Below, one piece after another: positions 1-53,436 of a DNA stretch of 53,436 nt. Numbering within the stretch: position 1 is the stretch's first letter; every line of letters begins with the position of its first letter. This stretch comes from an uncultured Streptococcus sp. (lineage in GTDB: Bacteria; Bacillota; Bacilli; Lactobacillales; Aerococcaceae): NCBI GenBank assembly GCA_963515505.1, contig CAUPXN010000001.1, positions 1 through 53,436 on the forward strand, in the 5' to 3' direction. The position numbers were made by a program, and so were the translations under genes. The notes under the pieces are model-generated. The model saw only the letters and a list, made by a program, of their open reading frames with translations. It had not been told where the DNA came from and did not search any database.

Positions 1-53
1 CAATCAAACGTGCTCGTATCATGGGATTATTACCATTCACAACAGTTGACTAA
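1..53 (+). CDS. rpsR: 30S ribosomal protein S18, 3' end only (partial)
   Basis: Translates to ...IKRARIMGLLPFTTVD*, the S18 C-terminus; lies upstream of gdpP-rplI as in Firmicutes. Confidence 0.92.
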   Translation, partial: IKRARIMGLLPFTTVD

Positions 54-61
54 TAATAAGT

Positions 62-92
62 AAAAGGATTGAGAATTTCTCAATCCTTTTTT
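62..92 (+). terminator. Intrinsic terminator after rpsR
   Basis: AAAAGGATTGAG-AATTT-CTCAATCCTTTT hairpin followed by T run. Confidence 0.85.
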
Positions 93-205
93 ATTTTATT
101 AAATTGTTCTTTTTATAGTTGAGTATCTATTTATAAAAATACAGATTATTGATTAACTAGATTGAGTTTTATCTTTTAATCTAAACTTGAATACATAAAT
201 CAGAA

Positions 206-308
206 TGTTTCACGTGAAACATTCTATTAGAAATAATGAATCTTAAAAATGTTTCACGTGAAACATTTGCACCCTACCCCCTCTGTCTAAATTGTTTCAC
301 GTGAAACA
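206..308. promoter_or_regulatory. parS: Three perfect parS (ParB/Spo0J binding) sites
   Basis: TGTTTCACGTGAAACA at 206-221, 250-265 and 293-308; matches the Firmicutes parS consensus. Confidence 0.93.
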
Positions 309-374
309 ATTTTAGAGAACTGACGAGGGGCCAAAACTGTGGTAAAATAAGGTATATAGAAAGAAGGTGCAAGA

Positions 375-2402
375 ATGAAGAAAAGCCTAAAAGAACGTAT
401 TAAGGCTTTACCGACATTTCTTAAAAGTGAAACAATGAAGAAATACGGAATCTCATTTATAGCAATCATTCTCTGTATGCTGATTATAGCGTATGTGATG
501 AATATATGGATGGGACTTATCCTTACTTTATTTGTTATTTTATTAGGAACACTCCTCTATTCGTTTGCAAACTACATTATTAAAGAAACGAATCATTATG
601 TAACGAATTTATCGTACAAAATTAATAAAGGTTCACAAGATGCTTCTATTAAAATGCCGATTGGAATGCTTTTGTTAGATGATAATGGTGAAATTCAATG
701 GATTAACCCTTATTTACAAAAGTATTTTGAACGTAAAGAACTATTAGGGTTTAAACTTGAAGTTGTCGATCCGGATTTAGCGAATATCGTTAAAAATCTT
801 GATGATGATAAAGATAATGTGGTCCATTGGAAAAATAAATACTTCCAAACAGTTTACCATAACGATATTGGAATGCTCTACATGATGGATATTACGGAAT
901 ATGCGTTGATTAAAGAGACTTATCTAGACGAAAGACCTGTATTCGGGCAAATTTTCGTTGATAACTTTGCAGAAGTCTCTCAATCCCTCAGTGACCGTAA
1001 GAAGTCTAACTTGAATAACTTCGTGACAAATCAGCTTACTAGCTGGGCAAATCACAATAATATCTACTTAAAACGTGTAAGTTCAGACCGTTTTGTCGCA
1101 TTTTTAGATAAAAATATCCTTTCTGAGCTTGAAAAAACGAAATTTGAGATTATTGACCGCGTCCGTGAGACAACTGCTCAACAAAATACCCCACTAACCG
1201 TAAGTATGGGGTTCTCGTATGCGGATGATACTCAAGAAGAGATGGATTACGGTTCAATTGCCAAGTTTGCGCAAGATAACCTTGATTTAGCCTTAGGAAG
1301 AGGCGGTGACCAAGTCGTTGTCCGTTCTAAAAACGAAGAAACACGCTTCTACGGTGGTAAAAGCAACCCGTTAGAAAAACGTACAAGAGTGCGTTCTCGT
1401 ATGGTTTCTCAAGCCTTAGAAAATCTTATTGCAGAAGCGGATCAAGTAATGGTTATGGGACATCAATATCCAGACATGGACTGCATTGGTGGATGTTTAG
1501 GTATTCGAAGAATTGCTAAAATGCACGGTAAAACCTCATGGATTGTCACAAATCCAGAGCAATATTCGCATGATATCAAGAAATTGATGGAAGTGATCAA
1601 AGATAATGAACGTCTCTACTCTGCTATCGTAAATCCAGAGATGGCGGAAGCGTTAATGACTGAAAATACACTCGTTATTATTGTCGATGTAAGCAAGCCT
1701 TCCCTATGCGCGGCTCCATCGATTGTTAAAAAAGCCAATAAATTAGTGATTATCGACCATCACCGTCGTGGAGAGGAATTCCCTGAAAATCCTGACTTAG
1801 TTTATATTGAACCGTATGCTTCATCTGTCGGTGAATTGATTACAGAATTGCTAGAATATCAATCTGAAGATGCTGAAAAACTTCAGCCAATCGAAGCAAC
1901 AACCTTGCTTGCTGGTATCATTGTAGATACGCGTAATTTCACGCTTCGTACAGGATCTCGTACCTTTGATACGGCTAGCTACCTCAAATCCGTTGGTGCA
2001 GATACAATTCTGATTCAACGTTTATTAAAAGAAAATGTAGATACGTACTTAATGCGTTCACATCTACTGAACTCGCTCGAAATGCTTCCTAACAATGTCG
2101 GAATTGTTCACGGTGAAGAAAATACCGTATATCCGACAGTCGTGGCTGCACAAACGGCCGATATGATGTTGTCGATGGAAAATATCGATGCTTCATTTGT
2201 GGTTACAAAACGTAATGACGGTCGTGTTGGGATTAGTGCCCGTAGTTTAGGAAACAAAAACGTACAACGTGTGATGGAAAAAATGGGAGGCGGCGGACAT
2301 TTATCCAATGCTGCAACTCAGTTATCCGATATCACGATTGAAGAAGCAATCCGCCAGTTAATTCAAGTGATTGAAGAAATTGGTAGTGAAATTAACTTAT
2401 AA
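375..2402 (+). CDS. gdpP: c-di-AMP phosphodiesterase GdpP (2 TM, PAS, degenerate GGDEF, DHH/DHHA1)
   Basis: GHQYPDMD, IIDHHRR and GGGGH motifs; located just before rplI. Confidence 0.95.
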   Translation: MKKSLKERIKALPTFLKSETMKKYGISFIAIILCMLIIAYVMNIWMGLILTLFVILLGTLLYSFANYIIKETNHYVTNLSYKINKGSQDASIKMPIGMLLLDDNGEIQWINPYLQKYFERKELLGFKLEVVDPDLANIVKNLDDDKDNVVHWKNKYFQTVYHNDIGMLYMMDITEYALIKETYLDERPVFGQIFVDNFAEVSQSLSDRKKSNLNNFVTNQLTSWANHNNIYLKRVSSDRFVAFLDKNILSELEKTKFEIIDRVRETTAQQNTPLTVSMGFSYADDTQEEMDYGSIAKFAQDNLDLALGRGGDQVVVRSKNEETRFYGGKSNPLEKRTRVRSRMVSQALENLIAEADQVMVMGHQYPDMDCIGGCLGIRRIAKMHGKTSWIVTNPEQYSHDIKKLMEVIKDNERLYSAIVNPEMAEALMTENTLVIIVDVSKPSLCAAPSIVKKANKLVIIDHHRRGEEFPENPDLVYIEPYASSVGELITELLEYQSEDAEKLQPIEATTLLAGIIVDTRNFTLRTGSRTFDTASYLKSVGADTILIQRLLKENVDTYLMRSHLLNSLEMLPNNVGIVHGEENTVYPTVVAAQTADMMLSMENIDASFVVTKRNDGRVGISARSLGNKNVQRVMEKMGGGGHLSNAATQLSDITIEEAIRQLIQVIEEIGSEINL

Positions 2403-2417
2403 TTAGGAGGAAGAAAC

Positions 2418-2870
2418 ATGAAAGTAATTTTCTTGAAAGATGTAAAAGGTAAAGGTAAAAAAGGTGACGTTAAAAACGTTGCAGACGGATACGCACAAAA
2501 CTTCCTAATCAAAAATGGTTTTGCTAAAGAAGCAAATGCTGCAAACTTAGCAACTTTATCAGGACAAAAGAAAGCTGAAGAAAAACATAACGCTGAATTA
2601 TTAGCAAAAGCCAAAGAAATTAAAGAGTTCTTAGAACGCGAAGATACAGTTGTAACGATTAAAGCAAAAGCAGGGGAAGATGGCCGTCTATTCGGAGCTA
2701 TCCCAGCGAAACAAATCGCTGAAGAATTCAACAAGAAATTCAATGTAGAGCTTGATCGTCGTAAATTCGAATTAGCAGCACCAATTCGTGCCTTAGGATT
2801 CACTCGTGTACCTGTTAAATTACATCACGATGTAACAGCCATTATGACTGTCAATATCGTTGCTCAATAA
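2418..2870 (+). CDS. rplI: 50S ribosomal protein L9
   Basis: [16 protein letters not shown]...GYAQNFL signature; GGAGG RBS. Confidence 0.98.
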
Positions 2871-2881
2871 TAAGAAATAGT

Positions 2882-2912
2882 AAGGATTTTCCCGTTGTGG
2901 AGAATCCTTTTT
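2882..2912 (+). terminator. Intrinsic terminator after rplI
   Basis: AAGGATTTTCC...GGAGAATCCTT hairpin followed by T run. Confidence 0.75.
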
Positions 2913-3067
2913 CTTTTGGTTTTAAATATGTGATTTAGTTCACAAAGTTATAAATGAACATACAAGTTTTCATGCTCGAAAAGACTCACTCTTCTGTTTT
3001 ATTACAGCGTTTTATGATACAATGAAACTGTATTTTTATGGTTATTTTTAGTAGAAAGGGTGTTTGA

Positions 3068-4453
3068 ATGGAAGAACTATATCCAAATTTAGTTCCACCA
3101 CAAAATATTGAGGCAGAAGAAGCCGTTTTAGGGTCTATTCTTCTTGCTAGTGACTCGATTATTTCCGTTATGGAATTTTTGACACCGGAAGATTTTTATC
3201 GTGTTTCTCATCAATTAATTTTTGCGGCAATGATTGAATTAAACCAAAACAATATCGATATTGACGCAATCACCGTTTCAGAGATTTTAAGACAAAAGAA
3301 TCAAATGGAGAATATTGGTGGAGAAGTAACTTTAATCGAACTTCTTGATAAAGTGCCAACTGCAGCCAACGTAGAGTACTATACACAAATCGTTTTAGAA
3401 AAATCTACGCGTCGCAAATTAATTAAAACTTCGACAAATATTGTAAAAACGGCTTACCAAGAGGATGAACCAATTGCCAACGTTTTGGATACTGCTGAGA
3501 AAGATATTCTTTCAGTATCGGAAGGACGAAATAAGGCTGGTTTTATTCCAATCAGCTCGGTTCTTCGTACCGCTTATGAAAGCTTAGAAGAGCGTGCGAA
3601 AAACAATGGTGAAGTGACAGGGATTGCAACAGGATATATCGGCTTAGACAGAATGACGTCAGGGCTACATGCGGATGAGTTAATCATCTTAGCGGCTCGT
3701 CCATCTGTTGGTAAAACGGCCTTTGTATTGAATATTGCAAAGAACGTTGCCGTGAACTTGAACGAAACGGTAGCTATCTTCAGTCTTGAAATGGGGGCTG
3801 AGTCCCTTGTAGAGCGTATTATCTGTTCACATGCTAGCATCAACGCAGGACATTTGAAAACAGGTAAATTAACGCCTGAAGAATATACACAATATTTCGT
3901 GGCGACCGGAGCATTATCTGAAGCACCAATTTTTATTGATGATACTCCAGGGATTCGTGTTGCTGAAATCCGTGCAAAATGTCGTCGTCTAAAACAAGAG
4001 CGTAATAATCTTGGGCTAGTCGTCATCGACTACTTGCAGTTGATTGAAGGAAACGGAAAAGAGAGTCGTCAACAAGAGGTTTCTGAAATCTCTCGTAACT
4101 TGAAGAAATTAGCGAAGGAATTAAAAGTTCCTGTTATCGCACTTTCGCAATTATCGCGTGGTGTGGAACAACGTCAAGATAAACGACCAATCATGTCAGA
4201 TATTCGTGAATCTGGATCTATCGAGCAAGATGCCGATATCGTAGCGTTCTTATATCGTGATGATTACTATCGTCAAGAGCCAGATGAGAATGGACATGTT
4301 CCAGAGGTGGAACCAAATAGTACCATTGAAGTGATTATCGAGAAAAACCGTAGCGGTCCTCGTGGAACGGTTGAATTGAACTTCATGAAAGAATTTAATA
4401 AATTTACAAATCTTGTGCCAGATGGAGTCGAGCAAAACGCTCCAATGGCCTAA
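3068..4453 (+). CDS. dnaB: Replicative DNA helicase (DnaB family; DnaC in Bacillus nomenclature)
   Basis: PPQNIEAE N-terminus, AARPSVGKT Walker A, IDYLQL, SDIRESGSIEQDAD. Confidence 0.97.
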   Translation: MEELYPNLVPPQNIEAEEAVLGSILLASDSIISVMEFLTPEDFYRVSHQLIFAAMIELNQNNIDIDAITVSEILRQKNQMENIGGEVTLIELLDKVPTAANVEYYTQIVLEKSTRRKLIKTSTNIVKTAYQEDEPIANVLDTAEKDILSVSEGRNKAGFIPISSVLRTAYESLEERAKNNGEVTGIATGYIGLDRMTSGLHADELIILAARPSVGKTAFVLNIAKNVAVNLNETVAIFSLEMGAESLVERIICSHASINAGHLKTGKLTPEEYTQYFVATGALSEAPIFIDDTPGIRVAEIRAKCRRLKQERNNLGLVVIDYLQLIEGNGKESRQQEVSEISRNLKKLAKELKVPVIALSQLSRGVEQRQDKRPIMSDIRESGSIEQDADIVAFLYRDDYYRQEPDENGHVPEVEPNSTIEVIIEKNRSGPRGTVELNFMKEFNKFTNLVPDGVEQNAPMA

Positions 4454-4496
4454 TAACAGACATTTAAATGAATAATACAAAGAAGAGGTGCGTCAA

Positions 4497-5786
4497 ATGT
4501 CATCAGTAGTAGTAGTAGGAACACAATGGGGAGACGAAGGTAAAGGAAAAATTACAGACTTCCTCAGTGAGAACGCAGAAGTCATTGCCCGCTATCAAGG
4601 GGGAGACAATGCAGGACATACGATTCAATTCAATGGAGTGACTTATAAACTTCACTTAATTCCATCAGGAATTTTTTCACCAGAGAAAATCAGTGTAATC
4701 GGGAATGGGGTTGTATTGAATCCAAAATCTCTAATCACAGAACTTGCGTATTTACACGAAAGAAATGTGACTACTGATAACTTACGTATTTCAGACCGCG
4801 CGCATGTCATCTTGCCATACCACACTCGCTTAGACCAATTACAAGAAGAAGCTAAAGGCGACAACAAAATTGGGACAACGAATAAAGGGATTGGACCTTG
4901 CTACATGGATAAAGCAGCGCGTGTTGGGATTCGTGTGGCAGATTTACTAGACCGTGAAGTATTTGCAGAACGTCTAAGAATCAACTTAGCCGAAAAGAAT
5001 CGCCTCTTTACTAAAATGTACGATGCAGAACCAATCGAATTCGATGATATTTTTGAAGAGTACTACGAATATGGTCAACAAATGAAACAATACGTTTGCG
5101 ACACTTCTGTGATTTTAAATGACGCACTAGACAATGGCAAACGCGTATTATTCGAAGGCGCCCAAGGTGTTATGTTGGATATCGACCAAGGAACATATCC
5201 ATTCGTAACTTCTTCTAACCCAGTTGCTGGTGGGGTTACTATCGGTAGCGGTGTTGGACCTTCAAAAATTGATAAAGTCGTTGGGGTATGTAAAGCGTAC
5301 ACTTCTCGTGTAGGGGATGGACCTTTCCCAACAGAATTATTTGATGAAATCGGCTCACGTATTCGTGAAGTCGGACGTGAATACGGTACAACAACTGGAC
5401 GTCCAAGACGTGTGGGGTGGTTCGATAGCGTTGTAATGCGTCACTCGAAACGTGTATCAGGTATTACAAACTTAAGCTTAAACAGTATTGACGTATTAAC
5501 TGGTTTAGAAACAGTGAAAATCTGTGTGGCTTACCGCAAACCAAATGGAGAAGAAATTTCTCACTACCCAGCAAGCCTAGTAGAACTAGCACAATGCGAA
5601 CCTGTGTATGAAGAATTACCAGGTTGGAACGAAGACATTACAGGATGCCGTTCACTTGAAGAGCTTCCTGAAAATGCACGTAACTATGTTCGCCGTATTT
5701 CAGAATTAGTCGGCGTACGTATTTCTACATTCAGTGTAGGACCAGATAGAGAACAAACCAACATTTTAGAAAGTGTTTGGGCATAA
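4497..5786 (+). CDS. purA: Adenylosuccinate synthetase
   Basis: [11 protein letters not shown] and [14 protein letters not shown] motifs; start moved to ATG 4497 after GAGGTG RBS. Confidence 0.98.
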
Positions 5787-5814
5787 AAAAGTAATAGAGT
5801 AAAGGAGGATTTAT

Positions 5815-6531
5815 ATGAAAAAAATCCTAGTTGTAGATGATGAGAAGCCAATCTCAGACATCGTCAAGTTTAGTCTTACAAAAGAGGGCTTTGAAGTAAT
5901 CACAGCCTTTGACGGTGAAGAGGGTCTGGTGGCTTTCAATGAAAAAAATCCAGATTTAGTTATTTTAGACTTAATGTTACCGAAAATTGATGGCTTAGAA
6001 GTGTGCCGTGAAATCCGTAAAACAAGCAATGTCCCAATTATCATGGTGACAGCCAAAGACTCTGAAATCGATAAAGTTTTAGGTCTTGAACTTGGAGCCG
6101 ATGACTATGTGACAAAACCTTTCTCAAACCGTGAGTTAATCGCGCGTGTGAAAGCAAACTTACGTCGTCAACAATTAGCTCCAGCGGAAGCCGAAGAAGA
6201 AAAAACAGCTAACGAAATCGTATTAGGTTCACTCATTATCCATGAAGATGCTTATGTGGTTTCAAAACGCGGCGAAGAAATCGAATTAACGCACCGTGAG
6301 TTCGAATTACTTCACTACTTAGCAAAACATATCGGACAAGTAATCACACGTGAGCATTTATTGCAAACGGTTTGGGGATATGATTACTTCGGAGATGTGC
6401 GTACAGTAGACGTTACGGTACGTCGCTTACGTGAAAAAATCGAAGATACACCGAGTCACCCAACATGGATTATGACTCGTCGTGGGGTAGGTTACTACAT
6501 CAAGACCCCAGATCAAGAAAAAGAAGCTTAA
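5815..6531 (+). CDS. walR: Essential response regulator WalR (YycF/VicR)
   Basis: OmpR family, [26 protein letters not shown]; first gene of yycFGHIJ. Confidence 0.97.
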
Positions 6532-6613
6532 GATTGAAATGCGCTTTTCCTTGCCACCTGATCTACCGGCAAGAAAAGCGTATTTTTCTAAAAAGTAGAG
6601 GGGGAAATGACTC

Positions 6614-8470
6614 ATGAATACAATGAAACGATTCTTTCGTTCCATTCAATTTAAGATTCCGATGCTGTTCATCTTGCTCTTAGTCATTTCGTTGCAACTC
6701 ATTGTCGCAAACTTCTTAACGCAATTAGAGTCGCAAATGATTTCCAACTTCCAAGAACAAATCCAACTGCAAGTAGGGTTCTTGAAGAATAATGTGCAGC
6801 CGATTTTGGCAAAAGATGCGACTGATGAAGCGAAGATGTCTGAAATTTCGCAATTGCTACAAGATTATCCAACAGGGAATAGTATTGTCGAAATTCGCAT
6901 CATGGACATGCAAGGATATATTTTGGGAACAACCAACCAAACGCAACAATCTGTTGTAGGAACGCGTTCAACAGAAGCGGACGTTCAACAAGTCGTTGTG
7001 TCGAATACCGTTCAAAGCTACAACTTCACGGAAGGCGAAACGCGTTATTGGAAATACGTTTCACCGATTGACCCAGTGAATACTGCTTCAGGAAATCCGG
7101 TTGGGATTATTTCGGTAACATCGAATATCGAATCGCGTTATACGCAAGTCAAAGATATCGGGGTTATCTTTATTAGTTCTTCTATCTTTGTCATTATTTT
7201 GGCGATCGTGATCACCGTGATGATTTCACAAGGGATTACGCGTCCAATCGCAGAGATGAAGCAACAAACTGAGCAAATCGCCGAAGGAAACTATACAGGT
7301 GAAGTGATGATTTACGGAGACGATGAGCTTGGTCAACTTGGACAAGCGATTAACGACCTCTCTGTGAAGATTAAAGAAGCACAAGAAGGAACCGAAGCGG
7401 AACGGCAAAGGCTGGATAGTGTCCTTCGTCATATGAGTGACGGGGTAATTGCGACCGACCGTCGTGGACGTATTGTGATTATCAATGCGGCTGCGTTAGA
7501 TATTTTAAACTTACGTAGCGAACGTATTGTCGGTACACCACTATTAGATGTATTAAGACTCGACCGTACTGTGACTTTCAGGGATTTACTCGAGTCTCAA
7601 GAAGAACGTATGATTACGTTTGAAGAAGATGGCGAAGATACGATTGTTCAATGTGAGTTCTCAGTCATCCAACGTGAATCTGGATTTATTAGCGGTCTTG
7701 TCTGCGTCTTAACAGACGTTACCGAGCAAGAAAAAATCGACCGCGAACGTCGTAATTTCGTATCGAACGTTTCCCACGAATTACGTACCCCACTAACAAG
7801 TATTAAGAGTTACACAGAAGCGTTAGTGGATGGGGCATGGGAAAATAAAGAAATTGCACCAGAATTCTTACACGTTATCGAAACTGAAACGGACCGTATG
7901 ATGCGTATGATTACGGACTTACTCAACTTATCGCGTATGGACCAAAACCGTCTCGAGCTCGATAAGGAATTCGTGAATATGAATGAGTTGGTAAAACATA
8001 TTGCCAACCGTTTCGATATGGTGCTTTCAAGTGACCAATATCGTGAAAAGAATTACCGTATTTTAACGGACATCACGCAACGAGACTTATGGGTAGAAAT
8101 CGACCAAGATAAGATGACGCAGGTGCTGGATAATATTATCAATAACGCGATTAAATATTCTCCAGATGGGGGTCGTATTATCGTTCGTCTGATGGAAACT
8201 CATACGGACTTAATCGTGAGTGTAAGTGACGAAGGGTTGGGAATTCCACGTAAGGATATTCCACACTTATTCGACCGATTCTATCGTGTAGATAAGGCTC
8301 GTTCAAGAGCGATGGGTGGTAGTGGTCTTGGACTGGCTATCGCGAAAGAAGTTGTCCAATTACATGGTGGAAAAATTTGGGTGAACAGTATTGAAAACAA
8401 AGGGTCAACATTCTTTGTTTCTCTACCATATGTTCCATTTGAAGAGGACGGTGAATGGGATGAATTTTAA
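6614..8470 (+). CDS. walK: Sensor histidine kinase WalK (YycG)
   Basis: Two TMs, HAMP, PAS, FVSNVSHELRTPL H-box, RVDKARSR/GGSGLGL. Confidence 0.96.
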   Translation: MNTMKRFFRSIQFKIPMLFILLLVISLQLIVANFLTQLESQMISNFQEQIQLQVGFLKNNVQPILAKDATDEAKMSEISQLLQDYPTGNSIVEIRIMDMQGYILGTTNQTQQSVVGTRSTEADVQQVVVSNTVQSYNFTEGETRYWKYVSPIDPVNTASGNPVGIISVTSNIESRYTQVKDIGVIFISSSIFVIILAIVITVMISQGITRPIAEMKQQTEQIAEGNYTGEVMIYGDDELGQLGQAINDLSVKIKEAQEGTEAERQRLDSVLRHMSDGVIATDRRGRIVIINAAALDILNLRSERIVGTPLLDVLRLDRTVTFRDLLESQEERMITFEEDGEDTIVQCEFSVIQRESGFISGLVCVLTDVTEQEKIDRERRNFVSNVSHELRTPLTSIKSYTEALVDGAWENKEIAPEFLHVIETETDRMMRMITDLLNLSRMDQNRLELDKEFVNMNELVKHIANRFDMVLSSDQYREKNYRILTDITQRDLWVEIDQDKMTQVLDNIINNAIKYSPDGGRIIVRLMETHTDLIVSVSDEGLGIPRKDIPHLFDRFYRVDKARSRAMGGSGLGLAIAKEVVQLHGGKIWVNSIENKGSTFFVSLPYVPFEEDGEWDEF

Positions 8471-9818
8471 ACGTTATCGAGCAATGCTAACGGCGCTCTT
8501 TGTATTAATGGCCATTAGCTTTGTGTTTACGTATCTCATCGTAGTACGTCCGGTTGATTTCTTTACGAATCAAAAGCAAAATAATAATAAAGTTGCAACA
8601 CAACAAGATACAGGTGTACAAGTTCGTGCAACCTATTCGATGGAGGATGTCTTCAGACCCACTCGTTTAGTGTTAACGAATAAAAATAAATACGAAATGA
8701 CAAGTAGCGCTTCAATTATGAGAGAAGTGAACAGTCATTTAAATAAACGATTTACGAATTTAACGCGTCTGGAAACGATGGATGAGACTACTTATGAAAA
8801 TCTTGTCTTGCGTGAAGCGCGCATTGAAATTCTATTTGATGGATTACATTCGTTTGGGATTTTGAGTCGCTACTTCGATGCAAATAATGAGGACTTAAGC
8901 AATGATCGTTTCTCACGCATTGTGATTCGTACGGACGATCCTCATACAGCGTACTTCATTAACGACGAGAATAAACAACTCTACAGTGCAAAAATTGATG
9001 AGAGTCTCAAAACAGAACTCGAAGCATTATATGCGGATAGTGACTTCTATGAAGTCGAATCTTATCGTGGAAAGACAAAACAATTCTTTGTCGAACAAGA
9101 TAATTTGAATGTTGAACAATCGGCCTACTTAATCGAACAAATCCCGATGAGTTTCTACATTACTCAATTATTTACTAACCAATCAGAAATTCGTACGCGT
9201 GGAGACGGAAAGACAGTTGTGTACAATGATAACTTGTCGCAATTGAAATTGGACCGTACAACGAATGTAGTTACTTTCTTTGAGAACCGTTCAGGAGAAG
9301 AAACGCTACTCTATACGAATAACTTAACGCAAACTTTCAATCAGATGAAACGTCTTGGAGGTTGGCAATTAGGTGTGAGTCTATTCTCAGTGGATTTAAA
9401 TAATAATATTGTTGATTTTGTCCGCTATGTCGATTCGTATCCAATTTTATCGAGCGGAAAAGAAGGATTTACGCAAATAAAAGCCAACACGAATGGCATC
9501 GAAAAAATGAGAACTTCATCGCTAATCGCACAAACACCTTTACCAACGAAAAGTAAGAAGGTAACGGTTGTTGGTGGGAAGACGATCGTCACTGAAATGT
9601 TGAACGAAGGCTTCGTCATGAATGAGATTGAAGATATTCGAATCGGCTATTCATGGACGATTAGTAGCGAGAGTGTTCAAATCGTTGAATTTACGCCAAC
9701 GTGGTACATCAAAAAGAATGGAACCTGGAAGACGCTTGCTGAATTAAAAGCAGAGAAGCATCAGACAGAACCAGCGAACGGACCGCAAACAACGGGAGGT
9801 GACGCAGATGGATTTTAA
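8460..9818 (+). CDS. walH: WalK regulator WalH (YycH)
   Basis: Single N-terminal TM, C-terminal ...PTWYIK; directly after walK; start at ATG 8460. Confidence 0.85.
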   Translation: MNFKRYRAMLTALFVLMAISFVFTYLIVVRPVDFFTNQKQNNNKVATQQDTGVQVRATYSMEDVFRPTRLVLTNKNKYEMTSSASIMREVNSHLNKRFTNLTRLETMDETTYENLVLREARIEILFDGLHSFGILSRYFDANNEDLSNDRFSRIVIRTDDPHTAYFINDENKQLYSAKIDESLKTELEALYADSDFYEVESYRGKTKQFFVEQDNLNVEQSAYLIEQIPMSFYITQLFTNQSEIRTRGDGKTVVYNDNLSQLKLDRTTNVVTFFENRSGEETLLYTNNLTQTFNQMKRLGGWQLGVSLFSVDLNNNIVDFVRYVDSYPILSSGKEGFTQIKANTNGIEKMRTSSLIAQTPLPTKSKKVTVVGGKTIVTEMLNEGFVMNEIEDIRIGYSWTISSESVQIVEFTPTWYIKKNGTWKTLAELKAEKHQTEPANGPQTTGGDADGF

Positions 9819-10677
9819 GAGAAGTGCAGTCGTCCTCATCGTCTGCTTCTTTATCCTTGATTTATTCTTATTCGGATTAGTATGGCAAAAACGAACCGAC
9901 ACGAAAAATCCGTTGAATACAAGTATTAACGTCATCGACCAAATGAAGTTAGACGGAATTACATTACCAACGCTAAATGCGACGGTGGAGGCCGTTCCGA
10001 TTATTCAAGTAACACCGGAATCTACAGATGGCAAATTGTCTAGCTTACCAAATCAAGTCGTAACGCTAGAAAAAAATATTATTAACGGGCAATTTGTGAC
10101 ACCAATCCAATTAGACTTAAGCGGATCTGTATCTGCAGATAGCTTTGCGGATTTAACAAAAATCGTTGAAAATAATCAAGTGACTTTTGGAGACCAATAC
10201 ACATGGTCGTCCTATAATCCGACTACACGTAAAGTGATTTATACGCAAAAAGCTGACAAGTTAACGATTATGGATGGTTCGAGTCAAATCATTTTCACGA
10301 TTAATGCCAATGACCAAGTCGTAAGCTACGAACAGATTTATGCTGGAAGTGTGCAAGTACTTGGGAAAGAACGTGAATTGATTACAGCTCAAAAAGCGGT
10401 TGAGATTCTCTATTTAGCGGGACGAATTTCATCGAAGGCAACCGTTCAATCGGTGAAATTATCTTACTATCAATCGCTAGTGCTGAAAGATTTTTCAATT
10501 TACTCACCTGCGTGGTATATTGAAATACGTCAAGCTGATGGACAATTAATCGCCCGTCGTGTGGATGCGATTCATGGAACGGTTCTAGCGAATGAAACGC
10601 TAGAAACAACCAATACGCAAACACAGCGTACAACCACAAATAACACAACAACAACGCAAAGTGTACAACAACAATAA
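9808..10677 (+). CDS. walI: WalK regulator WalI (YycI)
   Basis: MDFKR..LI..FFILDLFL N-terminus, YSPAWYI...VDAIHG; operon position. Confidence 0.87.
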   Translation: MDFKRSAVVLIVCFFILDLFLFGLVWQKRTDTKNPLNTSINVIDQMKLDGITLPTLNATVEAVPIIQVTPESTDGKLSSLPNQVVTLEKNIINGQFVTPIQLDLSGSVSADSFADLTKIVENNQVTFGDQYTWSSYNPTTRKVIYTQKADKLTIMDGSSQIIFTINANDQVVSYEQIYAGSVQVLGKERELITAQKAVEILYLAGRISSKATVQSVKLSYYQSLVLKDFSIYSPAWYIEIRQADGQLIARRVDAIHGTVLANETLETTNTQTQRTTTNNTTTTQSVQQQ

Positions 10678-10690
10678 GAAGGGAATAAAC

Positions 10691-11494
10691 ATGCAAGAAC
10701 AAGGTTTGAAAGTGAGTTTACTCGCGAGTGGTAGCTCGGGAAATGCTACTTACATCGAAACGCCAAAACAAAAAATATTAGTGGACTGTGGACTCACTGG
10801 TAAAGCCATTACTGCGCAAATGGAGAAGATTGATCGCTCCATTTCGGATGTGGATGCCATTCTCGTCACCCATGAACATTCTGACCATATTAAAGGAATT
10901 GGGGTTCTGGCTCGTAAGTACGGGATTCCAATTTATGCCAATGAAAAAACATGGCAAGCCATGGCTGGAAAGATTGGGAAAGTCGCTCTCGAACAACAGG
11001 AAATCTTCAATACCGGAGATACGCTAACGTTTGGAGACTTAGATGTCATGAGTTTTGCGGTTTCGCATGATGCGGCAGCTCCTCAATTTTATAGTTTCCA
11101 ACGTGAAGGCAAGCAGTTCGTGATGCTGACAGACACGGGTTATGTGAGTGATAAACTAAGAGGTTTGTTGAAAAATGCAGATGCGTATCTCATCGAAAGT
11201 AATCATGATTTAGAAATGCTTCGAATGGGACCATACGCTTGGCATTTGAAACAACGGATTTTAAGCGACAAGGGGCACTTATCGAATGATGATGGCGCGC
11301 TTGCGATGTGTGAAATGATGGGTGACCGCACGAAACGAATTTATCTAGGACACTTAAGTCAGGATAATAATATGAAGGAAATCGCCTATCAAACAGCCGA
11401 AAGTATCTTCCAAACGCATGATAAAGGCGTTCATCAGGCGTTCGAGCTCTATCATACGGATCCGTATGAACCCACAAAATTATTTACCGTTTAA
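10691..11494 (+). CDS. walJ: Metallo-beta-lactamase-fold nuclease WalJ (YycJ/VicX)
   Basis: LASGSSGN, THEHSDH, ESNHD, GHLSN motifs; operon position. Confidence 0.93.
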   Translation: MQEQGLKVSLLASGSSGNATYIETPKQKILVDCGLTGKAITAQMEKIDRSISDVDAILVTHEHSDHIKGIGVLARKYGIPIYANEKTWQAMAGKIGKVALEQQEIFNTGDTLTFGDLDVMSFAVSHDAAAPQFYSFQREGKQFVMLTDTGYVSDKLRGLLKNADAYLIESNHDLEMLRMGPYAWHLKQRILSDKGHLSNDDGALAMCEMMGDRTKRIYLGHLSQDNNMKEIAYQTAESIFQTHDKGVHQAFELYHTDPYEPTKLFTV

Positions 11495-11517
11495 AAATTT
11501 AGCAAGTTCGAAAGAGT

Positions 11518-11574
11518 TTTTTAAGTACTCTATAAGCTTTATTTCATATAAATTTCATATGAAAAAACTATTGT
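11518..11574 (+). promoter_or_regulatory. htrA promoter with response-regulator-type direct repeats
   Basis: TTTAAG-N5-TATAAG (11520-11536), then ATTTCATA-N3-ATTTCATA (11541-11559), 9 bp before -10-like TATTGT (11569-11574). Confidence 0.6.
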
Positions 11575-11601
11575 ATATTTACAAATGAGAGGAGTGAGCA
11601 G

Positions 11602-12813
11602 ATGTCACAAGAACAATTACAAAGAAAAAAATCATCGAAAGCTTTTAAAAATGGCTTTATCGGCGGATTATTGGGAGGAGCAGTCGCTGTTGCCGGAGGA
11701 GTTGGAATTATGGCCGTAACAAATCCAGCAAACCAAGCAACAACACCTGCTACACAACCCTCACAAACACAAGTAGACACAACTAAAACATCCACAGCCA
11801 CAAAAGGTGGAACAGAAATCACTAAAGTGGTTGCTGAAGTGAAAAATGCCGTCGTTTCAGTTATTAACAAACAAGCAACTTCAAGGAATAACTTATACGG
11901 CACACAACAAACCGGAGGAGAATTAGCTACTGCGTCTGAAGGTAGTGGGGTCATTTATAAAAATGAGGGTGGATATGCCTATATCGTGACGAACTATCAC
12001 GTTATTGCGAAATCACAAGAATTGGAAGTTCTTTTAGCAGACGGAACACGCGAAAAAGCTGAGCTTGTTGGTAGTGATCAATGGACAGACTTAGCCGTGA
12101 TTCGTATTGCCAATACAAATGTTACAACTGTCGCAGAATTTGCAAACTCAGATGAGGTTGAAGTTGGACAAACAGCGATTGCGATTGGTTCCCCTCTTGG
12201 AAGTGAATTCGCAACAAGTGTAACGCAAGGAATCGTCTCAGCAACTAACCGTGCTGTTGCCACAGACGTTGATGGTGATGGACAAGAAGACTGGGTCGTA
12301 ACGGCCATTCAAACAGATGCGGCGATTAACCCAGGAAACTCAGGGGGAGCGTTAATTAATAGCGCTGGCCAAGTCATCGGAATTAACTCAATGAAGATTT
12401 CAAAATCTTCTGTTGAAGGAATGGGATTTGCGATTCCAAGTAACGAAGTTGTTTCGATTATTAAACAACTCGAAACGGACGGGAAAATTACACGTCCAGC
12501 TCTTGGAATTTCAATGGTAAACTTATCAAGTGTGAATGAACGAGTAATCGAGCAATTGAATTTACCACGAGATGTGAAGAACGGAGTCGTTATTGCAGAA
12601 GTCATGGCGAAAGGTAGTGCAAAAGCTGCGGGACTACAAGCTTACGATGTCATTGTTGAAATGGATGGACAAAAAATTCAAGGAATTCAAAACTTACGTA
12701 AAGTTCTTTACAGCCATAAAGTTGGCGATAAGCTTGAAGTAACATACTATAGAAATGGACAAAAACAAACAACAACGATTTCTTTAACAGAAACGAACAG
12801 TCCAAGTTTATAA
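11602..12813 (+). CDS. htrA: HtrA/DegP-family serine protease with PDZ domain
   Basis: VTNYHV, DLAV, IQTDAAINPGNSGG; C-terminal PDZ; position of yyxA. Confidence 0.95.
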   Translation: MSQEQLQRKKSSKAFKNGFIGGLLGGAVAVAGGVGIMAVTNPANQATTPATQPSQTQVDTTKTSTATKGGTEITKVVAEVKNAVVSVINKQATSRNNLYGTQQTGGELATASEGSGVIYKNEGGYAYIVTNYHVIAKSQELEVLLADGTREKAELVGSDQWTDLAVIRIANTNVTTVAEFANSDEVEVGQTAIAIGSPLGSEFATSVTQGIVSATNRAVATDVDGDGQEDWVVTAIQTDAAINPGNSGGALINSAGQVIGINSMKISKSSVEGMGFAIPSNEVVSIIKQLETDGKITRPALGISMVNLSSVNERVIEQLNLPRDVKNGVVIAEVMAKGSAKAAGLQAYDVIVEMDGQKIQGIQNLRKVLYSHKVGDKLEVTYYRNGQKQTTTISLTETNSPSL

Positions 12814-12827
12814 CAATAACGAATAAG

Positions 12828-12861
12828 GAGTCGGATAGCGAAGTGCTATTCGACTTTTTTT
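12828..12861 (+). terminator. Intrinsic terminator after htrA
   Basis: AGTCGGATAGC...GCTATTCGACT hairpin + T7. Confidence 0.8.
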
Positions 12862-12865
12862 GTGT

Positions 12866-13268
12866 ATTTCCACAAGGTTATCCACAAAAATGTGGATAAG
12901 TCTGTGGAAAACTGTGGGTTAACCCCGTTGTCAAGTCTGTGAAGTGGAAAATCGGTGTTGAAAATGGATAGGCTAAAAATGGCTTAATTATCGGATTTTA
13001 TTGAAAAAAGTTATTCACATGATAAATTTTTATTGTGGATAACTTTGGTGATTAACTGTTTAAAACGTTGATATAACAGCATTTTGATATACACAAAAAG
13101 TGTGTGGATAACTGTGGATAACTCGCATCTTTCCACCTTTTAGAAATATAACAATTAGATAACAAATAAAAATTTTGAATCAATATCTAGTGTTTTTCAT
13201 AAAAAAAGCCCAAAATTTAGGGGCGAACATGTGTACATGTGGATAACTTTGTGGATAACTGTGGATAA
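12866..13268. promoter_or_regulatory. DnaA-box cluster
   Basis: Perfect TTATCCACA/TGTGGATAA at 12878, 12891, 13034, 13103, 13113, 13238, 13250 and 13260, plus one-mismatch boxes at 12903 and 13011. Confidence 0.92.
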
Positions 13269-13331
13269 AGGGATAAAACAAGCATTTTTTTCCAAAAAAA
13301 GGTAAGATAATTTGTGAAATGAGGGGATCAA

Positions 13332-13811
13332 ATGAATATCACAATTGTGAGTGTAGGAAAACTGAAAGAAAAATATTTAAAACAAGGAATCGACGAATAC
13401 GCGAAACGCTTAGGTAGCTACTGCAAGTTCCAGGTTGTGGAAGTGCCAGATGAGAAAGCTCCTGAGAATTTAAGCGACAAAGAGATGGAACAAGTGCTCG
13501 AAAAAGAGGGCGAACGTATCCTTTCTAAAATTAAAGATGGTGATGTCGTTGTAGCGATGGCGATTGAAGGTGACTTAGTGAGTTCAGAACAACTCGCAAA
13601 AGAGATGGATACCTTCGCGCTTCATGGGAAGAGCTCAATGGTCTTTGTCATCGGCGGCTCTCTTGGGTTGAGTCCGGCCGTGAAAAAACGTGCCGACCGC
13701 AAGATCTCATTTGGCCGTATTACGTTGCCGCATCAATTGATGAGACTCGTTCTAACTGAGCAAATTTACCGTGCATTCCGTATTAATGCCGGACATGCAT
13801 ATCATAAATAA
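13332..13811 (+). CDS. rlmH: 23S rRNA m3Psi1915 methyltransferase RlmH (YydA/OrfX)
   Basis: [38 protein letters not shown] end. Confidence 0.97.
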
Positions 13812-13859
13812 GTAAAGATTCTCATAGAAAAAGTGAAAAGAAAGTGCAAAATGAAAATT

Positions 13860-13896
13860 GTATTTTCATAGTATTTTCATAATGTGCCTCTATACT
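13860..13896 (+). promoter_or_regulatory. Putative activator-dependent promoter of the candidate sRNA
   Basis: Perfect tandem repeat GTATTTTCATA x2 (13860-13881), 9 bp before -10 TATACT (13891-13896). Confidence 0.65.
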
Positions 13897-13901
13897 TTAG
13901 T

Positions 13902-13981
13902 TATTCCCAAAGAGAATATTTATCCTCCCAAATAAATATTTCTAATCCTTTTTTCCACCGGCCGTGAGTCGGTGGTTTTTT
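13902..13981 (+). ncRNA. Candidate trans-acting small RNA with anti-SD loop
   Basis: Own -10 box; 9-bp stem AATATTTAT/ATAAATATT with loop CCTCCCAA; terminator CCACCGGC-CGTGA-GTCGGTGG-T6; no ORF. Confidence 0.6.
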
Positions 13982-13999
13982 ATTTTCTTTAAAAAAGGA

Positions 14000-14028
14000 T
14001 TGATTGAAGAAAATCTCCGTACTATACT
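14000..14028 (+). promoter_or_regulatory. Sigma-A promoter of tRNA-Ser
   Basis: TTGATT-N17-TATACT ending 8 bp before the tRNA 5' end. Confidence 0.75.
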
Positions 14029-14036
14029 AGAATCAT

Positions 14037-14124
14037 GGAGAAGTACCCAAGAGGCTGAAGGGGTCGCACTCGAAATGCGATAGGTCGTGAAAGCGGCGCG
14101 GGAGTTCAAATCTCCTCTTCTCCT
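14037..14124 (+). tRNA. tRNA-Ser(CGA), long variable arm, CCA not encoded
   Basis: Acceptor stem GGAGAAG/CTTCTCC, anticodon arm TCGCA-CT-CGA-AA-TGCGA, T-loop TTCAAAT. Confidence 0.95.
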
Positions 14125-14163
14125 TACTTTTACGGAGAACAAAATAGTGGGGGCGAAAAACGA

Positions 14164-14502
14164 ATGACAAAAGTGAAATTAAATCTGAACCAAACGCATT
14201 GTTGCGGTATTTATTCTGATAAGACGGTGTATAGTTTTACGGCTGATAGTTATCCAGAATTGTTTTACCTTCTTCAAAAACGTGGACTTATCGAATCGTT
14301 TATTGATGGGGACTTCATTGTTTATGATGAGTTAAGAAAGTATTCTGATTTACCACCTTATCAAAAGCTGACTGAGGAAGAACTAGAAGCGATTGATTTC
14401 GATGCGATTATTCAAAAGCTAAGTACGGATGAACTCAAAGCCGTTATCGAGAAGTTCTTTGAATATCGTTTTGAATGTGAGTTTCAAGAAGTAGACGAAT
14501 AA
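14164..14502 (+). CDS. Hypothetical acidic protein (112 aa)
   Basis: ORF with G-rich RBS directly after tRNA; no recognised motif. Confidence 0.7.
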   Translation: MTKVKLNLNQTHCCGIYSDKTVYSFTADSYPELFYLLQKRGLIESFIDGDFIVYDELRKYSDLPPYQKLTEEELEAIDFDAIIQKLSTDELKAVIEKFFEYRFECEFQEVDE

Positions 14503-14518
14503 ATAGATGTATAAATGA

Positions 14519-14552
14519 AAAAGCTGACGGCTCATAGGAGTTGTCAGCTTTT
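14519..14552. terminator. Bidirectional terminator between convergent genes
   Basis: AAAAGCTGACGGCTC...GAGTTGTCAGCTTTT. Confidence 0.8.
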
Positions 14553-14572
14553 GTAGTTTCTATAGTTTATTC

Positions 14573-15676
14573 TTAGCGAATAACTTCCTCAGTTTCTTTG
14601 TCGAAGAAGTGAGATTTGTTTAAGTCGAATGCTAATTCAACTGTTTCGCCTGGGTTGTGGAAGTCACGTGCATCCACTTTAGATACGAATTCAGTATCGT
14701 CAACACGAGTGTAAAGCATTGTTTCTGCACCAAGTAATTCTGATACAACAACTTCTGATTTCACTGTTGCTGCTGGATAAGTATCGATAGCGATTTGAGC
14801 ACCTTTGATATCTTCTGGACGGATACCGAAGATTAAATCTTTTCCGTTGTAACCTTTGTCTTCAAGAAGTTTTCTCTTCGCTTCAGGTAATTGTAATGAT
14901 AAACCTTTACCATTTGAAATCACGCCATCTTGTAATGTTACATTGAAGAAGTTCATTGCTGGTGATCCGATGAATCCAGCTACGAATACGTTGTTAGGAG
15001 TGTTGTACACTTCTTGTGGAGTACCGATTTGTTGTACGAAACCATCTTTCATGATAACGATACGGTCAGCCATTGTCATCGCTTCTGTTTGGTCGTGAGT
15101 TACGTAAATTGTTGTTGTTTCTAAACGACGGTGTAATTTCGCAATTTCAGCACGCATCGCAACACGTAATTTAGCATCTAAGTTAGAAAGAGGTTCGTCC
15201 ATTAAGAATACTTTCGCATCACGAACGATCGCACGTCCTAAAGCCACACGTTGACGTTGACCACCAGATAAAGCAGCTGGTTTACGTTCTAAGTATTGAG
15301 CTAAGCCTAAGATTTCTGCTGCGTTTTTAACACGTTTGTCAATTTCAGCTTTGTCGTATTTACGTAATTTCAAACCGAATGCCATGTTGTCATATACGCT
15401 CATGTGAGGATATAGGGCATAGTTTTGGAATACCATCGCGATATCACGATCTTTTGGAGCTACGTCGTTCATTACAACGTCGCCGATTTTTAATTCCCCT
15501 TCAGAAATATCTTCAAGACCAGCGATCATACGAAGAGTTGTTGATTTACCGCATCCAGAAGGTCCTACGAATACGATGAATTCGCGGTCTTTGATGTGTA
15601 AGTTAAAGTCTGTTACGGAATAGTTTTCCGCGTTGTCATATTTTTTGTGAATATGATTTAATTGCATTTCTACCAT
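14573..15676 (-). CDS. msmK: Multiple-sugar ABC transporter ATPase (MsmK/MsmX)
   Basis: GPSGCGKST, LSGGQRQR, MDEPLSNLD, C-terminal TOBE region; no adjacent permease. Confidence 0.92.
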   Translation of the reverse strand: MVEMQLNHIHKKYDNAENYSVTDFNLHIKDREFIVFVGPSGCGKSTTLRMIAGLEDISEGELKIGDVVMNDVAPKDRDIAMVFQNYALYPHMSVYDNMAFGLKLRKYDKAEIDKRVKNAAEILGLAQYLERKPAALSGGQRQRVALGRAIVRDAKVFLMDEPLSNLDAKLRVAMRAEIAKLHRRLETTTIYVTHDQTEAMTMADRIVIMKDGFVQQIGTPQEVYNTPNNVFVAGFIGSPAMNFFNVTLQDGVISNGKGLSLQLPEAKRKLLEDKGYNGKDLIFGIRPEDIKGAQIAIDTYPAATVKSEVVVSELLGAETMLYTRVDDTEFVSKVDARDFHNPGETVELAFDLNKSHFFDKETEEVIR

Positions 15677-15917
15677 TAGGATTTCCCCCTATAATTTGTT
15701 TTACAGTAACAGTTTACGTTTTTTTGAGGAAAAGAGATAGGGGAAGGTTGCACAAAAACGACTGTAAAAATTGTGCACTTTGCCCAAAAACCATCTCTTA
15801 TTTTTAAGATTTGGACGTAACTTATAATAAAGAAGTAAAAAAGTATTGAGATGGATGCAACACGTGGAAAACAATGTTATGATAGGGGTTAGAAACTTAC
15901 ATGAAAAAGGTGATGAA

Positions 15918-16481
15918 ATGGAAAGAAAACGTGGATTTGAAATCGTATCTGCTTATGAAGGAAAAGGAATCACTGTTCCAAAACGTTCGACAAAACATTC
16001 AGCAGGATATGACTTCGAAGCTGCCGAAGATATCGTATTACCAAGCATTTGGAAAATGATTTTCAAATTTGCAGCAACTCAATTAAAACAATGGATTTAT
16101 ACAACGGATAAAGAAACAGTGGAAGCAGAACTTGCAAAAGAGCAAAAGGTCTTAAAACCAGTGCTTGTTCCAACAGGAATCAAGTCTTATATGCAAGAAG
16201 ATGAGTACTTACAACTAGCAAACCGCTCAAGTAACCCATTGAAACACTTCCTTGTCTTACCAAACGGGGTAGGCGTTGTGGATAGCGACTACTATAACAA
16301 CCCTGACAACGAAGGTCATATTTACTTCCAATTATTAAACTTCGGATTATTCGATAAAGAAATAAAAAAAGGCGATCGTATCGGCCAAGGAATCTTCCTA
16401 CCGTTCTTAAAGGCGGATGCGGATGAAGAAAACGATATGAATGAACGTACAGGTGGTTTTGGTTCTTCTGGCGTTCGTTAG
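15918..16481 (+). CDS. dut: dUTPase
   Basis: SAGYDF, RSS, GVVDSDYY, RIGQGIF, RTGGFGSSG motifs; precedes radA. Confidence 0.93.
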   Translation: MERKRGFEIVSAYEGKGITVPKRSTKHSAGYDFEAAEDIVLPSIWKMIFKFAATQLKQWIYTTDKETVEAELAKEQKVLKPVLVPTGIKSYMQEDEYLQLANRSSNPLKHFLVLPNGVGVVDSDYYNNPDNEGHIYFQLLNFGLFDKEIKKGDRIGQGIFLPFLKADADEENDMNERTGGFGSSGVR

Positions 16482-16493
16482 AAAGGAGCCAAA

Positions 16494-17879
16494 ATGGCAA
16501 AAGCAACGACAAGTTTTGTATGTAGAGAGTGTGGATATAATTCACCAAAATATTTAGGAAAATGCCCAAACTGCGGCAATTGGTCTACGATGGAGGAGTT
16601 CAAGGAAACAACCAGTAACGCGAAACGTCCTTCTTTAGTGCAACATTCAGAAGAAGCACATAAGACAAAACCAATGCGATTAGACCAGGTTTCTTATGAG
16701 CGCGTAAATCGTGTGAAGACATCCATTAGCGAATTGGACCGTGTGCTCGGAGGTGGCGTGGTTCCGGGTTCTCTAGTATTAATTGGTGGGGACCCAGGGA
16801 TTGGGAAATCTACCTTATTATTACAAGTGTCTAGTGAATTACAACAAACACAAGGAACAGTTCTCTATGTCTCAGGAGAAGAAAGTGCGTCTCAAATCAA
16901 AATGCGTGCGGAGCGTCTCGGGATGCAAGCAGACGGATTTTATATTTACGCTGAAACAAACCTAGAAGATATTGTTGCGCAAGTAGAAGCGTTGAAACCG
17001 GACTATGTCATTATCGACTCGATTCAAACGATGACACATCCGCAAGCAAATGGGGTTGCAGGAAGTGTGTCTCATGTTCGTGAGGCGACAGCTACATTGA
17101 TGCGACTAGCGAAACTCAATCAGATTGCCATCTTTATCGTAGGTCACGTGACAAAAGAAGGAGCATTAGCAGGGCCACGTATGTTGGAACATATGGTGGA
17201 CACCGTTCTTTATTTCGAAGGGGATAAACATCATAGTTTCCGCGTGCTTCGTTCCGTGAAAAACCGTTTTGGATCCACCAACGAGATTGGCGTTTTCGAA
17301 ATGCATCAAGAAGGACTGAACGAAGTAACGAACCCTTCCGAAGTCTTCTTAGAAGAACGTCTTGCAGGCGCAACAGGTTCGGCAATCGTCGTGTCTCTTG
17401 AAGGAACAAGGCCAATTTTAACCGAGGTACAATGTTTATTATCACCAACGGCCTTTGGAAACGCACGCCGTACCACAAGTGGTCTGGACTATAATCGTGT
17501 CGCGCTCTTGATGGCGGTGCTTGAGAAACGTGCAGGTCTTCTATTACAAAACCAAGATGCTTACTTTAAATCAACAGGTGGTTTGAAACTCAATGAGCCT
17601 GCAGTCGACTTAGCGATTGCGATGAGTATCGTTTCAAGCTACAAGGAAAAAGAAACGCAAATGGGTGATTGCTTTATCGGAGAAATCGGCTTGACTGGTG
17701 AAATTCGTAAAGTGAATCGTGTCTATGACCGTGTTCGCGAGGCTGAAAAGCTCGGATTCAAGCGTGTCTTTATTCCAAAAAATAATTTAGATGGATGGGA
17801 ACTTCCAAAAAATATCGAAGTCGTTGGAGTATCTTCTGTCAAAGAAGCTATTTACAAAGCCTTCGGGAAAGAAAATTAG
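16494..17879 (+). CDS. radA: DNA repair protein RadA/Sms
   Basis: C4 zinc finger, [15 protein letters not shown]. Confidence 0.97.
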
Positions 17880-17893
17880 AAAGGAGAACTGTT

Positions 17894-19018
17894 ATGGAAC
17901 AACCTAAAAAATTTCGAGCATACGGAAGAAAGTTATTGCAACTGATTTTCGTATTGCTCGGAGGGTCTTTAGGTGCAACGTATTTTCCAAGTCTATGGCA
18001 AGCGTTCAACATTACGAATGAATGGTTAACATCGCAAGTTACGAGTATTTTGTTAGGTGCCATTATTTTATTCTTTATTTCATTTTTCGTGACGGATCCG
18101 ATTTTAGCGGGTATTCGTAGACTTGAAAAACTCGTTAGCCAACTTTCTGTGAGCTATTTACTCTTTGGAATGATTGGAGCACTGATTGGACTCTTAGTTG
18201 CATGGCTCGTTGGATTGCCATTTACAAACTTACAAATTCCAGCAATTACACAATCTGTACCAATTGCCCTTAGTATTATCTTTGGGTACCTTGGCTTTTA
18301 TGTCGGAACGACGCGTCGTGAAGATATTCTAAAAGCATTTACAGCGACAAGAAAGAAAACGGAGGATTCTCCAGTGCTTGAACGTAAAGCAGGAGATAAC
18401 TTCAGAAAATACAAACTGCTCGATACAAGCGTCATTATCGATGGACGAATTTACGATATCGCTAAAACAGGCTTTATCGAAGGGGTGCTCGTGATTCCAG
18501 TATTTGTACTGAATGAATTACAATATATCGCCGATAGCGCTGATAGCTTGAAGCGCGTGAGAGGGCGCCGTGGATTAGATATTTTAAACGCTCTTCAAAA
18601 AGAAGAGAATATTAAAGTTGAAATTTACGATGGAGACTATGACGATATTAATGAAGTGGACCGCAAGTTAATTCGCTTGGCAAAGGCGATTGACGGCATT
18701 ATTATCACGAACGACTTTAACTTAAATAAAGTCAGTGAGTTCCAAAATGTACCAGTCTTTAATATTAATGCGTTAGCGCAAGCCATCAAGCCAGTTGTGA
18801 TTCCAGGAGAAACCTTGAAGACGACGGTAGTTAAATCGGGAACGGAGCGTCAACAAGGGGTTGCGTACTTGGATGATGGTACGATGATTGTTGTGGAAGA
18901 TGGACAATATTATATGAATCAAGAGATTGAAGTGGTCGTAACGAGCGCCCTTCAAACTGCAGCAGGTCGTATGATTTTCGCTAAACCACTGCATAGCCAA
19001 AAGAAAATTAAACAATAA
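17894..19018 (+). CDS. Membrane PIN/TRAM domain protein (YacL family)
   Basis: Four TMs, LLDTSVIIDGRI PIN motif, GVAYLDDGTMIVVE TRAM; follows radA. Confidence 0.92.
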   Translation: MEQPKKFRAYGRKLLQLIFVLLGGSLGATYFPSLWQAFNITNEWLTSQVTSILLGAIILFFISFFVTDPILAGIRRLEKLVSQLSVSYLLFGMIGALIGLLVAWLVGLPFTNLQIPAITQSVPIALSIIFGYLGFYVGTTRREDILKAFTATRKKTEDSPVLERKAGDNFRKYKLLDTSVIIDGRIYDIAKTGFIEGVLVIPVFVLNELQYIADSADSLKRVRGRRGLDILNALQKEENIKVEIYDGDYDDINEVDRKLIRLAKAIDGIIITNDFNLNKVSEFQNVPVFNINALAQAIKPVVIPGETLKTTVVKSGTERQQGVAYLDDGTMIVVEDGQYYMNQEIEVVVTSALQTAAGRMIFAKPLHSQKKIKQ

Positions 19019-19038
19019 AGTGCTTCAAAACTTCTATT

Positions 19039-19225
19039 ATGATTACTACGAATCCTTGCGGATTTGTTTATAATAACGGTAACGTTGCACCGGCTCGAGC
19101 CTAGAGTCTCTCGCCTAAAAAACTCAAAAAGGGAGTACGGAATGAATTCCGAACTCCCTTTAATTCGTCTTTTTTGCGAAACACGTTACTGTTATTATAA
19201 AATCCGCACGATTCTTCGTAATCAT
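19039..19225. repeat. Structured intergenic repeat, family A copy 1
   Basis: Long terminal inverted repeats ATGATTAC...GTAATCAT; homologous to 43964-44152. Confidence 0.85.
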
Positions 19226-19285
19226 GGTGCTTAATTTTCTTTTGGCTGGAGCAATCAACGACCTGCTGACAATTTGAATAAATAG

Positions 19286-19317
19286 AAAAAGGATGGACGA
19301 ATTTCGTCCATCCTTTT
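19286..19317. terminator. Bidirectional terminator
   Basis: AAAAAGGATGGACGAA-T-TTCGTCCATCCTTTTT. Confidence 0.85.
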
Positions 19318-19319
19318 TG

Positions 19320-19523
19320 TTATTCAATATCGATTTCAAATGGTTCGTCAATGGTTTCAGAGACGTATTTACCATCTTTCTTACGTTGTTTCACACATTC
19401 TGTTAATAAGTATTCGATTTGTCCGTTGACTGATCTAAAATCATCTTCTGCCCATGATGCGATAGCAGCATATAATTTAGATGACAGTCGTAATGGAATT
19501 TGTTTTTTCTTTAAATCAGCCAT
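19320..19523 (-). CDS. Small Arc/ribbon-helix-helix DNA-binding protein
   Basis: KKQIPLRLS...[17 protein letters not shown] pattern; translationally coupled to the SPFH gene. Confidence 0.8.
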
Positions 19524-19525
19524 CG

Positions 19526-20548
19526 TTAGTACAGGCTTCCTGTGTTAACGATTGGTTGAGCATCATGATTGCCGCAAAGAACAACGAGTAAGTTAGAGAC
19601 CATCGCAGCTTTACGTTCTTCATCCAATTCTACGAGTTCTCCTTCGTTTAAGCGTTCTAGCGCCATTTCAACCATTCCAACAGCACCGTCTACAATCATC
19701 TTTCTAGCGTCAATAATTGCAGAAGCTTGTTGACGTTGAAGCATTACTGCAGCGATTTCTGGAGCGTAAGCAAGGTAAGTGATACGTGCTTCGATGATTT
19801 CAAGACCTGCATTTTCAACACGTGCTTGAATTTCATCACGAATACGTTTTGCAACGACTTCACTTGAACCACGTAAGCTACCTTCATCGGCAATACCGTC
19901 CCCAGTTGTATCAACGTTTGGAGCTACATCGTATGGATAAATACGTACAATGTTACGAAGCGCGCTATCACATTGAAGAGATAAGTATTCTTTGTAGTTA
20001 TCTACGTTGAAGACAGCTTTAGCCGTATCGACCACTCTCCAAGTCACAGCAATTCCGATTTCAACAGGATTTCCTAAGCAATCGTTAATCTTTTGACGAG
20101 AGTTGTTTAACGTCATAATTTTTAGAGAAATTTGATTTTTTAAGGCATTTAAGTTCGCTTCAACACCGCCTGTAGTGCTAATTGTGACAGGAGTACTTTG
20201 ACGGTCGACGTCACCGCTTTGGCCTAATTTTGTTTTGGCAGCAGGGTTTACAGACACGCTAAATGGGTTTACAAAATAGAAGCCAGGTTCTTTAATACTT
20301 CCTGTGTATTCACCAAAGAGCGTCAAAACAATCGCTTCTTGAGGTTTAACAACTTTTAGTCCTCCAAAAAGGATAAGACTACTGATAAATACTAGAATGC
20401 TGAGGATAATACAAACTACTTGTAGGCCTTCATTTTTTATCAACGCAATTGAGGAGATAAAGCCCACAACTGAAAGGATGAATAGAAGTAAAATGCTAAA
20501 CAACGCAGCAAAACCGTTAGATTTTGTTTTTAAAATTTTTTCGTTCAT
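19526..20548 (-). CDS. SPFH/band-7 domain membrane protein
   Basis: Two TMs, [33 protein letters not shown]; start at ATG 20548 after AAGGAG. Confidence 0.9.
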
Positions 20549-20821
20549 AAAAAAGACTCCTTTGTCTATTTGATATCTAAATGATATCACTGTGAAATCC
20601 AAAAAGCAATATAAATAAAGAATTATTGGTAAAATTTCCCAATAATTCTTAAAGATGCTATTTAAACTATAAAACAAATAGTAAAATGAACGTTACAATC
20701 GCTAGTCCACCTTGTTTCCAGAGGATGCTTCCAAAGCCCGAAACATTGACGGAGTGCACTCAATATGCTATTCTATCCATTGTATAAAAAAGAATCACTA
20801 CGATTTAGAAAGGAGAAAGGC

Positions 20822-21526
20822 ATGAGTTATATTTCAGTAGAACATCTTTCTTTCTCATATGAACAAGAGACAGTACTTGAAGATATTAGCTTTACAGTGG
20901 AACCAGGTCAGTTTGTGATTTTGACTGGGGAAAACGGAGCAGCGAAGTCTACTTTAGTAAAAAATATATTAGGACTCTTAACACCAAAGAGTGGGAAAGC
21001 CACTATTGCAAAGAAAAATAGTAATGGCGAGAAGTTATCGATTGGATACGCTCCGCAACAGATTTCTTCTTTTAATGTAGGGTTCCCATCAAATGTGTAT
21101 GAACTTGTGGCGTCAGGTCGTTACCAACAAGGGCGCTGGTTCAAAAAATTAAATGCAGAAGATCATGAACATATCGAACGTTCTCTTAAATCCGTAGGAA
21201 TGTGGGATGAGCGTCATAAACGTATCGGAGATTTATCAGGAGGGCAAAAACAACGCATCTGTTTAGCACGAATTTTTGCGACAGACCCAGATTTATTCGT
21301 CCTCGATGAACCAACAGCCGGTATGGATAAGGCTTCTAGAGAACGATTCTATCATCTATTACACCATGCTTGCGCGCATCACGGGAAAGCCATTTTAATG
21401 GTCACTCATGAGGAAGAAGCGCTTGAACAATACGTGGATAAACATATCCATCTGCAACGAAAGGAGGATTCTCCATGGAGATGTTTTTCTATGGTTTCAT
21501 GCAAAGAGCATTCATCTCAGGAATAG
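20822..21526 (+). CDS. adcC: Zn/Mn ABC transporter ATPase (AdcC/ZnuC-like)
   Basis: [20 protein letters not shown]-terminal PWRCF; promoter TTGACG-N17-TATTCT upstream. Confidence 0.85.
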
Positions 21527-22284
21527 CGATGGCTTTTATCACGCCAATTCTTGGATTGTTCTTAATTCTTAGAAGACAGTCACTGATGGCCGACACCTTG
21601 TCGCACGTGTCCCTTGTTGGGGTAGCGCTAGGATTTCTTTTGGGGATGAATCCAACACTCACAACGCTGATTGTGGTGATTATCGCCGCAATTTTCATTG
21701 AAGCGATTGGAAAATACTTTAGAGGATATTCTGAAATTACCGTTGCGATTCTAATGTCGGGAGGAATGGCGATTGCCCTCATCCTGATGAATATGCAAAA
21801 AGGACGTTCAACATTAAGTGTGGATCAGTTCTTATTCGGTTCGATTGTGACGATTACAAATGAGCAAATGTGGATTATGATTCTATTAGCAGTTGTCGTA
21901 GTGGGATTATACGTGATTTTCCGTAAACCACTATATGTATTATCGTTTGATGAAGATACAGCGATGACAGCGGGGTTACCCGTTCGCTTGATGACAAACC
22001 TCTTTACGATTATCACAGGGGTTGTGATTGCAGTGATGATGCCAATCGCAGGGTCACTTCTAGTGTCAGCCGTTATTGTATTGCCAGCATCGATTGCGCT
22101 TCGAGTGAGCAGTAAGTTTAATGGCGTGATTATCGGTGGAATTATCATCAGTCTGATTGGATTCTTTGCAGGTCTATCCGCTTCCTATATTTACGAAGCA
22201 CCTCCGGGAGCCGCGATTACATGTGTGTTCCTCGTGATTTTATTTATCTCATTTATCGTGAGTGCCTTCCGTAAAAAAGCATAA
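21475..22284 (+). CDS. adcB: Zn/Mn ABC transporter permease (AdcB/ZnuB-like)
   Basis: [27 protein letters not shown]. Confidence 0.87.
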
Positions 22285-22325
22285 TAACTAAGCTTACCAT
22301 TTATTTGGTAGGCTTTTTTTATTTC

Positions 22326-22373
22326 TTGACTTGAGTGAAAAAAGGGTTTATATTACGTGATAACCAGTGGTTA
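22326..22373 (+). promoter_or_regulatory. Promoter and probable TetR operator
   Basis: TTGACT-N17-TATATT followed by palindrome TAACCA-G-TGGTTA at 22361-22373. Confidence 0.65.
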
Positions 22374-22396
22374 GTGTTGACAGTTGAGGTGTTGAA

Positions 22397-23113
22397 ATGA
22401 ATCAATTGATATATCGTTTAATTTCAAAGAGAAAGAGAATTAGTCCACATATTGAAAAATTCGAGTTTGATATTGGGATATTCATTGTTAGTATTTGGAG
22501 TGTTGAAAAGAATAACCAATACTTCTTAATTGATAGTGGTTTAGCTAAATTATTACCACGAATGGCAGAGTATGTTGTTCGTAATTTTTATGATAAGGAA
22601 AGAGTTTCTGGAGTATTTTTAACGCATGGGCATTCTGACCATATTGGGGGAATTCCAACGTTAAAAACATTACTACCAAATCTTCCTATTGTAATCGACA
22701 GCAGAGAAATTCCTTTTGTCTCAGGAGAAAAACCATATCCTGGTCGAGAGAAGCTAGAGCCTTTCACTTTTAAAAAACAGGATTTCATTGAGTTAGGAAC
22801 TCCCGAATCAAATGAGTTGTTAGAACAAGCCGGACTCAAAGCAATTTATTCACCAGGGCACTCACCGGGACATACCTGTTATTATCATGCAGAGGATAAT
22901 CTATTAATTGGAGGAGATCTTCTCACGACGAACAGAGCTGGAGTGTTAAGCGCACCAATGAAAGAATATACAGCAGATATGCCGAAAGCTTTAGAAACAG
23001 CTCATTCAGTATTGAAAGAATATAGCCATGCTATACTTTCTGTTGCTCATGGTGGAGAAGTGAAGAATGCTTTGCAAGAAATGGAGAAAAGTGAATGGTT
23101 TCAGAACAGTTAA
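22397..23113 (+). CDS. MBL-fold metallo-hydrolase
   Basis: LIDSG, THGHSDHIG, PGHSPGH, GD, AHG. Confidence 0.88.
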   Translation: MNQLIYRLISKRKRISPHIEKFEFDIGIFIVSIWSVEKNNQYFLIDSGLAKLLPRMAEYVVRNFYDKERVSGVFLTHGHSDHIGGIPTLKTLLPNLPIVIDSREIPFVSGEKPYPGREKLEPFTFKKQDFIELGTPESNELLEQAGLKAIYSPGHSPGHTCYYHAEDNLLIGGDLLTTNRAGVLSAPMKEYTADMPKALETAHSVLKEYSHAILSVAHGGEVKNALQEMEKSEWFQNS

Positions 23114-23685
23114 CAAGAGATAGAATTTTAGAAGCGGCAAGTAGTCTTTTTGCAGAAAAGTCTTTTCAAGAGGTAGGGATTCGTGAAATTGCCAAACGTG
23201 CAGGATGCTCTCATACAACTATTTATCTTTATTTTAAAAATAAGGATGAAATTCTGTTTGAAGTTGCTAGTGCTCCACTAGAAAAGTTATATCAAACGTC
23301 ATTAGAAATCTATCAATCGAGCGAGAGCATAGAAAATAGATTGTTAGAGGTATGTCATCACTTCATACGCTTTGGGTTTCAATATGCAAGCTCTAACCAG
23401 CTTTTATTCATTGTTGAAGGGGAAGAAGTTGATTTACCCGAATTCACAAAACCAATTAATCAGTTAAGAATGAAGAGTTTCAACATACTAAAATCTTTAA
23501 TTCAAGCAGTATTACCTCAATCAATCAGTGAAGAGAAATTATTCAATATCGTCCGAGGAACCTATTTGTTTTTACAAGGAATGGTGATTAACTACGCTTC
23601 TGGCGATTGTGGATATAACGAAAGACTGCAGACAATTGTTACAGATTACTTAACCTTCACATTATTGGATCGAAAGAATCTGTAA
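23095..23685 (+). CDS. TetR/AcrR-family regulator
   Basis: ILEAASSLF...IREIAKRAGCSHTTIYLYFKNKDEIL. Confidence 0.92.
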   Translation: MVSEQLTRDRILEAASSLFAEKSFQEVGIREIAKRAGCSHTTIYLYFKNKDEILFEVASAPLEKLYQTSLEIYQSSESIENRLLEVCHHFIRFGFQYASSNQLLFIVEGEEVDLPEFTKPINQLRMKSFNILKSLIQAVLPQSISEEKLFNIVRGTYLFLQGMVINYASGDCGYNERLQTIVTDYLTFTLLDRKNL

Positions 23686-23714
23686 AAAAGTAACTATTTT
23701 TGGAGGACAAGCAT

Positions 23715-24653
23715 GTGATTATACAGGCGTTATCGAGTATGGTGACGATACTTGCGGTCATCGCGCTCGGCTATCTCTTGCAGGCCAAGGGATGGTTTAA
23801 GGAAGGGTTCAGCAAGAGCATTGCGGATTTGATTTTGAAGATTGCTTTGCCGGCATCAATCTTTGTTTCAGTATTAAAATTTATTACAAAAGAACAACTC
23901 GTGAGTTTCTTTGGGGCTAGCCTTTATCCATTGATTGCGGTGATTCTAGGCTACATCGTGGCATGGGGCGCTGTTGTCTTATTCAAAATTCCGGTTGGAA
24001 GACGCGGAGTGATACTCAATACATTCGTAAATGCGAACACAGTTTTTATGGGGCTGCCGCTCAATCTTTCTCTTTTTGGAGAAGAAGCGATGCCGTACTT
24101 TTTGGTTTACTACGTGATTAATACATTGTCGATATTTACTGTTGGAACTTATGTTGTAGCAATTGATCGTCCTGATGGAACCAAAAATAAAGGAATCGAG
24201 TGGAAGAGCCTCTGTTCACCACCGCTCATTGCGTTCTTAGGGGCATTAGTAGTTGTGGCGCTTGGAATTCCAATTCCATCATTTGCACAAAATTCCATTA
24301 GTATAGTAGGAAGTTTAGTGACGCCATTGTCGCTCATGTATATCGGGATCAACCTTCAGCAAAGTGGTCTTGGAACATTGCGCATCGACCGCGATACTGT
24401 AATTGCGCTAGCAGGGCGCTTTATTATTTTCCCAATGTTAATGGTATTGGTGTTACTTATTGGAGGAGCGGATAATCCCTTATTAAAAGAAACTTTTATT
24501 ATTCAGTCGACTATTCCAACGCTGGTGATTATGCCTATTTTAGCGGCAGAAGCTAAAGGAGATGTTGATTTTGCGACGAATGTGGTGACGATGACAACCA
24601 TTGCTTACTTAGCAGTATTGCCATTGTGGTCGTTATTTTTATTTCTAATTTAA
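23715..24653 (+). CDS. AEC-family transporter (malate permease-like)
   Basis: About 10 TMs, ALPASIF, NTVFMGLPL; GTG start after GGAGG. Confidence 0.85.
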   Translation: MIIQALSSMVTILAVIALGYLLQAKGWFKEGFSKSIADLILKIALPASIFVSVLKFITKEQLVSFFGASLYPLIAVILGYIVAWGAVVLFKIPVGRRGVILNTFVNANTVFMGLPLNLSLFGEEAMPYFLVYYVINTLSIFTVGTYVVAIDRPDGTKNKGIEWKSLCSPPLIAFLGALVVVALGIPIPSFAQNSISIVGSLVTPLSLMYIGINLQQSGLGTLRIDRDTVIALAGRFIIFPMLMVLVLLIGGADNPLLKETFIIQSTIPTLVIMPILAAEAKGDVDFATNVVTMTTIAYLAVLPLWSLFLFLI

Positions 24654-24733
24654 CGCAATTACCATATATGGTAATTGCAGCATACAAAAAAAGCGAAGAA
24701 CCAATTTGGCTCTTCGCTTTATTTCATTTTATC

Positions 24734-25561
24734 TTATAAAAATTCATGTTTATCAAAGAAGTTACCAAGTTCTGCTTTGATCGTTTGTGCTTCAGTATCA
24801 ATCTCTGTAATTTTGATGATTGAAGAGTAGTCTGTTACATTGTGGTTTGAAACCCCTGACTCACAGAATACAACGGCACCTGCTGTTGTTGAATCAAATT
24901 CTTGGATAAGGCTACGCATACCGTTGATTGTACCGCCGGCTTTCAAGAAGTCGTCGACGATTAATACGTTTGATCCGCTAGCTAAGGTACGTTTTGATAA
25001 TTCCATTTTCTCGACGCGAGAAGAAGAACCTGAAACGTAGTTAATACTTACTGTAGAACCTTCTGTAATTTTTGAATCACGGCGCACGATGACGAATGGT
25101 ACGTTTAAGTAGTTCGCAACGGTTTGTGCGATTGGCACCCCTTTTGTTGCAACCGTCATAACGGCGTCGATTTTCTTATCTTCGTAAGCAGATGCAATCA
25201 TTTTCCCTAAATCATGTAATACATCTGGTTTTGCAAGTAAATCAGAAAGGTAAATATATCCCCCTGGCAATAGACGGCTTGCATCGTTCATTTGCTCTCT
25301 TAGTTTTTCCGCAGCAGCCAATGCTTGTTCGCGTTTGATTTTCGGAACAAAAATCACGCCCCCTGCAGCACCCGGTACTGTGCGAATAATCCCTACACCT
25401 TGCTTTTCAAAAGTCTTCTTGATAATAGCAATATCCTCACTAATAGAAGATTTTGCGGACTGATACAATGCTGTAAATGTTGTTAATGAGATTAACGTAT
25501 GTGGGTTATCTAATAGACGTTGTGTCATATCGACTAAACGTTCACTTCTTTTTAATTTCAT
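24734..25561 (-). CDS. purR: Pur operon repressor PurR (PRT family)
   Basis: MKLKRSERL, AKSSISED, RLLPGGY, VDDFLKAGGT. Confidence 0.96.
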   Translation of the reverse strand: MKLKRSERLVDMTQRLLDNPHTLISLTTFTALYQSAKSSISEDIAIIKKTFEKQGVGIIRTVPGAAGGVIFVPKIKREQALAAAEKLREQMNDASRLLPGGYIYLSDLLAKPDVLHDLGKMIASAYEDKKIDAVMTVATKGVPIAQTVANYLNVPFVIVRRDSKITEGSTVSINYVSGSSSRVEKMELSKRTLASGSNVLIVDDFLKAGGTINGMRSLIQEFDSTTAGAVVFCESGVSNHNVTDYSSIIKITEIDTEAQTIKAELGNFFDKHEFL

Positions 25562-25640
25562 CGTTTTGTCCTCCTTTTTTTCTTTAAGACACTATTATAG
25601 TATACATAAAAGTACGGAAATTACAATTTTTTAAACCTGT

Positions 25641-25654
25641 AATATTCGGGAAAT
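25641..25654 (-). promoter_or_regulatory. PurBox-like site upstream of purR
   Basis: Minus strand ATTTCCCGAATATT resembles AWWWCCGAACWWT. Confidence 0.5.
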
Positions 25655-25792
25655 GAGCAAATGAAACCTTGAAAATCAAAAGAATGTTCCTAAATTCATT
25701 TGGAAAAGATAAAAATTAGTCTTCTTTCAGGAAATCTACGTTGCTATTCCTGAAAATAATAAAGAAAAACGAGCCTAATTAGGCTCGTTTTG

Positions 25793-26137
25793 TTAAATAA
25801 GTTTCAGTTCGATGCCGACAACGCCATATTGTGCTTGTTTTTCTTTGGAATAGTAAGTCAACATATCGTCGGGATGCGCATTGACCACGTCTTCTGGAGT
25901 ATAACCGCATTTTAATAGCGGAAGGCGCTCGTACAGTTCTGCAAAGTTTTTAAAAACATGCAACTGAACCACTTCGCAGAGTGTTGTTTGCGAAGCGTCC
26001 AGGGTATTGGTAAATCGAATGTGATCACCAATTTGAATCGATTGACGCTTTTCATCGTAAAGACGAAGCTCAATCGTTTTTTGACCGGAGGCGATGGAAG
26101 CATACGGTTTTGGAAAGAGAGTCATCTCATGAAGCAT
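25793..26137 (-). CDS. ASCH/PUA-like domain protein
   Basis: IASGQKTIELRLYDEKRQSIQIGD motif. Confidence 0.85.
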   Translation of the reverse strand: MLHEMTLFPKPYASIASGQKTIELRLYDEKRQSIQIGDHIRFTNTLDASQTTLCEVVQLHVFKNFAELYERLPLLKCGYTPEDVVNAHPDDMLTYYSKEKQAQYGVVGIELKLI

Positions 26138-26139
26138 GA

Positions 26140-26961
26140 CTAGTTCTCCTTGTTTAAAACGAATTTTTCAACGGCAACAGCAACGCCATCTTCATCGTTG
26201 GTTGTTGTCACGAAGTTAGCAATTTCTTTAATCGAATCAATCGCATTTCCCATCGCAACGCCTAGACCAGCGTATTCAATCATGTCACGATCGTTTTCGT
26301 GGTCACCAAGGCACATTACTTCATCGCGTGTAAGGCCAAGTTTATCGGCTAGATGATGCACGGCTTTTCCTTTGCTCGCTTCAGGGTGAATCACTTCGAG
26401 GTAGAAGCCAGCACTACGGAAAATGTTGTAGCGGCTCTTGAAGTCGTCAGAAAGATTTGGTATTAATTCTTCTAACACTTCAGGTTCATCCACAAACATG
26501 ATTTTGACAAATTCTTTATCGGTTGGAATGTCTTTGTATAATTGGTGCACGATTGGCATCCCAACAAGTTCACTTTCATGAATCGAGTATTTACCAACTG
26601 TTGCAGTTGGAACGTAAATCGCTTCTTCGTCGATAGCGTGGTAGTGAACATCGTATTTTGTAGCGTAGTCGTTCACGCGCTCTAAGTCATCATGTGTCAT
26701 TGAGAAACGCACGAGTGCTTTTTTCGAACCTGTTTGTTGCACCAGAGTTCCGTTGTAAGTTACGACATAATCATGGTTGTTCACGAGGTCGAGTTCTTTC
26801 AGTAGTCCTTCAACACCAGGATATGGGCGTCCTGTACAAAGAACTACATAGACTCCTTGTGCGCTTGCGGCGTTTAAAGCAGCCTTTACGCGTGGTGTAA
26901 TTTCGCGTTTTGAATTGAGTAGTGTGCCGTCGATATCGATGGCGATTAATTTGATAGCCAT
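26140..26961 (-). CDS. Cof-type HAD-IIB sugar phosphatase (YidA-like)
   Basis: DIDGTLL, CTGRP, SKG, GDHENDRDM, AMGNA. Confidence 0.92.
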   Translation of the reverse strand: MAIKLIAIDIDGTLLNSKREITPRVKAALNAASAQGVYVVLCTGRPYPGVEGLLKELDLVNNHDYVVTYNGTLVQQTGSKKALVRFSMTHDDLERVNDYATKYDVHYHAIDEEAIYVPTATVGKYSIHESELVGMPIVHQLYKDIPTDKEFVKIMFVDEPEVLEELIPNLSDDFKSRYNIFRSAGFYLEVIHPEASKGKAVHHLADKLGLTRDEVMCLGDHENDRDMIEYAGLGVAMGNAIDSIKEIANFVTTTNDEDGVAVAVEKFVLNKEN

Positions 26962-27098
26962 AATTCCTCCTTGAATAGCGTTAAGTAGTGTTTTGAGCTG
27001 GATAATTGGACGTCTTTAAAATAAGAATCTGAGCAAAAATACAATGCTTATACATAAATCCATTACGTAAATCTTTCGGAGTGTTCCGTAAAATATGG

Positions 27099-27137
27099 AA
27101 AACACAATATACCTTATAAGGTATATTGTGTTTTTTT
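27099..27137. terminator. 36-bp perfect palindrome, probable terminator
   Basis: AAAACACAATATACCTTA|TAAGGTATATTGTGTTTT. Confidence 0.7.
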
Positions 27138-27163
27138 ATTTATAAAAAGTAATTGGTAGATGA

Positions 27164-27443
27164 TGCTCACATTCTGTGTAGTTGAGTTCACAATCGCAGA
27201 AATGGCGTGCGTTTCCCGAAACGTCCGCAGAACGTTGCACGTTCCTTCCGGCGTTCCGGTCCAACGTTCCATTTCTGAGCGCGATTGCTCACATTCTGTG
27301 TAGTTGAGTTCGGAAAAGCAGAGGCTCAAGCCTTTCGAGGTTAGTCTGCACGACTTGTTCCAAGTCCCTTGCGGCTAACCTGCGAACCGTCACCCAACAT
27401 TCACACTGTGAATATTGGCTAAACGCTTTTCCTCACATCCTGT
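27164..27443 (-). repeat. Composite modular repeat (26-bp linker x2 plus partial third, enclosing two hairpin modules; includes a family B copy at 27197-27277)
   Basis: TGCTCACATTCTGTGTAGTTGAGTTC at 27164 and 27286; module 27197-27277 is the reverse complement homolog of 43846-43928. Confidence 0.85.
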
Positions 27444-28795
27444 TATTTCATTTGATTAGAAAACACATCCAGTTGTGCGGCGATATTTTGAAACTCTGCA
27501 TAGTCGTCCATGAAGAGGCCGTTTTGCATTTCGCCGCTGACCATTTCGCGAGGGAAGTAGAGGCGTTCGTCACCACGTACTTTTCCGGAAATAGCATCTA
27601 CAATCGAACTGACTTGAGACAACTCAACCATATTACCGTTGCGTTCTACAAGCTCGATTTGCGTTCTTGGTTTAATCGAATCTGGACGATAGAAATCGTA
27701 TGGTAAGTCGAAACTGTTGTTAATGGCAGTGTAGTATTCTGGATCGAATCCAACTTCTTCTACGATTTGTTTCATGCGTTCGATTTGAGCGCCATCGTTT
27801 GTACGGTTAAATGGCACTGATTTAAACGGACGACGGTTAATGAAACGATCTGACAAGTCGCTTAAGATGGCATCTTCTTCTAATAACCAGTGAGAGAAGT
27901 ATGTGTTCAATACGCCGTCATCGAGACGTAAGTAGTCCTCCAATGTCCATGTTCCCTCGAAGAAAGGTTTCAAAAACGTTGCAGAGTGTCTTAATGGATT
28001 CAATTCTGAGTGGTAGCAAGCAGAAGCGCGTTTTAATAAGTGATTTAACACGACTTCCATCCCACGAGAAACTGGGTGGAAATACACTTGCATGTACATT
28101 TGATAACGACTCACGATGTAATCTTCCACCGCATGCATTCCAGAATACGTAAATGCAATGCCGCCTTTATAAGGACGAATCACACGAAGGATACGCGTGA
28201 GGTCGAAGGTTCCGTAGTTTACCCCTGTGAAATAAGCGTCACGAAGTAAGTAGTCCATACGGTCCGCATCGATTTGACTCGAAATCAATTGCACCACTTG
28301 AGGATTTGGATGTGTTTTTTGAATCACGCTGGCTACTTCTTGTGGGAAAGTAGAAGAGACTTTACGTAAAATTTGATTGACTTCCGTTTCCTCAGACAAG
28401 ATGATGTCGATAGTGATTTGTTCATGGTTTGTATCAAAGATTTTCTCGAAAGTATGTGAGTATGGTCCGTGCCCAACATCATGCAAGAGGGCAGCACAGA
28501 GTACAACAAGGCGATTGCTGTCGTCCCATAGTCCATCTCCTTCTTCTTTAGTTGCATAGTTACGAGCAAAGTTGTCGCAAATACGACGGGCGATTTCATA
28601 TACCCCTAAAGAGTGAGAGAATCGTGAGTGTTCCGCTGTATGGAAAGTATACATGGAAGCTCCGGTTTGTTTAATTCTGCGGAGTCGTTGCAATTCACGA
28701 CTATTAATTAATTCAAGAATAATTGGATGTTGCACGTGGATATAATCGTGTACTGGGTCACGAAATACTTTTTCACGTTTAAATGCTTCAGTCAT
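27443..28795 (-). CDS. HD-domain phosphohydrolase (YwfO / dNTP triphosphohydrolase-like)
   Basis: RDPVH, QRLRRIKQ, HSRFSHSLG, LLHDVGHGPYSH, DADRMDYLLRD. Confidence 0.9.
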   Translation of the reverse strand: MTEAFKREKVFRDPVHDYIHVQHPIILELINSRELQRLRRIKQTGASMYTFHTAEHSRFSHSLGVYEIARRICDNFARNYATKEEGDGLWDDSNRLVVLCAALLHDVGHGPYSHTFEKIFDTNHEQITIDIILSEETEVNQILRKVSSTFPQEVASVIQKTHPNPQVVQLISSQIDADRMDYLLRDAYFTGVNYGTFDLTRILRVIRPYKGGIAFTYSGMHAVEDYIVSRYQMYMQVYFHPVSRGMEVVLNHLLKRASACYHSELNPLRHSATFLKPFFEGTWTLEDYLRLDDGVLNTYFSHWLLEEDAILSDLSDRFINRRPFKSVPFNRTNDGAQIERMKQIVEEVGFDPEYYTAINNSFDLPYDFYRPDSIKPRTQIELVERNGNMVELSQVSSIVDAISGKVRGDERLYFPREMVSGEMQNGLFMDDYAEFQNIAAQLDVFSNQMK

Positions 28796-28923
28796 GCGTT
28801 TGACGCCTTCTTTCGATTAGATTGTGAATTTTTATCATAAGCACTTTCAGTTTATGCTATTTTCGGTAGAAAAGCAAGAGGGTCAGACTTTTAGAATGCT
28901 TTTACACCGCGTTTTTTAGCGGA

Positions 28924-29748
28924 TTATTGTCTTTTCACAAAACGCTCAAGTGCTTTTTGGAAATCTGGAGTGTGAATAAAATCTGTTTCGTTCTCTTCCA
29001 GCGTGCATCCAAGCTTCGTTAAAGCCTGCAGGACGCGAACTTGAACGTCTTCAATCGTAAGGTCGATCCCAAGCGCGTCACTAATATTCCACATACTGTC
29101 CGCGTTGACTTCTGGGAAATGCCATTTCGTCTCTTCGCCTTGAAGTGCGTGGTCATAGAAATCACGAACAACAAGCCCACGACGGTTTTGGTCTCCATAG
29201 ACGCTTAAGTAAATCGAAACGCATACCACATCTTTCAAGCGGCGTTGCGCAATTCCGGCAATTTTACGGTTTTGAATGCTTAAGTCATAGTCTCCTGGAC
29301 AATAAGAGTCTGCCACTTCAAAAGCTTGAATCCCACCAAGCGCCTCCGCTTCTGGGAAAGTCTCCTGGATAAGTTGTTGCATCCATTCGTAGGCTTCGTT
29401 AATCGTTGGCATTTGTTTATTTTTAAAGAGAAGGCTGATGTTTAAGATACCTTCGTTACTCACAACGGCCAGTCCACCTGCTTGGCGCACAATCGGCGTA
29501 AATCCGTTGGCACGCAGTCTTTCTAGCCCTTGTTCAAGATAAGGAACCTTTGTATCGGTCATTCCAAGAATCACGATATCTTCAAGCGTCCAGAAGTGAA
29601 CGAATGGCCCGTCTTCTTCTTTTGTGAGATGACGAATCAGTGTCTCATCGAGCGCGAACGGCGTCAGCATTTCTTCGAGTTTTTCAGTTTTTGAAATTTG
29701 TGTCGCAACCAATTGAATGGTTTGCTGCCTAATAGGTGATTGAGTCAT
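28924..29748 (-). CDS. Lipoate-protein ligase family, LipL/YwfL-like amidotransferase
   Basis: RQAGGLAV, SYCPGDYDLSI..RKIAGIAQRR; adjacent to the ywfO-like gene. Confidence 0.85.
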   Translation of the reverse strand: MTQSPIRQQTIQLVATQISKTEKLEEMLTPFALDETLIRHLTKEEDGPFVHFWTLEDIVILGMTDTKVPYLEQGLERLRANGFTPIVRQAGGLAVVSNEGILNISLLFKNKQMPTINEAYEWMQQLIQETFPEAEALGGIQAFEVADSYCPGDYDLSIQNRKIAGIAQRRLKDVVCVSIYLSVYGDQNRRGLVVRDFYDHALQGEETKWHFPEVNADSMWNISDALGIDLTIEDVQVRVLQALTKLGCTLEENETDFIHTPDFQKALERFVKRQ

Positions 29749-29937
29749 ACGATTCTCCTTTAGAGTTCTTCGTGTTTTATTATAACAAAACTTCGCGTGA
29801 TGGTCGTGTTGGAGGCCGTTTTTAAGCCATTTCTTATGAATTTATTAAGTAAACATCAAGAATCGTAAAAATTACTAGCAAAAAACTTATATTTTTAATA
29901 CGATAAGGTAGAAAAAGAATGAAAAGAGGGAATGCTC

Positions 29938-30630
29938 ATGAAAATTTTAGTAGTAGATGATGATCGCGAAATCGTTGAGTTATTGACGATTTACTTAAAG
30001 AACGAAAATTATGAAATTGTAAAAGCCTATGACGGGAAACAAGCTCTTGAAAAATTAAAAATGTATCCAGATATCGATATGATTATTTTGGACATTATGA
30101 TGCCACGCTTAGACGGAATCTCAGTGGTGCATGAAGTGCGTAAAGAAAATGCACAATTGCCAATTCTATTATTAAGCGCGAAATCAACAGATATAGATAA
30201 AATTCAAGGCTTAACAAATGGTGCCGACGACTACGTGACAAAACCATTTAACCCACTTGAAGTCATTGCGCGTGTGAAATCATTATTACGTCGCTCAACG
30301 ATTACACAAGAAGGCCCAGCTAACGAAGAAATTACAATCGGACCTTTAACAATCAAGAAAGAATCTCACCAAGTGACAACAACAGATGGCACTGAAATTC
30401 AATTAACAGTATTAGAATTCGGAATTCTATACTTGCTTGCAAGCCATCCAAACCGCGTATTTAGTGCAGATGAAATCTTCGAAACGGTATGGCAACAAGA
30501 AAGTATCGTTTCAACAAAAACAGTAATGGTACACGTAAGCCACCTTCGCGACAAGATTGCCGAAGCGACTGGCGGAGAAAAAGTTATTGAAACAGTATGG
30601 GGAGTAGGCTACAAGATTGAAGACAAATAA
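29938..30630 (+). CDS. croR: OmpR-family response regulator, CroR-like
   Basis: LEFGILYLLASHPNRVFSADEIF, KTVMVHVSHLRDKI.EATGGEKVI.TVWGVGYKI resemble enterococcal CroR as I recall it. Confidence 0.8.
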   Translation: MKILVVDDDREIVELLTIYLKNENYEIVKAYDGKQALEKLKMYPDIDMIILDIMMPRLDGISVVHEVRKENAQLPILLLSAKSTDIDKIQGLTNGADDYVTKPFNPLEVIARVKSLLRRSTITQEGPANEEITIGPLTIKKESHQVTTTDGTEIQLTVLEFGILYLLASHPNRVFSADEIFETVWQQESIVSTKTVMVHVSHLRDKIAEATGGEKVIETVWGVGYKIEDK

Positions 30631-31825
30631 TAAAAAAGTTCTTCACCTTCGAAAAGTCAAAAACGAACCGACACTCTTAACACTTACGCCAAAGGAAATC
30701 AGCGAACTCGTACTAGAAGGAATCGTGACGCTCTGTATTGTATTCCTCTTGTATTTAGGAATTCTCGTGATGGTCAGCCAACTCATTAACGAGCCAGGGT
30801 TCATTTCGGTGGAATTCTCTGCTCGTGAAGTATGGCATATCGAGCGCGAACAAATTGCGTTCTACAAAAATATCTTTACGATTACATCGGTCGTTTTTGC
30901 AGTGGCATTTACTTACTGGCGCTTGATGCGAAGATACCAACAAATGCAGTTAAACCATATTTTGGAGGAGTTGCATTTAATCGCGGACGGACAGTATGAC
31001 CGACGCATTCCGTTCCGTTTATCCGGAGACATGGGGCAAGTCGTAAACTCGATTAACCGCTTGGTCGATTCAACCGTGAATGCGCTAGAGGATGAACGTG
31101 CGATTGAGAAATCGAAGGACGAACTGATTACCAATGTATCGCACGATATTCGTACACCGCTGACATCGATTCTTGGGTATCTTGGACTGATTGTGAATCA
31201 ACCCAATGTCGAGAGTGCCGATGCGAAGCGTTATGCGGAAATCGCCTATTCGAAGGCGGAACAAATGAAATTACTCGTAGACGACTTATTCGAATATACG
31301 ACAACTCGTCCAAACGGAGCACCGCTTAGACTCAATGATATTCCAATCGTGAATTTCTTAGAGCAAGTAGCAGCGGACTTCGAGCTCGAAGCGCAAAAAC
31401 GCAAAATGGCGATTGAAGTCTTGCCGAATAACCGTGATGTCGTTCTTGAACTCGATGCCGAGAAAATGGTGCGTGTGATTAATAATCTGTTATCAAATGC
31501 GATTAAATACGGGCATGAAGATTCTGTCATCACGATGGAAGTCTTAAAAAACGATGGTGTCATTACGATTGCCGTTCGAAATGCCGGAGATCCAATCCCG
31601 AAAGAAGTATTGGAACAACTCTTTGCACGTTTCTACCGCGCAGAAGCATCCCGTTCCAAAGAAACTGGTGGAACAGGACTTGGTCTGGCGATTGCCGAAA
31701 ACATCGTACAGTCGCATGGCGGGATGATGTATGCTGAATCTGAAAACGGACAAACAAGCTTCTATGTATGCTTGCCGGAAGAAAATCAAGGTTCACTCAA
31801 ACAATTTAAAGAAAAACTCAAATAA
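30617..31825 (+). CDS. croS: Sensor histidine kinase, CroS-like
   Basis: Two TMs, HAMP, EKSKDELITNVSHDIRTPLTSI, GGTGLGL. Confidence 0.78.
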   Translation: MKTNNKKVLHLRKVKNEPTLLTLTPKEISELVLEGIVTLCIVFLLYLGILVMVSQLINEPGFISVEFSAREVWHIEREQIAFYKNIFTITSVVFAVAFTYWRLMRRYQQMQLNHILEELHLIADGQYDRRIPFRLSGDMGQVVNSINRLVDSTVNALEDERAIEKSKDELITNVSHDIRTPLTSILGYLGLIVNQPNVESADAKRYAEIAYSKAEQMKLLVDDLFEYTTTRPNGAPLRLNDIPIVNFLEQVAADFELEAQKRKMAIEVLPNNRDVVLELDAEKMVRVINNLLSNAIKYGHEDSVITMEVLKNDGVITIAVRNAGDPIPKEVLEQLFARFYRAEASRSKETGGTGLGLAIAENIVQSHGGMMYAESENGQTSFYVCLPEENQGSLKQFKEKLK

Positions 31826-31913
31826 CCAGCAGAAATGCTTTCTGCTGGTTATTTTTATTCGCAAAAAGACCCTAGAGTTGATACTATGGAAGGGACGTAA
31901 TGGAGGGAAAAAT

Positions 31914-32678
31914 ATGAAATTAGCAACGTGGAACGTGAACGGAATTCGTTCGGTATTAAATAAAGGTGCTCTACAAGAGTATGTATTAGAAAGTAATCCA
32001 GATATTTTATGCCTACAAGAAACAAAGGCGCAACAAGAACAAGTGGAACTCGGGATGGAGTTTAGCGAGTATGATGTGTATTTCAACTCGGCTGTGAAAA
32101 AAGGCTATTCTGGAACGGCCATCTTCACCAAAGTAAAACCATTATCGGTGACTTATGGCATCGGCATTGAAGAACATGATCAAGAGGGACGTGTGATTAC
32201 TGCTGAATTCGAGAAATTCTACTTAGTAACCGTCTATACACCAAATGCGAAGCGCGACTTATCACGTCTTGCATATCGCCAAGTATGGGAAGATGATTTT
32301 CTCGCATACATCAAGAAACTAGAAGAGACAAAACCAGTCATTTTCTGCGGCGACTTGAACGTAGCCCATAAGGAAATCGATTTGGCCAATCCAAAAACGA
32401 ATGTCAATAATGCCGGATTCACCAAAGAAGAACGCGCGAAATTCGACCAAGTTGTCGCAAGTGGCTTAGTGGATGCGTTCCGCTACTTACATCCTGACAC
32501 AGTTGGGGCGTATAGCTGGTGGAGCTACATGGGTGGTGCTCGTGTACGAAATATCGGATGGAGAATTGACTATTTTGTCGTGTCCAAATCTCTCGCGCCG
32601 CTTCTCAAAGAAGTCGACATTCGTAGCGATGTCACAGGAAGCGACCACTGTCCGGTAGAAATCGAAGTGAAACTATAA
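31914..32678 (+). CDS. exoA: Exodeoxyribonuclease III / AP endonuclease
   Basis: TWNVNGIR, CLQETK, GDLNVAH, GWRIDYF, SDHCP. Confidence 0.95.
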   Translation: MKLATWNVNGIRSVLNKGALQEYVLESNPDILCLQETKAQQEQVELGMEFSEYDVYFNSAVKKGYSGTAIFTKVKPLSVTYGIGIEEHDQEGRVITAEFEKFYLVTVYTPNAKRDLSRLAYRQVWEDDFLAYIKKLEETKPVIFCGDLNVAHKEIDLANPKTNVNNAGFTKEERAKFDQVVASGLVDAFRYLHPDTVGAYSWWSYMGGARVRNIGWRIDYFVVSKSLAPLLKEVDIRSDVTGSDHCPVEIEVKL

Positions 32679-32691
32679 GAACATTTGTTCG
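32678..32691. promoter_or_regulatory. LexA (SOS/Cheo) box upstream of uvrA
   Basis: AGAAC-ATTT-GTTCG matches Firmicutes GAAC-N4-GTTC. Confidence 0.85.
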
Positions 32692-32743
32692 TGTGCAGAA
32701 AGTCTGATACAATAGAGGTATCGATTAAAAAAGAGGTATAGAA

Positions 32744-35587
32744 ATGGCAAAAGACCATATTTTCGTGCATGGTGCACGATCTCATAATTTAAAAAATATT
32801 GATGTGAGCATTCCTCGTGACAAGTTTGTCGTGATTACAGGACTATCAGGGTCAGGGAAGAGTTCGCTTGCGTTTGATACATTATACGCAGAAGGGCAAC
32901 GTCGTTATGTAGAGAGTCTATCTGCATACGCACGTCAATTTTTAGGGCAAATGGACAAACCAGACGTGGATAGTATCGACGGTTTGAGTCCAGCAATTGC
33001 CATTGATCAAAAAACAACGTCCCGTAATCCGCGTTCAACGGTTGGAACGGTGACGGAGATTAATGACTATTTACGTTTATTATATGCGCGTGTGGGAAAA
33101 CCTATCTGTCCAAATGACGGCACACCGATTGAAAGCCAGTCCTTGGAACAAATGGTAAACCGCGTCATGGCGATGCCAGAGAAGACTAAGATTCAAGTAT
33201 TGGCGCCGGTTGTCGTTCAGAAGAAAGGCGAGCATAAGAAAGTCTTCGAGAAGATTCAAAAAGACGGCTATGTGCGTGTACGCGTGGATGGCGAGATGCA
33301 TGAAGTCACAGAAGAATTCAATCTCGAGAAGAACAAGAAGCATAATATTGAAATCGTCGTAGACCGTATCGTAGTGAATGATAAGAGTCGTTCCCGTCTA
33401 TTCGATTCGATTGAAGCGGCTCTTCGTTTAGCGGAAGGCTATGCGATTGTCGATGTGATTGGTGGAGAAGAACATCTCTTCAGCGAACACCATTCATGTC
33501 CGATTTGTGGATTTACGGTGGGCGAATTAGAGCCACGTCTCTTTTCATTCAATGCGCCGTTTGGAGCGTGTCCGGAGTGTGATGGTTTAGGGTCGAAGCT
33601 TGAAGTCGACTTAGATTTAATCGTTCCTGATAAGAATTTAACGCTGGAAGAAGGAGCGCTTGTTCCTTGGAATCCAATTAGTTCGAACTATTATCCAACG
33701 ATGCTGGAACAATTTTGTAAACAGTTCAAGATTCCGATGAATATTCCATTCGAGAAATTGACGCAGTCGCAGAAGAATATGGTGTTATACGGGTCGGGAG
33801 ACGCGACCTTTAAGTTCCATTATGAAAATGAATTTGGTGGCGTTCGTGACGTGGAAATTCCTTTTGAAGGAGTAGCCGTCAACGTAGAGCGCCGTTACCG
33901 TGAAACGAATAGCGATTTTACGCGTGAACAAATGCGCCAATATATGAACGAATCAGAATGTAAGAAGTGTCATGGATTCCGTTTAAATGAACAGGCGTTG
34001 TCTGTCAAAGTCGGAGGCAAAAACATTAGTGAAGTGTTGACACTCTCTGTAGATGATGAGATTGATTTCTTCAAAGACTTAAACTTATCCGAAACTGATG
34101 AGCAAATCGCAGCTCCAATTTTAAAAGAAGTAAGCTCTCGTTTGAAATTCTTACGCAATGTTGGGTTGCAATATTTAACATTGAGTCGTGCTGCTGGAAC
34201 GTTATCAGGGGGAGAAGCACAACGAATTCGTTTAGCGACGCAAATCGGGTCAAATCTATCTGGCGTGCTCTATATTTTAGACGAGCCATCGATTGGACTT
34301 CACCAACGCGACAATGACCGCTTAATCGAGTCATTGAAGAATATGCGTGACCTTGGAAATACCTTAATTGTCGTAGAACATGACGAAGACACGATGCGTG
34401 CTGCGGACTACTTGATTGATATTGGTCCAGGTGCGGGTGAATTCGGTGGTGAGATTATCGCAGCAGGGACTCCAAAAGAAGTGGAGAAGAATAAGAAATC
34501 ACTGACAGGACAATATTTAGCCGGTAAAAAATATATTCCAGTTCCAAGCGAACGTCGCAGGGAAGATAAGGGCTGGATCCATTTAGAAGGCGCTGCGGAA
34601 AATAACTTACGCGGTATCGATGTGGATGTGCCACTTGGACGTTTTGTGGCCGTGACAGGGGTATCGGGTTCTGGGAAGAGCTCGCTTGTCAACAGCGTAT
34701 TGAAGAAAGCTTTAGCGCGTGAGATTACGCGTACGAAGGAAAAACCAGGGAAGTTCAAGAGCATTTCTGGATTTGAGAGCCTCGATAAGATTATCGATAT
34801 CGACCAAAGCCCAATCGGAAGAACCCCACGAAGCAATCCGGCGACGTATACGGGTGTATTTGACGATATTCGTGATTTATTTGCGACCACAAACGAAGCA
34901 AAAATCCGTGGATACAAGAAAGGTCGCTTCAGTTTCAACGTGAAGGGTGGACGATGCGAGTCTTGTAAGGGGGACGGCATTCTGAAAATCGAGATGCACT
35001 TCCTGCCAGACGTATATGTGCCGTGTGAAGTCTGCCACGGAACGCGTTATAACTCTGAAACGCTTGAAGTGAAATACAAAGGAAAGAGTATCGCGGATAT
35101 TCTTGAATTAACGGTCGAAGAAGCGGTGGAATTTTTCCAAGCCGTACCAAAAATCAAACGTAAATTACAAACGATTAAGGATGTTGGACTCGGCTACGTA
35201 ACCCTTGGCCAATCTGCCACAACGCTCTCTGGAGGAGAAGCGCAACGGATGAAGTTAGCCAGCGAACTCCAACGTGTCTCAACCGGCAATACCTTCTACG
35301 TGCTCGATGAACCAACAACTGGCTTGCATACAGACGATATCGCACGCCTACTTGAAGTGTTGAATCGTTTAGTTGAAGCGGGGAATACCGTGCTTGTCAT
35401 CGAACATAATTTAGATGTGATTAAGACCGCTGACTATATCATTGATATGGGTCCAGAAGGCGGTAGCGGTGGTGGACTTGTGATTGCGACTGGTACACCA
35501 GAAGAAGTGGCGAAAGATAAAAATAGCCATACGGGTCGTTATTTAAAACGTGCCTTAGAAGCAGCCGCATCGCATAAAAAGAAGTAG
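32744..35587 (+). CDS. uvrA: Excinuclease ABC subunit A
   Basis: Two ABC cassettes ([18 protein letters not shown]), zinc fingers, LSGGEAQR twice. Confidence 0.98.
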
Positions 35588-35665
35588 AAATTTACGAGAA
35601 GAGATAGTTTGAAGAAAGTAGTTATGCTATACTCAACATAGATCATTTCTCAGGGGGAAACTTGA

Positions 35666-36334
35666 ATGAACATGAAAGAATTAGTCGGCAAGAAAGCCGC
35701 AGAATATGTAGAAAGTGGAATGACGGTTGGTCTAGGAACGGGTTCGACAGCCTACTATTTTGTAGAAGAAATCGGTCGTCGCGTGAAAGAAGAAGGTTTT
35801 GAAATCGTGGGAGTAACGACTTCTTTAGCAACGAAGAAACAAGCAGAATCGCTTGGAATTCCGTTGAAGAGCGTGGATGAAGTGGATTATATCGACGTAA
35901 CGATTGACGGCGCAGACGAAATTGCTCCAGATTTTTCAGGAATCAAAGGGGGCGGCGGTGCGTTATTATTCGAAAAAATCGTTGCCGAACAATCAAAAAG
36001 TGTTATCTGGATTGTAGACGAATCAAAAATGGTCGACTACTTAGGTCGTTTCCCATTACCAGTGGAAGTGGTGCCGTACGGATCAGAACAATTATTTAAA
36101 CGTTTTGAAGCGCTAGGATACAAACCAACTTTCCGCGAACGCGACGGAGAACGCTACTTAACCGATAGCAAAAACTACATTATCGACTTGGATGTCTATC
36201 CAATTAAAGACCCAATCGCATTTGGAGAAAAAATCAAAGGCATGACAGGCGTGGTAGAGCAAGGTCTCTTCACAAACATGACAGATATCGTGCTTGTAGG
36301 AACTCCTGATGGGGTTGTCGTAAAACAATTCTAA
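35666..36334 (+). CDS. rpiA: Ribose-5-phosphate isomerase A
   Basis: [28 protein letters not shown]. Confidence 0.97.
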
Positions 36335-36339
36335 AAATT

Positions 36340-36383
36340 AACCGCTTAGAGTCAGCATGGATGTGCGATTCTAAGCGGTTTTT
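36340..36383. terminator. Terminator between convergent rpiA and KilA-N gene
   Basis: AACCGCTTAGAGTC...GATTCTAAGCGGTT + T run. Confidence 0.75.
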
Positions 36384-36384
36384 G

Positions 36385-37227
36385 TTATTCTAATTGGTAA
36401 TTTGAATGAGAAATAGAACTCCATTGGTTTAATGAAAGTAGTTGTCTTCGAGCAGCTGTTCTAAGTTCAATTAGTCTATTTTTTTGAGAAATACCATTAC
36501 GAATTAAAATCGAATTATAACTTTCCATATTTGAAAGAACCAGAAGTTCATTGAGATTCGCATAGTCTCTCATATTTCCTTTCAATGTAGGATTCTTTTC
36601 TTTCCATTGTTTAGCAGTTTGATTAAATAAAGCTACATTTAATAAATCACTTTCTGTTGCATATTGTTGTGAAAGTTGTTCAGGTGTTAAATCTTGAGTA
36701 ATAGTGTCTTTTATTGCTTCAGTATGAAGTTTATAATTTAATTTAGCTATTTCTCGATAAAGATTCCATTCTAAAGATTGTTGGTTATGCTCGTTAGCTT
36801 TGAGACGTTTATAATCTTTAACAATATAAAGTTTGAATTCGGGAGAAATCCATGAGGCAAATTCCATGGCGATATCATAATGAGCATACGTACCACCGTA
36901 TTTTCCAGATTTTGAAAAAATTCCAGTTGCATTTGTCAATTGTACCCATTTTTGTGGAGTCATTGTGAAACGATTAAGACCAGACTCTTGTCTAACCGTG
37001 TCGAATTGCACACGGTTAAAATCTTTATTATTTAAAATCTCCCATAGGCCTATATATTCAAGTGTGTTTCGGTTCCTTAGCCAGTTTTGAATGATAAATC
37101 TTGGTTCATCAGAATTTTTGTATTTTGCAAGATCTGTTAGACAAATATAATCATCTTCTGAATCACTAGAAATAATTCTAATACCGATTCCTTTAGCATT
37201 AATATTGTGTTTGATTTCTTTTACCAT
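36385..37227 (-). CDS. KilA-N domain DNA-binding protein
   Basis: DYICLTDLAK, IQNWLRN, GKYGGTYAH.DIA.EFASWISPEF motifs; AT-rich relative to neighbours. Confidence 0.85.
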   Translation of the reverse strand: MVKEIKHNINAKGIGIRIISSDSEDDYICLTDLAKYKNSDEPRFIIQNWLRNRNTLEYIGLWEILNNKDFNRVQFDTVRQESGLNRFTMTPQKWVQLTNATGIFSKSGKYGGTYAHYDIAMEFASWISPEFKLYIVKDYKRLKANEHNQQSLEWNLYREIAKLNYKLHTEAIKDTITQDLTPEQLSQQYATESDLLNVALFNQTAKQWKEKNPTLKGNMRDYANLNELLVLSNMESYNSILIRNGISQKNRLIELRTAARRQLLSLNQWSSISHSNYQLE

Positions 37228-37345
37228 ATTTTCCCCTCCTATTTTGAGATACGACAAAAAAAGGAGAGCATTTCAATTTGTGTTCGAATATCAAGGCGGA
37301 GTGTGCTATACTAGTAAAGATTTAGTATTGAAAGGATCTGATGAA

Positions 37346-38332
37346 ATGTCATCATTCATGGAAAAAAGAAAAGGATTGTTGTGTACATTTGCTATAGCGG
37401 TTGTCTCAGTGATGCTGGATAAGCTATTCCCAGTCATTGGGAGTGCGGTATTTGCTATTATTTTAGGGATGGTCTTGAACCAATTTTGGAAAATTCCAAG
37501 TGATTTTAGACCGGGGATCAATTATTCAGCGAAAAAATTATTACATTACTCCATTATCGCACTAGGATTTACAATGTCGTTTGCGCAGGTGAGCCAAACA
37601 GGTGCATCATCGTTCCCAGTGACGATTGTGACCATCTCTGTAGCGTTTTTAACAGCGCTACTTGTAGGAAATTTCTTCAAATTGTCTCGTCCACTGAAGA
37701 TTCTTGTTGGTTTCGGGACTGCGATTTGCGGGGGATCTGCGATTGCGGCAGCTTCACCGATTATTAGAGCAGAAGATGATGAAGTCGCGTTGTCAATTTC
37801 AACCATTTTCCTATTCAACGTCATCGCGGTATTCCTATTCCCATTCTTAGGACATATGATGGGCATGGACGCGTCGCAATTCGGACTTTTCGCAGGGACA
37901 GCGATTAACGATACATCAAGCGTGGTTGCAGCCGGCGCAAGTTACAGTGCAGAAGCGTTAGAAATCGCGACAATCGTGAAACTTACTCGTGCGTTGATGA
38001 TTGTTCCAGCCTGTCTCGTATTATCATTTGTCGAAGCACGTCGCATGAAACAAGAAGGACAAAGCGTTCAATGGAAGAATATCGTGCCAATGTTTATCAT
38101 TTGGTTCATGGTCGCTTCCATCATTACAAGTGTGGGATTATTCCCAAATTCCCTTGTACCGTATGCAAAATTAGCATCTAACTGGTTGATGGCGATGGCA
38201 TTAGCAGGTATCGGTATGCAAGTATCCTTCCAACAATTCAAAGAAGCAGGGGCAAAACCAATCTTAACCGGTTTAGCTACTTGGTTTATGGTGGCTGTCT
38301 CTAGCTTGATTATGCAGTACTTCGTTTTATAG
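37346..38332 (+). CDS. YeiH/UPF0324 family membrane protein (putative sulfate exporter)
   Basis: GTAICGGSAIAA, GTAINDTSSVVAAG, ATIVKLTR. Confidence 0.9.
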   Translation: MSSFMEKRKGLLCTFAIAVVSVMLDKLFPVIGSAVFAIILGMVLNQFWKIPSDFRPGINYSAKKLLHYSIIALGFTMSFAQVSQTGASSFPVTIVTISVAFLTALLVGNFFKLSRPLKILVGFGTAICGGSAIAAASPIIRAEDDEVALSISTIFLFNVIAVFLFPFLGHMMGMDASQFGLFAGTAINDTSSVVAAGASYSAEALEIATIVKLTRALMIVPACLVLSFVEARRMKQEGQSVQWKNIVPMFIIWFMVASIITSVGLFPNSLVPYAKLASNWLMAMALAGIGMQVSFQQFKEAGAKPILTGLATWFMVAVSSLIMQYFVL

Positions 38333-38344
38333 AAAGGACATCTC

Positions 38345-38536
38345 ATGAAAAGATTATTAGGACTCGGGTTCTGGATTAGCGCCTTGTACTTTGTCTTATA
38401 TACGAAAATTCCAGCGCTACAAGACTTCGTGAATACACCAGTAGGGCCGTATGTGCATGTCGTGATGGTTATTTTACTCATCGTGGGGATTTTCTTCTAC
38501 ATACTGCGCATTATCCATTACTTATTTTTCCCATAG
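38345..38536 (+). CDS. Small two-TM hypothetical protein
   Basis: AAAGGA RBS, two hydrophobic stretches, followed by terminator 38543-38573. Confidence 0.65.
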   Translation: MKRLLGLGFWISALYFVLYTKIPALQDFVNTPVGPYVHVVMVILLIVGIFFYILRIIHYLFFP

Positions 38537-38578
38537 AAATAGAAAAGAGCTTAGGCATTGCCTAAGCTCTTTTTGCTT

Positions 38579-39643
38579 TTAACGTTGTGCAAGATGTTTC
38601 CAATCAATCCCGCGGGCATCACACCAGTTTTGGAGGCTTGGTGCGACCACGATAGGGGCTTGTTGGAGACTAGAAATACTATCCGCACCGACAAGCGTTA
38701 AGATCGTTGTCAGTTGCTCTTTCCATGTTTGAACTGTATGGATGGCGTCTGGAAGGGAGTCATCTTTACGTACGAGATGCAACATTTCACCAGATAATCC
38801 GACAAGGCTGGCTCCAAGCGCGAAGCATTTGACCATGTCCATTGGCGTCTTCACACCGCCGGAAGCGATGATTGGGGTGCGGCTTCCTTGGGCTTCCATG
38901 AGAGACGTCAAGGTCGTTTGTCCCCAGTCTTCTAGGAAATCGAGTTTGTCTTCTTTGCGACGGCCGTTTTCGATTTTAGCGAAATTCGTACCACCAGTAC
39001 CGCTAATATCGATGGCAGCAACTCCGATACTCTCTAGTTGCGCGATGGCTTCACGGCTAAATCCGAATCCGACTTCTTTTACGATAACGGGAACGGCACT
39101 CGCTTTGACGATTTCCTCGATGTTTTTAAGCCAATTGCTAAAGACGCGGTCACCTTCTGGCATCACGAGTTCTTGTGCACGGTTGACGTGAATTTGAATC
39201 GCGTTTGCTTCGATGATATCGACAGCGCGTTTAGCAGCCTCAGCATCGTAATGCGCACCAAGGTTCGCGAAGAGGATTCCATTTGGATTTTCCTGGCGAA
39301 TGACCTTGAAGCTTTCCTTACTTTCAGGAAATTTCATCGCGATACTCATTGAACCTGTCGCCATTGCCATGCCTGTTTCACGAGCCAAGATGGCTAAGCG
39401 CTGGTTTAACGCAGTAGTGAGTGGGCTCCCACCTGTGATGGCGTTGATGAAGAATGGAACGTTGAAGGTGAGTCCGGCAAGCTTGGTCTGCAGTGACACA
39501 TCAGCCACATCAACGGTCGTGAAGGGATGATGCACGAAGCGCGTTTCCACGAACTCGGGAGCGCTCGTTGCACGATATTGCTGGTTCGCATGACCTACGT
39601 GTTCGTCCTTTCGATTCATTTGTTGTTGAAATAAATCCATCAT
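38579..39643 (-). CDS. fni: Type 2 isopentenyl-diphosphate delta-isomerase
   Basis: NRKDEH, NAITGG, QELVMPEGDR, VKEVGFG, GTNFAKIEN; last gene of the mevalonate operon. Confidence 0.95.
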   Translation of the reverse strand: MMDLFQQQMNRKDEHVGHANQQYRATSAPEFVETRFVHHPFTTVDVADVSLQTKLAGLTFNVPFFINAITGGSPLTTALNQRLAILARETGMAMATGSMSIAMKFPESKESFKVIRQENPNGILFANLGAHYDAEAAKRAVDIIEANAIQIHVNRAQELVMPEGDRVFSNWLKNIEEIVKASAVPVIVKEVGFGFSREAIAQLESIGVAAIDISGTGGTNFAKIENGRRKEDKLDFLEDWGQTTLTSLMEAQGSRTPIIASGGVKTPMDMVKCFALGASLVGLSGEMLHLVRKDDSLPDAIHTVQTWKEQLTTILTLVGADSISSLQQAPIVVAPSLQNWCDARGIDWKHLAQR

Positions 39644-39652
39644 TAATCTCCT

Positions 39653-40735
39653 TTACCAGGCTTCAGCGATAGAAAGCGGAAGCACTTGAATTTGAGCCTT
39701 GGCCCATTGAGTTTCAATTTGTTGTCTCTCGGTTTCGTTTTGTGTAAAGCAAATGCCACAGTCGCCACCACCAGCACCGGATGTTTTCGCGCAGGCACCA
39801 TTTTGTTCTGCGAGGTCGCAGAGAGTTTGGAGAGCAGGGGTTTCAATTTCCAGCTGCATCTCTTTTGCAAATTCATTTAAGAGTGCACGGTTGGCACGAA
39901 TGCCTTCTTGTAAGGCTGGGATATCTTGTTGGTTCCAAGCATTTTGTAGGCCTTGAACGATGGCGTGACTCTTTGTAAGAAATTCCTTGTAAAAGGCACT
40001 ATCGGTTTCGACTTTCCGTTTCTTCTCAGTAGCTTGAATGAGTGAATCGGTGATAGCGACTTGTCCTGTCCATCCTACTAAGAGGGTGAAGGTTGGGATT
40101 TCTGGAAGACGTATAATGGTGAGGTCTTTCCAGTCAGCATCACAAATGGCTTTAATCGATTGGCTTTGTAATTGTTCGAGTAAATTGCTTCGATCTGGAC
40201 TTGTGTAATAGACCATTCCTCCAAAAGAAGAGGCGGCGATATCTCCAAAGGATCCACGTTGCGATAAGCGGAGATTCGTTAACACACTCAACTTATAGAC
40301 GAGTAAAGATGTGCGCGGAATCTTGTAAAAATCAAGAACGGCTTGAATCGTTGCGACTACAACGGCACCACTGGAACCCAGTCCGTATTTAATACCACGC
40401 TTAGCGTCATCGAGTTCACTTGTAATCGAAAGCGAGTAGAGGGCATTTGTTAGTTTGCCAGTTTCTCGAACATACTGTTCTGCGACCAGAATCGCTTCTT
40501 CGACTAGTTTATAGGGATGCTCTCCCTTTGCACGGAACAATTCTTCTTCGCGAGTCCATTCCACAACGACGTCTGGATTTTGCGTAGAGGTTAAGGTTCC
40601 TACACTAGTAGCTTCGTCGATTGTGACGGTTAAGTAGCGAGACACTGCCGCAACAATAGCGCCGTGACCCGGTTCGACAACCGCATATTCTCCGGCGATA
40701 AAGAGTTTACCGGGAGCTTTTGAAGTAATCGTCAC
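39653..40735 (-). CDS. mvaK2: Phosphomevalonate kinase
   Basis: APGKLFIAGEYAV, KYGLGSSGAV, KTSGAGGGDCG; likely GTG start. Confidence 0.93.
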   Translation of the reverse strand: MTITSKAPGKLFIAGEYAVVEPGHGAIVAAVSRYLTVTIDEATSVGTLTSTQNPDVVVEWTREEELFRAKGEHPYKLVEEAILVAEQYVRETGKLTNALYSLSITSELDDAKRGIKYGLGSSGAVVVATIQAVLDFYKIPRTSLLVYKLSVLTNLRLSQRGSFGDIAASSFGGMVYYTSPDRSNLLEQLQSQSIKAICDADWKDLTIIRLPEIPTFTLLVGWTGQVAITDSLIQATEKKRKVETDSAFYKEFLTKSHAIVQGLQNAWNQQDIPALQEGIRANRALLNEFAKEMQLEIETPALQTLCDLAEQNGACAKTSGAGGGDCGICFTQNETERQQIETQWAKAQIQVLPLSIAEAW

Positions 40736-40739
40736 GCGC

Positions 40740-41762
40740 TCACTTCCCTTCAAAAGCCGCACGAGAAGCGTTCCATTCGTCTTCTGTCAATGTACGAATG
40801 CCTTCTCCTGGAAGCGTTGGGATGAGTTTTTCACTCGGGAATACTTTGCCAAGTTCTTCCATAATCGCAGGAATATCACTCGCCTTGCAGATGACTTTGA
40901 CGTTTGGCCCAGCATCCATCGTGAAGTAGGCCGGAATACCTCGTTCTTCTCGAATCGTACGAATCGTTTGTTGGGCGATAATACTCTCCGGTTCGAAATA
41001 ACAGAATGGAGGGTTACTTGCCAGCATCGTAGCGTGCATTTTCATGCCGTTAAATTCCGCAATAGAGCCGATACGATGAATATCGCGGTCCTTGATGGCC
41101 TCTTTGATGTCGGCTAAATCGGTCGCCGCTGAAGTGACCCAACCTTCGTAAAACGGAGAAGTAGAAACGGTCAGTTCCATGCCGGCACGACTCGAAATTT
41201 TCTTCTCAGTCGCACTCACGACGATAATAATCATCCCGATGTCAAAGTTTGCATCGTCGACAGGAATCGCCATACTGTTCTCGTTGGAGTCACCCTTATT
41301 CCATTCGACAAATCCGTCAAAGAGACTACGAGTAGCACTGCCGCTACCACGACGCGCGTAAGTCGATAATTGTTGGGCAGTCAAGTGAAGGCCTGTCGCC
41401 TCGTTCATAGCACCAGCTAGTGCCGCAAAGGCGGAAGCAGAGCTCGCAAGGCCTGCAGCTGTTGGTACGAAGTTTAAGCTCTCGACACGAGCACGACGCG
41501 TATCTCCTGTTTCAGCGCGGAACAAGTCTAAGAAGCGCGTAATTTTAGCCGTTGCCGCTTCGTCTTGTTTTACTCCGTTAAGGTAGAACTCATCTTCTGT
41601 TAAAGCGTCTGTGAGTTCGACTTTAGTATCGGTATAAAAGGCTTCGAGGGTCAAAGAAAGACTACTATTCATCGGAATGAAGAGTTCCTTATTTTCCTTT
41701 CCCCAATATTTAATCAGTGCGATATTCGTATGCGCACGCGTGATTCCAATGTTCGATGTCAT
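40740..41762 (-). CDS. mvaD: Diphosphomevalonate decarboxylase
   Basis: HTNIALIKYWGK, PTAAGLASSAS, TMDAGPNVK. Confidence 0.96.
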   Translation of the reverse strand: MTSNIGITRAHTNIALIKYWGKENKELFIPMNSSLSLTLEAFYTDTKVELTDALTEDEFYLNGVKQDEAATAKITRFLDLFRAETGDTRRARVESLNFVPTAAGLASSASAFAALAGAMNEATGLHLTAQQLSTYARRGSGSATRSLFDGFVEWNKGDSNENSMAIPVDDANFDIGMIIIVVSATEKKISSRAGMELTVSTSPFYEGWVTSAATDLADIKEAIKDRDIHRIGSIAEFNGMKMHATMLASNPPFCYFEPESIIAQQTIRTIREERGIPAYFTMDAGPNVKVICKASDIPAIMEELGKVFPSEKLIPTLPGEGIRTLTEDEWNASRAAFEGK

Positions 41763-42733
41763 TTGGTATTCTCCTTTTTCGCCAGCGACTGGATCCAGAC
41801 CGCCTGCGCTCCTTGTTTCATGAATTGTTCTTGTAAATGAAGGGCGTCTTCCTCGGTTTCAACGAGGGCAATCATGCATCCGCCGAGGCCGCCACCTGTC
41901 ACTTTTGCCCCAAGTGCGTTGTTTTGATGGGCCGTATCGACGAGTGTATCGATAACGTCATGCGACACTCCAAGTTGTTGGAGACGCTCATGGTTTTCGC
42001 TCATTAGTTGCCCTAGTTTTTGTGGGTCTTGTTCCTCGATGGCTTCTTTCGTTTCATTCACGATCGCGCCAATCGATTGGACTGTATCCGAGCCAGTCTC
42101 CTGTGTAGTAGGGTCGATGATGCGTTCTTGCAGGGTGCTGACATGTTGCACCGCTTGTTTCGTGTTCCCTGTAACTCCAGAGTCGGCAATCACGAGGTAT
42201 GCTGGCATATCGAGGTGGAGCGTTTGTAGTTCTTGTTCTTTTTGGAAAAATACAGGACGCGTCCCGCTCGTTGTCGCCGTATCGACGCCACTCGGATTTC
42301 CATGCGAAATGGTTTCTGCGCCTTGAACGATGTCCCATAAGGTTTCTTCAGGAAGAGTCGCATCACAAAAATCAAAAATGGCACGCACCACTGCAACGCT
42401 GACGGCAGCGCTCGAGCCCATTCCACGTTCTGCAGGAATCGTTGACTCAATCGAGAGCGTAAAAGTATGAGCCGTCACTTCTTTTGCAGAGGCCGCTTTG
42501 AACGCTTCGCGAATCGCAAATTGTAGACCTGCCATCGAAGTAGGCATGTCTGTTACGTCGCCTGTATAAAGTTCACATTGAATCGTTTGGCCTTCTTTTG
42601 AAGAAACGATATCCGCCTTCACGTAAACCGCGTCAATTGGCAGTGCAATCGCTGGTTCGTGGTACACAACGGCATGTTCACCGGCAAGAATAATCTTTCC
42701 ATTTGCCAGGCCTGTTCCTGTTTGTGGTTTCAT
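41759..42733 (-). CDS. mvaK1: Mevalonate kinase
   Basis: GKIILAGEHAVVY, PAERGMGSSAA, HGNPSGVD, KVTGGGLGG. Confidence 0.95.
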   Translation of the reverse strand: MKPQTGTGLANGKIILAGEHAVVYHEPAIALPIDAVYVKADIVSSKEGQTIQCELYTGDVTDMPTSMAGLQFAIREAFKAASAKEVTAHTFTLSIESTIPAERGMGSSAAVSVAVVRAIFDFCDATLPEETLWDIVQGAETISHGNPSGVDTATTSGTRPVFFQKEQELQTLHLDMPAYLVIADSGVTGNTKQAVQHVSTLQERIIDPTTQETGSDTVQSIGAIVNETKEAIEEQDPQKLGQLMSENHERLQQLGVSHDVIDTLVDTAHQNNALGAKVTGGGLGGCMIALVETEEDALHLQEQFMKQGAQAVWIQSLAKKENTK

Positions 42734-42903
42734 ACGACAAATCCTTTCCTTATATTCACTTTTCATTCTACTAAATCCACGCCCCGACGTAAACAAACAC
42801 GGCGATTTCATGGGAAAAACTTAAGATAATGAAAAATAGAAACCGTGTTCAACATGTGGTACAATTCAAGAATAGGACTCAGTAGCTGAAGGAGACGAAT
42901 CCG

Positions 42904-43827
42904 TTGAAAGAAAACGAGACGTATTACCAAATTAAACGAGATGAGTGGAGCCAGTACGAAGGTGCCCATCCATTCACAATGACGAGAGAAGAACTTGCGC
43001 ACTTAACATCTTTAAACGACCGCATTTCCCTACAGGACGTGCAAGAAGTGTATGTGCCAATGCTCGATTATTTCGATTTATACTTTAAAAAACATATTGA
43101 ATTACGCACGGAGGAACAGCAATTTCTTCATCAAACGAAGAAAACAGTGCCGTTTATTATCGGGGTTTCTGGGAGTGTGGCCGTTGGGAAGAGTACGACA
43201 GCCCGCTTGATGCAAACGATGCTGCAACAACGCTACCCGGATAAGCGCGTGTTCCTAATGACAACGGACGGATTCTTATTACCGACCCAGGAGTTGATTA
43301 ACCGTGGAATCTTGGATCGCAAAGGGTTCCCGGAAAGTTACGATATGGAAGCTCTCGTTCATTTCTTACTCGAAGTGAAGACGGGAAATCCAAGCGTGGA
43401 TGCACCGGTATATTCGCATGAGATTTACGATATTGTGCCAGGGGAAGTGCAAACGATTGAGTCGCCTGACATCTTGATTGTTGAGGGGATTAATGTGTTG
43501 CAACTGCCGCCAAATCGTGAAATTTACGTGAGTGATTTCTTCGACTGGTCGATTTTCGTAGATGCTGATGCGACGTTGATTGAGCAATGGTACTTGGAGC
43601 GTTTCGAGCTCTTGATGGATCGTGCGAAATCACAGCCGGATAACTATTACTATCAATATGCGATTGGGAATCGTGCGGACGCGATTGCGATGGCGAAAGA
43701 TGTGTGGAAGAAGACTAACCTGAAGAACCTTAAGGAATACATCTTACCAACGAAAACCCGCGCCGACTTCATCCTCCATAAAACAGTGGGACATCACATA
43801 GATTTTGTGCAAATTAAAAAATATTAG
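42904..43827 (+). CDS. coaA: Type I pantothenate kinase
   Basis: GSVAVGKSTTAR, RKGFPESYD, PVYSH..YDI, EGINVLQ. Confidence 0.96.
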   Translation: MKENETYYQIKRDEWSQYEGAHPFTMTREELAHLTSLNDRISLQDVQEVYVPMLDYFDLYFKKHIELRTEEQQFLHQTKKTVPFIIGVSGSVAVGKSTTARLMQTMLQQRYPDKRVFLMTTDGFLLPTQELINRGILDRKGFPESYDMEALVHFLLEVKTGNPSVDAPVYSHEIYDIVPGEVQTIESPDILIVEGINVLQLPPNREIYVSDFFDWSIFVDADATLIEQWYLERFELLMDRAKSQPDNYYYQYAIGNRADAIAMAKDVWKKTNLKNLKEYILPTKTRADFILHKTVGHHIDFVQIKKY

Positions 43828-43945
43828 GATACGAGACCGAACGCTCAGAAATGGAACGTTGGACCGGAACAACGCAAGGGACTCGGAACGAGTCGTGCGG
43901 ATGTTTCGGGAAACGCACGCCATTTCTGTGAGGTCGAGTTCAACT
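43824..43945 (+). repeat. Structured repeat family B copy (core 43846-43928)
   Basis: CAGAAATGG...CCATTTCTG hairpin; near-identical direct repeat at 44160-44281. Confidence 0.9.
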
Positions 43946-43963
43946 TCATAAACAAACATAAAC

Positions 43964-44152
43964 ATCGATTACTCAAAATCCTTGCGGATTTTTTTATAAT
44001 CACTGTAATGGGGCACCGGATTGAGCCTACGTCTCAATCTCTACCAAGCTTCAAACTGACTCTACGGGTTTTACCCTAGAGTCAGTAATTCACATTGGTT
44101 GCTATCCCCCATTACTGCGATTATAAAATCCGCTTGATTTTTCGTAATCGAT
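43964..44152. repeat. Structured intergenic repeat, family A copy 2
   Basis: ATCGATTAC...GTAATCGAT termini; homologous to 19039-19225. Confidence 0.85.
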
Positions 44153-44159
44153 TTTTTAT

Positions 44160-44281
44160 TTAGGATAGGAGACCGAGCGTCCAGAAATGGAACGTTGGAC
44201 TGGAACAACGCAAAGGACTCGATCCGAGTCGTGCGGATGTTTCAGGAAACGCACGCCATTTCTGCGAGGTTGACTTCGACT
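44160..44281 (+). repeat. Structured repeat family B copy (core 44182-44264)
   Basis: Direct repeat of 43824-43945 with compensatory changes. Confidence 0.9.
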
Positions 44282-44403
44282 ATTTGTACAAAGTCATATT
44301 TACTCTGTTTTAGTAGGTGAAGCGGTACGGGGTTCTTAGTAAGAGTACGGGAAATCGTAAGAAAGAGTACATCTATGTTCATTGCAAAAAAAAGTAAAAA
44401 ATT

Positions 44404-44472
44404 AAATGTAAAAACCTCTTGACATTTTTAGACAGGAGAGTATAATTTGAAATGTAAAGAGCTCTTGACATT
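44404..44472 (+). promoter_or_regulatory. Consensus promoter overlapped by two palindromic operators
   Basis: TTGACA(44419)-N16-TATAAT(44441); AAATGTAAA-N5-CTTGACATT at 44404 and 44450. Confidence 0.75.
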
Positions 44473-44499
44473 ATTACAAAAATTTGGAGGAACAAAGCC

Positions 44500-44829
44500 A
44501 TGAAAAAGATGGATGAAATGGACAGAGATATTCAGTTGCGTTCTGAGGCGTGGGGCTATAAAACAGCGCTTTTGGGTTTATGTGCATGGACAGGATTTAA
44601 TATCTATCAAGCACTTGTTGGTGGTGGCAAACTTGAAATGCTTCCTTGCTTAATTTTGCTCTTATCTGTAAGTGTGCAAGGATTTGCTCAAACCGCAATG
44701 AAACGCAATATGATTGCTGGTGATGAAGAGTATAAAGAACCAAATAAACTTGTTCAAGGAGTCATTCTAGCAGTTGTCACTGTTATCGTATTATTGGCTG
44801 TTGGCGTTTATTTTTTTCAGAAAGCGTGA
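44500..44829 (+). CDS. Three-TM membrane protein (type often paired with Xre regulators)
   Basis: MKKMDEMD..I.LRS N-terminus, three hydrophobic segments, GGAGG RBS. Confidence 0.8.
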   Translation: MKKMDEMDRDIQLRSEAWGYKTALLGLCAWTGFNIYQALVGGGKLEMLPCLILLLSVSVQGFAQTAMKRNMIAGDEEYKEPNKLVQGVILAVVTVIVLLAVGVYFFQKA

Positions 44830-44835
44830 TGGCAT

Positions 44836-45030
44836 ATGAAAAATAATATTAAACAGCTAAGAAAAGCAGCAGGATTACGACAAGAGGATATGGCAAAAAC
44901 GTTGGGTGTAAGCAGACAGACCATTATTGCCATTGAGAATGATAAATATAATCCTACCCTTGAACTTGCGATGAAGATTGCAAGGTTACTCCAGCTAAAT
45001 GTTGAAGAGATTTTTGTGTTAGAGGACTAA
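44836..45030 (+). CDS. Xre/Cro-family HTH regulator
   Basis: LRQEDMAKTLGVSRQTIIAIENDKYNPTLELA. Confidence 0.92.
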   Translation: MKNNIKQLRKAAGLRQEDMAKTLGVSRQTIIAIENDKYNPTLELAMKIARLLQLNVEEIFVLED

Positions 45031-45200
45031 AAAGGAATAACTGAATACTCAATAAATGAAGAGAGATTCCTATTCGTTGGGGAATCTCTTTTTTTGTAAA
45101 ATCCATAAAAAAAGCTGTTTAAAACGCGGAATAGTAGTGGTAAAATGTAGGTGAAAAATTGTAGCTTGTAGTATGGTTTCTTTAACAATGAGGTGAGGAC

Positions 45201-45704
45201 ATGTACTTAAAAAGTGATCAAGATAAACATCAAAAATTGCCGACTTATGGTGTTGGGCCGTATCTCGTGGCGTGTATAATTGCGATGAATTTGACAGGAT
45301 GGATGCTGAATAAGTCTGTGCTTGAGAGTGGACTGTTAAAGGGTGGATTCAAAGATTTGTTTGATTTAATTGGATTCATCTTAATGTTCGTTGCGACGAG
45401 AATCTGGTGGCTTAGCGTGGTGAAGTCAGATATTGATACGAGCATCCAAAACAATGAACTCAAGACGACTGGAATCTATGCGCGCACACGCAATCCGATT
45501 TACTTTTCGTGGTGGCTCTGCGGCATTGGGAGTATCCTAACCATGCATAATGTGTGGTTATTGCTTCTGATTCCAATTCAGTGGGGGCTATTAACCGTTA
45601 TTATTCGTAATACTGAGGAAAAATGGCTGTACGAACTGCACGGAGAAGCCTATAAGGATTATTGTGCAAGAGTGAATCGATGGATTCCAATCAAGAAAAT
45701 TTGA
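45201..45704 (+). CDS. Isoprenylcysteine carboxylmethyltransferase / PEMT family membrane protein
   Basis: LKTTGIYARTRNPIY...EEKWL...GEAY..Y...V.RWIP. Confidence 0.87.
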   Translation: MYLKSDQDKHQKLPTYGVGPYLVACIIAMNLTGWMLNKSVLESGLLKGGFKDLFDLIGFILMFVATRIWWLSVVKSDIDTSIQNNELKTTGIYARTRNPIYFSWWLCGIGSILTMHNVWLLLLIPIQWGLLTVIIRNTEEKWLYELHGEAYKDYCARVNRWIPIKKI

Positions 45705-45743
45705 TTTTAGAATCGCCAAGACAAAAGAATCAAGGTGAGAGCG

Positions 45744-46607
45744 ATGGCGAAAAAAGATTCTTTAAAACAACAAAAGTTCATGTCGTTTATGTTTAGAGGA
45801 AAAGAAATTTTCAAACCACTAAACACGGGCCATATCGACGAAAGAGTGAGTTGTATCCGGGAATATGTAGCCAATATTTACTTTTACACCAAAGACGGCT
45901 ACACAATTATGATTGATGCAGGATATAACTATGACAGGCTTGCCGAGAAGATGAGGTGGCTAGATATTCGTCCAGAAAGTATCAACGAGATTCTCATTAC
46001 GCACCAAGATACGGACCACGTTGGAGCGATAGAAGTCGATGGCCAGGGATTATTTAAAAATGCAAAAATCTATGTGGGTCGTGTCGAGAATGACTACTTA
46101 GAAGGCCGAGTTCGGCGCAAAGTATACTGGGGGCTCTATAAACTTCCGCAAGTGCATATCGAAAATGACAAAACATTGATAGAAGATGGGGAGATTTTCT
46201 ATATTCACGATATTAAAATCGAAGCCTTTCTTGTACCTGGTCATACGTGGGGACATTTAGTGTATTTAATCGATGATGCGTATTTGTTTACCGGAGATAC
46301 GATTTGGTTTGGTGCAGACGGTGGTTATGCGTTTTTAAACACGCTCGCAGAAGATAGAAAATTACAAAGTGTGTCGTTGAAACGACTAGAAGAAAAGCTC
46401 AGAAAGAGAAATCTTTCGCTAAAAATCATTACAGGACATACCGGATGGACAGATGACTTTGATTTTGCATTTCGTCATGTGGATGAAATCTGCAATGCCT
46501 TGAAGCGCAAACCGAAAGTGCAAGACCCGAAAGCGCCATTTGATGGGTTCGATGAAAGTGGTGATACCGAGGAAAAAGCAAGAACGCTAATTCTTGAAAA
46601 ATGTTAA
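45744..46607 (+). CDS. MBL-fold metallo-hydrolase
   Basis: IDAG, THQDTDHVG, PGHTWGH, FTGD, TGH. Confidence 0.85.
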   Translation: MAKKDSLKQQKFMSFMFRGKEIFKPLNTGHIDERVSCIREYVANIYFYTKDGYTIMIDAGYNYDRLAEKMRWLDIRPESINEILITHQDTDHVGAIEVDGQGLFKNAKIYVGRVENDYLEGRVRRKVYWGLYKLPQVHIENDKTLIEDGEIFYIHDIKIEAFLVPGHTWGHLVYLIDDAYLFTGDTIWFGADGGYAFLNTLAEDRKLQSVSLKRLEEKLRKRNLSLKIITGHTGWTDDFDFAFRHVDEICNALKRKPKVQDPKAPFDGFDESGDTEEKARTLILEKC

Positions 46608-46816
46608 ATGAATACAATTTCTAGCCAGTAGCATGTCTATTGGCTAGTTTTTTGTTAAAAATCAAAAAGTAGCATATTTGCTACTGTAGCATATATGCTA
46701 CATTTCAAAAAATTAAAACACAATTTTTGAGCGTGGTGTCAACACTTAAAAACGTTGATTTGACAATGTTTGTAAAGGGTGAAGCGAGTGAGTGTACACT
46801 CTATATACTAATTTAT

Positions 46817-46873
46817 ATATCCGAATGAAAGCTTGGTGTGACGCGGAAAATGGGCCTAAAAAATCCGAACAAA
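46817..46873 (+). promoter_or_regulatory. PurBox-like sites upstream of guaA
   Basis: AAATCCGAACAAA (46861-46873) and ATATCCGAATGAA (46817-46829) resemble AWWWCCGAACWWT; purR is in the window. Confidence 0.6.
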
Positions 46874-46947
46874 AAATTCAGTTTTTTAAAGTAATTTTCG
46901 TGCTTTTCTGTTACAATGAAAAAGGACTAAAACTAAGGAGGCCTCTT

Positions 46948-48501
46948 ATGACAGCTCAAACCACTTCATTAGAAAAGATTATCGTGCTCGACTTCGGAAG
47001 TCAGTACAATCAGTTGATTACGCGCCGTATTCGTGAATTTGGTGTGTTCAGCGAGTTGCTACACAACGACATTACAGCCGAAGAAATTAAGGCACATGGC
47101 AGCGTAAAAGGGATTATTTTCTCAGGGGGACCACATAGCGTTTATGCAGAAGATGCTTTTACCGTGGATCCTGCGATTTTTGAATTGGGAATTCCAGTGC
47201 TCGGGATTTGCTACGGGATGCAACTGACAACGCATCTGTTCGGTGGAAAGGTAGAATCGTCTACAACGCGTGAATATGGTTCTGCGAAAGTCGATGTCTT
47301 TAATACGACTTCAGGCATTTTCAAAGGGTTAGCTGAAGAGGAAGAGGTACTCATGAGCCACGGCGACCGTATTACTGCGATTCCGGAAGGATTCAGCGTG
47401 ACGGCTTCGAACGCGCACACGCCATTTGCGGCTTTTGAAAACCAAGAGCGTCGCATTTACGGCGTGCAGTTCCACCCAGAAGTGCGCCACAGTATTCACG
47501 GAAACGACATGCTTCGTAACTTCGTGTTCGATATTTGTGGGGCAACAGGCGACTGGTCGATGGACAGCTTTATTGAAATGGAAATTGCGAAAATTCGCGA
47601 AAAAGTGGGTCATAAGAAAGTGTTACTTGGGCTATCTGGTGGGGTAGACTCTAGTGTGGTTGGGGTTCTTTTGCAAAAAGCAATCGGCGACCAACTCATC
47701 TGTATTTTCGTTGACCACGGCTTGCTTCGTAAAGGGGAAGGCGACCAAGTGATGGAGAGCCTTTCTGGTAAATTTGGGCTCAATATTATCCGCGTGAACG
47801 CTCAGGAACGTTTCCTATCGAAACTAAAAGGCGTTAGCGACCCTGAACAAAAACGGAAAATTATCGGAAATGAGTTCGTGTACGTATTCGACGATGAAGC
47901 GGCAAAACTCACGGACGTGGATTTCCTTGCGCAAGGAACGCTCTATACAGACATCATCGAATCCGGAACGAAAACAGCGCAAACCATCAAGTCTCACCAT
48001 AACGTTGGGGGACTTCCAGAGGACATGCAATTCGAACTGATCGAACCGCTCAATACGCTCTTCAAAGACGAAGTGCGCGCCCTTGGAACAGCGCTTGGCA
48101 TGCCAGATTCAATCGTATGGCGCCAACCATTCCCTGGACCAGGACTTGGAATTCGTGTGCTTGGAGAAGTGACAGAAGAAAAACTTGAAATCGTCCGCGA
48201 AACAGACGCCATCCTACGCGAAGAAATCGCCAAAAACGGCCTTGAACGCGACGTATGGCAATACTTCACGGTTCTTCCAGGTATCCGCAGCGTTGGGGTG
48301 ATGGGAGACGGCAGAACGTACGACTACACGATTGGTATCCGTGCCGTAACAAGTATCGACGGTATGACGAGTGACTTCGCTCGCATCCCATGGGAAGTGC
48401 TGCAAACTATCAGCGCCCGTATCGTAAATGAAGTAGCCCACGTCAACCGCGTCGTCTACGACATCACGAGCAAACCGCCGGCAACGATTGAGTGGGAGTA
48501 A
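46948..48501 (+). CDS. guaA: GMP synthase (glutamine-hydrolysing)
   Basis: [37 protein letters not shown]; start at ATG 46948 after AAGGAGG. Confidence 0.98.
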
Positions 48502-48557
48502 CAGAAGCAAATATGTTGCTGTTATGAAAGTGTTGAAATTTGTGGGAGATAAAAAGT

Positions 48558-48788
48558 ATGGATATTATATACAAGAAGCAACGATTAGCACTTACACGAT
48601 TTTGGGGCGACAATAGATTGTGTCTAAGGGCTACAGAACCGGAGCAAAAAGAAATGCCTAAAATGCAATTTGTTGGTGGGTATCCCAATGAATGGTACAT
48701 ATTTATTGATGATCTTACAGATGAAGAAAAAAGTGAGATTACAGATATTTATGGCAACTCTATTAGAATACAGGAATTTGATATATAA
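48558..48788 (+). CDS. Hypothetical small acidic protein (76 aa)
   Basis: GGGAG RBS; AT-rich ORF directly after guaA. Confidence 0.65.
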   Translation: MDIIYKKQRLALTRFWGDNRLCLRATEPEQKEMPKMQFVGGYPNEWYIFIDDLTDEEKSEITDIYGNSIRIQEFDI

Positions 48789-48846
48789 ATCCCAGTTTTG
48801 GAACCTTCTGCAGAATGAAAAATTTGAAGTTGCGGAGATGAATGAA

Positions 48847-49002
48847 ATGAATCGCATCTTCAAATATCTAATTGCAAGTATAATTATGGGAGTTACCGTA
48901 TTCTATGCCGTTTATTATACAAAAGGTGAATACAACTATATGGCGGTACCGATAGCGTTCATTCTTAACGTACCAATTTATTTCAGTAGGAAGAAAACTT
49001 AG
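48847..49002 (+). CDS. Small two-TM protein, copy 1 (51 aa)
   Basis: GGAG RBS; MNRIFKYLIASIIMGVTVFYAVYYTKGEYNYMAVPIAFILNVPIYFSRKKT; paralog at 49655. Confidence 0.7.
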   Translation: MNRIFKYLIASIIMGVTVFYAVYYTKGEYNYMAVPIAFILNVPIYFSRKKT

Positions 49003-49036
49003 TTTAGTAAGCTAGCTTTAAAAATAAGCAAAAATG

Positions 49037-49065
49037 AGACCGTAACGACTTCGTTACGGTCTTTT
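49037..49065 (+). terminator. Intrinsic terminator
   Basis: AGACCGTAACG-ACTT-CGTTACGGTCT + T run. Confidence 0.8.
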
Positions 49066-49258
49066 GATTTATAAAACAGAACCAATTTCGTACCAAATTT
49101 TTAAGAATAATGTTAACTCTAATCTAGTAATTCGCAAAAAGGCGCAGTATAATATAAGCAAATGAAAGCGGTTAATTATTAAGGTGCAAACTTGATAGAA
49201 TTTAAATAAAGTATTTGTGTGAATAATAGAATCAAAAAATAACAGGGAGGCGAAATTA

Positions 49259-49351
49259 ATGGATCTTGGAACATATATTTTCGTAGGGATGGTTTCTTTA
49301 GCAATCATCTTAGTTGTTGGTGTTATCAGTTTTATAAAAAAAGATAAATAA
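49259..49351 (+). CDS. 30-aa single-TM peptide (not in ORF track)
   Basis: Strong GGGAGG RBS; MDLGTYIFVGMVSLAIILVVGVISFIKKDK*. Confidence 0.6.
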   Translation: MDLGTYIFVGMVSLAIILVVGVISFIKKDK

Positions 49352-49427
49352 TGATATGACAGACTTGATTAAAGAAAAATAATTAAATAGAGGAGAATTG
49401 CTAAAAAGAAGTAAGGAGAAGGTTAAA

Positions 49428-49631
49428 ATGAGACAATTAAGCGGTATTAAAGTGTTTCTCTTTGGGTATTTATGTTATGTAGTCTTGGCCGTGTTTCTTG
49501 ACCTATTTCTTGGATTCGATCAATGGAATCGCGAGCTTAGATTTATATTCATGTTCTTCGTTTTTGGGACGTTCTCTATATTTTTGAGCAAGGGTTATTT
49601 CGATAAGTTTTTAAGCAAAAAGATTAAATAG
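49428..49631 (+). CDS. Small two-TM hypothetical protein (67 aa)
   Basis: AAGGAG RBS; two hydrophobic helices, basic tail. Confidence 0.65.
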   Translation: MRQLSGIKVFLFGYLCYVVLAVFLDLFLGFDQWNRELRFIFMFFVFGTFSIFLSKGYFDKFLSKKIK

Positions 49632-49654
49632 AGTATAGACTGGAGATGAATGTA

Positions 49655-49816
49655 ATGAAACGCATCTTCAAATATCTTATTGTAAGTATAATTATGGGAG
49701 TTACCGTATTCTATGCCGTTTATTATACAAAAGGTGAATATAACTATATGGCAATTCCGATAGCTTTCATTTTTAACGGACCCATTTATTTCAGTAGGAA
49801 GAAAAACTTAGTTTAG
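49655..49816 (+). CDS. Small two-TM protein, copy 2 (53 aa; not in ORF track)
   Basis: MKRIFKYLIVSIIMGVTVFYAVYYTKGEYNYMAIPIAFIFNGPIYFSRKKNLV*; GGAG RBS; terminator at 49843-49873. Confidence 0.7.
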   Translation: MKRIFKYLIVSIIMGVTVFYAVYYTKGEYNYMAIPIAFIFNGPIYFSRKKNLV

Positions 49817-49915
49817 TAAGCTGAGTTTAAAAATATATGGAATAGGCTCTGGAATTTTAGTTCTAGAGCCTTTATTATTGGGGTTGAAAGCCTTTATTTG
49901 AAGGGAGTAGTCGTC

Positions 49916-50245
49916 ATGGATGAAAAGATTGAAATCAAGAAGCAAGATTTCTATGAGATGATGTATTTAATGGAGAAAATTCTGTATATAGCAGAACGCG
50001 CAGGAGCCAGAGAAGATAGCGATAACAACGCGTATTCTTTAGCCATCACCTTTGGAAAAGAGAACGTTTTGCAGGAGCTGCTATCGCTTAGAAGAAAAAT
50101 GAATCGCTACTTAGATGAGCAGAACGAAGCGGAGCTAGAAAAAGTCCTCGAACCAATCGATGACATCACCATTCCCTATGGCCTAACGCTCGAAGCCTTA
50201 CGAAAAGAACTCGAACCGTACTTGCCGAAGAGGGTTGGGGGGTAA
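49916..50245 (+). CDS. Hypothetical acidic helical protein (109 aa)
   Basis: AAGGGAG RBS; intact ORF; no recognised motif. Confidence 0.75.
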   Translation: MDEKIEIKKQDFYEMMYLMEKILYIAERAGAREDSDNNAYSLAITFGKENVLQELLSLRRKMNRYLDEQNEAELEKVLEPIDDITIPYGLTLEALRKELEPYLPKRVGG

Positions 50246-50423
50246 GCAAGCTAAACTTTAATTAGGAAAGGTTAGATATCGCGTGTTTCTAAGCTTTTTA
50301 TACAGAAATAATATAAAAACGATATTGCTTGTTTAGCTGTGAACAGGTAGAATTTGTATAAATACGAGAAAAGAGATTGGAAAAAGTTATCAAAAAAATA
50401 TATGTGAAAGTGAGGGATATTAA

Positions 50424-53189
50424 ATGACGGGAGTAATGTTCACTCCAAACCAAAAATTAAAGGTATTTATTAGCTCTGCCTGTGGTAAAGGAGCAAATAA
50501 AGAAAAATACAATTATGTAAGGGAAGGATTAAAAGTATTAATTGAGGCGACAGGTTTGGCAGATGTATATGTTTTTGAATCAGAAGGAGCTTCAACAATT
50601 TCTGCTGAAAATCATTTTTCTTTTGCTTTACAGGATAGCAACATTTGCATCTTTATCATCGATAATAAAGATGGTGTGCCTCCAGGAGTTCAGAAAGAGG
50701 TAGAAGTAGTAAAAAAATTTAATATAAAATCATTATTCTATTTTTGTGATAAGCGAACAAAAAAAGAAACTCAATTGCAGAAAAGTCTTATGGGAGCAGA
50801 GTTTGCAAAGAGTGTTGTAGTGCATGATTTAAAAGAGGTGATAGGGAAAGCTGCGCAAGATTTGATAAATGATTTGGTTCTAGTTTATATGCATTATTGT
50901 AAAGGTAGCTTAAGTTGGATTAATAGTAGCAATGATAATAATCTGACTAAAACATCCTTGATTCAATTATCCACTTTTTCGGATAGTATTATGAAGAAGG
51001 AAGTCTTATCTAATGTGGATAAATGTTTTAACTATTTTACTAATTTGATATGGAAGAGAACGTTTAGAGAGAATACAGATACATCTAACTTGGATGAAAT
51101 GTGTGCCAAATTTCTCACTGTACTGTTTGAATCAGCAAGTTTTTCTAAGGAAGATATGAATCTATTTTTGGAGGAAATAGAAAAACATCAGAATCAACAT
51201 CATTTTGAAGTGACGAAAAAACGATTTGAAGCTATGTTTGAATATTTCAAAGGAAATCAAGAAGGTTGTTTATCGAGACTTAATGAGGCGTTGGTATTAT
51301 CAGAAAATGATTCTGTACCGAAATGGTTGAAAGATGATATATTAATTGATCTAAGAAACCAGAGTTATTCTTTTAATGAGAGTAATAATAATTATGAAGG
51401 AGAGTCTCAATATCAGAGGGAATTAATGAATGGAGAATATTTGATATATTATCCACAGTTAGATAGATCAAATAGTAATTTTCAAGAAAAAATTATTCTA
51501 GATTATATTAAAGGAAAAACAAAATCTTTGAATACTGAGATATACAGTAATACTCCTCTTGAAGAAATTGAATGTTTAGTCGGAATGTATATAGTAGCCT
51601 TATGTAATGGATCGTTGACTCAGATAGAAATGATATATAAAAGACTAAAATATTTTTGCTTCTATGAAATTTCTCAGCAGTTTGATTGGAATACAGCGAT
51701 GCTTCTATTAAAAACAACAATTCTAAGCAGTAACCGCGAAGAGTTGGATGGGATAGTGCGATTGTTTAGAGAAATTCATAAGATGGATTCAGACGATGCT
51801 CTGGATCTATACTATTTTACTAATAATACTCGTATTCCACACAAAAGATTTGCAGAGCAGTTAAAAATTTTTGGAATTGTGGCGTATTACTTTAATGATG
51901 ATATTTTTTCGGAAATTTGGGGAGAACTTTATGAGAGTATCTGTAAATGGATTGATACTGAAGGGGCCACTGTTTCCTTAGGGTATGAGATATTTTCTTC
52001 CCTTGAAAAAATTGGCTATAGAATTCCGCAAAATGATTTAATCAATATTATTTGCAAATCATTGAAAGGAAAATTAAGAATGTTCTATGACGAAATATTT
52101 AAATTAATTTACCATAGCGTGAATTTAAATATGGTTCAGAAAGAACAGCAAAATAATTTAATACAATGTGTAATAGAATTGGTATCTGATTCAAATGAAA
52201 GATCAAATATTCATAATTTAGATAATGCTCTTATTAGACTCAGAAATAATAACAAAGCTGTTACTGAAAAGTTAGATATGGTAATACAGAGTGAAATGCC
52301 AGAATTCTATAATGGTAATTATCGATTGGAGACAATATGCGTTCAGATTGAAGATATTAGAAGATTTGTTGCAGAGATTGAAGAAGACAATAAGAAACAA
52401 GGGAAGAATGGTGCTTATTATGGAAAAGCAATTAGACAACATTTAACTATTAAAAATATCTTAAAACGTAATACAAGTATACTCTCGACTGAATTAATTG
52501 ATGAAGTTTTTGAGAAATCGGTGGATACTGTACTGAATGAAAACCAGTTACTTTCCACTAAACTCGATGCGATTGAATTATTGGTGTATTTATTAGGATT
52601 TGATAAAAATATAAAAGAAAGAAATGCGATAAAAATTTCTGAATTGCTTAAGAAGAAAGAACAAGCATTAACTGCACAGACAATATTTACCAATCTAAAT
52701 GAATTGATGCTTAAAACCTCTATTTTAATCTTAGAATGTATACTAGAAGTTGATGTAAAGATGCAATTAATAAACAATTTGGCTATTATTGGAGATGATG
52801 GGTTAACAAATCGAAATGCTAGTAGGGCTTTTTTGAATTATATAGAATCATGTGATTTAAAGTTTATACAAGATGGACAATTGGAACAGTTGTTTATACT
52901 AAGTGCTATTAAATGGTGTAATCTACCAGATACACAAACTAGAATTAATGCAGTCAAGATTTTGTTTATTTTGTTGGATAACCCTTTAACTGTGGAAACT
53001 ATTTGTAACCAGCTAATCAGTTTAATGGATAATGATAATGTTTATATTAAAACAGAGATTTTATATAATCTTCCAAAGCTTCTTGAGGTGAATATAGAAT
53101 GTTATAATTTTATTCTGCAAAAAAGCGAAGAAGACTCTAATTTTATTGTTAAAGAAGAGGTAAAAAAAATAAACAGTAAAAATCAATAA
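50424..53189 (+). CDS. DUF4062 (TIR/NDT-like) N-terminal domain fused to long helical TPR/HEAT-like region
   Basis: KLKVFISS...VFE...SNICIFII...GVQKEV pattern at the N-terminus; C-terminal D.NVYIK..IL / DSNFIVK HEAT-like repeats; very AT-rich. Confidence 0.7.
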   Translation: MTGVMFTPNQKLKVFISSACGKGANKEKYNYVREGLKVLIEATGLADVYVFESEGASTISAENHFSFALQDSNICIFIIDNKDGVPPGVQKEVEVVKKFNIKSLFYFCDKRTKKETQLQKSLMGAEFAKSVVVHDLKEVIGKAAQDLINDLVLVYMHYCKGSLSWINSSNDNNLTKTSLIQLSTFSDSIMKKEVLSNVDKCFNYFTNLIWKRTFRENTDTSNLDEMCAKFLTVLFESASFSKEDMNLFLEEIEKHQNQHHFEVTKKRFEAMFEYFKGNQEGCLSRLNEALVLSENDSVPKWLKDDILIDLRNQSYSFNESNNNYEGESQYQRELMNGEYLIYYPQLDRSNSNFQEKIILDYIKGKTKSLNTEIYSNTPLEEIECLVGMYIVALCNGSLTQIEMIYKRLKYFCFYEISQQFDWNTAMLLLKTTILSSNREELDGIVRLFREIHKMDSDDALDLYYFTNNTRIPHKRFAEQLKIFGIVAYYFNDDIFSEIWGELYESICKWIDTEGATVSLGYEIFSSLEKIGYRIPQNDLINIICKSLKGKLRMFYDEIFKLIYHSVNLNMVQKEQQNNLIQCVIELVSDSNERSNIHNLDNALIRLRNNNKAVTEKLDMVIQSEMPEFYNGNYRLETICVQIEDIRRFVAEIEEDNKKQGKNGAYYGKAIRQHLTIKNILKRNTSILSTELIDEVFEKSVDTVLNENQLLSTKLDAIELLVYLLGFDKNIKERNAIKISELLKKKEQALTAQTIFTNLNELMLKTSILILECILEVDVKMQLINNLAIIGDDGLTNRNASRAFLNYIESCDLKFIQDGQLEQLFILSAIKWCNLPDTQTRINAVKILFILLDNPLTVETICNQLISLMDNDNVYIKTEILYNLPKLLEVNIECYNFILQKSEEDSNFIVKEEVKKINSKNQ

Positions 53190-53251
53190 TATTGAGAAAA
53201 TTTGATGGGATATAGTTTCATACGAATAAGCTTAAAAATGGAGGGCCTCTT

Positions 53252-53383
53252 ATGATAAGTTATGATTCAAAAGAAAAGATTAGTATTAACCCGATAATAA
53301 TATTGTTTTTCTTTTCTAAAATAACTAGGGCAGAAATTAAAAACTATAAACTTAGAGAGAATGATAAAAAAGAAGACCAAAAG
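53252..53383 (+). pseudogene. Gene start (44 codons) interrupted by IS
   Basis: GGAGGG RBS and ATG; frame stays open into the IS inverted repeat and stops at 53411-53413. Confidence 0.5.
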
Positions 53384-53436
53384 TGTACTGACCCCAAAAA
53401 GTTAGACAATTAATTTAAGCAAAGGATTTAGTTCTG
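53384..53436 (-). mobile_element. IS3-family (IS861/IS150-like) element right end, partial
   Basis: TGTACTGACCCCAAAAAGTTAGAC terminal IR; minus strand encodes ...RTKSFA* typical of the OrfB C-terminus. Confidence 0.82.

Follow-up and report, generated by a model that had tools for sequence, protein, structure and literature searches.

Introduction

Multicopy small regulatory RNAs (sRNAs) that carry anti-Shine-Dalgarno (anti-SD) sequences and answer to two-component systems are known, and the accounts of them given here follow excerpts of the cited papers. The streptococcal csRNAs (Rfam RF02379) are activated by CiaRH from a direct repeat just before the -10 (CiaR box NTTAAG-N5-TTTAAG), and their several copies act additively (PMC3091779). 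The LhrC clan of Listeria (LhrC, RF00616, and rli22, RF01457; clan CL00114) occurs as tandem copies under LisRK control, and LhrC blocks lapB at its SD (PMC4132741). In Enterococcus, deletion of sRNA 84 left 18 of 25 changed genes lower, so this RNA appears mainly to raise transcript levels; it was called unique to Enterococcaceae, with its regulation not known (PMC12642391). The PieRS system of Listeria, called YclJK in Bacillus subtilis, recognizes the consensus TTCAT-AG-TTTGT-TCATATTTN, which was tested by electrophoretic mobility shift assay (EMSA) at prsA1 and also precedes htrA; no sRNA member of the regulon is described in the excerpted text, in which the string "srna" occurs 0 times (PMC9545042). 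Finally, in the csRNA3/phiOXC141 case a prophage replaces the 3' stem-loop of an sRNA and competence falls (PMC9764711).

Here we analyze a non-coding unit downstream of rlmH in a 53,436-nt stretch of DNA (the window), which is contig C1 of its own assembly (G000; 1.17 Mb, 73% complete) and whose relatives within the genus carry the source names Granulicatella elegans, G. seriolae and G. balaenopterae. Our preferred reading, to which we give a probability of roughly 0.72, is that the unit encodes a trans-acting multicopy sRNA that is activated by a YclJK/PieRS-type two-component system and acts on SD sequences as csRNA and LhrC do, while belonging to neither family. Judged from sequence, what is new would be a different regulator, a wide and unrecognized distribution, and use as a phage attachment site. 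A literature search found no description of the family, of YclJ/PieR-regulon sRNAs or of the attachment site, within a coverage that left most subscription papers outside; the supplements of the enterococcal sRNA atlases and of the sRNA 84 preprint may list some relatives under other names.

Results

A probable self-contained RNA gene between rlmH and tRNA-Ser

The gene order around the element is walR-walK-yycHIJ-htrA, then rlmH, the sRNA unit and tRNA-Ser(CGA), where we take the three genes between walK and htrA to be yycHIJ. The features of the locus are:

11542 to 11574, + strand: box and -10 (TATTGT) at the same spacing before htrA, a co-regulated gene of protein quality control; joint top matrix score, also in G013 and G022
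13332 to 13811, + strand: rlmH, upstream neighbor; NCBIfam RlmH score above cut-off
13864 to 13882, + strand: direct-repeat activator box, two 8-mers with an 11-bp period; conserved columns in 24 aligned copies, PieR consensus match
13891 to 13896, + strand: -10 hexamer TATACT, 8 nt past the box; alignment, same spacing in 63 of 64 units of other genera
13903 to 13983, + strand: predicted sRNA, ~80 nt; fold z-score, models R1 and R2, +1 placed at the A 7 nt past the -10
13903 to 13911, + strand: 5' single-stranded AUUCCCAAA, first UCCC tract; invariant or near-invariant columns in alignments A1 and A3
13915 to 13940, + strand: stem-loop 1, loop CCUCCCAA (anti-GGGAGG); fold, loop kept though arms vary in paralogues
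13945 to 13954, + strand: linker AUCCUUUUUU (anti-AAAAAAGGA), single-stranded; unchanged in all 15 aligned copies
13955 to 13983, + strand: intrinsic terminator; terminator scan, 5 of 8 pairs changed on both sides, 94% of cells paired
13919 to 13958, + strand: empty prophage attachment core (attB); 40-bp core duplicated in G003, 38-bp in G022
14000 to 14124, + strand: tRNA-Ser(CGA) (tRNA 14037 to 14124) with its own promoter-like site; tRNA, Rfam and promoter scans

A preliminary description of this DNA had reported TATACT at 13891 to 13896 followed by three C-rich tracts, a 9-bp stem with an 8-nt loop and a terminator, and sequence inspection and a terminator scan place all of these exactly there. 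The 5' segment reads ATTCCCAAA with TTCCC inside it, stem 1 is a perfect 9-bp helix (AATATTTAT, 13915 to 13923, with ATAAATATT, 13932 to 13940) around the 8-nt loop CCTCCCAA (13924 to 13931), the linker is ATCCTTTTTT in the DNA, and the terminator stem (13955 to 13975) is followed by a T run. The predicted fold of 13903 to 13983 has an energy of -18.8 kcal/mol (z -3.49), with 0 of 200 dinucleotide shuffles as stable, and leaves both loop and linker unpaired. The window copy thus has two UCCC sites (5' end and loop), an AUCCUU linker and a terminator loop without UCCC; the anti-AUG CAU that is present in most relatives and in csRNAs is missing from it. The further claims that the unit has no open reading frame (ORF) and that the tRNA has its own promoter also hold: the + strand of the unit has no ATG, with GTG codons only inside the terminator, and the promoter-like site of the tRNA is TTGATT-17-TATACT at 14000 to 14028.

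At the gathering threshold, Rfam recognizes only the tRNA in the window, and no sRNA family reaches its cut-off. The sub-threshold comparison gave 13 matches at E<=10, the best-scoring sRNA being Ref84 (RF02846; 25.5 bits, E 0.46, against a cut-off of 52). That the minus strand reads GGGAGG, and that Rfam types Ref84 as antisense, could also suggest an RNA that serves a small peptide gene on the other strand as its antitoxin or antisense partner. No conserved minus-strand ORF follows GGGAGG in the window or the aligned paralogues, however, and an antisense ORF of at least 50 aa occurs in only 2 of 27 units of family f9 (see below); we consider this reading extremely improbable.

The transcript data cover the locus thinly. 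RNA-Seq run X6 yields one 186-nt contig (13894 to 14079, depth 3), which starts 9 nt before the predicted +1, runs into the tRNA and crosses both predicted RNA ends; run X1 covers only rlmH, and two raw-read runs (X7 and X16) derive from other organisms and have no reads on the unit. Because the scan detects the first terminator after the rlmH stop (13811) only at 13955, rlmH read-through probably stops at the sRNA terminator too.

Two other stretches of the neighborhood deserve mention. The htrA-rlmH intergenic region (12866 to 13268) holds eight perfect TTATCCACA boxes in ~400 bp, as against 24 in the whole assembly; we assume TTATCCACA to be the DnaA-type box consensus, and the region is a candidate DnaA-box cluster or part of an origin region. 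The 3' end of rlmH (13794 to 13811) presumably resembles the orfX attachment sequence of staphylococcal SCC elements; no insertion at this SCC-like point was seen among the loci examined.

Copies and covariation within Granulicatella

BLAST with the window unit gave matches in 35 of 36 other genus genomes (two of these matches miss the RNA). Model R2, which includes genus copies, had matches in 42 of 44 genus genomes, one to three in each, and part of these matches are attR halves; the two genomes that it missed, G014 and G016, have a longer sibling RNA behind the same box. In paralogues elsewhere the similarity spans ~13864 to the terminator and is lost outside, and copies lie after rlmH, a flavoprotein gene, a CobW-like GTPase gene and others. 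The second copy of the window's own genome (C6:32795-32877, equivalent to L076:1501-1583) lies behind the flavoprotein gene; just past it, in convergent orientation, is a skipping-rope RNA (L076:1628-1706; 65 bits, above cut-off). Because promoter and RNA are kept as a unit at unrelated loci, this conservation exceeds chance.

Both the paralogues and the stem covariation that the preliminary description had looked to were found: the RNA is multicopy in the genus, and in alignment A3 (15 copies) 86% of cells are paired and 7 of 15 pairs are changed on both sides, a level reached by 2 of 500 shuffles, with all slid controls lower than the true register. The terminator shows more covariation (5 of 8 pairs) than stem 1 does (2 of 7), in counts taken over copies that are kin rather than independent. 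When copies were folded singly, 11 kept stem 1 with different arms, and L080 lacked the C-rich loop; RNAalifold, run with one over-long input sequence, did not recover stem 1.

These copies bear on the possibility that there is no independent RNA at all, and that upstream genes simply end in a conserved 3' UTR or terminator module, kept as a phage attachment site; a version of it, with the region as nothing but the rlmH 3' UTR, was what the preliminary description had set against its own proposal. The absence of another rlmH terminator, the several paralogues that closely follow genes and the X6 contig that spans both predicted RNA ends would all fit such a module. It accounts poorly for the box and -10 at fixed spacing in copies behind unrelated genes, for Vagococcus tandem arrays that repeat the whole unit with no intervening gene, and for phage cores that are seen only at the rlmH copy, and we judge it very unlikely. 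The proposal of a self-contained non-coding unit with unpaired anti-SD tracts is instead supported, with promoter, loop and terminator kept jointly in paralogues behind different genes, and Granulicatella very probably has a genuine gene for a small regulatory RNA at 13903 to 13983.

The longer sibling RNA (L332:1500-1620, also L311, L313, L315, L317, L322 and L331) is ~115 nt long (z -7.2), lies upstream of an RsmC-like gene behind the same box, and has nested stems with several CUCCCAA/CCUCCUAA tracts. Its best Rfam match is csRNA (36-38 bits against a cut-off of 57), and it was not found in the window's own, 73%-complete assembly.

A probable activator box of the YclJ/PieR type in place of a -35

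While the -10 of the preliminary description stands, that account missed that the promoter has no -35: a sigma-70 scan found none for TATACT at 13891, and the direct repeat TTTCATAG-tat-TTTCATAA (TTTCATAG-N3-TTTCATAA) sits in its place. The columns TCA(T/C)A-N5-TTCA(T/A)A are conserved in 24 aligned copies, and the window box is identical at 16 of 20 positions to the published PieR/YclJ operator (TTCAT-AG-TTTGT-TCATATTT). Within 13819 to 13869 there is also an extra TCTCATAG half-site ~44 bp upstream of the box, of a kind also seen in relatives, and an inverted repeat, ATGAAAAT-tgt-ATTTTCAT, that overlaps the first half-site of the box.

When a matrix from the unit promoters was scanned over the window's own genome, 68 sites passed, and the top five lie at htrA, an ABC exporter (C5:6711), the window sRNA, its paralogue and a yclJ-like operon (C50:4573); the two RNA sites among these lie in or near the matrix training set. 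The yclJ-like regulator (C50:3756-4463) has PieR as its best NCBIfam model (299.9 bits against a cut-off of 450) and is 56% identical to Listeria PieR, and the neighboring kinase has PieS as its best model, also below the Listeria cut-off. The likeness to the published PieRS/YclJK regulon (PMC9545042) therefore extends over the operator sequence, the htrA and ABC-exporter members and an orthologous regulator.

In three Listeria genomes a strict promoter pattern found 13 sites, where its reversed control found 0; they include the published PieR consensus and positions ahead of a PrsA-like gene and of ABC genes next to pieR. In five Granulicatella genomes it found 23 sites against 1 for the control: 10 short RNAs, 5 long siblings, 2 htrA, 1 yclJ-like gene, 1 ABC permease, 1 other regulator and 3 with no clear target. 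Non-coding units thus follow 15 of the 23 sites, as the way the pattern was built dictates for 10 of these. Less favorable to this reading, the box stands directly before the yclJ-like gene in only 2 of 12 loci examined, both from Granulicatella. A YclJ-like protein at E<1e-90 was found in 8/8 genomes of family f8, 8/8 of f2 and 6/7 of f5; in 7 f4 genomes searched there was no YclJ orthologue, the best matches being 44% identical.

An RNA of the same anatomy could nevertheless be driven by another OmpR-family regulator, VncR-, LisR- or CroR-like, or by more than one. A VncR-like regulator closes the ABC operon behind one of the top boxes, a regulator gene follows another box in G035, LhrC promoters have TCA(T/C)A-like repeats further upstream, and the PieR model score of the C50 regulator is below its cut-off; a LisR orthologue or similar regulator may also be absent from view, because the assembly is only 73% complete. 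Against this stand the 16 of 20 positions shared with an EMSA-tested consensus (PMC9545042) and the distribution of the two proteins, the YclJ-like one being widespread as listed above and the VncR-like one patchy in the genus. We regard control by such a regulator as unlikely, and a YclJ/PieR-type activator remains the preferred one. The VncR-like protein in particular is disfavored as controller, as it was not found in three of five genomes tested (G035, G051 and G066), all of which have boxed copies.

Two further boxed loci were noted. From C5:6711 onward (L057), the boxed operon comprises two ABC permeases, an ATPase and the VncR-like regulator. In Listeria (L343:1531-1610; G082:C1, after 933438), a PieR-type box precedes a short non-coding unit whose terminator loop is CU-rich; the unit has no Rfam match at E<=1 and is a candidate PieR-controlled sRNA.

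Relatives in other genera

The preliminary description had raised the possibility of an undescribed family in this lineage. Although no Rfam family reaches its cut-off, the RNA is not isolated, and the comparisons below support its placement as a shortened branch of a wide Ref84-related group. Model R1, built from Granulicatella RNAs only and without the promoter (its terminator helix is one column off, which probably reduced sensitivity), matched 16 of 151 genomes of the order, namely 5 of the genus and 11/11 of Vagococcus (g14). The Vagococcus copies, which score 36-44 bits on Ref84, often form tandem arrays ~195-250 bp apart with no gene between copies. At E<=0.01 the RF02846 model had matches in 28 of 61 genomes, only 8 of which, all from family f3, were above cut-off, and in 0 of 2 genus genomes. 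R2 matched 52 of 101 genomes (13/13 of f8, 13/13 of f2, 12/13 of f3, 8/12 of f5 and 6/12 of f1), with nothing at E<=0.01 in f4, f6, f7 or f9.

A pattern scan of GTDB, in which the CUCCUUUU linker of other genera was part of the pattern, returned 96 stretches; among the 80 listed, 62 are Vagococcus, Carnobacterium, Desemzia, Pisciglobus or Marinilactibacillus records and 18 come from other taxa. Relatives with equal box spacing come from these five genera and from Aerococcus and Trichococcus, whose copies carry the box. In a set of 64 Lactobacillales units, scored with those having <75 nt upstream skipped, 62 have a terminator, and in 63 the best-scoring box lies 8 nt ahead of a -10. The box score is at least 8 bits in 29 of the 64, as against 0.16% of shuffles, and the 35 below 8 bits mostly have a weak upstream half-site. 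None of the 18 units from other taxa reaches 8 bits, and only one has a terminator, on what looks like a misplaced Vagococcus contig. Because the promoter is in neither the model nor the pattern, the box in distant units is independent support. One unit nearly identical to that of Vagococcus L129 lies on a 5-kb contig (L142) in a record named Desulfovibrio, a probable contamination.

Family f9, by elimination presumably the Lactobacillaceae, has the core motif in 41 of 121 genomes. Since a ribosome-binding site with its AUG would give the core motif when read on the complementary strand, individual units were inspected: of 27 units in 24 loci, 21 have a half-site at the exact spacing, and in eleven loci the units matched no family.

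With Vagococcus and Carnobacterium as intermediates, homology with the Ref84 group is well supported by the sequences. Like Ref84, the window RNA has a single-stranded 5' part, a stem-loop, the CUCCUUUU linker and a terminator, that is, two stem-loops with UCCUUUU before the second, and the Vagococcus, Carnobacterium and Marinilactibacillus relatives score 36-47 bits on a model whose cut-off is 52. Unlike Ref84, the Granulicatella RNA does not reach that cut-off and lacks the A/C-rich leader and UUUUCAUU; the conserved 5' ACCAACAACAACC-UUUUUAUUUUUCA region of Ref84 is absent in the short Granulicatella copies but present in the Vagococcus and Carnobacterium relatives. Ref84 proper (L090-L097), in turn, has an ordinary -35, no YclJ-type box, and has mostly lost the CCUCC loop. 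Separate from Ref84 proper are the family f3 units L262 (G071:C45, ~79357), L245 (G086:C4:168769-168847) and L258; they have a YclJ-type box, an A/C-rich leader and the CUCCUUUU linker, lack stem 1, and have no Rfam match at E<=0.2. Enterococcus has a unit that carries the box and lacks stem 1.

Comparison with csRNAs and the LhrC clan

Of the analogues named in the preliminary description, the csRNAs fit and, together with LhrC, are the closest; RsaE/RoxS is not, and its model is not among the 13 Rfam matches at E<=10 for the window copy. Like csRNAs, the RNA is multicopy, has a direct-repeat activator just before the -10 and is accompanied by a co-regulated htrA (PMC3091779), and it shares with them an AU-rich stem with a CCUCC(U/C)AA loop followed by AAUCCU, as well as unpaired anti-SD sequences. 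Unlike csRNAs, its box is of the TCATA type rather than TTTAAG, there is no RF02379 match at E<=10 (cut-off 57 bits), and it has no anti-AUG tract; none of the six OmpR-family regulators in the 73%-complete assembly has the CiaR recognition helix as given in the excerpts of PMC3091779. R2 found no csRNA in two genomes of f4, a family that we equate with Streptococcus because it has CiaR boxes and csRNA matches.

With the LhrC clan the group shares tandem copies and two-component control (PMC4132741), and the order of parts is the same, with an A/C-rich leader, a stem with a CU-rich loop, a CUCC(C)UUUUU linker and a terminator. LhrC differs in being LisR-dependent, with its element upstream of -53, and in having three UCCC sites (loop A, linker and terminator loop) where the window RNA has two. 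Against a cut-off of 110 bits, the window RNA has no match to the clan at E<=10, and a relative from Trichococcus reaches 33 bits. R2 has a single match at E<=1 in each of two Listeria genomes, LhrC or rli22, at E values of 0.57 and 0.67 that are not significant. Homology with LhrC and csRNA is thus only hinted at by the sequences, and the likeness may be convergence, because the same function can shape short pyrimidine tracts.

A bolder, rather doubtful possibility is that csRNAs, the LhrC clan, sRNA 84 and the Granulicatella RNAs form one old Lactobacillales superfamily of anti-SD RNAs for envelope stress. The widespread YclJK/PieRS would possibly be its original controller; CiaRH would have taken over in streptococci, where the f4 search above yielded no YclJ orthologue, LisRK in Listeria and another promoter in Enterococcus, and phages would repeatedly use its 3' half for attachment and reshape its terminator. 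Hints in this direction are the LhrC-clan matches of R2 in Listeria, the csRNA match of the long sibling, the Aerococcus copies with a csRNA-like tract and the boxed variants in family f9.

Predicted mode of action

Target prediction over 1029 crude gene calls gave a start-region preference of -3.75 kcal/mol, compared with -2.63 +/- 0.84 kcal/mol for shuffled RNA. It yielded no target specificity above shuffles, and the ranking follows strong SD sequences; we take the top predicted genes to be HtpX-, ComFC-, SepF-, FtsH- and PrsA-like.

In the mechanism that we favor, the activated YclJ/PieR-type regulator would bind the direct repeat at the -35 place under envelope or secretion stress, and transcription would start near 13903, together with that of htrA, the ABC exporter and, in Granulicatella, the regulator's own operon. 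The unpaired UCCC, CCUCCC and UCCUUUUUU tracts would pair with Shine-Dalgarno regions. Stem 1 may open for longer pairing, with its 5' arm and loop complementing GGAGGAUAAAUAU, as has been shown for LhrC with lapB (PMC4132741). Such pairing would mostly lower the translation of envelope and secreted proteins, and the several copies would act additively, as csRNAs do (PMC3091779).

The role of repressor, which the preliminary description had also proposed, is an inference only, and this sign is weakened because deletion of sRNA 84 mostly lowered transcripts (PMC12642391). A YclJ-driven RNA could instead mainly stabilize or activate mRNAs, bind a protein or serve as a sponge: adhesin transcripts fell in the sRNA 84 deletion (PMC12642391), several similar pyrimidine tracts could bind a protein, and target prediction gave no specific signal. 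We think this quite unlikely: the core that the relatives conserve, UCAUU-N-UACUCCUCCAA, reads as a canonical SD-spacer-AUG in its reverse complement, LhrC blocks lapB at its SD with the same layout (PMC4132741), and Ref84 proper has mostly lost the CCUCC loop. Anti-SD action remains our preferred reading.

A phage attachment site in the 3' half of the gene

The rlmH copy is also a site of prophage integration. Elements of 34.5 kb (G003, 40-bp core) and 32.5 kb (G022, 38-bp core) lie inside it, their duplicated cores corresponding to window positions 13919/13921 to 13958, and their integrases are 90% identical. Both are siphophage-like, with integrase, terminase, portal, capsid, tape-measure and lysin genes recognized in their ORF lists. 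In G015 the core stands at either end of a 34.2-kb contig, and an attP arrangement was found in 4 of 6 IMG/VR loci with the integrase, whose closest GenBank phage relatives are at most 42% identical. A whole-RNA pattern gave 0 matches in viral contigs, as expected because attP lacks the RNA's 5' end.

With insertion in the 3' half, the promoter and every pairing tract are retained, and the terminator is exchanged for another. At attL, promoter and RNA are intact to the base of the terminator, and phage sequence builds a new one, with a whole-RNA fold of -22.2 kcal/mol compared with -18.8 kcal/mol for the native form. Of 32 loci examined, 31 have promoter and linker, comprising 25 native, 5 attL and 1 cut at the core. 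Eight native-terminator loci adjoin phage-arm sequence, which points to integration remnants. Between the sRNA terminator and tRNA-Ser, several genomes (L007-L015) carry 0.3-1.5 kb of phage leftovers, including prophage-end genes and an integrase fragment, so that by its sequence this region looks like a scarred integration hotspot. The arrangement resembles csRNA3/phiOXC141, where a prophage likewise inserts in the gene and replaces the 3' stem-loop (PMC9764711).

Discussion

The unit downstream of rlmH would provide a testable RNA arm for the widespread and poorly understood YclJK/PieRS system, parallel to CiaRH-csRNA and LisRK-LhrC. The group around sRNA 84, reported as family-specific, extends to many genera, and the promoter signature finds members that Rfam misses. 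At the attachment site, temperate phages appear once more, and independently, to have integrated in the gene of a regulatory RNA and rebuilt its terminator, a change that in pneumococcus altered competence.
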